Shown piece by piece: positions 1 through 64,000 of a DNA stretch of 64,000 nucleotides. The notes under the pieces are model-generated. The model did no database searches. It was not told the DNA's origin and worked only from the letters and a program-made list of their open reading frames with translations. Position 1 is the first letter of the stretch. Each line of letters begins with the position of its first letter. Origin of the DNA: Amoebophrya sp. A120. Its lineage: Eukaryota > Protista > Dinoflagellata. A program made the position numbers and the translations under genes. Location of the stretch: positions 1,054,001-1,118,000 of the forward strand of contig CAJINV010000020.1 of assembly GCA_905178155.1 (NCBI GenBank). Reading direction: 5' to 3'.

Positions 1-3000
1 TATTTGGATAAAGCATTGAACGACTACTGCTTGTGCTTGTAGCTCCTGACCGACTTTTCTGACTGGCGTTGGGTACTACCGCCACCCCTCCAGAACTTGA
101 GCGCGAACTACCCCTTCCTGAGCTGCGTCCCAGAGAAAGCAGTGACTCGGCCACACCTGCACCCACTGCAGAGGACGCGGAATCAAATTGAGGCACAAAC
201 ATCTCTTCTGCTTGTTGCGCTAGGGAAGTTTGTCCGGCATCGGTCGTTGTAGCTGTCGTTTCAGTAGTTCCACTACCCGCACCGCGACCACCTGCGCGGC
301 TTTTTGCGGTGTGCCAGATTATTGAACTCCGGGCGGAAACCGAAGAAGATGCTGACGACGAGGTGGACATCAACATCGAGCTTTGAATGCTAGAAAAAGG
401 ATTGTGAAAAAAATCCGCCCCGGCTTTGCTCGGCTTATCTTTCTTTTCTACTTTGTCGACCTGCTTGTTCCCTGGAAAATTCATCCTCCCCGCTAATTTC
501 AATTTCTCCTTTGCAGAGGCAGAGAGCTCTTCCCCCGACAGCTTCAGTCGTTGCAGTGTGCCACCGACCGGCGAAGTTGAGAAGTTGTAGGAGCTAGAAA
601 CCGGCGATCTTCTCAACAACGTCGAACCTTCTTCATCATGATCTACACTCGAACTCGTCGTCGCACTAGCTTTCTTGTTCACTGCTCCAAATAGCGGTCT
701 CGATGTAGAAGTAGAGGAGGCAGGTGAGGGGGGTGGGAACGGGGGCTCCGGAAAAGAAAACTCGATTCGTTCGCCGTCGTCGTGGTAATTCGCGTGAAGC
801 GAGGAGGTGGGCGAAAGCGGGGTGTGCTGGCGCTCGTCCCAGGATGTTGAAAACGCTGGCGTGCTTGATGCCGGTCCGTTATTTATTGCCCCCTCGACGT
901 CGGCACTTGGGGAAAAAGTTGTAGACTGTTGAGTTTGATGTCTTACTTCATCACGACCTTGTTCCAGTTCAATCGATGCTACTTTGCGCGACCTGCCAGG
1001 AGTTGTTTCCACCTTATCCACGTGGGAATATCGGGTGTCAGTAAGATAAACGTCTTTCGTCCTCGCACAGTCTTTGCTTTTTTCTGACGTGGAATGGTGC
1101 ATGGCCGCGACGAGTGATAAGGGATGATAGGAATTTTGCGATCCTTTTGTACTTGTTGTTCCCGTACTTTTGTCCAGCGGAAAATTATCAACGCCCGCCA
1201 TGCTGCTGGCTGTCGCCGGTCCAATCGTGTTGAATGGCAGACTAGACGATGTTGAGCCTCGTCGATCGTCTCGAAGGTGAGCACAGGTGCCGAAGCCTGA
1301 TGTATCTGCTGACGCAGGGTCTAAGTTACTTTGCGGCGTCGTCTCCCCGCGATCCTGATTCAACAAGTGCCCAGTACCTTCGAAACTGCTATCAAGAAAC
1401 GCTGCAACGCCCGCACCAGGAACCGACGTACGACCGGGCGCCATCGCGGCACGCTCCTGGGAAAACAGCGCCGCCGCAGCGCTGGTGGCCTCCTGGTGGT
1501 CACCATGCGTCGTGATTTGAATTGCAGGGCATGAATCTTCGTAGTACTCGGAACGATGGCCAAATGTTGCATCCCGTTCCTGTTCATCTCGTGCTGGCTC
1601 TGCTCTTGCACCTGCCAAAATTATTAAGTCCTCATCGAATGGGTTCTTCGGCGCTAGTACCGAGCTGGTCCTCGTGGCTCCAGACATTGCTAACAGTGGC
1701 TCAGGACGGGGACGCGGTCGCAAGAACGGGGCGACAGGATCCGGAAGATTGTGCAACACTGCTGCATCTTCATGATAATGGCGGCCGTCCCGGACAGCTG
1801 CAACTACAGGATTATGTGGTAGCGGCCCCCACGTTCCTGCAAGAGGCGTTCGCGAAATTTCCTGGCGCGCCCACGTAGAACAAGGATCAGGCTGGCGCGG
1901 TGAAAGATCCAAACCCGCCCCGAAGTACTCCGACTTCATCTGTGCGGGGATAGAAGCTGTCGCCCCTCCCGTTGTCCCTCCTTCTTGTCGGACTTGTGTT
2001 TGCATCGGCAAAACAAGGTCGTGCTGCTGCTGTTCATCCTGACATGGCCTCTCCTTCTCGACGAGAGCAGTACAACTACGGCCATCTGCAACCAGTAGTT
2101 CCGAGACGCAAAAGGCGCAAACCGCTGCGCAGCCCTTCGCTGCATGTAACAGACCTGAGAGGCAGGGGATAATTGTGTATCGTGCGACTTTTGCTGTCGA
2201 CTCGATGAGATGCGAGCAAGCTTCTTTGTCTTTCTTCGTCTCATTTCCAATTGTTGAAGATGGGAAGGCTTCTCTTTGTTCTTGCGAAGAAGTTGTCAAC
2301 CCGCCGTCATCTCCTGCAACTCTTTCCTGGCTGCAAAGGGCTTTGCTGCTCTCTCCACCCGCCTGGAAATGCCTGGTTCGCACTTCTACTTCTCCGTGCT
2401 CGTGGCGAGGGTTCTTCGTGCCCTCCGCTCGTGGTCGGGAAGTTGCTGTTGCATCATGCTGGTTAGTATTTTTCTTTTTGTTCAAAGCAAGGCTGACCAC
2501 TCCGCCGCACCGTGACTTTTTCCCTGGACGGAAACACACGACCGTGGCGAAGTTGGTGTTATCCGCGACCTGTTCTTCATCACGACATGCACTTTCTGCG
2601 TTACCGTTGCGGTTACCCCCGGCCACGCGCTCAGCATATTGTTCAGGTCTTACGAAGACCCCATCCACGTTGCTGGTTGTATCTTGTCCCCGCAGCGGCT
2701 CGTCTACTGCCTCAGCCTCACATTCTTTATCGTTGCTACTCTCGTTTGGGTTTTTTTCCCTACAACGGGCTTGAAAGATGCTGCCTTCTTCGTCGGCGCA
2801 GCTCCAGCCGGCGTGAGCCAATGTAGCACGCACGAAGGCGTTTCTGGCTCGCGCATTGTCGTGCTGGGCAAAGAAGAATACCGGGCAACAAGTGTGACCC
2901 TTCCATTGAGTAGCTGCACTGCGACGCCGCGCTTCTCGGCTTCGTGCTTGCGTAAAAAAAGCAGACTCAACTGCGAGCACAGGACACGAGAAGATCGAGA

Positions 3001-3046
3001 GTACTAAGAATGATGCCAAGAGGATCATGATCTCCGCGATGAGCAT
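1..3046 (-). CDS. Large low-complexity hypothetical protein, probable signal peptide, 3' end outside window
   Basis: ATG at 3046 gives MLIAEIMILLASFLVLSIFSCPVLA (hydrophobic leader). The frame is open in the 5' part I translated and at positions 1-58; absence from the ORF track is consistent with no stop inside the window. Confidence 0.7.
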   Translation of the reverse strand, partial: MLIAEIMILLASFLVLSIFSCPVLAVESAFFTQARSREARRRSAATQWKGHTCCPVFFFAQHDNARARNAFVRATLAHAGWSCADEEGSIFQARCREKNPNESSNDKECEAEAVDEPLRGQDTTSNVDGVFVRPEQYAERVAGGNRNGNAESACRDEEQVADNTNFATVVCFRPGKKSRCGGVVSLALNKKKNTNQHDATATSRPRAEGTKNPRHEHGEVEVRTRHFQAGGESSKALCSQERVAGDDGGLTTSSQEQREAFPSSTIGNETKKDKEACSHLIESTAKVARYTIIPCLSGLLHAAKGCAAVCAFCVSELLVADGRSCTALVEKERPCQDEQQQHDLVLPMQTQVRQEGGTTGGATASIPAQMKSEYFGAGLDLSPRQPDPCSTWARQEISRTPLAGTWGPLPHNPVVAAVRDGRHYHEDAAVLHNLPDPVAPFLRPRPRPEPLLAMSGATRTSSVLAPKNPFDEDLIILAGARAEPARDEQERDATFGHRSEYYEDSCPAIQITTHGDHQEATSAAAALFSQERAAMAPGRTSVPGAGVAAFLDSSFEGTGHLLNQDRGETTPQSNLDPASADTSGFGTCAHLRDDRRGSTSSSLPFNTIGPATASSMAGVDNFPLDKSTGTTSTKGSQNSYHPLSLVAAMHHSTSEKSKDCARTKDVYLTDTRYSHVDKVETTPGRSRKVASIELEQGRDEVRHQTQQSTTFSPSADVEGAINNGPASSTPAFSTSWDERQHTPLSPTSSLHANYHDDGERIEFSFPEPPFPPPSPASSTSTSRPLFGAVNKKASATTSSSVDHDEEGSTLLRRSPVSSSYNFSTSPVGGTLQRLKLSGEELSASAKEKLKLAGRMNFPGNKQVDKVEKKDKPSKAGADFFHNPFSSIQSSMLMSTSSSASSSVSARSSIIWHTAKSRAGGRGAGSGTTETTATTTDAGQTSLAQQAEEMFVPQFDSASSAVGAGVAESLLSLGRSSGRGSSRSSSGGVAVVPNASQKSRSGATSTSSSRSMLYPN

Positions 3047-3581
3047 CTTTTTGATGTGTGACGTTTCGAAAAAAGTACTGCGAATGAAAAACCTACACTC
3101 CTCCAATTGCGGCGCCGTCAGTATAAACAGCCTGCAGCTACGGAATATCTAAGCGGTCGCTCGGTAGGGAAATGGAGCAAACTTTCTCGAAAAGTCCTAG
3201 AAGAACAAACCAAAAACGGGCTACAAGAAAAGTGGGCGTCACGATGACAACGTTCGAGCATCCGACTTACTTCAACAGCAGAGAAATTGATGATCGATAG
3301 ACTTCTTTGACTTGTAAGTGTACCTTTAAACGCAGCTTGCTAGCGACGGGCAAAAACAGAACATGTGCAATCGTGGTCGACGTCCCGCTTTTAAGCCAGT
3401 GGCACTTCAAGACCTCCTGCTGACGTCGTCCACTTTTAATATCCTTCTGTGTCGTGTTTATTTATTGACGGGCCCAGCAAACCCAATTAGATTAAAGTGC
3501 TGGCTTCTTAAAGTCGCTTTTGTTTTGCTGCTGTTGATCTTGATGTTGATCAGCCTGCTCGTGGCACCACGTACTCAGTAC

Positions 3582-5273
3582 TCATGAACCAGGTGTGCAC
3601 TGCAAATACAGCGTTTCCTTGCTTGTGGTCACGACAGTTCTTCCTCCCTCTGATCCCATACCAGCATCCGTCACCACCTCTGTAAAGACGAAAAAAGCGT
3701 CTACCACCCCGACCACGCAGTCGGGTCTTTCCTCGCTTAGAATCCGGTACTGGGTGTGCGCCCGCCCTAGAGCCACGTCCGGTCCACACAGCAGTTCCAG
3801 CGGGGCCGCGTTCTTGGACTCGGGGACAACAAACACGCCGGGAATCTGGCCAAAAGACAATAGCACCTTTTCAAACGCCAGTCCCCCGGAGACGGTCCGG
3901 TTGACGCGACTCAAAAGCGTACGAGCACGGTGGAGGGTATTGCGGCCGAAACGGTCTTCCAGAGTGGCGACTGCGTCGTCCAGGTTAGTAGTGGTGGCAG
4001 TTGCGGTTGTCGTGATTTTCGTCGTTGTTGGGGGCAGGAACTCGGATGGCGAGCCGCTACTTCCGGAGGACGGCTTTTGCAACAATGCCCGAGCAGTGAA
4101 CTCCAATGTCTCCGGATACGGCGTTGACGCAAACGTGCGGCCGTTTACCCGGAGCGTGTCTCGTTGCAAGTCCTTCTGGTTCTGCTTGTCAGTCTTGCGG
4201 TTCGCAGCAGCCATGAATTGTTCCGCAGCTGTCTTGTCAGATGAGGTCGTTCCAGTGGATGTTCCCGTAACGGCAACGCGTTGTTCCTCGGTGTAGTTGC
4301 CGCCATTTTTCCCGTTCGCGAATTCTGACGAGGAATTTATTTCCTGCTCAGCGGATGAAGAGCTGCTGCTGCTGTTCCCGATTTCATTCGCCGCTTGCTC
4401 CTCCTGCGGTCTCTCAGGTGTGCCAGAACTCGACGAGCTCGTCGTGGTTTTTTGCAAGTGGTATGTGAACACCTTGTCGGAACAGCGGCGCTGAAACCAT
4501 TGCAGAACCTGCTCCAGCGAGTCTGGATCATTCTGGCCGGAGAAATCATCGGCACCGGTTGTGTCTTCATGACTTGTTCCCGCCACCTTCTGCTGTTCAG
4601 ACACGAAAACCGGAACAGGCGTGTCTGCTGCCTGAGGTTGTTGTAATTCCTGGTCAACATCCTCACTGGTTTTGAATCTCGTCGTCGTGTTTGATCTCTC
4701 CTGATATTCCCGTCTCACTTGCCTTAGTACAGCAGCGGTAGTTGCAGCTGCTGCTGTAGAAGAAGTTGCACTTCTCGCACCGGCATGATCTCCATTCTGC
4801 AACAACGAGGGATCCTGGTCGTGGTCGACGCGGCCCTCGCCCTCCTCGACCTCGTCCCCTCCAGCTGCAAAAATGCTCTCCAAAAGCGTTTGCGCCAAAT
4901 ATAAAAACCTGGCTTCCTCCTGGAAAAGCAATTGTTGGGCCTCCTGCTTTGTGCTCGCAACCTGTTGGCGCGCGACGCGCACGGCTTCGCGGCGCGCTGC
5001 GGTAGACAAGTCGCTACCTCCTATTGTAAACCTTTCTGAGCCACCGGATGCGAAGAAAATTGGAACGAGGTTGTTGTGGGATGCGTCAGTCCGCGGCGCC
5101 GCCGCGGGCGCACTGAGACTTGTTCCCTTCGAGGGGCTGCTGCTGCCGCGAGAGTGCTGGGTTTGTGTTGAAGCAGTGGTTCCCAGGGATGCCAAGTCCT
5201 CTAAAATCTGGCCCTCCGTCAACACTGACCAGGCATTTGTACCGAGCGGCGTCGTGCCATTACTGGGTGCCAT
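3582..5273 (-). CDS. Hypothetical protein (563 aa), low-complexity N-terminus, globular-looking C-terminus
   Basis: Uninterrupted 563-aa ATG ORF on the same strand as all neighbours; no family recognised. Confidence 0.7.
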   Translation of the reverse strand: MAPSNGTTPLGTNAWSVLTEGQILEDLASLGTTASTQTQHSRGSSSPSKGTSLSAPAAAPRTDASHNNLVPIFFASGGSERFTIGGSDLSTAARREAVRVARQQVASTKQEAQQLLFQEEARFLYLAQTLLESIFAAGGDEVEEGEGRVDHDQDPSLLQNGDHAGARSATSSTAAAATTAAVLRQVRREYQERSNTTTRFKTSEDVDQELQQPQAADTPVPVFVSEQQKVAGTSHEDTTGADDFSGQNDPDSLEQVLQWFQRRCSDKVFTYHLQKTTTSSSSSGTPERPQEEQAANEIGNSSSSSSSAEQEINSSSEFANGKNGGNYTEEQRVAVTGTSTGTTSSDKTAAEQFMAAANRKTDKQNQKDLQRDTLRVNGRTFASTPYPETLEFTARALLQKPSSGSSGSPSEFLPPTTTKITTTATATTTNLDDAVATLEDRFGRNTLHRARTLLSRVNRTVSGGLAFEKVLLSFGQIPGVFVVPESKNAAPLELLCGPDVALGRAHTQYRILSEERPDCVVGVVDAFFVFTEVVTDAGMGSEGGRTVVTTSKETLYLQCTPGS

Positions 5274-6217
5274 TCTCGAGGTTTGGTTGAGTTTAGTAGT
5301 TCAAAAGCGATGGAAATTGTATGTCGATCAAGGATAGAAGCGATAATAGCGCATTGTAGAAGTAGCTGTAGCTTGATGATGAAGAGTCAGAAACATCAGC
5401 AGGGTGATTACGTAGCTAGAGCAAGACTGAAGTGATAGATAGAGATAGTAAGCACTTGATACGGCAGTGTCGAACCACGGAAATACGGCAGTGTCGAACC
5501 TGGTGCGCACCGCGCATACAGCTGCAACCGGGAGGAGTTTTTATGTTCTACTTTACAGTGGGGAAGATAGTGCTTCAATTATACCAGTACTAGGCTTTGC
5601 CGAGTCGTAGTCCTTCCCCGAGGACAAGTGGAGATCGGGATCGCTTCGCTCTGATTGATAGGTGATCGCGGCTTATTTCTTCATGTGAACAAAAGCTGCA
5701 AACCTTGTTGCTAAAAACAGCAGAAGTAGCAGCGAGCCCGCAGTTGTTCATCGGCACGCATGTTGTCCGTCATCGGGAATCAATTCTGGATCTCGGGTTC
5801 GAAGATGAAGCTAGCTCTTGACGAGGAAATGCTTTTTCGTCGCCTAGTATGGTACTCATCAAATTATGATATCGTGCTTTAGCGACAGCGGCAGCTCGCG
5901 TGTGGCCTTCATCCTCTGGTGCGGCACTCTCTTCGTCAACGAGGCTAATCCACTGCACGACCTCCCTTTCGTCCACGACGACGACAAGGCGGCGTCATCG
6001 GTTCAACAGCAGCTGCTGGAACAAGTTGTACTCGAACTTCACTTTCTTGTGTCTGCTGCTCGAGAGCTGCAGGAGGAACGAAAGGAAGTGGTCCACATCG
6101 AGCTGCATTTCCACAATCTTGATCATCATCTTCTTCGAAGTTTTTATCGGTATATTGCTTACCAACACCCCGACGTGTACTTTACTCGTCCCGCGAACTA
6201 CTGCTCGACCTTCTCAG

Positions 6218-9200
6218 TCACCGATTCCAGGGCGCGCAATTGTTCGGGTATTCCCAGGGCTGCAAGTGGCGGCTGAAAAAGTGGAGCAGCAGCAAGGGGA
6301 TTTCTCGACGCCAGCCGGCCTGCCGAACCAGCGTGTGATCCTCGCCTTGTACGGTGATCAAGGTCGCCGGCTCCTCATTTGTCGCGGTCACGCCATTTTT
6401 GACGGCTCCTGAGGTACTAAACGCCGCCCTGCTGCGATCTGTAGTTTTTAAAAATATAGTGCAATCCTCCTGTTGAATTGTTCCTTGTTTCTGGCTTTGC
6501 GTATTGATTCAGCCTCACCACAGATGTGAATCGTTCTCCATCATGACTACGCACTAGCATTATACGCCTCAAATAAACGTCCTGCCTGTGAAGATCACAA
6601 ACCACGAATACAAATACCCGGTGAAGATCCTCCCTCAAAGTCCGGAGCTACCCTTTCAACGTCGACAAAGCTTTCCGTTTTGGCGTCGAAGTGCTTCATT
6701 TCGTAGCCGCCGCAGTGCTTTTTCAGCACCAAATCGCGGAACCGGAGGCAGTTGTCGAAAGTGACAACCTGGTCTTCCGTGCCGTGCATCACAAGCACCG
6801 GCGCCTGCAGCGGCCCCTGCACGAACACCGGGCTGATTCTTCGCGCGTGCTCCAGCGCAGGGTTGGGACAGACTGGATCGGTCACGAAGCCGCCGAGGAG
6901 AGATACGTCCCGGCTGTCGTTCGAGCACTGTTGCGACCTGGCCCAATCGGTGATCGGGCAGAACGCCACGCCGCACTGGAACACCGTGGGAAAGGCTTGG
7001 AACCCCCCGTTCTTCACGGCCATCTTCACTTCGCTGCCCCCGCCCGTGTAGTTTCCGAGGGACACGGCTTCCGCTTGCTGCACACACAGTAACGTTACCA
7101 AACCGCCACAGCTCCGGCCCGCGAGTCCGATCTTCGGCGCGAAGCCCTGTTCGCTGGCGCCCTTGTCACCGAAGAAGTCGACCTGGGCCTGGCGGGTGCG
7201 AAAATACTTGCCCACATCCAGCACGTCGCTCACGTCCGCGACGCCGAACCGGCCGGGGCCCCACCCGGCGCGGAGCCGGGACAGTCCGTACCGCGTGCCG
7301 CCGACGAAATTTGGCATCACGCAAATGTAGCCGTGGCTGGCGAGCCAGGGGCCCAGGTGCACCGGCCCCCAGGTGCGGTTGGGGGACGCGGAACCCAGCG
7401 CGTTCGGGGAAGTGGGAATCCAATCGAGCCGCGTGTGGCTGTTCGGTCCGCCGTGCAGCCACACGATTACTGGGTACTTGCGCTGCAGCCTACTGCTACT
7501 GGAACTGCTGGATGAGGAGCTTCGTGTCGCACCACCTGATGAGAAGTAGATTTGGACGAGTGTTTCATTCATTCCCCTTCCCGATTGTTTGAACAAGATG
7601 ATGATCCTGATCATAGTGTATGAGGATCAACGCACCGTCTTACGAAGTGTCATTGCGCGACGCGAGAAACATCGTTCACAGCTGCAGCCGGAAGAAATAA
7701 TACAGCATTATACCTCTTTCAGGCGAGGACGACGCCGCCGGGCCGTCCTTGACGTATTCGCACGTTTCCGGTAGGTACACCACACAGGGCACCCTTTCGC
7801 CGCCGCGCGACGGCGCTGGGATGCTGAGACACCGGGGCGGTGCGGTCGGGAACCGCCGGCCCGTGTAGGTCAGCCGGTAGGTGGGAACGTAGTTGACTGC
7901 CTCGGGGTTCAGGCCGTTGCACACGTAGAACACATCCCCACTTTCCGTCGGCGACGCGTGAAACACGTAGATGGCCCCCGCCTGTCCCGCGTTCCGGGAC
8001 GAACCGCCGGTGGGCGAGCCCAGCGTCGTAGTGCCGCTTTTTGTCGCGGAGTTGGTCGGAGTCCGTCCTGCGGACGTGACTTCGAGGGACGTCGCCGCAG
8101 TGCCTGTGTCCAGCCCCGTGCCCCGCGGGCCGCCTTGGAAAACTCCGGGTCGCCCCCCGACCGTGCCGGAACCCGTCGTGTGCTGCACTGGCGTGCCTTC
8201 CACGCTGGCCGCGGTGGAGGACGCACCGCGCTTCGGCGACGGCGAGACCGGCGCGGTGTCGGCTGCGGCCGGCTCCGCGAACAACGGCACCAAACAGCCG
8301 CGGGTGAGCACCTGGGGGCCCGGGAGGCGAATGCAGAGCCCGCGGTCGAAATTCAGCGTCCACAGTATGACGCGCTCAGGTGTAGTTACAATCTCAACTG
8401 TTACAATAGAATATGGAAATCTGTGATACAAGAGTGCATCATCTAGCCAACTCTCATAGGATTGCGCATGACAAGTTCCGGAGCCCCAAACTTCACTACA
8501 ATCTGGCGAAATTTGTAGTGCAAAAGGTGGAACGCTGTGCGAGTCTGTCATGCTCATCATGCAACACAGATCCCAGAAGATTCTATTGTAACGTTTGAGA
8601 TGGTAACCGATTTGAGCAAGTCATACACAGCTCGTCCCAGAACCGCGCGTCGTCCGGACACAACGCTGCTTCGGCGTTCTTCGGGGGCTTGCCGGCCGAT
8701 CCGGGGCGGGAGAGGATCCCGTGCCACGTGCCCTTCACGTCCTGGAAGACGACGAACGAGTTGCCGTCAAATTCCCCAAAACACTCCGGCACGGCGGTTT
8801 TGTAGTTCCGATTCCACGGGTTAGGTGTGCTGGACTGCCGCAACTGCAACGTCCGTTCGTAGCGCGCTTGCGAGCAGCCGGGAAAGAGCAAATGCGGTGC
8901 GGACCTGTTGGTGCTGCTGGTTGACAGGCTGGCGGCTGCAGAACTAGCATCGCCAGTTGGCGCCAGATTTGGCTGTTGAAAATCTGTCCAGCAACAATTC
9001 AACGGATCGTCCCTTCGGAGGTGCGAGCCATGCGACCGCCACTTCACCTCATGGAAAAAAAGCGGGAAAACCGCCACAGTGTACATCCCACAGCGGTCAT
9101 CCACGGTCATGAGGACGGCGATCCGCCCCCCTCCCAGCCACTTCGCCTGCGGCTTGGCGTAATCACACCAGTGCATGCACCGCTTTATTTGCGACGTTGC

Positions 9201-10859
9201 CGCGGAGGTATTGTGCTGACTTTGGTCTGCTGCTTCCGCGGCGCTGACCGAGCCAAACAGGTCCCAGTTGTCGCGAATGCACGTCGGCTCAAGCTGGTCT
9301 GCAGCCGCGCAGATCCCCAGTTCCAGCAAGGCCGCACGAATCGCGTCCAGCCGGCCGCCGGCGCGCACGTCCCGCACGTCCGCGGGTGGTGGTGCTCGTT
9401 TCGGACTGGCTCCAGCCTGGCTGCCCACCAGCGAACCGTCCGGACCCTCGACGTACCCCGCGGCGTTAGCGTTCTCGAACAACATCAGTCGGCCCTGCAT
9501 GGTGTTCGGCTCGCGCACACAGGCCAACAGCCGCCAGTTGAACATGGCGTTGGACGCGGACAGCGCTTGTTTCTGCTCTTTGCTGGCGTCCGGGCCCGGT
9601 GGGCACACCAAGTCCACACAGTCGACGCGCTCGTGCGGGGCGAGCTCGAAGGTGAATAAACACTGCGTCTCGGGTAGGTGCAGGGAGAAGTTTAGGTCCA
9701 ACGATAACTGCGTCTTTTTCTTCCGCAAGACCAAGGCGGACTCCTGCGCTGATGGTCCTCCGCCAGCTTGATCCTCGACAGAAACAGGATAGTACCGACC
9801 CAGCAGTGCGAACAGGTCTGGGCCACCAGATGTTGACAACATCTGCTGCTCGGGCGCGAAGGCCGCCGCGGTCAGTGGCCGGGGGTCGAGAACGACGAGC
9901 ACATCCGTTGCGGTGTGCGTCGCCGGCGGAAGGCAGTTTCGGCTGCTGGTGCTTGAGCTGGTTTTCACACAAGAAGAACCTGAACCGCCAGTCGTCGAAG
10001 ACGCTGTAGTTATTTTTCGACGCAAAACTATCGCAATGCGGCCCAGACTGTCGCAGCTGAGAATGCCAGTGTCGGCGGATGGAATTTCGAAACCGGGGAA
10101 GCTGATCCGCAGCGGTTCCTCTTCAAATCCGTGAAAGAGCCACAGGAAGTGGTCCGCAGCCACCACCAGACCCTCCCGCGTCCACAGCGGCGGGCAGTGC
10201 GCGGTCCGCAGTCCGTACAGTAGTTTCCGCGGGAACCCGGGCGTGCCCCCGGTGGTCAGCGACGCGGCCGAGGCCGCGTTCTATTAGATGCAAAAATGTC
10301 TGGGTCTGGAAGATTTCTATGCTCTCTGGATTTTAAAAAGATTTGTATTGCATGACCGGCAATAGAACTCCAGTCTGTGCTACTCGGAGAGGGAAGTTCT
10401 CATGCGCTAGAGGCATGACAAAGGCCCCTAAAAATATGTCAAACTAGAGCATGCATCACAGACATCATGAGTCTTCCAAAATATGCATGACAAACCTGGC
10501 AAGCTTCCAGACCCAGACATTTTTACATTTGATACGTTCATCGGTTGCACGATGTCGCAGCAAACTATCCAGGAAAAAACACCCATCCCCATCCAATTTG
10601 TCATGCAAAACGTGCATAAAGTCCACCACTTGTCATGTAAAAAATGGATAAGGAGGGGTGTTTTTTCCTGGATACAAACCAGGTCGAGCTTGGGGGCGGT
10701 TTCCGAAACCTCGTCGTCTTGCCTCGCTCTTTCCAAGTGGTCGAGCCCCCGCGACTGGAACCACGCCAGGCCGTCCGCGCAGGCCGCATAGTAAAAGTTT
10801 TGCGGACCCAGGTCGTAAAGACCCGTGAACGTGCCGAGTTGCTCCGAGGACGTCGTCAT
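6218..10859 (-). CDS. S9 family (prolyl oligopeptidase/acylaminoacyl-peptidase-like) serine peptidase, ~1205 aa, 6 exons
   Basis: Removed elements 10566-10674, 10282-10534, 8366-8625 (each plus one TSD) and GT-AG introns 7536-7713 and 6409-6617, giving a continuous 3618-nt frame. Motifs: VWLHGGP, GRSCGG (Ser), HGTEDQVV (Asp), GEDH (His, last exon), C-terminal FFSRHL. Confidence 0.88.
8366..8625. mobile_element. Introner-type element, family G-like (260 bp)
   Basis: TAT...ATA ends, imperfect ~45-bp TIR, TSD cacag/cacag; removal gives WDELWTLNFD. Confidence 0.85.
10282..10534. mobile_element. Introner-type element, family A (253 bp)
   Basis: TIR ~tatcaaatgtaaaaatgtctgggtctggaag, TSD cgttc/cgttc; removal gives QPMNAASAA. 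Confidence 0.92.
10566..10674. mobile_element. Introner-type element, family B (109 bp)
   Basis: TIR tatccaggaaaaaacaccc, TSD caaac/caaac; removal gives KLDLVCCDIV. Confidence 0.9.
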
Positions 10860-11582
10860 GGTTGGTGAAATGAGTCGTTTTTTTATATTAAAGCTTCTTC
10901 TTCTTCTCCTAAGTAGCCGTCATCGGCGTCTTGTAGCTTCGTGCTTCTTCACTCAAAGAACCCGTGCAGAGAACGACGATAAAGATAATACCTCTCAACA
11001 GAGCCAGATAGACGAAAGCAAAAGAGCTGCTTTACTACAAAATTCACGACAGAGTGAAGAAGAATCAATGAACATCACTGTACATCGTACTGATGCTGAA
11101 GTAAAGTAAACCTCCACCATGATGTGCCTCGGCACTACAGCGAAGTTGTCCTCGTAAGCATTCATCCGATTCTGGTGCCATCTACTTTTTGAGATCTTTC
11201 TCGTATATGATCACGAGCAACGTGTTCTCCCATTCAGATTTAACATTTTCAAACTGGTTTCGAACAGACGACGTGACAAGACAAGTAGATGTGGATGTAG
11301 ACATTAATTGGTGAGGAAACATAAAAACGTACCGTAGGTGAAAAGAAGAAACGTCCTTCCTTTCGCCTTCACCCTTAATTGAATGCAGGTCATGGATGAA
11401 AAAGCCTAAAGTAGAAACTACTCAGATACATCACTATGAGAGCGTTTACTGAAGAATGTTAATTGCGATACTTGCTCTGCTCCTCGAGAAAATGTAAATG
11501 AGTCTCTAATATTGACAAAAAATCAAAATCTATGAGTGCTGAGCGATGCTAAATTATTATACGTGCTGAAGGTGAACTCAGT

Positions 11583-14500
11583 CTACTTTTTAATTCTAGC
11601 TAGTGAGCGTTGCAACGCCTGCTGCAACAACCCAGGGCGCGGCTTCGGCGGAAGTGAAGCTGCGAGGACCCCGGATGTTCTTCGCGCGTTCTCGCCTGTT
11701 AGTACCCCAGAGCGAGTTCTTCCAGATCGCGTTCTCATCAGGAGTTCCAGCTTTGGTGATCCACCCACGAAACTGTTTTCGGCTCGCCAGATGGTGGAAG
11801 AGGGGCCATTCCAATTGTAGGTAAGAAAACAACAACTACCCGTGGCACTAGGAGACGTTCTCGGGGCCAAATTGGTAAGCTGTAATGCGGCCTGGTGCTG
11901 CCATTGCGCTGGTAACGCAGCGGAGCCACCGCCGCCTGCTCCACTGTCGTCGGGCAGATGAACAGCCGAAGTCGATGAACTCGATCCCCTCCAATCACCA
12001 GAAGATGGCCGAAAGTGATTCGACAAGGATGATGAAGTAGTAGAACTGTGGTCACCGCTAGTAGTTGTACTACTCAAGTGCAAATTTTGGAGGCAAGAAG
12101 AGAGTCGATTCAGTGCGCACAGCGCCGCTACGTTCTTCACTAAGGGAGATGTGTAGCGCCAACGGTTACACGATCTTGTCGGGTGCTGTGGTGTAGTGGT
12201 AGTTTTTCTGTGGCAGTTTCTGTTTTTATTCTTCATCGTTGCTGCTGATGGCGGTGAGTTGTCGAGTTTCTCCTTTTTTGTACGTGAAGCAAGGTCAACT
12301 TCAACATGGTCATCAGCATCAGAATCGGTAGTCGAATAGCTCCAGGAACTACCGCTGGCCGTCCGACTTCTGGAAGCCATTGGATCACACGCATCGTGTG
12401 CAAACTTCTCCTTGGCTAACCACGCGTGTAGATCGTCTAGGGTAGGCTCGTCGCACAGATCATGAGATAGGCTGTTTCGGTCCGACGTGGTCGGCCGCTG
12501 CTCGTCCTCTACTTTGGCTGAAGAACAATCGGAACGGAAACCGCATTCAACATCTTCAGCATTGAGATTGACGCTTGTTCTTGCCAGGCGATCTTGTCTG
12601 CCTCCTCGCTTAATACCGCCTGCACCTGGAGGAGCTCCCGTCGTCGAGCCTCCTGCTCCGCTATCAAAACTAGTAAGCTCCTTCTGCATCAGCTTCTTAT
12701 CGTTGTGAAGAGCACTCTCATGCGTCGCGGTAGAATTCTCACTTTCATCAAACGTAGTTTGGCCACCAACCTCTTTAATACTTGCTTTGTCTGCCCGCGG
12801 GGCTTCTTTCATCGCGGGCAGAAAATCCGCGGTCACAGCGCCTTCTACCCTAGCCGACGTGGTAAAGCTCCGCTTCGCCGCGGCAACTTTCGGCCTCAGC
12901 TTGATGACGGAGACCTGTTGTGGTGGCACGACATCGGTTGATAGGTGCTCGAACAACTTCTGGGTGTCCTTTTTCTTCCGCGGACACTGTTGCAGCTTTT
13001 TCGGCACGCGAATGATTGCCCCGTTCTCCTCGATATGAACTGCAAAAATGTCTGGGTCTGGAAACTTGTGATGCTGAGTGGCGTAGCATGAGGGGGCCAC
13101 AAGTGCTGGCTCAGCATGACAAATTTCTGAGCTTGTAGGTGTTGCCTATTCTGCATGACAAACTGCGTCTCCGCATGACAGAAAAATGCGGCTCTTGGGC
13201 AACGTGCATGACAGATTTAAGATTCATGCCAGACAAGCATCACAAACATGCATTCTTCCAGACCCAGACATTTTTACATTTGATATTCGAGCAGCGGGTA
13301 GGCCTTCGCCTGGTTCTTCGTCAATCTGGACCTCACTTCTCGGTCGGAAATTTTCGACTTGTATGACGCCCTCAGAATGGAAATCCTCAAAGTGGAAATA
13401 ATTTGTGATGCATGAAATGCGACACCAAAAAGACTGTATTGCAGAGAACGCAATGGAGGCGGACTATTGTGCTTCTACGGGTTCAGAATTGGGCTCCTGA
13501 TTAGCATGAGAGGAGGGCACCCTTTTGCATAACTAGCATGACAGACACGTTTTGAGTGCCCGGGAAATTTGTCATGCGCCGACTATAAATGGTGCTCCAA
13601 CTGGAGTCGCTTTTTTGCATTACAAATTATTTTCACTTTGAGGATTCCCAACCTGAGGCTTTCATAACTTGCCGCAGGACGAGAAAAAGGTGCTGCACTT
13701 GACTTCTTTAACCTCCGTGATGCGTGGTGATGTGGCAGGGGGTTCATCATTGATTGTGGTCGCTGCTTGTTCATCTAGTTGGCCGCCCTCGTCTTGTTTT
13801 GCTCGCTGGTGGACGCCGGTGTCAGTGTCACAAGATGGCGTTAATTGTTCTTCCATGTTGGTTGCGGTAGAGTCAGGAAGCAGGTGGGCCGGCCCGGCGC
13901 CAAGTCTTGCAGACGGACACACCGGTGCCGGAGCAGGTACTGATCGAATCGGTCTGGAGTAGTTTTTGGCAACGGATGCTGACCGAAGTTGCGCTTCACG
14001 TGGATTTTTGTTTGCTACATGTTCTCCGTCTCGTGAACGCACGTTAAATGAACCAGGATTCTGCCGAACACAATCGTCCTCCGCAATGTCGTTCGGCGCA
14101 GCTGATGGGGCCCCTGCTGCTCCTGCATGCAGTTCTTCTTGATCTTGTAGCTCAGCTGCATCACCAATGCGGCTGTCTAGTCTTATTTCTGATTCAGGTG
14201 CTGCAGAGGCAGAGCTCGGACAACTCGCGTTTATTTCTGATGAACTATTGTGATTGTCCTCTGCTGAAGAAGATCTCTCGTCCGCCGATCTAGAAGATGC
14301 CGAGGAGGAAAAGTCGACGGTCTGAATGATATCAACGCGCGTAATCAAGGGTTTTCCGTTTTCCTTCACTACCGGCACGCCGTTCTTTCCCACGGGCTGC
14401 AGTCGCACCTGCAAAAATTCCCGCACAACGGGCCGCGGCCCCGCCGCGCGTCGCGTGCTGGCGATCGGCACGCGATTGTCGTATCGGTGCTTTCTGTTGT

Positions 14501-14978
14501 GGTCGTCGGAGCAAGAGCTGCTGCGACACACTCGGCTTTCCGCTTCCGCGCCCTGCGCCCGGATGGCGCGCAGGAACGCCGAGCGGTCGGGTTTAGTACT
14601 CTGGCTCCTGTTCGCGAGCGAAGAAGAAGTTGGACTTGTGGTCGTGCTGGTGGCGCAGTTCTTTTTGCTGTGACTGCCTGATGAAATTTGTTGAGCACGA
14701 CAATTTTCACCTCCAGCATCTTCAGCGCTGGATGAGGTCGCCGAGGTTGCAGCCGTGCGGTTCGATCGATTTTTTTTCTTGCTCGAATCGCCGGTTGAAG
14801 ATCGGGTGGAGGAACTAAGTGCAGTAGCTTGTTGTAAGGGAAAACAGGGGTGATGTTGCCACGACGTCGACCACGACGTCCTTGCGTCAAACAACAATGA
14901 CAGCAGAAGGCCGCACCAATACCAGCACTTTAGTACCGCGACCGAAGCCAGAAAATTGGCTTTGATGTGATGACTCAT
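11583..14978 (-). CDS. Signal-peptide protein with PD-(D/E)xK-like nuclease domain, paralog 1 (~942 aa, 3 exons)
   Basis: Removing 13362-13666 and 13034-13285 gives a 2829-nt frame. Hydrophobic N-terminus; core TRVDII...EVKEVKCS...LTKNQAKAYPLLEENGA...VPPQQVSVIKLRP is conserved with the paralog at 19329-22199. The nuclease call is from motif recognition. Confidence 0.75.
13034..13285. mobile_element. Introner-type element, family A (252 bp)
   Basis: Family A TIRs, TSD ctcga/ttcga; interior closely similar to 51192-51447. Confidence 0.9.
13362..13666. mobile_element. Introner-type element, family C, diverged (305 bp)
   Basis: ~50-bp imperfect TIR, TSD acttg/acttg; removal gives CGKSKISDRE. 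Confidence 0.88.
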
Positions 14979-16912
14979 CTTCCTCGCGCAGCTGGTGTCG
15001 GTGCAATTTCTACAATTGGGTCGTTAGGTCTAGCTGCCAGCTCGTCTTCGCCTGTCACGCGCCCCTGGTGCGATCAGGAATTCTTGATCTGGATGATCTC
15101 TATGGAGGCCATATGGTGCTGCGCAGCCAGGGCTGTTTGTGGTCTGCCTAATCATACCGTTCAACTAAAGAAGCAAGGACTTTTTGAGTGATAGTGGTTC
15201 TTAAGTTCGCAAATGCTCGCTCTTCGAGTCTCGCAAATGCTTTGTCCGAATAACGTGAACAATTCAAAGAATACGCAAAGGAAAAAAAAAACATGTCACA
15301 GGTAAAAACAAAAGAGAAGATTTGAAATCTGTTGGGCTGCAAGAACTTCGCCTGGAATTATTCTAGTGTTTCATCTAATGCATTTTGTTCTCCTCACTGT
15401 GACGGTCGATATGCTTTGACAAATAAATGAAAATGATAGAGAGCTAAGCCGTTGTTGCGCCTATTAATGTCGTGATATAATTTTTCATCTAGTTGTTCCA
15501 GATCACCGACCGCTATCGCTTTCGATTATTTCTATGACATCGAGATCCAGATCATAAATATCGATATCCAATCTTGATCGCATATTACGAAACAGCCTGA
15601 CAACATCATTGGTGCGTTTAAAAAACCTACATTTATGATTGAAAGCGAAAGACAACAGTCTGGCGAAGTGAACATCTCGAGAGGTGGGAGGAGCCTATGC
15701 AACCCCGCGGAGGGCGGGCGTCATGCTCATGAAACGCCCCGCCAATCTCTTTCTCTATTCCTTGTTCCTGATGGCAGTATTATTGCGGTTGCCGCTGCAA
15801 GCGTCGTGTTACTTGATCCACAGTCTTTTGATATGAAGCTGATGCAGCTGCGAGCTGCCTGCACTTCACATCGCGCATCCTGCACTCTGGCGAATGCCAC
15901 TACCTACTTAATTGCCAGGTGGAACTTGGCATACATTCGCTTCAAGTGAACGTGCAGTGCTCTTCTAAAGTATCATAAAATCAGACATAGAAGTTCTCTT
16001 TCAAAGTAGACCCGCTGCGAGCGCTGTCTCGTATGCTAGACTACTTCTTCATAAAATAAAGGCCTCAGATGTAAATGGCCGCTTTCCACTCTGTGAATCG
16101 TCTCGATGGTTTGATGTCATATGAGGAGCCAGAAGCAGAGTAAGGTAGAATTCTTACACACGCTTCAAGAGTGCTCTAGAGTCCTATCGTAAAATCATAT
16201 ATAGTTCTTTCGCAAGGTAGTGGTAGCCCCACTCCGGGCGCAATCATACAAAATCTCTTCTTGTCAGCGAATACATTGATACCCCTGGTGGTGCAAGGGG
16301 CTCACTTGCAGCTTTCCTACGGTTAAGCTGCACACAGGATGAAGAATAATATCAGCACCACTCACAACCACAAGTTTCCAGATCCAGGCACACGTTTGCA
16401 ATGCGTAGGCGGCTGACGCAATTTCTACACAAGCCACGACGTCGGCACGCATCGTCGTGAATCATCACGGTGCGGCTGCTACTGTTCCACCGTTATGGTA
16501 TCATTTGCTGTTGGCTTGGTTGAAACTCTTCGATGTAATGCTCTGGCGGCATCCTGTGTAAAAACATCTCCAGCCCAGTAAATCCATCATGGATGAGGTA
16601 TCGTTTTTATTTTCCATCATGAGGTTCTCCCCTAAGCAAATCTTCCCTGAGGTATCCATCTTGACTCTGGCAGAGTCAAGGTGGATACCTCGCATACACG
16701 AGTCATCAAGGTCGTTTTGCTGATGTATGATGCGCATGAAAGGCTTGGATGGGCCTGCGCCTGCTCTGTAATCGTGTTTATGGAGTGAAGCCGCCTCGCA
16801 AATCGCTCAATTTTCTGGTGATTTTAGCATGAAAAATTGCGAACCACAGTGAGAAATTGCTCCCCGCCTTGGTCGTGGGGGGTGCGCATGCATAATAGGA
16901 ACCGTTGCGATC

Positions 16913-18092
16913 CTACAGCAAATGCAATGAATCTGGGGTGGCGATGTTCTTACTCACGATAGGTACGTTCTGCCGCCTGAGCCGCTTCAGTTGCCGTTTT
17001 CGGCATTCGTGGTGGAAATGAACTCCAGCTGCGCCCGCACCTGTGAGTACGCCGCCCACACAGAAAGCGGCAGCCGGGGCTGGATGCCCACTAACCAGGC
17101 AGGTGCCGGCAGCTAGACACAGACAGGAGCCAACTAGAGAGCAACCTGCACACGCCTCGGGTGAGCAGTACAACCTGCACACACGCCGTCTCTCGCGATC
17201 GTGTAGCAGCTGCTCAAGCCTTTCCTCCCGTTCAACCCTTGCAGGTGGCGGCCGCCGCACGAAGCACTGGTCGGCGTGGTTGCAGCCAGGACATGTGGCT
17301 GGAAGACCTTGTCTCCGACACCGTTCGACCCATACCGCTGCGCAGTCCCTGTGCATTACATGCCTTTTCCCCCCCGGTTGCGGTGCCTGGGAAAAATTCC
17401 CCCTCCCATCCCAAATGGCAGTGGGGGACTTCCATGTGTTGATGCAGATTCGTGGACGCAGATTGATACGCTTTGACATTGCTAAATGCTATTCTTGCAG
17501 GAGCGGAAGCACATTCAAGCACCCATTGCAGCGTGACGCAGATGCTTACTAGTCTGTGTCGCCAGTTGCAGCATCGTACCTGTAGTTCGGCATGGCAGAC
17601 TGCAGAGCGGTACTAGTTCTAGTGCGGCGCAAAAATACATACGAGAAGAAAAAGCTAAAGCAGATGCCCGCTGTTTCTGCATACACAATTATAAACCGAA
17701 GATTTAATTGGGAGGGGGGGCTTTTTGCTCCCGATAACATTCTTGTAGAACACATGCAGGCCAATGCATGGCCTTCCGTTGAGCAGGGGATCCAGGCAAA
17801 CGGGGCACAGCTCGGCTGGGTCGATCTGGTTACTTTGTTCCGTGCTAGCGGAGTAGTTCTGCTGGTTACCACCTTCCGTCGTGATAGCGGAAGGCAGAGT
17901 CAATGGCTGTCCTGCGGGTCCTCCTGCCTGAAACTGGAGTGCATGCGCAACAGGGGAGAGAAACAAGGATAACGAACAGAGTGCCAGAACGGCTGTCGTC
18001 GCAATCTGACAGCGCACAACCCGAGGAGCGGGTTGCCGGTACATAGACGCATCACGACGCCACGAGGACACGGGAACGACCATCTCCAACAT
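16913..18092 (-). CDS. RING-H2-like zinc-finger membrane protein (~270 aa, 2 exons)
   Basis: GT-AG intron 17387-17753 joins CPVCLDPLLNGRPCIGLH to APQPGGKRHVMHRDC...CPGC; hydrophobic segments near both ends; start codon uncertain. Confidence 0.65.
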
Positions 18093-18716
18093 TTTTGCGA
18101 GGTTACGACTTGATCGTGATGCTGCTACTTGCACAGGGGGCTTCTACTTAGTATAGTAGTGATGAAAACGAGAAAAAAAAACGATTGAGATTGAAAAGAA
18201 AGTGCTTGCCTTCAATCCGTCAAGATCAAATCTGCGATGGCGGTGCGGGAGAGTAGTTCAAGTTTTGTAGTAGAGCGAGGAAGAACAAGAATCAAGTCTG
18301 TAAATGTAGTCGCACTGCGCCAACTATGAAGGAATACTCTATAGGGGGAGCTATGGAAGACGAAGAGCAAGAAGGTTTTTAATACAACTACTTGATAGAA
18401 GTTAGGGGGAGCAATACAAGGTTGTTGTATTTTAAAGTCAGAGACGCTGTTGCGGATGCGGAAAATGGAAATGCAATGAAGACAGCTCCGATCATGGAGT
18501 GAATTCTGATGCTGCGCTGGCTGCGATGGGTAGTCTTCGACATTCACATTGAAGATTCTAGCACTACAATGCCAAATCCTGTGGAACTAAGGACGCTGAT
18601 CCGAAATTAGAGAACCGAGACCCTACTTGTACTTTGCGTTTGCCTTTGCCTTTGCTCCCTCCTCGGCACCGATTTTTATAGTGACACGGATTGGTGGACG
18701 ACCTCCACTTGAATCA

Positions 18717-18797
18717 TCCTCTGATCGATTGTCCTCTGATCGCTTTTTTCTGATCGATTATCCTCTGATCGATATATATCCTCTTAGTCTGATCGCT
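18717..18797. repeat. Cluster of five tctgatcg motifs
   Basis: (tcc)tctgatcg repeated with short spacers in intergenic DNA upstream of the RING gene. Confidence 0.7.
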
Positions 18798-19328
18798 TTT
18801 TTTCTCGTCACCGAGCTTGTTCTACCTCGTCTGCACCGACGCGTTTAAGAAGTACTTGCTTTCTATCTACTTGTTACAACGTCAGCACGTCTCTCCATGA
18901 CAGGTGAGAAAGCCTGTCACGCAACGCTGGTAGGATCGGAATCGGTCGTGAAAACATGTCTGAAAAGAGAACTTCATCATGATGGTTGGCCAGCATGACA
19001 AGGTTGGTCAGCAGGAACTGTGTTGCACGATATTTATGATGCGTTAAACTTACACTTTATGCTTGAAAATGAAAGAGAACAATGCTGACGAGAATCTTTT
19101 TGTTCTTCGCTCCTGTTCTTCTGCAGTTTGGTCCTCGTCGTCGCGGGGACAACTATCACCGTCCAGTGCAGAAAACTGAAAACTTCTTCTGTAGTTCGTG
19201 CACTGGTGCTCATCGATCGTGGGATGCATAGACATGCAACGTCCAATAGACGATCAGACAAAAGCGGGGGCGTGGTAGTGGTAGTGCCTTTGTGATGTAC
19301 AACATCTTCCAGGTTGTCCTCTTTGTCG

Positions 19329-22199
19329 TTAGCTCAGTATACACGTGGACCAGGCTGGTCCTGCTGTATTCATAGGAGAAATACCTCCTGAGCCCGCACT
19401 TGTTCTCTGTGAGGCTGCAGCGGCCCTTCCTCGAAGTAGAACCGCGTTAGGGCTGGCAGCTGTGCTGGCTCCTTTTCTTCCGCGAGCTTCAGCTTGAAGA
19501 TTTTTCGTCGCATCAGTTTCTCCTCCTGAAAGTCGCATTTGTTGCAAACGAAGCGACAGGTCGTTTTCTATCGCTCGATCGTCATCTTGTGCAGCTCTTT
19601 CCACTTCTTCTGCTATTAACCCGGGGTCACGAGGACTCAACACAGCTTGGGGGCCACGTCGGCTGCCGGTTTTTGGCTTCCTTTCCGCGTCTACTGATCG
19701 CGTCTTTGGCAAGGCAGGACCAGTGGTCCCAGGTGCCGAAGCCGATCGAGTTTTTATTCCAGAAGCCGTTAGCAATGACGACGCATGTAGTTGTTCTCGA
19801 CGTCCTTGATGATCTTCACCGCGCGCAGGCTTCGGCGGGTTTTGCCGCGATACAGCAACAGCAGGCTCATCAGTCATCAGATGATCGTCAGCACAATCGA
19901 AATCATCACCATGTTGTACTTCCCAGTCCTCTAGCTCGTCCAGTTCAAAAACAGACGGCAAAGAGAAATCCTCCGGATGATCCACATCTTGTGACGAACA
20001 AGCGCCAGGAGTTGTATCTCCGTCCGTATCATAGCTCTGCTGGTTATGGATGTGTCAGGTTTGAAATCGTCAAAGTAGTTGAAGTAGTTTGCCATGCATA
20101 AAACAGATACCAGTCGGAAGCCCACTTATCAAGCGGCGCATGACAAATTTTCCGAGCGCCGGAATCCAGTTTGTCATGCTGTTTGGGCACAGAAGACTGC
20201 TTTTGTCATGCGAGTTCAGAAGCTCTATTTCAAACCCTAAACAGGCTCACAATCGGCCTCACTTGCTATCCCGGCAAGGCAGGCACCTCATGCCTTGCAT
20301 GTTATGCATGGCAAATCGTTTCAACTTTGTCGATTTCAAACCTGACACTTCCATACTGGTGTAGCAATCCTTGTCCTTCCGTTCTTGCAATCCTGTCTGT
20401 ACGCACTTCCATGCCACGTGGCGTGTCGTCCTGGTTTGTCTTCATTTTCGCCGTATACAGTTCGCGAGACCACGTCGGTGGCGGAATCTTGATGACCGAA
20501 ATTTTTATCGGCGGTACTTGTATCGATTGCAAGCACTCTGCCAGCTTCTGGGAACTTTTCTTTCCCTCAACGGACTTCGGCGCGTTCTTCGGTACCAGAA
20601 TTAGTGCGCCATTTCGCTCCAACAGAGTATGGAAGAGGAAAGTCATGGTCGAGGGGGTGGATGATCATAAAAAACGAGAATCTCAAAATAAAATGTCGCA
20701 CGACGACGTGCAAGTTTTGCTGCAACAGTAACACAGAATCTGAGTGCCGTTTGAAATTACAAGTAGATGAACGCCCCAGCCACTTTCGCACTATGATACA
20801 AAGGGTAGCCTTCTTTCTGATTCGCAGTCAACTGTTATCAACCAAAGAGCATAGTCACCATAGCAATAGCACTGGCAGGCGGGAAATGATCATAATTTCA
20901 CAGCAATGCCAATGTAAAGTCGAGATTCGAATTCGGTTGCTTGCAGGAGTCTGAGAATCTGCAACAGTATAAAAATCTGATGAAAATTCTTCAAGTGAAT
21001 GTCTTCCTCCTCCCTACAGTTACAAATTACAATTTCAATTAGTGGCGGAAGTGGGTCCTTAATACAATAACTTACAGCGGTCTACATTATGTCTAGGGTG
21101 ATAACAGCGTCTGCACTTCCGGGTCGTGAATGTGGGATTTGCCATAGCGGGTGAAATTCGCACTACACTTCACCTCCTTCAGTTCGTGGATACGCGGCGT
21201 GCCAGAGTCAGGAGGCGTGGTTTGAGAATCTGTACGCGAGCCAGCACCTGCAGGATCAACATGCGCCGTTCTACTTCTTGCAGGATACTCCACTGTTTGC
21301 ACCAGGTCGACCCGAACTACCAAAGGGGCTTCCTCTCGCGTCCTCTTGTCCACTTTGCAAGCCGGCTGCTTTGAGTCATCGAGCACCTGTAAGCGAACCT
21401 CCTTAAATTCTCGCAACACGGGGTATGTAAGCGTCGAGATGAAACTGGATCGAGGAGCGCCGGCGTGGTCTCGCGACGACGTTTGATCCGAACTACAGGA
21501 GCGGCTCCGGTTTGGGGATATAATGGACACGTCGTCTGTTGTTCTCGAGGCTGCACCGAGCTCCTTGCTTTGCGAATCGCAATCGACGTCAATAGGTGAG
21601 GTTTCGATCAGTGGGCCCGCCCATCGCAGCTGCTCGTCGTGGATTTCTGTTTCTGGTTCAAGTTCTACTTGTTCTAGCAGTGCAGCCGAAGATGAGGCAG
21701 AGCTACCCGTCGACTTGCAGCGTCTTCGGAACCGGGTCTCGAGGCGTCTTTTACTAGCGATCGGCACCAGTTCTCCCGAAAGATGATCACCATCGCCTTC
21801 ACCTTTTTCAGAAGATCCCTTGGCTACAGTGCGCGTAGTTCGACTGACCCTCTCTTCGCCGTATTTTCCCTGGGCTCGACTGGCAGCTAAAAGAAGCCCG
21901 CGATTTTCGCGCCCTGTGCCTTTGCTTGTCGTGGTGATCTCGTCTCCTGTTCCTATGGATGTTGTAGCGCGGGTCTGGCCACAACGTCCATAACTGCTAC
22001 CTTGCGGAACCTCACTGCAATGACGCACAGCGTCCGAAGAACCGCGCGCCCCATCTTCAGACACAGACACCCGGCTCCCATATGTCACAGAGGCTGCCAA
22101 GAGAAAAGGGATCAGGAAGTAGAATGCGACAGCGGGTGGTAGGCCGGAAAACCGGAGACCGCAGCCGCAGCGCCGTGCACGCTCTTGCTGTGTTTCCAT
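19329..22199 (-). CDS. Signal-peptide protein with PD-(D/E)xK-like nuclease domain, paralog 2 (~701 aa, 4 exons)
   Basis: Removing 20836-21103, 20628-20798 and 20045-20355 gives a 2106-nt frame. Micro-exon ~20799-20835 supplies LTANQKEGYPL. Core VRVDLV...ELKEVKCS...LTANQKEGYPLLERNGA...VPPIKISVIKIPP. Confidence 0.75.
20045..20355. mobile_element. Introner-type element, family C (311 bp)
   Basis: TIR tatgga.g.gtcaggtttgaaatcg.caaag, TSD ctggt/ctggt; opposite orientation to 24624 and 48348. Confidence 0.92.
20628..20798. mobile_element. Decayed introner-type element (171 bp)
   Basis: TAT...ATA, weak TIR, TSD cagag/caaag; removal gives YPLLERNG, matching YPLLEENG of paralog 1. Confidence 0.75.
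20836..21103. mobile_element. Decayed introner-type element (268 bp)
   Basis: tatca...tgata ends, TSD actgt/acagc (3/5); removal gives EVQTLLTANQ, matching EVRSRLTKNQ of paralog 1. Confidence 0.7.
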
Positions 22200-22943
22200 T
22201 TCTTAGTTGTTCTCGTTCGGCTATTTCTATCTGAATTGCAACTGAGCGATCTAGTGTCGACTATGTCGAACCTTCACCAAGCTTTTCGAATCCGATAGGA
22301 AAAAAGAAACACAGGAAATAAAGATAAACCCAAATTGCAGTGCGGCAGCTGACTTTGATTTACTACTATGTCACTATATTATTTTTCGAATATTTTGCAT
22401 ACATTCTAGCGCACGGCGGCTCCTGCAGGCGCGCTGAGGTCCACATCTTCAAGGCGTGTAGCAGCGCAATGAGCAGCTGAGAGTACTAGAGCCTTCTACT
22501 CTTCCGGCCACGACATGATCGTAGCAAGAGAACTACAAGGTGTAGGTTGTAGTATCACGACGACCAATTGGTGGACTTTTCCCATGATGAGAATATCATT
22601 CTGCTGCACAAGATCTTCAAGAAATCTTTTTTCACTTATTGGTTCTCTGGATCCGACAGAAACACGGAAAATGTGTGAGGCATGTTGATCACAATTGTTG
22701 AACTCGGAGACAGACGGACGCTCACGGCCAAAACGAACAAGTGGCAGGATGAAAGCCCTACAAGGTCATGTAACATCATGTAGCAGGTGCAGGAGCAGCT
22801 TGTGGTCGTGCTCGTGGTCCACATAGAAGCCACACCCTTTATTTTTTGCTTTTTGCACGCTCTTTTTTTAAACATCAGACACACGATTGTTATTGTGCGA
22901 AAGGGAGCGCAAGCGGGTACGCTAGAAGCCGGAGCGGATCCAA

Positions 22944-24493
22944 TTAAATCATGTCATCATCATGATTCATCTCATGATCCACGACTCCATCATGGTCTTT
23001 ATCCCTGTGGTTGTTGCCACCAGTGAACCAAGACCCACCCCAGTTCCCCCAGGTCGAGCTCGCACCCACCTCATATGAGTATTTGTTTGCTTCATTGTCC
23101 CAATGCAGCGCACGGCACGAACAGCCTGCGTAGTCGTGTCTGTGTGCTTCATCATGGTCATTTGCAAATATTCTACTCACGCCGTGAAAAAATTTACCGG
23201 CTGTTCCTCTCACATGGTTCGCTATGCTACTCGGGTCGTACCAATCATTATTCTTATAGCAGTGATGCGGCACCATCGACTTAGCAGAACTTGAACTTCC
23301 CTTAGGCTTTCCGGGTTGATTCCAACTACCGTCCAGAACGCTCTTGTAGGCGTGTTCCGCCCCGCGATACAAGACCGACCCCCCTAGTGCTGGACAAAAT
23401 CCCGATCGGACAAGGCTGAGCGGGTCGGTGGCGTGCTTGTTGTGCTTCGGGTTCGGATCCACATGTTGTTCGGGCGATATCTTCGAGATCACATGATCTC
23501 CCTTCGGAATTCTAATTATGCAACGCCACCGAAGTGCTCGCACTTGTTCTTTTAATAGTACATCAACATTATCCTCTTCATGTCAAGCGTCAACATGATA
23601 CTGCGCATCAAACATGCGATAAGCTGTCGTGGACGTGTCGACGCCTTTTACGTTCTTTACCTTATTATACACACACAAACTGCACTGACTACTCTCTCGC
23701 TTTACGCGAAGCCGGGCACCTATGGGAAAGCCAGGCTCGAAACAAAATGACAATAAAGGTCAAACATTTTTTAGCGACGCATCAAGAAATCGAAATGGGT
23801 ACCATTTCAATTTCTGAGCGGCGCGCGGTAAATCTCTGAAGCGGCTGAGTGACTTGCCGCAGGCGTTCTCTTTGGAGAAACGCGCAGCACTCTTGTTGTT
23901 GCGCTCTTTCTCAGCTCAATCTCTAACCCGCAACAGGACTACCATCTTCGCGCTCAACACTTGCCTGCTCTCCAAAGCAGAAAGCAGGTGGCATCTTGTC
24001 GTGCGTTGTGCTATATGCACTTTGAATCTATGTCAACTTTGTCAATTTTTATTTCGAGCCTGGTGACGCTTGCTTCCGTAGCACGGAGGAGCTGATGTAC
24101 ATTATTGGCTACACTACTTCTGATGCAGTCCATATTCATTGTTACGATGCAATAGTGGCTGTTGTCCAGTTGCTTTTCCGGGTCGGACTGATCGTAGCAC
24201 GGAACTTTCCAAGTCTGGCTAGTTTCCAGGAGAAACTTGGAGTCATAAATCTCCTGATGCTCTTCCTTTTTGTGGTCTCCGCCGTGCTTTTGGTGGTGGT
24301 GGTCGCCGTGGTGGCCGCCGTGCTCCTGGTGGTCGCCGTGGTGGCCGCCGTGGTTGTTGCCGTGTGGATGGTCGCTGTGGGGGCCGCCGTGGTTGTTGTC
24401 GTGGGGATGGTCGCTGTGGTTCTCGCCGTGGTGGCCGGGGGTATTGTGGTGCACGGTGTGATGGGGGTGTACGGGTTTGTGCTTAACGGACAT
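22944..24493 (-). pseudogene. His-rich protein gene, apparently fragmented
   Basis: ORF 24011-24493 has GGHHGDH-type repeats and ORF 22944-23543 reads like protein. The intervening and upstream sequence has stops or frame changes that I could not bridge with an intron. Confidence 0.4.
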
Positions 24494-24623
24494 TTTTTCC
24501 AGTAGACCGCTTGATGTGGCGACAGATTCAATTTCAGATGACCACGTAATGCCAATACCTGAGTTGTGAGGACTGCGATAGGAGAGGCTACTTCTGAATT
24601 TATAGAATCACGACGCTACCGCC

Positions 24624-24934
24624 TATGGAAGCGTCAGGTTTGAAATCGTCAAAGTTGAAATAAATAATTTGTAATGCATAAAATGCATGGCCCGGGGTGC
24701 GTGTGTTGCAGAGCAGGCAAGTGAGGCCGATTGTAAGCCTGTTTGGGGTTACAGCTCGAGCTGCTAAAGTAGCATGAGAAAATCACTCTTCTTTGCCTAA
24801 ACAGCATGACAAACTGGATTTAGGGACCACCGAAAGTTGTCATGCGCCACTTGAAAACTGGGTTCCAACTGGCATCCATTTTATGCATGGCAAATTATTT
24901 CAACTTTGTCGATTTCAACTCTGACACATCCATA
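24624..24934. mobile_element. Introner-type element, family C (311 bp), outside evident CDS
   Basis: Family C TIRs, TSD ccgcc/ccgcc; closely similar to 48348-48653. Confidence 0.92.
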
Positions 24935-24982
24935 CCGCCACATCAAACCAAATATTCCATGTTCCGACCAACGGCTGCACCA

Positions 24983-25122
24983 TATCGCACTCGTACAAAT
25001 GCTAATGCAAGTTTTGCATTACAAATCTTGTTTGCAAGGCAAATCTGCATTACAAATTTTATTTCTCATGCTGAGGAAATTTGTAATGCATTTATACGAG
25101 TACGATACTTTTGCAATGCATA
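24983..25122. mobile_element. Introner-type element, family D, left-truncated (140 bp)
   Basis: TSD cacca/cacca; left end begins at the internal TAT of the family D TIR; an empty version of the site lies at ~27541-27599. Confidence 0.88.
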
Positions 25123-27537
25123 CACCATGCAAAAAAAAAATTGTGTGCTCGCTTCTTCAGGCGAGCGAGTAACTGTTTGTCATACTAACTATGTTCCTGC
25201 TTGTAAATAGCTGGCAACCAGTGTCTCAACTAGTCGCCACCAGAGCTTGACGAACAAACACCGCCCGTTTTAGTAGTGAACGGCCAAGCTCGGGGAGTTA
25301 CCAGGTAGAAGAACTGCCGAAGCCTTCCTTCTGTCCTGGCTTCAGACTGGAGCAAAACTACCTCCTCATCCGTAATGCTCCCGTCAGCCTCCGCACAGCC
25401 GCAAGGTCCTAAACAAGCCGCCTCTGCTTGCCCTTCCTTGCGTCAGAACAGGCGCCATAGAAATGGCAGGTCCTAAGCAAGACTCCTCTTCTTGCCCTTC
25501 CTGCCTGCGCCACCTGAGCCGAAGCTCTGGTAGCGGTACGCAAACGCCACCGGGAAACGCAGGAAAACACGGAGTTACACCCTGCATCTCCCAGTTACCT
25601 CCCTAAAACCCTTTACCCTATCCTGAAACCCTTGCCCCCCCCGACCGAGCTTCAAAAAAAAAAACCCAGCAGCTATCGACCCTTTTTCCCTGCTCTCCCC
25701 CCCAAATGATTTCCCTTAGCCGGCTCCAGAGCACAGAGCGGTTAGGGCAGAGATTGTTGTGGTTCTGTACGAGCAAAAGCGCTAACCTAACCTACTTGCT
25801 TCTGTCGAATATCTTTATCTTAGATGCTGACGAAGTGCATCTCTCAGCGATAGAGAACAACTAAGCTTTTCTATCTCTACCAAATATTCCATGTTCCGAC
25901 CAACGACTGCACCATGTTCCGAGAGCGGTGAGAATATATCAGCAGAGGGGGATGATGTTCCATCTGCATCTTCTTCACGAAGATGTGACCAGGCTCGACA
26001 CTTTGGCATTAGCCAAGCGACTGAGCCGGGCGCAGCCTTTTCTTGCCTTATTTCAAACAAAGCCTAACAGCAACAGAAGCAACGTCTTGCACAGCGATGC
26101 TGACGCGCTTCAGGCTGTATTATGTTACAGATTCTTCGTTCTGTAAACCGACAGTAGACTCTTTTATTTTTCTAGAGTCAATTTGCAACCGATGCTGCAC
26201 TAGCATCGATCAACTTTCTCTACTTCGCAACCTCGGTTGCGCTGCGCGCCGAACTTGTCGGCGCCCGTGCCTGCGCTCCCGGCAGGCTGTGCCGCTAGGC
26301 TTGCGGCCTTCGGCTCTTGTGCAACCAGCACCCTGCTGGGCTTGTGTTCTTGGCAGGCAGTCTCGCGAATCTGCAAGACGGAATACCTTACCAAAGTAGA
26401 TTTTCAAACCGAACACGGCAGGCGATGATGCCTGGCCGTGTATGCGCGCGAGGCGTCCCTCGATGAGTTGCGCGTCGTGCCCGGGTGCGTGAACCCTGCG
26501 ACACTATTTGGAATTGCTGATAGGTGTGCATCAACAAATTAAAGAACCCTGATAGTTCCTCGTACACACTTTTCTACTCCTACTCGAAACTGAAAAGCCA
26601 CAGAAGCTACTTGCTCTACTAGGAGTGAAAACCAAAACACAATATACGTGACCCGCATACTGAACTGCTTGCAGCTGCATCTGCAGCCGCTCCTTGCAGC
26701 CTGTGCTGCATCCTGGATCGAGATCCTGGGCGGATCTCGTTCTTCTTGCGTTCGGGGGGACTCCCCGGACTTGGTGCTTGAGCTGTGCTGTGTGCTGGAG
26801 TAGCTGCTGCTACTTGCACCGGCACTGACTGCTCGAGTTGCGCGCAACTACCGATAGCTGCGGCAACATTTACGCACTGCAACACCCTGGACGTCGCTGC
26901 TGCGCCGCCATGTGTGTGTTGCTACTTTTACTTTTGCCTTCCACACTCGTAGCAGCGAAAGTCATCGACAGACGCTACTCGAGTGGGCTTTTGCCCTTTC
27001 CAGCGCTTTGCGCTTTGATGGCTCTCCAGGTGCGGACTAGCCACACAAGGAGGCGACTACAGCCACGAGCTTGGGGAGCTCATTCCCTACTCTTATGCAG
27101 GGATAGGTGGGGGCTTCTGGTAGTTCTTACCCGTTCCCAATAGGGGAACTCTTTGGGCTCATAACTCTGTGGACGTGTCAAGCGTCAGGGACGAGGCATG
27201 CTCACTAGCATGCTGTCCTAAGCTAGAGAACAGAGTCACTATCTACTAAGCAACCTAATATCTAGGTGCTACGGAGTTCAGGGCAATTGTTTCATCAGGC
27301 TACTGGCACTATGACCAGGAGCCATTCTGGCACTGTGTACGTTGTTCACATTGTGTCCATTGGTATCATCACCACCATCCTAGTGGTGTCCTGTGTGGGT
27401 GATCCTCATGATCCTACTGGTGTGACCCCTGTATTTACATCCTACACCTATGGGTGTGCTTTGGCCTATTCATGGATCTCATTGATCTAGGAGCATGCTA
27501 GCAACAGCTCTAGTCCGAGTCTGGTTGCTGCGCAATA

Positions 27538-27599
27538 GCCACATCAAACCAAATATTCCATGTTCCGCTTCCGACCAACGGCTGCACCATGCAAAAAAA
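27538..27599. repeat. ~60-bp dispersed repeat (other copies ~24937-25140 with insertion, and ~25879-25917)
   Basis: Shared accaaatattccatgttccgaccaacg.ctgcaccatg core in three places. Confidence 0.85.
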
Positions 27600-28241
27600 C
27601 AATAAACTCAATCAAGCAACAAGTAGTACCCGCTGGTGCCGCCGCAGCTGCTTGGTGGCTGTCCGTGGAAAGGTGCTGAGAGGAACGGCTCGTAGGGCTT
27701 GCCGCCCCGCCAGATGAAGCCTCAGTCGACAAGGAGAGTTGTTCTTCACCGGGAACAAGACCTGCTACTCCCTCCGCATCGTCCGCCGGGACATCCGTTG
27801 CCTCCGCGTCTGACGTAATTTGAAAACTTTTCGTGTCTGCATTGTGGCCGTGGTTCGCGGCTGCATCGTGGTCAAACCCGTAGACCCAGGAGGTCGCAGC
27901 GCCTGATCATTTACAGGATTTGATTGTGACTTGCACACACATTACATTCACGACCTGCAGTAGCATAATTGCAGCACAGTCTCTTGCTCATCTCCTATTC
28001 AAGATGTTAGTGCTCTTAGTCTTACAGCAACTCTGCTTTTATACCAGCGAGCGAAGCGGGCAGTTTCCACATACGCCTGCCACTGGCGGACTGCGCAAAC
28101 TGCATGGGGATTATCAATCCAGAGGCCACGCTCACGCCAATGTCTGGTAGGAGGTGCAGTGTCAGTAGGACCATCGTAGTTGTCCATCGCGAGCAGGAAC
28201 AGAAGCAAGGTGCGGGCGATTATCCTATGCAATTGGCTCTT

Positions 28242-29080
28242 CAGAATATATTAACTAGCAAAATTTTGGCACTTTTACCAATATGACATATGACAATATT
28301 ACAATATGTCAATATGACCAGTGATTTTTGAGCAATATGACCGGAGTCATCGGCCTCGGGGACCGGAAGATGACCTGACGCGCAGCGTCCGTCGCATGCA
28401 GTAACAGGCCATCTTCGCTCCCCGACTAATGCGGTGGCGATAACGTCCGGCGGTCGATAGCCGGCCGCCCACCGTTAGCCAGCTGCCTTGCAACGCAAGG
28501 GCTCCGCCCCGGATGCCCACTCGTCGCCGCGAGTCCCCTAGGAGACCAACAGACGCAAACTGCTCAAAATTCAGTGTGGTTTTGCCTAGTTTTGCTTTGA
28601 TTAGCTACCCTTATAAGCAAAAAAATTATATATCAGCACAATGCTACTTAGCCAGGTGGTTGGGCGCGAAAATAGCTGCCGAAAAAGCAAGCTGCGCTGA
28701 TGCTGCGCCTACAACAGCCTACACGTTGTTGCAATCGACACGCTAACTGCAAAGACAGTGCCTGTGCCAGCAATAGCGCGCCAGGAGTGCGCTCAAGGCT
28801 GTAGGGCGTTGCCAACATGTTCGGGAGACAAACCTAGGAGGCGCCTAGTTGGTATCTGCACAAACTGCACAGCGGCGCGCGCGGTCCTAAAGACCGCACA
28901 GTCCGCAAGCAGTTCGGACAGGACCAATTTTCACGCGAGGGGCTGCCGCGAGCAATATGCAATATGACAATATGACAATATTACAATATGAGAATGCTAC
29001 TTTTTTGATGTTTCGCTGCGCTGTCGTTGCCAAGTGTCATATTGAATGATATGTGTCATATTGCTAGTTAATATATTCTG
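28242..29080. mobile_element. Non-autonomous TIR DNA transposon (MITE), 839 bp
   Basis: Perfect 20-bp TIR cagaatatattaactagcaa (28242-28261 / 29061-29080), 6-bp TSD gctctt on both sides, subterminal caatatgac arrays at both ends, no transposase ORF. Confidence 0.9.
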
Positions 29081-30786
29081 GCTCTTGTTTGTACTCTTGT
29101 TGCATGCACATCCACTTCCAGTTCCATCCGAGAAGTGCATATACAAAATGAGTGCTTTTTGGTTCGGCTTTGAATGACTTGGTGACCACAACAACGAGTC
29201 AAGAGTAAATTCACTGGTGATAATACTACTCGTCCCGCCATTTTGTCGTCAGATCGAACCGCGGGAGTGCAAGCGCGTTTGAGTTTGCGCAGATGTTCTT
29301 GCGTGATCGCAGCCCTTCTACCAGCTGTAGTTACCGATTTACCTGGTAAAGCCATTTTGTCTACTGATGTTTTCGTTTTGCGTTATAGCTTCAACGAGCA
29401 TGATACGCAAACGAAAAGAACAACCGGCGCTGTCGCTGTGTCACCAATGAAATTAGAGTTGACCGCACACCTTCATCTTGCAGGTGGCCCTCCGTCCTCG
29501 CCCCCGAAGTAGAGCCGCGAGTCACTCGCTTTCTTGCCTCCACCAATATTGTTCTTCTTAGAGCACGGTGTTTGTGTTTGACGCTGGTTGGGAGGGAAGG
29601 ACGACGAGCAGACGGGCTGCAGCGAAACTTGGCGAGGTGGACTTGCTCGCTTTCTTGGAAAGGTCTTCGTACTAGTTGTCAAGAGGTGAAACTAGTAAGA
29701 GCCGCAAGTTTAGTCATTCACTCATCTGGATCTGAGCTTTCAATGCTGTCGAAGACAACAAAGCCTCCACCTGTAGTTCTAATACAAGTGTCGCTTCATC
29801 ATCTTCTACTTCGCCAAAGTTGTTTTTTTGAAAATGCTTGTTAAATGAAGTGCGAAGAAACATGATGAAATGCGGTGATACTTTTCTTCATTTGGTTTGA
29901 AGGAACTCCTCTGATCTCCTGTCGTGCAAATCCAGTTTACCTTTACGCCCAATCCTGCTGCTGCTCTCAAAAATACCAGCACATCTACAACTCGGAGATG
30001 GCAATAATGATATTGCACTACAACGAGAATTGAAACGCATCAAATGCCACTGCACTCCAGAGTAAACCCAGGGTGGTCGTCACGGCCGTTCTGCTAAACA
30101 GCCTGCGCGAGCGAACCTGCACCAGGTCAGTTTTCGCGCTACCAACTTCACAGTTTGTTGTAAGTATCAAAAAAAGACGAAAAAGCGGCATCCAGTACTA
30201 CAGTGTATCCTTTTGATGTATGTCACCACAGTGTCTCGCAAAGTCTAGTACTATTCATTGAAGACGACCTGCGTGCTGCTCATCACAAAGTCAACAAGAA
30301 TGCTCCTCGATGTTCCAACTTCTTGCCATTGGTGTTGCCATCAGGAGCTGGATTTGCACCCCCGCCTTCCTTATTCTTATTCTTTTTGCCAACTGAACAT
30401 GGCCTGGCAGACAAATAACTGCGGCCACAAACTACATAGTTGAAAAATTAGTGAATGCCGAAATACGTCGCCTCCTGACACCCTCGACTTCGTATGTGTA
30501 ATCGAAAGAGCAAAAGCGATTTCCTGTTTTTTCTTTGATGTCGTAGTGAGGTGCATTTTTTTCAGCCGCCCGGATGAGGTATGCTAAAGTGACAATAGAC
30601 CAGAAAAAAGTCATGAACGTCGGTCCTGCGTTGATGTTGAAGCACTGGGAGGAGAAGCCCAACTCTTCTGCTGTAGAGAAGTAGTTGAAGTAGCTACAAC
30701 TAGTAAAACCTTCTATTGCGATCATTCATTGTAGTTGTCCAAGAGCCCACTCTACCTCTTTACAAGAAGTAGAAGAGCTGCTTTTA

Positions 30787-33700
30787 CTACTTTGATTCTT
30801 TCTTTTGGTCCTTCTCCGTGTGCCTCGACGAGGAGGACTTTTTCTTTTTTTCTTTGTCCACCTCTGCCTCATCCGTAGACTTCTTCCGCTTCTCCTTCTT
30901 GTCATCCGCACCAGCTGCCCCCTCGTCCGAAGACTTCTTGTGCTTATTTTCTTTCTTCTCTTTGTCCTTTGTTTCAGCTTGTTGTTGTTCCTTCTCTACC
31001 TCCTCAGCATCGTGGTCCGATGACTTCTTTTTCCTCGACGATTTGTGTTCGTGGTGATGCCGGTCTTTTTTCTCCTTCGAGTGCTTGTGGTGTGTAGTGT
31101 CGTCCCGGGTGGACGAGGACTCCTTTCTCTCCTTTTCAGGCGAGTTCGATACCGATCGCCGGTGGTGGGAGGAGGAACTAGAGCTGCTGTGGTGTTTTTT
31201 GTGCTTCTTTTCCTTCGACGCGGAGCTTTTCCGCGATTTGCTGGGCGATTTGCTGGGGGACGTCGTGCTGGAAGCTCCGGGAGTGGCGTCGCCTTCAGTA
31301 GTGTCTCCTCGCTTGCTTTTACTACTAGTTGTACCCTTGCGTGATTTTGATGTCTTCTCTGCCTTTGTTTCGCGATCCTTTATGGCTACAGTCTCCGGTC
31401 CGTCCTCCAGGCCCTCGAGGTCAATTTCCGCATCCCCGACCGACCGCGTCCACGCCCGGCCGGCCGGTTTCGCCGTGGTCCCGCCACTGGCTGCCCCCGG
31501 CGAGGAACTTCCGCGCGCCGCCCGGCTCTCGCGCCCCATGGAGAAGCAGCTCATAGAGGTCTTGGAAAGTACAGATTTATCTCTGCCGTCGTTGATGTTG
31601 TCGTTGTTCTGGTGGTCCTCTTTATCTTTTTCTCTTGACGGTGACACGGCACTACCACTAGATTCTGTTCCAGAACTAGCGACCGACCAGGAAGACCCGC
31701 TTCCGGCCCCAGAGGAAGAGGATGCCTTGCTCGTCGCACCAGCGCTACTGTTGGTCGCCGTTAAAGACTATGCTGTGCAAAAGTATCGTACTCGTAGTAA
31801 TCGCGTTTATGCATTACGAATCTTTTTCCTAAGGTCAATCAGCATTAAATACAAATTCCATTTCTCGTGCTGAGGAAATTTGTAATGCAATTCATACTAT
31901 TACGATGCTTTTGCAATTCATAAAGACCCTGACCCGCTGGTAGCTCCGCTGTACGACGATGCAGTAAGGCTGGCGTTGCTAGAGTCCTCGTGCGAGGTAG
32001 AACTTCCCCCGCTGCTGCGGCTCGCGCGACTAGTTCCGCCGGACGAAGAAGAAGAGCCAGAAGAACTACCCGCTCCCGCCGAAGACGACAGCGTGTAGCT
32101 CGAGGCCGGCCCACCGGAAGAGCTGTTTAGCAACATATGCCCGTTGCTGCTTTTCAGCAAGTCGCTTTTCACGGTGCTGGTCACGGATTTCCGTTTCTCC
32201 GCCTTGGAAATGGTCACGTACTCCCGCCACGCCGGAATCACCAGCTTCCACAGATCGATGCGCTCGGTCAGCATTGCGTGCGTCAACTGCTTCACTTTCG
32301 TGAACTCCTGGGATTCCAGCTTCGAAAAGCCCCGCCGGATCTTCTTGCCCCCGGCGCCATGAAGACCTCCAGATGGATTCTGATCTCCACCACCGCCCGG
32401 ACTGGCACGGGGGTCGTGAGTTGCTGTGCCGGTAGCAGAACCCAGCAGATCGTTGGCGGCAGCTCCATCCACTGCCGGCGACGCGGCGTCCTCCAACAAA
32501 CCGACGTTGCTGCACCCGGAGATGCGCGCGCGCTCGTGGGTATTCAGGTGTTCCACCATCAGGTCCTTGAACTTTTTCACCAGCTTTTTCTCGTCGTTTT
32601 TCGGCAGAAAGAAGTCCAACTCCGTCCCGCCCTTCTTGTCACCGGCCACGTCCTCCGCGTAGTCGAGCAGCTTCGCGAAGCCCTGGTACCCCTCTTGCTG
32701 CTTCAACAGTTTCTCCATTTGGAGTTGCATTTTCCGGTCCCGTTTTTCGTGCTCTTCGCGGCGCTGCTCCTCTTCCTCCGCCATGTGTTCCTGCCGCTCG
32801 GTATTCCCTGAAAACAAACCATCTCCCTCCACTTTTTGCATGACAAACACAAAACTCATTCGCATGTTTTGCATGAAAAATTGGATGGGGATGCTTAATT
32901 TTCAGGGAATACTCGGTCAGCTCGGTCAACTGCTTTAGCACCTCCACGTACTTTTTCTGCGTTTTCTCGAACGGGAGTATGAAACAAAAAAGTGTTGACG
33001 TTAACGGTTTCCAGAGATTTCAGCTATGCATGACAGATGTTTCCTAGAATGCATGCTATGCAATACAAAGTTAGCTACCCTTTCCCTTTCTATTTCTAAT
33101 GCGGTCCTGCGTCACAAATTCCGTTAACGTTAACGCTTTTTCCTGTGATAGGGAGCATCATTTTTCCAAAGATCCCGTCGTCCGACATGGCTTCCTCCAT
33201 CTTCTTCTGGATATGCATTGCAAAAGCATCGCACTAGTAGTAGAAGTAGTCGCAATACAAATTTGCTCAGCATGACGAATGGAATTTGTCATGCTGTTTT
33301 GGCTTGGGAGGGAGATTTGTAATGCATGACTGCGATTAGTGCGTCGAGTGCGGTACTTTTGCAGTGGATACTGGAAAGCCGTCACCAACTCCGGCGTCGT
33401 GGCGTCTACGAGACTGGAGGAAATGGTCTTGTTCACGTTTTTCAGAAAGTCCACCTGCTTTTCCAGTTGCTTGCTGGTGTCGCCCAACCGGTCCACTTCC
33501 CCGGTGAATTTGGACAACTGCGCCGCCAGCTCCTCGTTCTCCTGCTGAAAAGCCACCACGTTGTCGTTCAGTTTTTCCTTCGTTTTCTCCAAGTCTAAAA
33601 CATTACTAGCCAGTTTGTCGTTCTGTTTCCGCATGGCCTCGTTGTTTTTCGCGTAATTCGCGTTGTTTTCCTGCAAAGCGGCGTTGGACTTGACAAACTC

Positions 33701-34306
33701 CGCGTTTGATTTTTTGAAGTCCTCGTTGGACTTCGCGAATTTCTCGTTCTCCCCGGCCAAGTGCGTGATCTGCCCCTTCAGTGCGGTGACCGCGAATTCC
33801 AGCTGTTTCAGCACGTACCGCTGGTACTCGCCGTTGGTATACCCGAACGAGAGGATCGACAGGGCAAGAATCACGGGGATCAGGTCGAAGCCAAACCAGA
33901 AGATGATGATCCAGGGCAGGAACAGAAAAGTCCCGGCGCGCAGCCCGTGCTTCACGCACAGCTCCAGAATCTGCCAGCGGTTCATTGACCGCAGGGACGC
34001 GACAGCGTTTAGGACGGATGGCGTGCGGGTTGGTGCCTCACCGTCTCCGTTGCCCCCGTTATTTTCTCCGTCCTCAGCACCAGCGCGGGCCGCACTGCTG
34101 GACCGCTCGGGGCGCCGCGGGTTGGAGGACGAACTGCCTCGTGTTTGTGCAGCAGCAGCATCGTCCACAACAACCTGCTTCAGCTCAATTTCTTTGTCTT
34201 TCATGTTATTCATAGCCTGCTCTCCTGCAAGGCCAACCCCTGCAGCAGCTCCCACTAGAGGGTCGTGCAAAGTGGTACCACCAAGATGTTGATCCAAAGA
34301 TGGCAT
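30787..34306 (-). CDS. Membrane-anchored coiled-coil protein with Ser/Lys/His-rich tail (~967 aa, 5 exons)
   Basis: Removing four elements (33212, 32978, 32802, 31769) gives a 2904-nt frame. Hydrophobic FLFLPWIIIFWFGFDLIPVILALSILSFGY is followed by heptad repeats. Confidence 0.8.
31769..31922. mobile_element. Introner-type element, family D (154 bp)
   Basis: TIR ~tatgc.gtgcaaaag.atcgta, TSD aagac/aagac; removal gives SGSLTATNS. Confidence 0.9.
32802..32911. mobile_element. Introner-type element, family B (110 bp)
   Basis: TIR tattccctgaaaa, TSD ctcgg/ctcgg; removal gives TELTERQEH. Confidence 0.9.
32978..33150. mobile_element. Introner-type element, family E (173 bp)
   Basis: ~30-bp TIR ending gttaacgg, TSD gggag/gggag; removal gives MMLPFEKT. 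Confidence 0.88.
33212..33370. mobile_element. Introner-type element, family D (159 bp)
   Basis: Family D TIRs, TSD ctgga/ctgga, opposite orientation to 31769; removal gives TAFQKKMEE. Confidence 0.9.
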
Positions 34307-35021
34307 GATGCAGGGTAGAAGTAGTGCTGCTCGTGTAGTTCCTCTTCTTGACAGAACAAGAACCCTCGGCGTCCACCTCCGATGCTGATGTCTTTATTCG
34401 CTTTCTGATTCTTTCCTCGACGAAAAGTAAGTAACCGACACGATGTTTTCTTCTCAAAATTCATATACAAAACGAAAACAGAAACACAAGAACTCAAGAT
34501 TATTACCTGAATTTTTCGAGAACTAAAGACCCCACAACATCAATCAGCCACGGTCTACAACTAGATGCTCCGCTATTTTTTCAGAAAGGATTTGTGTCGA
34601 GTGTGTACAGATGTTGGTTGGGGTACACAACTCAACATTTACATTTACATTTTCGAACATCACTCCGATATTAGGATATATAAAATCGCTCGAAAATTAT
34701 ATTTTTCGGACGACACTGGAGTGGACGCAAACACGGGCTACAGTAACAACAAACGAATGTTGACACACATAGAGGAGTACACCGCGACGGTGGCGATGAA
34801 AATTTCATCTACTGACTACTCATCTGTACACGGGCACGCAGCTCATGCATAGAATCTAACGAAGAAGCACTTGCACTATGCAAACAAATGATAGTAGACT
34901 CAGAATGTATTTAGTTGCTGCAGATACAGCCGCGTATCAAAACTTGACACGCGGCATCAAAAAGTAGAAGCGAGCCACCTGCTCCTTAGGTTGAGAGTCC
35001 TTTTGGTACTAGTACTTCTTC

Positions 35022-36279
35022 TAGTGGTTGAAGCAATGTGCATGCTGCTGAGTCTGTGCCGTTTTCGGAACACATACGAATGCAGCCCCTTCGGGCTTTA
35101 GGACCGAACAAGGTGCACTTTAGGACCGAACAAGGTGCATGCTTCTTGCGCGTGAGAGATGATTTGAAGAGCCAAAAACAGCCTCATCCTGCTTCGAGAA
35201 AAAGCAATGGACACCAGCACGAAGCAATTACATACTTAGTTCTGACAAGAGACAAAGGTCTGGAATAGTAGTTCTGGAATAGGGGCGAAGCGCTTACTTG
35301 TCTACACTTCTGTCTTTAGTTCTGCAGGAATTCACCGATAAACGCATCATTGTCACTGGCGTGACCTTCGTCTTTCTCGCTGTCACTATTTAAGAGGGCA
35401 ATTTCTTCACGATCATCAGCTACAGTGTCGAAGAACCACTGCAGTGAGTTGCTCCAGTGCATTGGCCGATCAAATTTTTTACTATTGCGAGTGTAATAGA
35501 GCACCATGGAGTCATCTGACCACCTCGCATGTGACACAATCTTTGCCGTGTCGACATCTAACAAAAACAAGTGCACTGCCAACCCAATCCTGCAGGAGTG
35601 CGAAGACACATTCTTGCACTCTGGGACGATGCCCGTGATGTATTTCACCGCTGCGGACAAATTGAGCCCGTTTTTAGTGGACCGGAGGAAGTCGTTCACT
35701 TTTTTGTTGTGTATGAGGCACAGGCGCGAGTAGTCCTTTTCTTTTCCCGCGTCGACCGACCCGGGAGTTGGGCGGAAGCATGAGCAATGGATCCGGACAT
35801 GTCGCGCGCACCTGGGGCCGCCTTTCTGGCGGTAATTCGAGAGATCGAGGTGAAGACTATGGTCTACATCTGCGAACTTTAAAAACGTAAGGAATACTCT
35901 ACACACTTCTCGACGTGAGAAGTTGAGTATACTTAGCTGCTACGGCAGCGGGAATGTGCCAGTGACTGCTACCCGGAAGAAGTTTGTTTTGTTTTACTCG
36001 AAGATCACTCAATCTCTCATGCGAGTTCGCTCTTGGACTCTCAGAAAGATTCGCTCGTTGACGATGCACGACACGAGCGGAAATTGTACACGGACGACAA
36101 CTGGGACGAGCGAACAGCATGAGGAAAATATGTAGTAAGTGTGATCGTCGATCGATCGCTATGAAATACTGCTACACTCGCGATGCTCCCTACGCATCTA
36201 TTTAGTGGTTAAGGCAATGTGCATGCCGCTGAGTCTGTGCCGTTTTCGGAACAGATACGAATGCAGCCCCTTCGGGCTT
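35022..36279. mobile_element. Tyrosine-recombinase element remnant bounded by 77-bp direct repeats
   Basis: Repeats 35022-35098 and 36203-36279 (4 mismatches) enclose a tyrosine recombinase-like frame. Confidence 0.7.
35316..36050 (-). pseudogene. Decayed tyrosine recombinase
   Basis: C-terminal SHSCRIG (HxxR), HARW and MVLYY (Tyr). A box-I-like FLRVQE lies in the same frame at ~36047-36030 but is separated by three in-frame stops. Confidence 0.75.
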
Positions 36280-36451
36280 CGGCCTTCGACTTTTCTTTCG
36301 TTCCGGCTGTCGCTGTCGCTCTATTACGCTACGAAGATATTGATATTCTTGTTCGGGCAATCACTGTACTTCTATACCAGATCTTCATCCATGATGTGAG
36401 TGCTCGCTGAACTTGTCATTTTTTCACCTCTTCTTGCCTGAATGACTTATT

Positions 36452-39400
36452 TCATCTGGGTCGCTTTTTTATCTTAACTCCCAACAAGGATGCAGCTGGT
36501 TCAACATGATCCGCGCCGGCGACCGCGTTCGCATCGTTCGCGCGTGCAGCAGCAGCAGCTGCCATTTTCGTCCCTTTTTCAACAGATTTTTTCTTGTTAT
36601 CCCGCTCCTTTTTTCTTTCCAGGAGCTGCTTCTTTTTCTCGTCTGCGACGCCGGCCTTGCCGCCCTTCACGAACTTCAACACCAACGCCTTGCGGCCGAA
36701 GTAGGTCCGGGGCCCCACACACTCCATGTAAACGCCGGGCACCGAGAGGAGACACTCCTCGATGTTGCCGAAACCTGCGGCACGGTAGTCCAAAGGCATT
36801 TGCACTTTTTTTTCGAGAAACGTCTTCACGTTGCGGAGCTTCACGTTTCGGAGCTCGCCCTTGTCGTGCAAAATCTGCTGGATCTCCCGCACCCAGATTT
36901 CCTCTAGCGCACCCTGCGACTCGAGGAGAATCATCTTCAGGCCGCGCGGGGGAAGCGGTCTTGTGTAGTGCGAGGACGATGTTGCTGACATTATACGCTG
37001 GCTGCCAACTGTTGCAGCCGTTGCCGTCGTTCCGGCGGTTGCAAGGGAATCGCTGGAGGTGGTTCTCTGTAGGGATTGAAGTTGTTGCCCAACACTTTCT
37101 ACTTGATCCCGCTGCACAGCAGTACTAGTTTTCCCACTTGTTGCAGTGCGCGAAGAACTACTCTTCGCTTTTATTTGGTGTAGTTGGTTCAGACTCTGCA
37201 TCGTCGCTGTTGCGGCGCAGGAGACGACTTTGTTCTGAAACAGGTGTAAGGCCATCTCCGCGTCCGGGCGCTGCAGGTACTCGCAGTGCAGAAAGCTCTG
37301 CATGGGGTTAAAGCTCAAGCGGTGAATCACTCCGGCCTGCTGCAGCAACCTTCGCCAGCCGTTCTCGGGCAACCCACCGTCGCGCTCGGGTTTAAAATTC
37401 CAGACGAAAACCGTGCGCGCAGATCGCAATTTCTTCAGCCGCATCTTCTCGCGCAGCTTTCGCACGTCCGCACGCGGCTGGTAAGTTGCTGGGGCGGCGG
37501 TTCCTGTAGAGGCAGTCGACCGGGAGCTGGCCGCTTTTTTCCTGCGGTCTACTTCTCGGTGGTTATCAACACCTCCAGCTGCATGGTCACCTCCCGCGGC
37601 GTACGTCGCACACAAGTTCCGCAAGGCATCCAGCATGGGCTGCGTTTCACCCAGCGGAATGACCAGGTTCCGCAACGCGCGCACCTCATCCCCGAGGCGT
37701 CCAAAGTCGCGCAACTGCCCGGCGACCGGCTCCAGCGCACTGGCCGTTACGTCAGTCACAACGCCGCGGCTCCGGGGACTGGCAGGAGTCGTGCTGGACG
37801 AGGAGCCAGTTCCTGAAGTAGTTCCCAGTAGGGCCGCTACCGGAGGAACGCTGCTGGATGCAGTGGCGGTAGATGAAGTAGAACCCAGTAGAACCTTGTT
37901 CGCAGCTGAAGGATGTTGCGCAGAAGAAGTCCCTGTCTTTTCTTGCGGCCCTGCAAAAGCGGGAGCGCTACTTGATGCGCTCTTTGCAGCAGAAGTAGTA
38001 GAACCTCCGAACGGGGGCTCATCTGACGACGGCTTTGCAACTGCTTCTCCTGTAGAAACTCCGTGCAGCTTCTGCTTCGACGCGGGTTCATCTACTACTT
38101 TCATCGGTTTTCCACCACTGCCACCAACAAGGGGTATGCTTTCGAAAAATCCAGATGAGCTTATTTGCAAAAGATCCGCGTGTGACCTATCCTATGTAAA
38201 AACGTACCCATCCCATAGTCAAGATGGGGAATCGGCTAGACAAATCCACAAGCTTTGGCTGTTTCACATGACAAATTTGGACGCGTGGTGTAGTGCTGTT
38301 TGAGCCTGTTCAGCAGCATTACAGATCTAGTCTCTCATGCTGATTGGAGCATGACAAATTTCAAAACACCATTAGAAAATGCTCCTCATGGGGCTCCGCA
38401 TGAGAAACATTTTAAGCATGCAGATTTGCATGACAACTATGGTGTGGGGACGTTTTTACACAGGATATGACCGCCTCCAGGAAGGATGGAATCGTCGCAA
38501 ACTTTCGTAGACTTCGCGAAAGGCTTGATAGGTTAAAACGCGACCGAGCGTGTACTTCATCATGCGCTTGGTGATCATCAGGTAGGCCTTCTGCGGATGC
38601 ACAATCTTGTAGTACGGAGCGCAGGCGTCCAAAATGTCGGCGATCACATCGATCAAACGCCGAAACTCGACGGTAGTCAGATACTTCTTCTCGCGGTTGC
38701 GGGGATCGCCAGTTGCAACTTTTTTTTCCACCGTGGCCTCCAACTCCATTCCACCAACACCTTTCGCCACTCCTTCTGGACGAGCTGCTGCTACGTCATA
38801 CGTTGAGAGGTCGACAACCACACTGATGTCGGTTCTTCTCGCACCGGACAATGTTAGGGATTCCTGGTGCTTCCCAAACCTGTTTTCCGGAAGCTTCAAC
38901 TTCTGCAGAAACGAGATCGGGCCGAGCAGTAAGTAGCTTTCGTCTTTTCTGTCTTCTGGCGGCTTCAGACTTTGTTCGGCCGGCGTACTGCTGGTCGTGT
39001 GTAAGGCTTCGTCGGTAGGGAAACGGAGCTGGTTCACCAGCACACTTGGCAAATCGCGGCGCGCCCGCGCCCGCATGGTCGTGTTGAAATGCGATGAAGT
39101 GATCGAGGACGTTCGCTCCAGCGGCGTAGGTTCTGCTGCAGAAGTCGCTTGCTGCCCGATGCTCTGCGCGCTTTCAGTTCTTGATGTTGTTGTCCTGGCT
39201 TCGTCGCGAACATCTTCCTGTGCGAGCGGCGCCGCTCCTTGTTCCGCCTGGCTTTTGTTTCCGACCACGTCTTCTGTTAGTGTTTCCGCCCGTTCTCCAG
39301 ATGGACCTCGACCTCGAGTTGCCCCACCACGGGGGCCGCTTGAGCTACTACTTCCACCCCCAACTACGCCGGCAAGAACTCCGCTAGAACTACTCGGCGG

Positions 39401-41509
39401 GTGGGGCACTTTCAATAAATTCGTCGGCACCCGCTTCGCGGCAAACTGGGCCAGAATGTCGGGGACCGGCGCCTTCGGGTTTTGCAGCCGGGAAAGCTGG
39501 AGAAGGAGCAGGTCCACAAACACGTCGTCCAAGCAGAACCGCTTCGGCCCGTGGGACAGTTGCCCGAGCTCGTCGCGGATTGTCACCCGGTACCAGAAGG
39601 CCTCGAAGCTCGTGAAATCCTTCGGACAGTCCACGCTCTGCGGGATTTCCTCCTGCAGCGCGTTTTGCCGGTAGAACAGCCGCGCGTAGCTCTCCCGAAA
39701 GAAAACCGGATCGGGCCTCTGTGGGGGTTTCACCTCGTGGTAGATGTTGTCAACATGTTGATCTCTGCCGGTGGCCCCTCGTTTCCCGCCCGGCAGACCG
39801 GCCTCTGCAGGAGGTTCAAGCTTAGCCTCTTCTTGATGTTGCCCATCATCAGTAATTCCACCGTCGGCGACGTTTTTCTGTTTGCTATCCCTGCCACTTT
39901 TCTTTTCCGAAGTCGCTGCAACTTTCTGCTTTTTGGTCGCTGGGGCCGCACCCCCCGCAGGTTCGCCGCCCAGCACACCGTTTGAACTAGAAGCGGCACG
40001 CTTCAAAGCTTGGACATCCAAACCCGCTGACGCCAGCTGCTGTTCTCGCAGTTGGTCTCGCTCGCGGCGTTCGCGCTTTTGTTTCTGCCGCCGCTCGGCG
40101 GCCTCTCGCCGGGCGCGAATTTTCACAGAGTCGTCCCCCGACGACACAGAGTCACTGTTCGGTGCAAAGTCCGGGAATCGACAAGAATTATTGATATCAC
40201 CGTAGCTGTTATTCTTTTTCTTGCCCTCGTCGGAGGCCGAAAAGTGACTCGCTGCACTAGAAATATCACTTCTGACACTGTAGTTTCTGCTTGGTCTGTC
40301 TTTTCGGCTTCTCTTTGTCCGCGTAGTAGTTCCTGTGTTTTTTTCTGACGCAGTTTCATCTACTTCGTTGTGATCGCTAGTACAACTTTTGTCACCAGCA
40401 TCAAGACCACCACCTCGTCGGTCCTTTTGGTGTTTTCTGTGCTGCTGACCTTTCATGATTTTCGATTGTCCGCTGTCGTGCGCAACTTTCCGTGCCAGGT
40501 TCTGCCACACTCGTGGAAACGAGAGCCTTCCGAATTTTTCCAAAGCAGCCTTGATCTTCGCAATGCCGAGCGGGCGGGACGAGGTCGAGGTGGAAGAAGT
40601 CAGATCACCCTGCTGATTATTGTTGGCGTCTTCGAGCGTGCTTGGTTCCTCTTCGGAAACCACTGAAGGAAAGCGCCCAACAGAAATTCCGCTACCTCGT
40701 TCTGAATCAAGGTCAAAGCTCCCGCCGCGTGCGGACAAAATATCTAAATCGTCGAGGCCTTGTTCCGCCTCCTGTTCCGACAGAATAGCACCCAACATTT
40801 TTGCCGCCTGCCCATCAACCACTTTGGACGTCGATAGAGCATCAGTCGCATGAGTGCTACTCCCAGCTCCCCCGTTTATTGTCGCCACGACTGCTGAGGC
40901 TGTTTCGAACGCCCCTGCCGCGGCTCTCGTTTTTCCTCCACCTACACCTCCGAAAGATGTTGAAAAAAAAGATGCTGTGCTGCCCCTTGACGCGTGCAGG
41001 TCGAATTCCAAGGGCGCGACGCCGACGAGACAGAGGCGCTCGAACAGTAGCTGCTTCTTTGCGTGACTCAAACAGTACAACACTTGTCGCCGGAGGCTCG
41101 GGGCCAGCCGGACGTAGTCGATAAGCGCCGCGAAGTCGGAGGGCTGGTGCCGACTCGCGAACCAATCGTTGGGATTATCCGATTTCTCCGGTCGCAGGGG
41201 ATGCCACTGCCTCACGTGCAATTTTCCCGGATCGACAAGGAGTTTAAGATTCGAGGAAGTCGAAGTTGTAGAAGAAGCCGGCTTGTTGTTCGTGTTCCTC
41301 GTATCGTTTACGTTTTTTACTTGTTCGCTCTGAGCCAAATCTACTTGTTCGTCAGTTTGATTTCCAACAACTGCTTTGTCTTCGGTAGTACCAGGGGGTT
41401 GATGGCGCGGAAGAATATCACCAGGAGGAGGTGGCTGGCTCACTTTCTGTTTCTTCGCAGCTGCAGCCTTCGCCTTGGCGTTTGAAACCGATGAGCTGGA
41501 AGATTTCAT
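36452..41509 (-). CDS. Large protein with RRM-like and OST-HTH/LOTUS-like domains (~1590 aa, 2 exons)
   Basis: Removing 38188-38467 joins the 1017-aa and 572-aa ORFs (WRRSHADLLQIS). TVFVWNF...FLHCEY..DAEMAL is RRM-like; LDYRAAGFGNIEECLLSVPG is LOTUS-like. Confidence 0.78.
38188..38467. mobile_element. Introner-type element, family F (280 bp)
   Basis: TIR tatcct.tgtaaaaacgt.ccca, TSD tgacc/tgacc. Confidence 0.92.
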
Positions 41510-42176
41510 TGGCTAGCTTCTTTGGCGCCGTGGAGCGAGATAATCTAAATTTCAGTAAGACTAAGAGCAGATGACTGCGACAAAGATCATGAGTTCTCAG
41601 CTCTTCCCAACTACAAAAGTTAAAGTAGCAGAAGGAGAAGCTACAGGAAATTAGCAACGCTTATCTCTAGTGACACTGGAATAAAAAGATTAGTCTCGTC
41701 CGGAGTCAAGAATGACGTGAATTTGATTCGAAATTTTCAATTTGAAAAGCTATTAATGTAGAAGCAGGGCAAACGAGTGAACAAGTTGTAGGCTACAATG
41801 CCTGCAGCGAGGCATTGATTTTTGCTGTTGATATTTACAAATCCTTCGATGCTGGTACTAGTCCGTTATTCGTCCTCCAACATCTTAGTTTCATCATCGT
41901 GGATGTCGTTAACTCCGATTCAACGGAACGGATGTCAGAGCACCATGGCCATGCTGGTTTCCATCCTTTCCTTCCTGATCTACTTCCACGCATTGTAAAT
42001 TCACATCTGCACAGTCAGTGGTTAATATCCCTTGTCCTTGTCGTGGTTGTCTATTCTAGGAATTCAACTAAATGCGACTGGAGCAGGTGGACAAATTAGC
42101 TGCCTACAACTAGCGCAAGCGCTGAACCCGACAGGTCGTTGCTGCAACGGGTTCTGGTTAAGATTTCTTTAGTCTT

Positions 42177-44863
42177 CTAGTCTTGGCGCGCGTTGTGGTG
42201 CATGACCTCGAGCTCGGATTTGAGAAACGAGTTTTCGCTCTGCAGATCGAAGATCTTTGCGTACGCGTCCTGCAGCTGGCGCGTGAGTCGCAACGCAAGA
42301 TTCTGGTACGATTTCAGTTCCGACGAGACAAAAACCAACTGCCGGACGTCCGCGCTCGTAGTATCGGGAAAGGTTGGATTCAGCTCGATGATGGGCGGCT
42401 TTGGGGGGAGCCTGGAGGTGCTCGTGGTGGTGCCACAATTCTGGCGTTTGCTGGGATCACCTCCCGGAAGATGTGTTGGTGTTGATGCGACTCCAGGGTT
42501 GATACCATTAGTTGTGCCTGCGCTAGTTCCACTTCTGCCATCGGTATTAGTTCCTGCGCTAGCACCTCCAGACGGAATACCCACATTAGCTCGACTGGCC
42601 TGCTGGTGCTCGAGTGCAGCGGTAATCGCGGACCGTTGGGTCGATGTTGAGCTTTGGTCTTGCTCGTGCGCACCAGTACCTCCTCCGCCGGTTGTTGCGC
42701 CGCTACTTCCACTCCGTTTGATCGCCGCATTCGAGGAGGTTTGGTGCGCGTTATTCCCACCGACTCCAGCTGCGGTCGGTCCCGCCCCGGCGCTAGAGGT
42801 ACTACTCGACACAGTAGCGTGGCTTGGCGTACGCTCGGACAGATGTTGATGCTTCGTGCCATGTTGAGGTTGATGCGCAGAAGAGGTCACCGCATGCAGA
42901 TGATCTCCTGTACTACTTGTTGCGCCAGCAGCAGCTGCTGCTCCTGGTCCTGCTCCCCCCGCCTGGTGCTGCAGTTGGAGCAGCGCCGCACTGCGCTCCG
43001 CGAAGAGCTTCTGGTCGGACAAGGCCACAGTGTGGGAAAACCCGCAGGACACCCCGACCACCGCTTTGCCGGACAGCACTCGAATCTGAGTCGGAACGTT
43101 CGCAGGGATGGTTGCTTCCGTGTGGCCGAACACGCGGCTCGTGCTCTATCCTATGTAACAACGTCCCCACCCCATAGTCAAGATGGCAAATCGGCTAGAC
43201 AAATCCACAAGTTTTGGCTGTTCTGCATGACAAATTTGGGCTCTTCGTGTAGTGCTGTTTGAGCTAGCTGAGCAGCATCACTGATCTAGTATGCCATGCT
43301 GAATGGAGCATGACAAATCCCAAAACACGAATAGAAAATGCTTCTCATGCACAGGGCTTCGCATGAGAAACATTCTCAGCATGCAGATTTGCATTACAAC
43401 TATGGGGAGGTCGGGTTGGGGACGTTTTTAAATACGATATGCCCCAGGCCCACACGTCCCCCCGGTCGGTCACCGCCGCGCAGTGGCTGTGGCCGGTGGA
43501 GATTTGCAGCACGAAGACCGCGTTCAGAGCTTGAACTAACCGGGGCGTGACCTCGTCCATCTCGGACAACGCGTGACCCAACCGCCCGGCCTGGCCCCAC
43601 GTGAACACCTCGCCAGCCGTAGTTAGGCTCATGCTGTGCTGGGACCCCAAAGCGCACTGCTTCATTTTGCGACCCACCGGGGCTTGCAGAAGCACGGGCG
43701 ACAAGCAACTCTCCTTGTTGCCGTGGCCCAGCTTGCCAAACGCGCCCCCACCCCAGGTGTAGAGACAACCCTGCGCGGTTGCGAGAAAGGCTGTGTGATG
43801 CCCGCCGCACGTGATGACGCCCTCGCCAAGGTCCTTCAGGGGCATGGGTACGGCCCGATCCGCTTCGTCTCCGTGTCCCAACCGCCCGCTCAGCCCCAGC
43901 CCCCAAGTGTACACGATCGCACAACTGCTACTGTGTGCAGGAGCTGCTCCGTGGTGCTGGGATGTTGAAAAGTGGTGTGGGTGGTGGTGCTGGACTCCTG
44001 CTCCTGCTAGGGCATGATGATTGCCAGAACCTCCAGCACCCTGTACTCCCGTTCCGGTTCCGGAAGCACCAGAGATCCTATCGTTTGCTCCTCCACCAGC
44101 GGACATGATTGACCCACCACCATGCGAGGTGGCGTGGTGCGCCAAATGCGATGCGAGGTTACCACCGCTATCGGCTCCTGCGCCGGGTCCACCTCCCGTG
44201 GTGCTACCGGCTGTGGATGAGGACACACCACCCGCTCCAGCACCTCCGCCCGTCACACAGACACAGGCGGTGTGGAAGTCGCCGCAGCCATCCACAGAAA
44301 AGAACTCATTCCCGCCATGCCCATCCATTTTTTGCATGACAGACACAGGATCTTATTCATCTTTTGCATGACAAAGTGGAAGGATTGGGATCATGGGTCT
44401 TTTTTTGTGGATACCAGCTGACCTGTGCCACGTGTTGCCCGAACAGGGTCTCCACCGGTTTCGGCAGCATCTCGTTGCTCTTGCACCCGTGCCCCAGGCG
44501 GCCGTTCTGGCCGCGACCCCAGGTGTACAAAACGCCGGACTCCGACACGGCCGCGGTGTGGTGCTCGGCGCACGAAATTTGTCGGATGTTTTTGCTGTTC
44601 AGCGACCGGATGGTGCGGGGGAGCGGGACCTCCTGCCAGTCCGGCCCGAGGCCCAGCTGTCCGCTTTTGTTGCTACCCCACGTGTACACTTCGTTGCCTT
44701 CGGTTAAGACACAGGAATGATGGCCTCCGCAAACCACCGCGCGCACGTGCACATGCCGCAACGCCTCGACCAGTCGGGGTCCGTACACTTTTTCCTCCCC
44801 GGAAGAGTTCTCGACCTGCTGACCCCACACCACCACGCCGGCCTTCGTGGACTGGTTTCCCAT
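42177..44863 (-). CDS. RCC1-repeat protein with C-terminal coiled coil (~752 aa, 3 exons)
   Basis: Repeated VYTWG..GxLG.G and CGxxH motifs; removing 44289-44413 and 43147-43439 gives a 2259-nt frame; MGNQS start is compatible with N-myristoylation. Confidence 0.9.
43147..43439. mobile_element. Introner-type element, family F (293 bp)
   Basis: Similar to 38188; TSD tgctc/tgccc. Confidence 0.9.
44289..44413. mobile_element. Introner-type element, family B (125 bp)
   Basis: catccacagaaaaga...tcttttttttgtggata ends (left terminus CAT), TSD gcagc/ccagc; removal gives VSCGDFHTAC. Confidence 0.85.
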
Positions 44864-45901
44864 TTCGGGTTTTTATCGTTTGTTCTTGCGCGGCAGAATC
44901 TTGTAGTTGTTCCCAAGAACAAACGTCGTCGTGTTTATTGCAGAACGACGACGACCCAACCACGGAAGATGGACATGGACACGACGCAACTCATAATTCG
45001 AGCGGTCTAAGTGCAGAAGAAGCCTTGTATTACTTTCACAGGGAACATACAACCTCAGGTGATGAATCGGATCAAGTTTTGCTCTCTGGAGGTGTCTCTC
45101 GTCGTACTATCTTCTGGCGAAATATCGCAATGAGACCTTGCCAGACTGATGATCTGGTAAGTAGCTGCAGATGAGCTGCTGATCCTCCTGCTGCTAAGAT
45201 CTTTTTTTTGGCAGTGAGCGATAACATTATCGCTGCAACGACGTCCTCCTGGTTAAAGCACAATGAACAACATTTCGTTTCATGTGGTACTTCTGTGGCC
45301 CGTAGCCGAACTACCAACCGCGGCCGCTTGTTCCGGCGTCGCATTTATAATATCGATTTTTCTCGATGGATTATCTACTTGTAGTTTGTTGTTGCCACAT
45401 TTGGTTGAATGCGATTTCCTTATGTAGCGGGCCTTGGAAAAATTGTTTTGTAGAAAGGTAGTGTGAAGAAAATAAATGACGCAGTTGTACCGCAGCCGAT
45501 GATGCGCGAGTGTGGAGCCATACAACTAGCGTGTTGCTGAAAAAGAAAAGTAGAAGTACTTAGATTCTGAAGACTTAACTCATGACAATAAATGTGATCA
45601 CTCCATCATACACCACCAAAAATGCTGCGACCAATGTATGTTTTTTTCATCATCTTACAGTGTTTATGTCAGCGTATGTTCGCTTAAATAGTACAAGTAC
45701 AACAAAAAAAAAAGAAACAACTCACACTCAGCATACTCATACTCCGTCAAACCAAAAGTCATCAATTTAGCCTACGATCAAAATAAGTAATCTTCACGAG
45801 CTTTCTTGTAGTTCTTTTCGGAAAGCAATGAATTTGCCAGTGAATGATGTGCTAAAAACTCTTTATGTGTATCGTGACCAAGACCATCGGAACAAGAGCT
45901 T

Positions 45902-48900
45902 CTATTTTTTCACCTTTCCTGGCCTGCCGCCCGCGCACCCCCCGCCGCGACCAGGAGCACAGCCTCGGTCTTTCTGATTCGGCTGTGAATTAGCTGTCTC
46001 ATTTGATCCATCGGATGAGGTAGCGGACACCATGTTCTTCTCTCCCTGTGGACCACCTCGTGGGTTCACCGCAGGCGCTGCTGGTTTCGGTACTTGATTC
46101 ATGTAAGCTTCTAAGAGTTTCACCACTTCTTCCTGGCTCTCGATGTCCGCCTTGACACGCTTGACCAGCACTCGATGTTCCTGCGGCGGGAGCTGCTGCT
46201 TGAGAAATAGCTGGTCTTGATCTTGCTCGTCGGTGGTTACTACTTGAGTGCTATTGTTGTAGATCATCGCATATCAAATGTAAAAGTGTCTGGGTCTGGA
46301 AAAATGCAAGATTTGTGATGCAGTTTTTCCATGACCCATGAGGCCTGGAATGCAGCACCTAGCATGACAAACGCTGTGAGGTGTCTATCATGCATATTCT
46401 GCATGAGAAACTCCCTGTCAAACTGTTCAAAAGTGGACATCTTTTGGTAATCATGCAACACAAATTTTTGCATGCTTCAGCTTCAGCATGACAAGTTGCA
46501 TTCTTCCAGACCCGGACACTTTTACATTTGATATCGCAGAGTTGCGCTTCGCAAACAGTTTGTCCTTCTATCCTGAGTAAAAACGTACCCACGCCAGAGT
46601 TGTAATGCAGATTTGCAAAGACAGGACGCCTTGTAATGCGCATCCCCATGAGAGCCACTTCCAGTCGTGTTTTGGAATTTGTGATGCTGTGAACAGGATA
46701 AGCAGATGAATCTGTGATGCGCCTGCACTTGCTAACCAGCACTACACTGCGGAGTGCAATTTGTCATGCGTGACTCCCAAAACTCCTAGGTTTGTGTTGC
46801 AAAATCCCCATCCTGGCTCTGGTGTGGGGACGTTTTTACTCAGGATACCTTCTTCGCCAGAAACAGCTCGTTCTGCCGTTTCTCGATGTCCTGCGCGAGT
46901 AAATTCATTTTCACCAGAACTTGCACCGCATGCGCCTTTATCAAATGTAAAAATGTCGTGGTCTGGAAGAATGCAACCTGTGATGCTGCGTTTGGATTCC
47001 AGAAAAATCTGTATTGCATGAGTACCAAGAGGAATGCAATTTTTGCTACGCGGAGAGGGCATTTGTCATGCGGAATAGGCATCAAGAAGCTCTCAAAAAA
47101 TCCGTGATGCTAGGGCATGCATCAGAGACATCAGGGCTCATGCAAAACGTGCATGACAAGTGTCAGAATCTTCCAGACCCAGGCATTTTTACAGTTGATA
47201 GCCTTCGCGTGGGATACAATAGACAGCCGGGAGCTGTCGGTCATGGAGTTACTCGTGTCCACAATATAGTCGTAATCCTCAGCGGTGGCTGCAGTTGTTC
47301 CCCCCGCCTTGTAGTTCCCGCTCGCGGTCTTTTTCAGCGCCAACACCGGGGCCGCCGCGTCTTGCTCATCCACAAGAACCCAGGAATCCCTTTCGTAGAT
47401 GTCATTTGTTCCATCATCGGGGGCCTCCTCGTCGTCAAAGATCGTTTGATTGTCTCGACTTTGGAGGTCTTGTGGCGAGATAAGGTTGTTCATCTTTTTC
47501 TTACTTGCGGTGTGTTGTGGTCTTCCACTCTCACCCGTAGAAGGAGCGGGCAGCTGCAGCCCGGAAAATGCCAAGGCCGTGTCTGTATCAAATGTAAAAA
47601 TGTCTGGGTCTGGAAGAGTCCGAACTTGTGATGTTGCATTTGGATTCCAAAAAAATCTGTATTGCATAACCAGCTAAGGGAGTGCAATTTTGGCTACGCG
47701 GAGAGGGCATTTGTCATGCGGAATAGGCATCGCGAAGCCCTCAAAAAGCCTGTGTTGATGCTAGGGCATGCATCACAGACGTCATGGCCTATGCAATACG
47801 TGCATGACAAGTCTCAGAATCTTCCAGACCCAGACATTTTTGCATTTCATAGTCTGCTAGCAGCGTCCTTACACATTCGCTGTCCACCCCGCCGTCGCAG
47901 GCGCGCTCCAGCAGGTCCGCGAGCGCCGCCGCGCTGATCTTCGATTTGGTCCGTTGCACAAGCGATTGGAGAAAAATCGGCCTGACTTCCTTCAACCGGA
48001 GCTGCTTCCGGAAACAGGCCTCTAAAACCGTCCGGAATTTCGTGTCTAACCGTCCGCACTCCCAGGCTTGCACGGCGATGGCGGAGAGCCCGGAGGGCGG
48101 CACCTTGCCGGATAAGGAGATCTCCTGGAGCATCGAGGGAAAGGGGACTAACCCCATGGGCTGCTCGTTCGCGTCCTTCAGCGAAAACGCGGACACGACA
48201 ATGTTGGTACAGGAGGTCGCAACCGGATTGTACTCCTTCAAATCTGGCAACCCGTACTCCGGCCACACTTCCCGGCTGTTGTCGTTGCAGGCCAGCGAGA
48301 ACACCGTGTGCCCGTCGTGGGCGGTGTGGCTCAAGTCAAGCGCGAACTATGGAAGCGTCAGGATTGAAATCGTCAAAGTTGAAATAATTTGTAATGCATA
48401 AAATGCATGACGCGAGGTGCGTGCATTGCAGAGCAGGCAAGTGAGGCCGATTGTAAGCCTTTTTGGGTTACAGCTCGAGCTGCTAAAGTAGCATGAGAAA
48501 ATCACTCTTCTTTGCCTAAACAGCATGACAAACTGGATTTCGGGACCGCCGAAATTTGTCATGCGCCACTTGGAAACTGGGTTCCAAGTGGCGTCCGTTT
48601 TATGCATGGCAAATCGTTTCAACTTTGTCGATTTTAAACCTGACACTTCCATACGAACCCCGCCTCGTCTAATAACAAATCAAATGTCTCCCGGGCCCCG
48701 AATTGCACGGCCAGCATCAGGGGCGTGTACCCGTTGTGCGTGTTCTGGCTCAGGAGCTTCGATTTGCTGTCCGCCCCGTTGCGGGCGTTCTGCTCCAGCA
48801 GGCTCTGCATCTCGAGCGACACCATCTGGGTCTTCCGAGGCGTGTTCGGCGGGGAGAAGTTCGGAATCACCGGACGTGGCCGGGGAGAGGTGTTGTTTTC

Positions 48901-51900
48901 TTTTGATTTTGTTGCTCCCACTTTATTTTCCTCTTGGTTTGATGCCTGAGCAAGACGCGCCTGCGGAGATGAGTGCTCGGGTAGTGGTTGTTCTTTTCCT
49001 GCTGCTGCTCCGGCGGAAATCGGCTCTTTGCTCACCGTTTTCGTCACCGCGACTGGCGACTTACTGCGGTTTCTCTTCGACTTCGACTCGGCCTGCCCGC
49101 CCGCGGCGCTGCTCCGCGGCTCGGGGGTGATGTAACTGTCGAGGGTGCCGGCCCAGGTGTCGTTGGACGCGACGGACATAATGCTGTCGGCTACTTTGTG
49201 CACGTCGAAAGAGCTGGGAGTCAGGCGTAACATTTCCTGCTCGATCTTTTTCCCCGTGTGAATCACGGACAACTTCATCTGCCAATCCAGTTCTTGTGAA
49301 GATGAACTAGTACCAACATCAGGAACTAGTGCAGCATCGTGGTCCTTGTCCATCGACGTACTCGGTGAATTATAATTCGCTCCTGTCTTATCAACAAGAT
49401 CCGTGCTGTAGGTGAACGCGACGACCTCGCAGTTGTTTTGCTCCGCTACCTGATTTTTCCGGAACAGCAACCCGCCCAGACTGGTCGGGTAGCTGACCGC
49501 TAAATTCACAACCTTCTTCAGCATGCCGATCTCCTGGGCGCGCTGTAACATCATCCGGACCACCTCCGCCTGATTCCTCCGAGCCGCGAAACAGAGAGGC
49601 GGAAGGCCCGTGCTTTGCTCGGGGAGCGTCAAGTCCACGCGCTGCTCCGCGGTGGCAGTGTTAAAGATCAAAACGCGGAGAAATTCCAACCAGGCGAGCT
49701 GTTCCTTCTTCCGGTCTCGCGGCATGTAGAACGCACCGTGCTCTTGGTGAATTCTATTCGGGATCGTTGTACTTGAGCCGTCGGCCCCAGACGGAGAGGA
49801 AGCACGAGGAGCGCCGGCCGCGCGACGGGATTTGGCTGTACTATTGCTGACCTTCGTGATGTTTCCAGCGCTCGCGGCGGTTTGCAAAAAGGGCCAGATC
49901 ACCCGGGGTTCCTGGCGCAAGGCGTGGCACAAGGGGGGGGCGGTCAGCGGACACCGGGCGCTCGGGTAGTGCGAGATATGGCGCTCTCAAACGTTACATC
50001 CTCAACTGTTACATGAGTTTGTAATGCAAGAGTAGTAAAAGCCAAAGGAGGGAGGTTGCGCCTCTAGCATTACAAATTCCGCACAGATTTAGCTGCTGTT
50101 TAGCCCTTCGCAAATTTGTCATGCGAAGCAGCTTGATCGTGTGGATCTTGATGGTAGTTTAGCATGACAAATCCATGTAACACTTGAGAATGTAACGTTT
50201 GAGAACGCCATACGAGAGCCAGCCGAGGTCGAGCGCGGCCTGCTCGTTGACGCCCCGGGTGTTATCAAATGCAAAAGTGTCTGGGTCTGGAAGAATGCAA
50301 GATTTGCCATGCATATCTCTCATGACACATGATGCCTGTAATGCATGACCTAGCATCGCAGACCTTTTGAGGGCTTCCTGATGCACCTTCCGCATGAGAA
50401 ATGCCCTGTCCGTGTAGCACAAATTGCGCCCCTCTTGCTGGTCATGCAATACAATTTTTTTTAGAGTCCAAAAATAGCATGACAAGTTTGCACTCTTCCA
50501 GACCCAGACATTTTTGCAGTTGATAGGTGTGCCAGCGCTGCAAAAGCAGGGAAAGAAGCTCGGTGCGCTCCGCCCAGCTGCAATTGTGGGCGGAGGTCAG
50601 GTAGACGAAACTCCCATTCCAAAAATGCTCGTCCCAGTGCTCGGTCGTCGACAGCTGGAGGATTTTCTGCAGCAGGGAGCACGTGCAGCGGCTCCAGATC
50701 CATTCGCAGAGGGACATCTGTGGATAATTCATCGAGAATTTCTGGAGATTATTTCGTTTTTACTTCTTTTATTACGTGCTTTTGACACCGGGAAGTGAGT
50801 AGAGAGCATGCGCAAAAATTGGAATCAACGGTAACTTTTTTCTACTCTGATGCAACAACTAAATCAACAAGTAAACACGACACAACAAGTTCTTGTACCT
50901 TATTCGCATCCTTGAGTTCCGCGAGCTGAATGACTCCCAACCCGTGGACAAATTTATTTAAGGTATACAAAAATTCTTCTTCGTATAATTCCGCAACTGG
51001 CGCCGGCTCGTTTTGCGCGCCGGCCACGTTGGCACCAGCACTCGTTGCCAGAGTGGTCGTCGTGATGTGCGATCGGAGCCATTCCTTTTGCACGCGCTCG
51101 AAGCAGTCGGTCCAGGTGTCCTGGCCCCGCGGCTGCAGGTGACTCTCCAGCGGCGTTGGGGGCGGGAAGGCAACGAGCTCCCAGGCCCCGGTATCAAATG
51201 TAATTAAAAGTGTCTGGGTCTGGAAACTTGTGATGCCGGGCGGCGTCTCATGATGAGGCCACAGATGCTGGCTCAGCATCGCAAGTTTCTGAGCTTCTAG
51301 GTGTTGCCTATTCTGCATGACAAACTGCGTTTCTGCATCACAGAACAATGGGGCTCTTGGGTAACGTGCATGACAGATTTAAGAGTCATGCCAGACAAGC
51401 ATGACAAACGTGCATTCTTCCAGACCCAGACATTTTTACATTTCATACCCGGTTTCGTACACGGCCACCGGGTCGGAAGTCCGAAGGACCGTTTTCGCGC
51501 TCTCCCCGCCGACCTTGGAAACTCCCGGCCCGGCGTTCTTGGACTTGCGCTCCGCCAGGCTTTGCCGTCCGTTGGTCGTTGTGCCGGTGACCTTTTGCTG
51601 GAACTGCCACGCCTGCAAGAAGCGAAACGTGATCACCGGAGCAGCAGAATTTTTGTCAGTTTGTGTTTCGACCGCCGCACGACCAGTGCCAGTGGCAGCT
51701 GCGTCAGCAGTTGTAGTCGTAAACACTTCCTCCGCGAGCCAGAGAAATCTTCTGGGCACCTGCAATTTCTTCGCCAGCAGCGGGCAGAGCTCCGTCAACG
51801 TCACTGCCTGCTTCTGGGCCTCCAGGCCCCGGTGAGTCCACGCGACACCCAGGGGAATCTCCTCCCCAACCACCGCGTCACTGTAGTAGTCCGTGAGGTA

Positions 51901-52359
51901 CCTGGTCGGGCCTTTGGCCGTGGTCCGTGCGAGGCTTGTGAACAGCGGATCGGTGTGCATTTTGTGGGTCATTTGTCGGGTCGGCAAGTGCACGGTTACC
52001 TCGCGGGGCACGCGGAGCAGCTTCTGAGAGTCGTCTTTCTTATTCGGTGAATTCGGACGACCGCTGGTGCCCGAAGTCGTGGTCGCGTTGCTTGTTGTAT
52101 TCTCCACGGGAGCTGCAGCGGCAGACCGCCGGATATGCTTCGGTGCCAGCTTGCGCTGCATCTTGTCTTCCCTCGCCAGGTCTTCGATCCTGTTTATGTT
52201 TGCACTTCCCCGTGAAACTCTCACTTCTGTTCCTTTGTCTTTCGTGGTTCCAGAGGTGCGAAGCGGTTTTTCTGCTGTCGCCGGTGCGACAGGCACAGGC
52301 TGCGGAACTCCAGCGGCCACCTGTCCCTGGCGACGTCTGTCTCGATTGTTCAGCGACAT
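45902..52359 (-). CDS. Ankyrin-repeat-containing protein (~1376 aa, 10 exons)
   Basis: Removing eight elements and GT-AG intron 50742-50898 gives one frame. Ankyrin motifs: TGLPPLCFAARRNQAEVVRMML, NGYTPLMLAVQFGARETFDLLL, DGHTVFSLAC. Confidence 0.83.
46272..46533. mobile_element. Introner-type element, family A (262 bp)
   Basis: Family A TIRs, TSD tcgca/tcgca. Confidence 0.92.
46569..46847. mobile_element. Introner-type element, family F (279 bp)
   Basis: TIR tatcctgagtaaaaacgt.ccca, TSD ccttc/ccttc; exact removal is possible as GT-AG. Confidence 0.92.
46939..47200. mobile_element. Introner-type element, family A (262 bp)
   Basis: Family A TIRs, TSD gcctt/gcctt. Confidence 0.92.
47586..47851. 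mobile_element. Introner-type element, family A (266 bp)
   Basis: Family A TIRs, TSD gtctg/gtctg. Confidence 0.92.
48348..48653. mobile_element. Introner-type element, family C (306 bp)
   Basis: Family C TIRs, TSD cgaac/cgaac; removal gives EAGFALDLSH. Confidence 0.92.
49977..50212. mobile_element. Introner-type element, family G (236 bp)
   Basis: 39-bp TIR tatggcg.tctcaaacgttacat.ctcaa.tgttacatg, TSD cgaga/cgaga. Confidence 0.92.
50263..50525. mobile_element. Introner-type element, family A (263 bp)
   Basis: Family A TIRs, TSD ggtgt/ggtgt; opposite orientation to 46939 and 47586. Confidence 0.92.
51192..51447. mobile_element. Introner-type element, family A (256 bp)
   Basis: Family A TIRs, TSD cccgg/cccgg; removal gives YETGAWEL. 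Confidence 0.92.
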
Positions 52360-52789
52360 GCTCAGATGCACGACGTCAAATACAAAAAATTAACTTTATT
52401 TCTGCAGAACTTATGGTTCATCTAGTCAAACTATGTAGTGGGTGCGTCGACGTGGCTCATCTTCATGGGAAACAATTTTTTACTGCTTGGTCAATATGGT
52501 TACGCGCTTGTCTGTACGTGTTTCTGATAGGGTTAGGGGTGTCGATCTTGATGAGGAACATCCGTTGAAGGTATCTGTAGAACCAATTCTGTTTAGCCAC
52601 TGGTGTAGTTGAGTTGTAGTTAGGATGAGATGTAAATTGAATCAATTACTGTCCGGTATTAGTTATTGAATGCGCGAGGAGGTGCAACATGAGTAAGCAC
52701 TTTTCCCCTTCTCGGTCGTGGAATGAACTCAAAGGGAGTAGTTTAGCGTCACGTCGTGATCACATCTTGTTGATCTAAAATAAGATCTA

Positions 52790-52891
52790 TCCTGATAGGA
52801 ACCGCGGCACCAATTCAGAACGACACGCGGTCCTGATAGGAACCGCGGTCCTGATAGGAACCGCGGCGATCGAGCAGCACCAATTCAGAAC
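52790..52891. repeat. Compound short direct repeats
   Basis: tcctgataggaaccgcgg x3 (52790, 52831, 52849) and gcaccaattcagaac x2 (52807, 52877). Confidence 0.85.
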
Positions 52892-53692
52892 CTACCGAGA
52901 ACATTCATGAAGATAGATTGGATGCTAGTACAAAAAAGGACCTCAGAAACTCCTACTGCGCTGTCGTCTCTCTTCTTATTGCTTTTGTTTTTCATCATCT
53001 TCATGTCGTCTATGATCTCGTCACGACCGAGCAGAGGACACTACATACCAGCGTCAACATCCAGACCGATGTAATGCGAAGATCGCAAACCGAAGATTTC
53101 AATATCAGAAGTAGTGCCGTTTTGTTTATACTTCTCATTTGTTCCGCGTCTGCCCTAGGGGCCTGATAGGACAAGCACATCAGTGGACTATCTTTTCTTC
53201 GGAGCATACTTGCGATTCTTAATCTGACGCTTCAGATACAAAATCTTGGCAGCAAGGCTAGTACATCAGGCAACTTTCATCAGTTCGCAGTGCAGGTCGC
53301 ACTTTGACAACCCTGCTACAGCAGTCATTTTTATCAACTTTTGTTCGAAAAGCATGGCTTTATCAGAGCTCCACGCTTTTCTTCTTATTTTTTCAAAAGG
53401 ACTCATAGAGTAAGTAAACAATACGCCCTAGCTGTGCTCATGAGATCCTCCATGATCATCAAAAGCAAAGCCGACCCCAAAAATACATACAGATACAAAC
53501 GCAAACGTTATCCGCCTGAGGATGCTAGCAGTGACTGAATCTGCATGCCTTTGTGAAAAATCCATTTCCACCTTTGGCAGTAATCGCTCGTCCGCATCTC
53601 GTTCAACTATAATGCAGTATTACACCCCTTTATACTAATTTCTAGCCTTTGTCACGTTCTTAGCTCCTTGCAGTTGCAGAATTGATAGTTGT

Positions 53693-56190
53693 TTACAACT
53701 TATCCCAGTAACAGGTTGTGAACATCATGCTAAGCAGCGCCAAGCAGTAGGCGCAGTCCGCGTCCTCCAACGTGTCAAACACGCTCTTCTTGATGGGCGT
53801 GGGTCCATACACCACCGCCGGGTCGTTTCTCCAACTGTTCAGCACCGTGGAGCCGATCACTTTCAGCACCTGCTTGCCGAACGAGTCGTTTTCTGGTTTC
53901 ACGCCGAGCCAATTCATCTTTTCCGCCGGATATTGACTGTGAATCTAGTACCGTACGAGCTTCATCACATCGCTTACAAATCAATGTTGACTTGCTTGCA
54001 TGAAAAAAAAAGTTACTTCGCCAAACCATATTCAACAGAATGACAAGTTTCACGATTTATCAGGCTGGTATATAAAAAAAAATTGTGGCGGTTTTTGTAG
54101 GCACATACGGTACTTTTGTGTTCTTGCATATCAGAGCCTCAAACGGAGAAGCCGAGGCGTGCACCGCATTGTCGCCCACGTCTGGTGGAGAAGAAAGCCC
54201 GTATTCCCGCCAATTTGTCATAAACATGCCTGAAGAGATGGGTTGACAATACTGTAATTATTTCCCGGGATAGTTGCTCTCTAAAATAAATCTACGTGCT
54301 TCGTGATCGTGACATGAGGATGAAAGAAGTCAACACAGGCTGCATATTCATGCGCATCATCAACATCATTATCAGCATCTTCATTGAAGTAAGTCTGAAA
54401 AACCTGCAGCAAATATGTGAATCAGAGGACCAGACATTACATCTGTCAAGCTGCTCTACTTCTATCAAAAGTACCAAGTACCTCTCAACGAGTCCGGCGG
54501 TGCGGTAATCGGGTCCGTTGGCCCAATATCCAGTGCAAAAGTATCGCGCTCGTAGTAATTGCATTTATGCATTACAAATCTCTTTCTCAAGGTAAATCAG
54601 CATTACAAATTCAAATTTGTAGTGCTGGGCTAATTTGTAATGCAATTTATACTAGTACGATGCGTTTGCATTGCATACCCAAGCAGTTTGCCTCGGAAGT
54701 CCTCCCAGGGCATCTTTTTCGCGTCCCACTTGACAATCCAGTAGTAGATGCTAGACCCGGGCTCGACAAACTTCTGCCGCATTGACATGAAGAAACCGTT
54801 CATTACGTAGAGCGTCTCCGAGTCGTTTATCCAGGAAAAAGCAACCATCTTCCCCATCTTTTTTATGCATGACAAATAGTGGAGGGACTTTATCTTTATG
54901 CATGTTTTGCATGACAAATTGGATGGAGATGGTTGTTTTTTCTGTGGATATCGTTCACCCCCACGTTTTCCAGCTTGCCGCAGTAAAACCCGCCCCCGAA
55001 CTTCACCAGTTTGCCGTCCTTTTTTGCCTTGGCCCAGATCGTGTTCAGTTCTTCGCTCGTGAGGTTCAAGCGCTCGCACGCCTGCTTGGCATTCAAAACG
55101 ATGCCGCGCTTCAAAGCGTCATCCCAGGGAAGGCCTGATTTTTGTGCGCATTTCTCTTCCAACAAGTTTAGAGTCTGTGTGGTCTGCTGCAAGACTGATG
55201 ATCCTGAATAAAAGTGATCAGAAGTATTAACTTCAAAAATGTGCTGAAAGCTAAGAAAGGCTATATTGCAACGAACTGTAAGTGAGTTCCAGTTGTACCG
55301 AATTTCTTCTGAAACATTTCCTTGGGCACGTTCAGCTGCTTTGGGTCCAGCAAGGTCGCTTTGCTGGCGATTGCGTAGTAGTGCGTGTCGATCAGTTGCT
55401 TCTGGTCAATTTCTATCCTGTGCAAAGGCATCGTACTCGTATTTTGATCATGCATTACAAATCATGTTCTTAAGGCAAATTAGCATTACAAATTTTATTT
55501 CTCACGCTGAGGAAATTTGTAATGCATTTATACGAGTACGATACTTTTGCACTGCATAATTTCGCGGCCCGAAATCATGCCCTCCTGCAGAATCTGCAAT
55601 CCCCGGGCCCGCATCTCCGCGGCGACCGCTTTCCGGGCGCCCGCCGTTTGCGCATGCGGCTTCAGAAAAACGAGGGCCTCGTTTTTGACTTCTTCTAAGT
55701 TCCGGGCGGGGGCGAAGGGGAAGAGGATGAGGGTGAGCGCGACCGAAGCCGCCCCGGCAGCGCCAAGCAGCACAGGGGTACCAAAGTCGGCGCCTGCGCT
55801 GGTGAACCGGAAATTTTGGTCGCCATTCGAAGAGGACTTCCAGGAACTTCTGCCGCTTTGGTTGTTGTTGTAAAAACGGCCTTGATTTTGATTCTCCTCT
55901 CCTGCTCGCCGTGCAGCACCCGAAGTAGAAAGAGTGCGAGTGCTGGTATAACTAGTTGCAGTGGCGTTTTTTCTAGCTCCTTCACCACTGCAAGCCCTGA
56001 AAAATATTGATGACGGTCTTGTTCCCAAAAAAGAGGTCGTGGCGACGGTCCGTCGTGTAGTCGCTTGATGGTGCGTGATGTTTCTATTTGCACCTGCAAA
56101 CAGCGTTCTCGTCGAGAGGTGGAAGCTTGTATAATTCCCAAGCCTCATCTTCGACCCCGGGGGGACCGAAGCGGCCAGGTTTATCGGCAT
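53693..56190 (-). CDS. Divergent nucleoside-diphosphate-kinase-like protein with probable mitochondrial presequence (~480 aa, 7 exons)
   Basis: Removing four elements and GT-AG introns 55135-55298 and 54230-54481 gives a 1443-nt frame. Motifs ALVFLKPHA, LLGPTDPITAPPDSLRG, DNAVHASASPFEAL; Arg/Ser/Thr-rich N-terminus then a hydrophobic segment. Confidence 0.85.
53931..54130. mobile_element. Decayed introner-type element (200 bp)
   Basis: TAT...ATA, residual TIR agtaccgta, TSD ccgga/tcaga; removal gives FEALAEKMNWLG. Confidence 0.78.
54527..54677. mobile_element. Introner-type element, family D (151 bp)
   Basis: Family D TIRs, TSD cccaa/cccaa; removal gives LLGPTDP. Confidence 0.92.
54828..54950. 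mobile_element. Introner-type element, family B (123 bp)
   Basis: TIR tatcca..aaaaa.caaccatct, TSD tcgtt/tcgtt. Confidence 0.9.
55414..55558. mobile_element. Introner-type element, family D (145 bp)
   Basis: Family D TIRs, TSD atttc/atttc; removal gives GREIDQKQLID. Confidence 0.92.
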
Positions 56191-59100
56191 CGTCGTGGTT
56201 GTCCTGCGCTTGTGGTAATAGATTTTTATGTGGGTGATGTGATGTCTCCTGCTCTATTGAAATGGCTGCGAACAAGATTTATTTTCCACATAAAACTTTT
56301 CTCCCTCAAGGTCAAGGCGCATCAAGGTGCGCAACGCTCATTTGCATTTCCAACATTTGCATTATGGGTTCATCGGATTGCTGTACCCAGACGAAACCAC
56401 ATCCACAGAACGAAGAACATTTTTGAGGTATGCGTATGCCTCGTGTGGAGGTGCTGGATTGCCACAAGAACTTAGGTACTTCCTCTCTCGTGCGCACGCC
56501 GGGGGCTTCCTTGCGCGCGCGCGCACGCTCGGCTGCGTGAGCAGATGAGCTCTCCTGCACTCGTTTATTTTCGAATAAACGCAATACTTTACATTAGCAC
56601 TTGACATGTGTTCGTATTTTATGGGCATATTGTTCGTGTTCTTCAGCGCTTTATTTCTTCTTCTGGTTTATCTTTCAGCATGAACATGATCATGGCCCCT
56701 GTAAGCATAAATATGATTGCTGGCACAACCTAACCACGACCAATTCAGGCTGTCTGAGCCTGTTATTCCTCTTTTGCTCGTTGCTGATCCTGCTTTTGCT
56801 CCTTGTAATTGCGAGTTTGAATTCTCAAGCAGGTGTTTCGCTTTCGCTACATCATTTTAGTTCGCCGCGATTGACGAGACCATCCTCTTCGCAAAAATAT
56901 CAACAACGACCACGACTGTCGCCACTACAGCTTCGCATTGAAGCAGGCTTTGCTTTAATCTTGTTTGTTTTTCCGATATTAATCGTTTCTCTCCACTTAC
57001 AGCGGAATGCAGTAAGAGAGGAGCAAGCCAGTAGTGGTTGCTGAAATGAATGCAGAGCAGATAGGTCATGTTTTAATGATGTTGCAAAAGTAAGCCTGAT
57101 AAACTCAGAAGTGACTGTGGCACATCTTCGAAATCGTACATAGAGTTGTGGTGGTGAGTGGTTTTCTTTTTTTGGTGTTGACTATCTTCATGATGGCTGG
57201 TGGTGAGGCGTAATAGCGCTCTTGTATATTTCCATGTTGCGGCTGGTAGTTGTGGCTACTTTGAGTTTATTTGATTGTGAAGGCCCATACGATCATCGAT
57301 CGCGTCTGAATGAAGAACTCAGTATGCACATGCGGTTCTGACATATTCGAAATACATGCGGCCCACTTTGCTTCGCCAGGCAACATAAGTTTCGCGCAAT
57401 AGGATCTATAATGCGAGACTAGTTTTCGACGTCTGTAAGCTTGTCATTGTCAGTGTGTCGATCGCCATCCTCGCGCACAACCAGCTGAATTTCCACAATG
57501 AATATTGACATCAACTACAGAGCAAGCATATTCGCTCGACCTATTTACAGTGGGGAAGTAACTTTCCAACCATCGTTGAGAAAGACCTTACAAAACGGAT
57601 CCGCAGCAACGAATCGAGGTCTTTCCCACGTCAATGGTGGAGTGGATGTTGGCGCACTACGATCTACGTACTTATTTGGAAAGTTCGTGTTGTATGGAGA
57701 AATTGCAATATATCAAAAAAAAAGTTCTACTCGGACGACGCAGTCGCGTACCAGTGTAACATAAACGGTCAAGCTACAACGTCTGTTGACCTTGTGGCCC
57801 AGAAGTCACTGCACTTCACCGCGAGTAGTTGCTGGCTTACTGTCTGCTCTTGGTCCTGGTTGCAAGCTTTCTGCGCTCGCGCTCGGCGAGTAACTGCGGC
57901 AAGGTTGTTGATGTCTAGGAGATACAGGCTTTACTTTCGCAGCACCTGCACTATTAGATGAAATAGAATTCGAAACTAAGGTAACTACCACCAGATAATC
58001 AAAATTATCATGGCTGCTCTCGTCCTCCGGAGAGTGAGATGATTTGTTTCTGAACTATCTAATACTAATTTGCGAACTTGTTTGTCCACGGCGCAATTTC
58101 GAGGAGGGGGGCGTCGCGTTAAGTCTAAGTGCCCGTGGTCAATTTAAATTTTCCACCGAAGTAATAAACTCAAGCTCTATAGCTTCACCTGCGACAGCAC
58201 GAGTAGGTACTCCTGCTGCCTTGAGCACGTCATGCTTTTGCTTGGGCTGCCACTTGGTTCGGATGGTAAAAAATAAGAAACTGCTGGCTGCCAATAGATA
58301 GTGAGATACTCATACTATGTGGGAGTAAAAGTGCACTACTTCCAAAGTAAGTCTCAGATATGGATGGTTTGTTCTACACGGCCACTTACCACCGTCGCAC
58401 AAGTTGAGACCTTGGCGCACGGGTTTCCGTCTGAGTCTGAGTACGAGCCATTCTTTTCCACGTGTAATACTGGTCGAGCTTGTTGTGCTTACGTTAATAT
58501 TCTTCGAGGTTTAAAAATCTCGTGTTGGTGTTTAGCGTTACCACCGGCGTCGCACAAGTCGAGACCTTGGCAGACGCGTTTATTCAGTCGAGTGCGACGA
58601 GTCTGGGTGAGTTTTTTCCACTGATGTGGAAGTCGCATTTAATGTTAGGTGTGAGAAATGCATGCGAACAGAGGTGAAGTCATCAGTAACTGGCACAAAC
58701 AAAAATATTCATTTTCATTGTTTCATCACTCGGGGACGGCAACACCTCCACGATAGTCCATACCTTCTTATTCCACGCAGGGAGGTGTTATTTTCCATAG
58801 TAAGTACCTGTACCAAATGTTCATGTTGAACGGCGCCAGTCGTGACTGATGATGACTCTCTAGATTGTAAAAGTTTTGTGGATCTATTCGCAAGCTTTTT
58901 CTAGTTTCAATAAAAGGCGGAGGCTGGTGAAAATGAAAATGGCGCCTGAAGGGATGTTAATGTCAGGGGTGTTGAAGTAAGATACGTAGCTCAATTGTTA
59001 TTGCTATTGATTGTAGGTCAGCGTCAATCACCAGGAGGTAGAGATAGAGCTGACTACTTGAAGGCACAGGTCAAAGACCTGTGATGCATTCTGTGCGTTC

Positions 59101-59997
59101 CAGAAATAATTAGGAACATGATTATACGCAGAGCCAGCGGGGCATTCTTGTTTTGCACGTTCGAACGTGGCGTTTCGCACGTTCGAACCTGCCATGAAGC
59201 CAGATCATCCACATGCTGAGCACTTGCTCTTGCACATGCATCAAATAAGATCATACATAATTTTAGTACAGATATATTCATTGCTACATTAGTGGCGACT
59301 TTCCGGTCAAGATACGAAAAAAGTAAGCGCTGCTCAAACATAAACTTGATAATGTCGATAAAGATCACATCACAAGTGGCGTGCCTCCATCCTGATCTGA
59401 CAAACTGAAGACCACAACAAAAGGAGAAGGGCCACGACAATTTGTAATTTATTTTACAAGTAAGTAGCTTTGAATGAGTAAAAAGAGAAGTCAGCTAGTT
59501 TTAGCTGTGCTACTCTGTGTGAGTGTGTGCGTATCATGCTTTAGCGTGTCTGTCTCATGCCTTTCGTTTTACCGTCGAAAGCTTTTAGATAAAATGATTA
59601 GGCAATAAATGAAGAAATACAGCTACTTAGTCCATACGGAAATGTCTTTGTCCTATGAGCATCACAGCTGTTTTTCTTTTTTGTCGTGTTTGAACATCTT
59701 AGTGCAACGTGCACTATTCATTGCGGGGGAGCTGCAGCTGCTTCTCCTAGTATTGCAAGAAATTTCTTATCGCTTCAGTGTGTGTTTTTAACGAAAAAGA
59801 CTACAAAGTGAAAGATGGGATCGCTGTTGAGTGCCTGCTTTTGTTTTTTGGTGTTAGTTTCACTTTCAGAAAGAGAAAATGTGAATCGAAAATAGAAAAA
59901 GAAAAAGCGGCTAACTGTTACTTCATTTACTTGATACATTTTTATTGTGGTGCATAGACAAAACTCAAACAAATGTATGATCGCGCAATCATGATCA

Positions 59998-62331
59998 TTA
60001 GAAATGGTTCACGCTTGGTCCTCTTCCCGCACCTCCTCGAAGCTCACCGTCACCACTCGAAGGAGAGCTCCCCCTCCTCACAACTTTCCCAAGATGAACT
60101 GCTGGTCGCTGGCCTGCGTTGTCGCTACTGGCTCCATCCGTGTCCATCGTACTTCCGTCCTCGCAGTCGTCTTTCTCATTATCCGACTCTGAGTCGGGTG
60201 CTCCTTCTGGCCGGGGGTCCTCTTCCGAGATCTTGTAGAGTGCGCCCCTGGAAATAACTGGTGGCGGATGTTGATGAAGCGAGCCAAAATCAAATTCGAT
60301 CGTCTTACGCCGCCGGGGCTTGCGAGAGGACGAACAAGGATCGACTTCGCGCTCAGTTCTCTCTTGTTCAGCTGCTTCCTGTAGGTCAGATTCTCTTCCT
60401 ACTTCTGGCGCTGCTGGAACAGTAGCAGTACTTACGCCAGCTCCTTCCCCCCTCGTACTTGCTCCGTTGTCGTTGTCCCCGAGATGCAGTTGCTGGATGA
60501 ATTGTTGGCTAAGCGTACCAAGCGATGTGTTGTAGTGGTGCGCCGGATTGAAACCGAGCACTTCGAGTTCAAACATATCTCTGCTGCTGCGATTCAACGC
60601 CAAGCCGTCTGCATCCTCTGCATCGCGGTCTCGTGACAGGAGGAGCTCATATGGACGACCAGTCGTACCTGTATCCGTATCCGAATCGATCTCGTCTCCA
60701 CCTTGAAGACTGGCACTTTCCGAAGGATTTTCGACATCGTCTTCGTGGTCCTCCGAAGGCAATGATCGGGGCTGCAGCGACAGGTGCAGCAGCTCGCTCT
60801 CCTCTTGTTCGCCCCCTTCGGGCACTGGCGGAAGTGGGGGCGTTCGCGGAGGCGACAGCGTCGGCGGGACGCCAATAGCTAGTGTCGCCCCTCGAGGAGG
60901 AGGTCCTACCCCAGCAGCAGGATTGATCATGCTCGAAAAAGTCATACCAGTGCGACTGCCACTTGATGCAGTATTAGGACTTGCTGTTGCTCCGCCCACA
61001 TTTGCATAACTCGGTGCGAGTGCAGTGTGATCTCTACTTTGGTGGCTGTTGCGACCAGAGCCGAACTTTGGCGTTATCCGCTCGCTGAGCGGTTCAAAGG
61101 CCGCGTCCTCGCGCCCTACCTCCTGCTCTTGCTGCTTTGCCTGCAAGTAGAACATGTTTTCAGCATCAGGCCCAGATTCTGCAGCACCATTTTTCCTGTA
61201 CGCGACCGGGGGAATAAGAGGACCACTAGGAGCTGTCTTCGCTTCCGCAAGACTTCTGCTGTAGCGTGTTGCAATTGTTTCGCCCGGAGCGGCACTAGTA
61301 GGCGACGCTGCTGCTGCTCCGCCTGGTGGTGATCCTAGCCGAAGTTCTTGCTGATGTTGTGTCACGAGGTTTGCCGTGCTGCCGGTCTGGGGACCGCCAC
61401 ACTGCCGCGAGAGAAACCCCGACGTAGAAGCTGGCTCTTGACTACAGGACTTCGACCCTGGAACCTGATCTTCATCCGCCGCGGTTCGCATCATCTGTGG
61501 TGGGGGTTCTACCACCGTATTGCTGATGCTGGTAATCTTCGCGGAAGGTTGCAAGAACCACGTCGGCCCTATATTTTGGAACATCGCCGGGGGCAAGAAT
61601 CCGCCGGACGATCCTATTGGACTCGCTGCAGAATCTTCCAGCAAATCTGGAGGCGAGGATGTCAGGGACCACGACGCGAAGTGGTCATGATGTCCATGCC
61701 CGTCTACTTCCGAGTACGCCCGCGACTGATGTGACGAAGCAGATGGTCCGCCGGCTGTAGTTGCTGCAGATAACACTGGGGACGAGCCAGAGCCTGCTCC
61801 GGCGCCTACAGGCGTGGCCGTTCCACTGGAAGTAGAGGTGCCGCCTCGCATCATTTTTTCCAGAGCTTGGAGGTGTTGGCCTTGTTGGTTCTTGTATACG
61901 ACAACGACAGGGGTAGACGCGGGCCTGGTGTCGAAGTGATCAACTCTGGAAGTAGTGGTAAAAGCAGCTGCAGCTGCACTTCTTGTCGTAGTCCTACTTG
62001 GCACTACCACTTGTTCCGCGAATGCGATTGCAAGTTCGTGTGGATGCTCCTCGTCCTCGACGTCGCTTGCCTCGCTTGGGGGCGAACCCGGGGGAGCCTG
62101 CGGTACACCATGGTGGAAATGGCCACGCTGGTGAATCACTTTCACCGCACCCGCACCTGCGACCAAAAAGGGTCTCCGATGCGGCCCACGACCCCCGGCC
62201 AGCGCGGACAGAAATACTAGGTGCTGCATCAGTAGCCACACGTAGCACGTCGGCTTGATTTTTCTTCGGACGGTGGTACTTGAGGGAAAGTAGAGCGCCC
62301 GTGGAGATTCAGGCTTCATTTTCTTCCGCAA
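59998..62331 (-). CDS. Low-complexity hypothetical protein (up to 777 aa), possible signal peptide
   Basis: Long uninterrupted ORF; hydrophobic CYVWLLMQHLVFLSALAG near the start; start codon uncertain. Confidence 0.65.
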   Translation of the reverse strand: MRKKMKPESPRALYFPSSTTVRRKIKPTCYVWLLMQHLVFLSALAGGRGPHRRPFLVAGAGAVKVIHQRGHFHHGVPQAPPGSPPSEASDVEDEEHPHELAIAFAEQVVVPSRTTTRSAAAAAFTTTSRVDHFDTRPASTPVVVVYKNQQGQHLQALEKMMRGGTSTSSGTATPVGAGAGSGSSPVLSAATTAGGPSASSHQSRAYSEVDGHGHHDHFASWSLTSSPPDLLEDSAASPIGSSGGFLPPAMFQNIGPTWFLQPSAKITSISNTVVEPPPQMMRTAADEDQVPGSKSCSQEPASTSGFLSRQCGGPQTGSTANLVTQHQQELRLGSPPGGAAAASPTSAAPGETIATRYSRSLAEAKTAPSGPLIPPVAYRKNGAAESGPDAENMFYLQAKQQEQEVGREDAAFEPLSERITPKFGSGRNSHQSRDHTALAPSYANVGGATASPNTASSGSRTGMTFSSMINPAAGVGPPPRGATLAIGVPPTLSPPRTPPLPPVPEGGEQEESELLHLSLQPRSLPSEDHEDDVENPSESASLQGGDEIDSDTDTGTTGRPYELLLSRDRDAEDADGLALNRSSRDMFELEVLGFNPAHHYNTSLGTLSQQFIQQLHLGDNDNGASTRGEGAGVSTATVPAAPEVGRESDLQEAAEQERTEREVDPCSSSRKPRRRKTIEFDFGSLHQHPPPVISRGALYKISEEDPRPEGAPDSESDNEKDDCEDGSTMDTDGASSDNAGQRPAVHLGKVVRRGSSPSSGDGELRGGAGRGPSVNHF

Positions 62332-64000
62332 ACTCCTAAAACCTAATCAGCTAGTAGCACGACGTGCGTCGAAGTCAAGTTGCCAAAATTGTGAAAGGTG
62401 CGGGACAAGAGGAAAATCCTGCTCAGCTCCGTCTCCGTGCGAAAAAAATATAAAGCGTATTGATATAGTTCGGTAGATAGTGGAGTTGATGGTCGCTAAA
62501 ATTTTATTGGTTGCCGTCAAAAAGCGACGGGTTTTTGATACACGTAGAGGTAGATGGCTTCAGCTTCATTAAGTCGTGGTCGTGAAAGTCGTGCTCCAAT
62601 CGTGTTTCTTGCGTTCGCTTTTCATCGAAGTGGAGTTGAGATTGTTTGGCCATAAGGACGATGAGCATCGTGGTGTTGAAAGCAATAGAAAGGGAGTGAC
62701 GCGCCGGCTCCTTCTTCTCTTTCGCTTATTTTTTCACCACGCTTAATATCATATCTGCTTGATGTCGTAGTGGTACGTGGCCTGTCTGCGGTCTTTATCT
62801 TTTTGGTGTCGTGTAGGTCGCTTTGGACGGACGGCGTCGCTTTGGACGGCTCGCGTTTCGTGTCGTACCACTTTTGACGTTGTAGAAGCCCCGATTGATG
62901 ACCGTTCTCCTCGTCGCCCCGTTGTCTACGTCTAAGTTCAATAATTTGGATTCCTTTTCCTGGGTCGGGTGCTAGTTGTTGTAGCGCTTTGATCTATATG
63001 CTGACACTACTAGTGGTATGCCACTATGTTGATGGCCCGCCTCGAAGTTTGCCTGCAGCTTTACGTAGAGCCTCAGCAGCAGTTGTAGCGCTAGGGCTAC
63101 GGCTAGCGCGTGTGAGTAATAATTCAGTTTACAACAGCACTCTATGTTGACTTTGTTTATCTGCACGGTCAACAACAGCAACGGCTACTCCTCACCCCAT
63201 CGGCAAGCGAGTGAGATAGTACTGAAATTCTTTTATCGACGCTTTTTTTCTGGTTCTACGCTATACAACTTTGTTTAAGTCATCTAGTTCGAAAGAGTCG
63301 TAAGTTGTCACCGTGAAGTAGATCGCTTCAGATGTAAATCATGACGATTGAAGAAAATAGAAGTCCTTGTACTTGTTTCACCGATCGAGAGGAGATCTTG
63401 AGAAGTTTTGGACTGATGTTGATGGATCGACAACTCAATGATTGGATGAAGTTGTAAAAAAGTAGGCATGTTGCGGTTGGTGCAACGCTCCCACACTTTT
63501 TCCGTTCCCATACAGCAGCTGTGGGAGCCGGATGCACATACAACCAGGAGCAAAACATGAAGAAGAAAATAGCGGTCGAGTAGACAGATCTTTGGAAGCC
63601 TTCTTTGTACAACAACCATTTCAGGCATTGTACCGGGCTGGTAATAACTAATATGAGACCGTGGTCGTCCTTATGCTCATCAACATCCTTCTTGTATGTA
63701 AGTACTTAAACAACCACCACCAACGGATCTTCAGGACTCTTATCGGAGCTGTCATCTTCAACAAGGCACGGCATCAATCTGCGGGTCCGTCAAGATCACA
63801 TGAATTGATGTCGGAAGCAAGCCGATTCCCATTCCTAAGATCTCCATCACGACGGCCAATAATATAGCACCTTCAACAACTGAACAGGATCGTAATTGTT
63901 GGCGCATTGAAATTGCAGGTGATTGCAGACTAAGACTTCTACTTATTGCATTGATTCATGCCCACTAGCATAGATCTTGAGCTGTGTATGTTGATCCACC

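What the first reader, a model, noticed from the sequence alone, without database searches (positions are those of the whole stretch)
11583..22199. Hidden paralog pair of signal-peptide proteins with a bacterial polymorphic-toxin-like PD-(D/E)xK nuclease domain
Seen: only after removing five elements do both genes yield a shared core, V[VL]REF.[QE]VRLQ...RVD[IL][IV]...E[VL]KEVKCS...LT.NQ...YPLLE.NGA.I.VPK...VPP...SVIK. The core follows a hydrophobic leader and is flanked by unalignable low-complexity sequence. Established: D...ExK is the restriction-endonuclease-fold active site. From memory, the R.D...E.KS...LT.NQ..A[FY]P.[IL]...G...[IV]PP..V...RP pattern occurs in C-terminal toxin tips of bacterial RHS/haemagglutinin proteins. 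Inference: these are secreted DNase effectors, possibly horizontally acquired. That would fit a parasite that consumes host nuclei, as Amoebophrya does. Standard annotation would miss the domain because it is split by micro-exons.
Basis: partly seen in the sequence, partly recalled or inferred. Interest (0 to 1): 0.85.

Follow-up and report, generated by a model that had tools for sequence, protein, structure and literature searches.

The report
Parasite's borrowed bacterial nuclease toxin pair
Two spliced genes of the algal parasite Amoebophrya carry a predicted DNA-cutting domain of the kind found at the tip of bacterial warfare toxins, likely taken from bacteria and likely secreted to break down the host alga's chromosomes, a step for which a 2022 study found no enzyme.

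Summary
Largely confirmed, and extended. Both minus-strand genes are spliced as proposed: RNA-like contigs skip the introns and keep the 70-nt and 32-nt micro-exons. NCBI names the proteins Amoebophrya sp. A120. A DNA pattern for the shared LTxNQ motif gave 10 hits in 185,579 prokaryote genomes, and all 10 are C-terminal tips of one polymorphic-toxin-type family. The full E / D / ExK / QxxxY signature is kept in both genes and in single homologues from strains A25 and AT5; no other protein among 1.84 billion scored. An alignment-guided AlphaFold model assembles the blocks into one confident domain around disordered inserts; its best structural match is VRR-NUC (Z 5.8, modest). Synonymous sites are saturated while the blocks stay 55% identical. 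Homology is well supported and transfer from bacteria is likely. Activity, secretion and a host-DNA target are inferred only. The AT5 model lacks a hydrophobic leader. Long inserts and the lack of a Pfam model, not micro-exons, hide the domain.

The parts
13667..14978 (-). Gene 1 exon 1 coding part: Met, hydrophobic leader (res 12-32), helix block G143/E147 (14582-14523), strand 1 (14432-14391), strand 2 with D216 (14351-14313), ~200-aa insert, strand 3 with E425-V-K427 (13727-13668)
   Evidence: ORF; block coordinates; RNA-like contig tiles (no listed piece bridges 14707-14808)
13357..13666 (-). Gene 1 intron 1, 310 nt, inverted-repeat introner copy with CAAGT direct repeat
   Evidence: 9 blastn hits in window, self included
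13287..13356 (-). Gene 1 micro-exon, 70 nt, holds LTKNQ...Y457
   Evidence: 70 letters between pieces of X2 record 9; NCBI model P0002
13030..13286 (-). Gene 1 intron 2, 257 nt, high-copy introner (90% to 51206-51447)
11583..13029 (-). Gene 1 exon 3: ENG block, basic patch, last strand VPP..VSVIK, long low-complexity tail, stop; whole protein 942 aa
21103..22199 (-). Gene 2 exon 1 coding part: Met, hydrophobic leader (res 20-38), helix block G111/E115 (21899-21840), ~145-aa insert, strand 1 (21422-21381), strand 2 with D298 (21326-21288), strand 3 with E342-V-K344 (21197-21138)
20830..21102 (-). Gene 2 intron 1, 273 nt, single-copy in window, short terminal inverted repeat and GTT direct repeat
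20798..20829 (-). Gene 2 micro-exon, 32 nt, holds TANQKEGYPL (Q370, Y374)
   Evidence: 32 letters between pieces of X2 record 12; P0001
20622..20797 (-). Gene 2 intron 2, 176 nt, single-copy in window
20356..20621 (-). Gene 2 exon 3: ERNG block, last strand VPP..ISVIK
20040..20355 (-). Gene 2 intron 3, 316 nt, introner copy, behind the domain
19329..20039 (-). Gene 2 exon 4: low-complexity tail and stop; whole protein 701 aa (P0001)
15760..18297 (.). Unrelated spliced transcript between the two paralogs (weak RING-like match); not part of the nuclease pair
   Evidence: X4 record 12; zf-RING_2 E 0.1, below cut-off

Best explanation
The two genes are expressed, spliced Amoebophrya paralogs encoding a predicted PD-(D/E)xK nuclease that was likely acquired from a bacterial polymorphic toxin and is likely secreted to cut host-dinoflagellate DNA. 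SHOWN: splicing; paralogy; homologues in strains A25 and AT5; colinear match of six blocks to a family of bacterial toxin tips; conservation of E, D, ExK and QxxxY; saturated synonymous sites. PREDICTED: the blocks fold into one alpha-beta nuclease domain with the inserts as disordered loops. INFERRED: an ancestor of these strains took up the toxin tip alone (no carrier, no immunity gene seen), added an N-terminal hydrophobic leader and low-complexity loops and tails, duplicated it, and later gained the introns independently (their positions differ between paralogs). The leader would send the protein through the ER, which also shields the parasite's own genome; released from the intranuclear trophont, or into its feeding vacuoles, it would nick host chromosomes in a metal-dependent way and free phosphorus and nitrogen. 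My odds by step: homology 0.95, bacterial origin 0.85, active nuclease 0.8, secretory pathway 0.65, host DNA as target given these 0.8.
For: Pattern scan: 10 of 10 hits have the motif 43-49 residues before the stop and share the upstream G..E, D and [DE]xK[SA]S motifs that were not in the pattern; about 0.5 chance hits expected by my own arithmetic at even base composition. 4 of 8 ORFs scanned carry RHS, PT-VENN or haemagglutinin families above cut-off, a fifth DUF6443; plasmid hits are annotated haemagglutinin, VENN or WXG100 proteins; all 11 loci examined have a 107-220 aa ORF right behind the stop, 2 of 3 tested are DUF6572 and one weakly CdiI. L005 shares 15 of 16 motif residues with gene 2. 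The tip profile hits the RhsA tip 7q97 (E 0.004) and Card1 (E 0.02); its model (pLDDT 85) is closest to VRR-NUC, Z 7.2, rmsd 2.7, 83 aligned. Paralog blocks against tips: HHalign 98%, E 2e-13, 102 columns; with the selected motif masked 25.6 against 10.5+-2.2, 0 of 100 shuffles. The unedited AT5 protein aligns from strand 1 to the motif, 95.3%, 62 columns. Gene 2 model: pLDDT about 80-98 over 101-130, 261-310 and 331-430, under 50 in the inserts; best match VRR-NUC Z 5.8, rmsd 3.2, 83 aligned, model range 108-425. 72 of 132 block codons identical in amino acid, pS 0.86, pN 0.31. Only 5 of 1.84 billion proteins hit, all Amoebophrya. Leaders are the most hydrophobic 11-mers in gene 1, gene 2 and A25. 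PMC9478091 (passages): host chromosomes shrink about 3.5-fold around the young trophont and no nuclease signature was identified.
Against: No activity, localisation or stage data; the gene ids were not found in 15 supplement files of two transcriptome papers. The AT5 model has no hydrophobic leader and lacks the last strand, which may be a gene-model error. Leaders are atypical (20-33 residues before the core in gene 2 and A25) and could be membrane anchors; 2 of 14 other window ORFs reach a similar hydropathy. Plain HMMER E-values of the tip profile on the four proteins are 2.6-200. With an automatic, uncut alignment the masked test is weak: 19.5 against 12.5+-2.3, 1 of 100; a blind block chain misplaced strand 1 in gene 2 and strand 3 in gene 1 (gene 1 upstream 5 of 300 shuffles). 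The model was guided by an alignment that I chose so that the blocks matched; Z is under 8 and Foldseek found nothing at E<=0.001. The tree gives a long Amoebophrya branch, no donor and no root. Only 1-2 copies per strain were found, not an expanded effector family.
Confidence: 0.45

Rival explanations
1. Domesticated nuclease that works inside the parasite, for example anchored in a membrane or sent to an organelle, acting on branched DNA in repair or turnover of the parasite's own nucleic acids.
For: Closest folds are structure-specific nucleases VRR-NUC, FAN1 and Hjc; low copy number and strong conservation; a conserved basic patch could be a nuclear signal; leader could be an anchor; AT5 model has none.
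Against: Three of four proteins have a leader; the family is otherwise found on toxin carriers; absent from other eukaryotes searched, unlike housekeeping repair enzymes.
Confidence: 0.22
2. Secreted nuclease whose substrate is RNA (host tRNA, rRNA or mRNA) and which shuts down host expression instead of digesting chromosomes.
For: Cap-snatching endonucleases and tRNA endonucleases are among the fold matches; host nucleolus and transcripts decline during infection; some toxin tips of this fold are tRNases (recalled, no call).
Against: PMC3482391 section 22 says most characterised members of the fold act on DNA; the RhsA tip is predicted as a DNase.
Confidence: 0.13
3. Catalytically silent DNA-binding or scaffold protein that keeps the fold only.
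For: Very long inserts interrupt the active-site elements; geometry of the site was not measured.
Against: E, D, E, K, Q and Y are all kept in 4 of 4 proteins from three strains while synonymous sites are saturated.
Confidence: 0.12
4. Antibacterial weapon kept in its original role, protecting the infected cell or dinospore from bacteria.
For: The bacterial relatives sit in toxin-immunity pairs.
Against: No RHS, haemagglutinin or other delivery domain is attached, so entry into bacteria is unexplained.
Confidence: 0.05
5. Chance motif likeness or bacterial contamination.
For: Whole-library HMMER E-values are not significant.
Against: Spliced genome-specific introners, eukaryotic neighbours (RCC1, ankyrin, peptidase S9), homologues in three strains, six colinear blocks, 10 of 10 pattern hits in one family.
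Confidence: 0.03

Closest known systems
Tox-REase-1 polymorphic toxin domains (Zhang et al., PMC3113570 and PMC3482391; passages, table rows and section 22 seen)
   Same: Signature GE-D-ExK-Q; bacterial relatives sit on RHS, haemagglutinin, TcdB-like and WXG carriers; VRR-Nuc and Holliday-junction resolvase as nearest folds. The 2012 table already lists 'eukaryotes: alveolata, heterolobosea' for this family.
   Different: Here the domain is internal, behind a hydrophobic leader, split by 30-200 aa inserts and introns, without carrier. Whether the LTxNQ tips are Tox-REase-1 proper (or -6 or -7) could not be tested; the alveolate meant in 2012 is not named in the text I saw.
Pseudomonas protegens RhsA C-terminal toxin (PDB 7q97; PMC8765631, passages)
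   Same: Nearest sequence in the PDB to the tip profile, helix to LTKNQ (E 0.004); predicted DNase.
   Different: T6SS-delivered and released from an RHS cage; match covers only profile positions 9-76; no direct hit to the Amoebophrya core.
Crinkler (CRN) REase effectors of oomycetes and fungi (PMC5289972, passages)
   Same: Eukaryotic parasite effectors with a restriction-endonuclease domain aimed at the host nucleus: the best functional analogue.
   Different: No LxLFLAK or HVLVVVP header, no NTPase or kinase partner, no large family expansion; a different REase lineage as far as tested.
Tox-REase-8 of Wolbachia and Amoebophilus, transferred to arthropods (PMC3482391 section 22)
   Same: Toxin REase without immunity gene, aimed at eukaryotic cells, moved into eukaryote genomes.
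   Different: Ankyrin-linked, endosymbiont-derived, other clade.
VRR-NUC / FAN1 nucleases (PDB 4qbn, 8s5a) and TseV T6SS effectors (PMC9635880, listing and abstract start only)
   Same: Best structural match for both the bacterial tip (Z 7.2) and the gene 2 model (Z 5.8).
   Different: 11-18% identity; Pfam VRR_NUC is reached by 1 of 8 tips only, below cut-off; not by the Amoebophrya proteins.
Amoebophrya introner elements (PMC7789003, passages)
   Same: The five introns are non-canonical with direct repeats at the boundaries; three are repeated with terminal inverted repeats.
   Different: Nothing new; they are ordinary for this genome.

Membership tests
PD-(D/E)xK (restriction endonuclease fold) superfamily | Helix E, strand D, strand [DE]xK in order | tested here: met
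   Gene 2 E115/D298/E342/K344, gene 1 E147/D216/E425/K427; same columns in A25, AT5 and 10 tips
PD-(D/E)xK (restriction endonuclease fold) superfamily | alpha-beta-beta-beta-alpha-beta core | tested here: met
   Predicted only: H96-128, E261-273, E294-304, E336-345, H368-380, E417-422; VRR-NUC Z 5.8, rmsd 3.2, 83 aligned; alignment-guided, Z under 8
PD-(D/E)xK (restriction endonuclease fold) superfamily | Acidic residues and Lys cluster around a metal site | not testable with these tools
   Model coordinates are not returned
PD-(D/E)xK (restriction endonuclease fold) superfamily | Metal-dependent nuclease activity | not testable with these tools
   Needs an assay
Bacterial polymorphic toxin with LTxNQ-type REase tip | Homology to the tip domain | tested here: met
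   weaker
Bacterial polymorphic toxin with LTxNQ-type REase tip | Domain at the C-terminus of an RHS, haemagglutinin or WXG carrier | tested here: not met
   Domain is internal, 275-435 aa of tail follow; no carrier family in Pfam
Bacterial polymorphic toxin with LTxNQ-type REase tip | Immunity gene directly downstream | tested here: inconclusive
   None among the flanking ORFs scanned, but only 26 window ORFs were scanned and introns break the rest
Tox-REase-1 | Signature GE-D-ExK-Q | tested here: met
   Signature; columns
Tox-REase-1 | Profile-level membership | not testable with these tools
Tox-REase families with Pfam models (2, 3, 5, 7, 9; list recalled) | Hit to the Pfam model | tested here: not met
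   0 of 8 tips at E<=1; none for P0001-P0004
Secreted protein | Cleavable N-terminal signal peptide | tested here: inconclusive
   Hydropathy 1.95, 2.49 and 2.34 in gene 1, gene 2 and A25; 0.87 at best in AT5; no SignalP
Crinkler (CRN) effector | LxLFLAK / HVLVVVP ubiquitin-like header | tested here: not met
   Not seen on reading the sequences; no Pfam hit
Amoebophrya introner elements | Spliced, repeated, with terminal inverted and boundary direct repeats | tested here: met
   Met in full for 3 of 5 introns; 2 of 5 are spliced with direct repeats but single-copy in the window

The most novel reading that the evidence does not exclude
Amoebophrya eats its host's nucleus with a domesticated bacterial warfare toxin: a lineage-specific secreted DNase whose active site is assembled from blocks up to 200 residues apart, and this is the host-chromosome-degrading enzyme that could not be found in the parasite's genome.
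Probability: 0.4. Interest if true: 0.87.

Novelty: new variant of a known kind. Interest (0 to 1): 0.72.

Why it matters
Amoebophrya infects bloom-forming dinoflagellates, and strain A120 grows inside the host nucleus, where chromosomes shrink before they are engulfed. Decelle et al. 2022 (PMC9478091) state that they could not identify nuclease signatures for this step. These genes give named, testable candidates in three strains. They would also be a clear case of an interbacterial toxin tip reused by a eukaryotic parasite, parallel to Crinkler effectors, and they show how disordered inserts can hide an enzyme from profile searches, which matters for the many unannotated genes of this lineage. 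Eukaryotic uptake of toxin REases is known in general, so the kind is not new. My ten paper searches listed no paper describing this family in Amoebophrya; subscription journals and most supplements were not covered.

Tried and rejected
No whole genome is held for the window, so family size rests on the protein library alone. Word-index searches found only P0001 or nothing. Pfam found nothing for P0001-P0004; PDB sequence search with the gene 2 core found nothing. The ESM Atlas gave no usable feature hit and its own model is poor (pLDDT 0.34); it could not be run on the AT5 protein. Foldseek gave no E<=0.001 match for either model. A search of 400 further genomes of one phylum found no tip, and none in phage records: the bacterial family is sparse. 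No run is on record as an RNA holder; raw-read runs X9 and X10 covered only repeats, not the exons, and say nothing on expression. Contig depths were not used as expression levels. Unguided MAFFT alignments A2, A7 and A8 misplaced one or two blocks; A4 and A5 misplaced the helix row; A9 was chosen after local trials. My first micro-exon coordinates for gene 2 and one codon block were off and were corrected. L013 and L015 were left out of block profiles and the tree (partial; near-copy of L006), as were L008, L010, L022, L023 and L027. The donor lineage could not be placed. Earlier findings of the scan: nothing shown. DUF6572 is not a proven immunity domain: in S. suis it was not needed for neutralisation. 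No complex was predicted.

Full report
Setting. The window is eukaryotic, rich in repeated introns with terminal inverted repeats and carries RCC1, ankyrin and peptidase S9 genes. A search with part of gene 2 exon 1 returned one protein, P0001, 701 aa, labelled Amoebophrya sp. A120. No whole genome is held.

Gene structure. Gene 1 (minus strand) has exons 14978-13667, 13356-13287 and 13029-11583 and gives 942 aa. Gene 2 has exons 22199-21103, 20829-20798, 20621-20356 and 20039-19329 and gives 701 aa. Contigs of runs X1 and X2 skip the introns and leave exactly 70 and 32 letters for the micro-exons, whereas X5 holds unspliced contigs; X3 repeats one joint. The RNA label of these runs is a guess and they are one sample, but the skipped introns show processed RNA. 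No listed contig bridges 14707-14808, so the 5' part of gene 1 rests on the open frame and on the A25 homologue. Three introns are repeated in the window and two are not; four cut the domain. NCBI's model of gene 2 is complete. Its model of gene 1 (568 aa) is spliced alike but lacks the leader, the helix and the catalytic Asp; a 207-aa N-terminal fragment is filed apart.

Paralogy and selection. The two proteins share three gapped segments with E<1 and are otherwise unalignable. In 132 paired codons 72 residues are identical, 45 of them on different codons; pS is 0.86 and pN 0.31. The blocks were chosen for similarity, which lowers pN, but saturation at synonymous sites shows an old duplication with constraint on the blocks.

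Bacterial relatives. A degenerate pattern for the motif alone gave 10 hits in one genome each of 185,579 species; three hits are one Gilliamella tip, so 8 are distinct. All 10 lie 43-49 residues before a stop and share upstream G..E, D and [DE]xK[SA]S motifs. Of 8 ORFs scanned, 4 carry RHS, PT-VENN or haemagglutinin families above cut-off, one DUF6443, three nothing at cut-off. A short ORF follows in 11 of 11 loci examined; 2 of 3 tested are DUF6572, one weakly CdiI. Five metagenome, eight viral-collection and 25 plasmid records add members, on haemagglutinin, VENN and WXG100 proteins where annotated. The tip profile hits RhsA (7q97) and Card1. The tip model (pLDDT 85) matches VRR-NUC at Z 7.2, followed by AF1548, FAN1, TnsA and Hjc; Foldseek ranks Card1 first at E 0.07.

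How strong is the link? Because the tips were found with the motif, I masked it. With hand-cut paralog blocks the rest scores 25.6 against 10.5+-2.2, 0 of 100 shuffles. A blind ordered-block search found the helix and the RVD strand in both genes and the last strand at 1 of 300 shuffles each; upstream chains gave 0 of 300 (gene 2) and 5 of 300 (gene 1), with one block misplaced in each. An automatic alignment of all four Amoebophrya domains gave only 1 of 100 after masking. The unedited AT5 protein, which has no insert between strands 2 and 3 and reads EVKSS and NGGIV like the bacteria, aligns over 62 columns at 95.3%. Plain HMMER E-values at library scale are 2.6-200, which explains why the domain is unannotated. 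Taken together I put homology at about 0.95.

Distribution. A profile of gene 2 plus gene 1 blocks against 1.84 billion representatives gave 5 hits: the A120 models, one A25 protein (729 aa, with leader) and one AT5 protein (457 aa, no leader, no last strand). This profile scores bacterial tips at 21 bits at most (sister alignment A4), so distant eukaryotic members could be missed. In a tree of 20 rows the four Amoebophrya cores form one long branch (100/100) with gene 2 the most divergent; no donor is resolved and there is no root. Bacterial origin is inferred from spread across at least five phyla in toxin context against one eukaryote genus.

Structure of the window's protein. With alignment A9, in which G111, E115, V268, D298, E342, K344, Q370, Y374 and P414 fall on the family's conserved columns, AlphaFold builds a confident domain from residues 96-128, 261-304 and 336-438 and leaves 135-247 and most of the tail under pLDDT 50. 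The best of 48,161 chains is again VRR-NUC (Z 5.8, rmsd 3.2, 83 aligned, range 108-425), and 11 of the first 12 rows are nucleases or uncharacterised proteins of this fold by title or recall. The Z is modest and the model leans on my alignment; Foldseek found nothing.

Targeting. The most hydrophobic 11-mer is at residues 22-32 in gene 1, 24-34 in gene 2 and 35-45 in A25; AT5 has none. Two of 14 other window ORFs reach 1.9-2.0 in their first 60 residues. A cleaved signal peptide is likely but a membrane anchor is not excluded. A basic patch (RKKKD, KKKKD, GKKRD, GKKSS) replaces the bacterial Gly-Pro loop in all four.

Mechanism. Most likely a secreted, metal-dependent DNase acting on host chromosomes; the steps and odds are given under Best explanation. 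PMC9478091 (passages) reports that chromosomes shrink around a young trophont with an intact membrane, which calls for a released factor, and that no nuclease signature was identified. Rivals are an internal repair-type nuclease, an RNase, a silent scaffold and an antibacterial role.

Literature seen. PMC7789003, PMC12130899, PMC6176090, PMC9478091, PMC3113570, PMC12558993, PMC8765631 and PMC5289972: passages only. PMC3482391: passages and section 22. Others: search listings. PMC3482391 already lists alveolates for Tox-REase-1 and arthropod uptake of Tox-REase-8, so the kind is known.

Verdict. Real, more complete than first described, and a good candidate for a stated gap. New variant of a known kind; interest 0.72.

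Noticed in passing
window 35316-35939, minus: ORF with a weak Phage_integrase match (E 0.004, below cut-off) and an HxxR...H/W...Y tail typical of tyrosine recombinases (motif recalled); possibly a mobile-element relic. PMC12130899 lists tyrosine-recombinase introners as rare, not for this species in the passages seen.
   Followed up: partly
window 15760-18297: A spliced transcript with two introns (417 and 360 nt) lies between the paralogs; Cys/His-rich frame with a weak RING match; reading frame across joints not resolved.
   Followed up: partly
window about 21675-21580 (gene 2 residues 176-206): The insert between helix and strand 1 holds a decoy resembling strands 1-2 (EQVELEP...GPLIETSPIDVD) that aligners prefer; it may be a decayed internal duplication.
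   Followed up: no
gene 1 residues about 166-177 and equivalents: A short Amoebophrya-only block after the helix (NRVPIASTRR, ELVPIASKRR, NRIETLSRR, NRVELLSR) is kept in all four proteins and has no bacterial counterpart.
   Followed up: no
window 59998-62346, minus: 782-codon ORF without Pfam match, with a hydrophobic stretch about 25-40 residues after its first Met: another possible secreted protein.
   Followed up: no
window 14373-14407: One contig of run X4 matches only these 35 bases of gene 1 and runs on unlike on both sides: chance, host RNA or a further paralog.
   Followed up: no
window 15752-15910: Over 1,500 raw reads of run X10 lie here at under 90% identity with loose ends: a repeated or conserved element expressed elsewhere.
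   Followed up: no
whole window: At least 60 direct-repeat families and 213 inverted pairs, mostly 180-320 nt introners beginning TATC or TATG and ending GATA or CATA; ordinary for this genome.
   Followed up: partly
L001-L012 downstream ORFs: DUF6572-like ORFs follow most of the LTxNQ tips (2 confirmed by Pfam, several alike by eye), suggesting DUF6572 as the cognate immunity family of this unmodelled toxin tip.
   Followed up: partly
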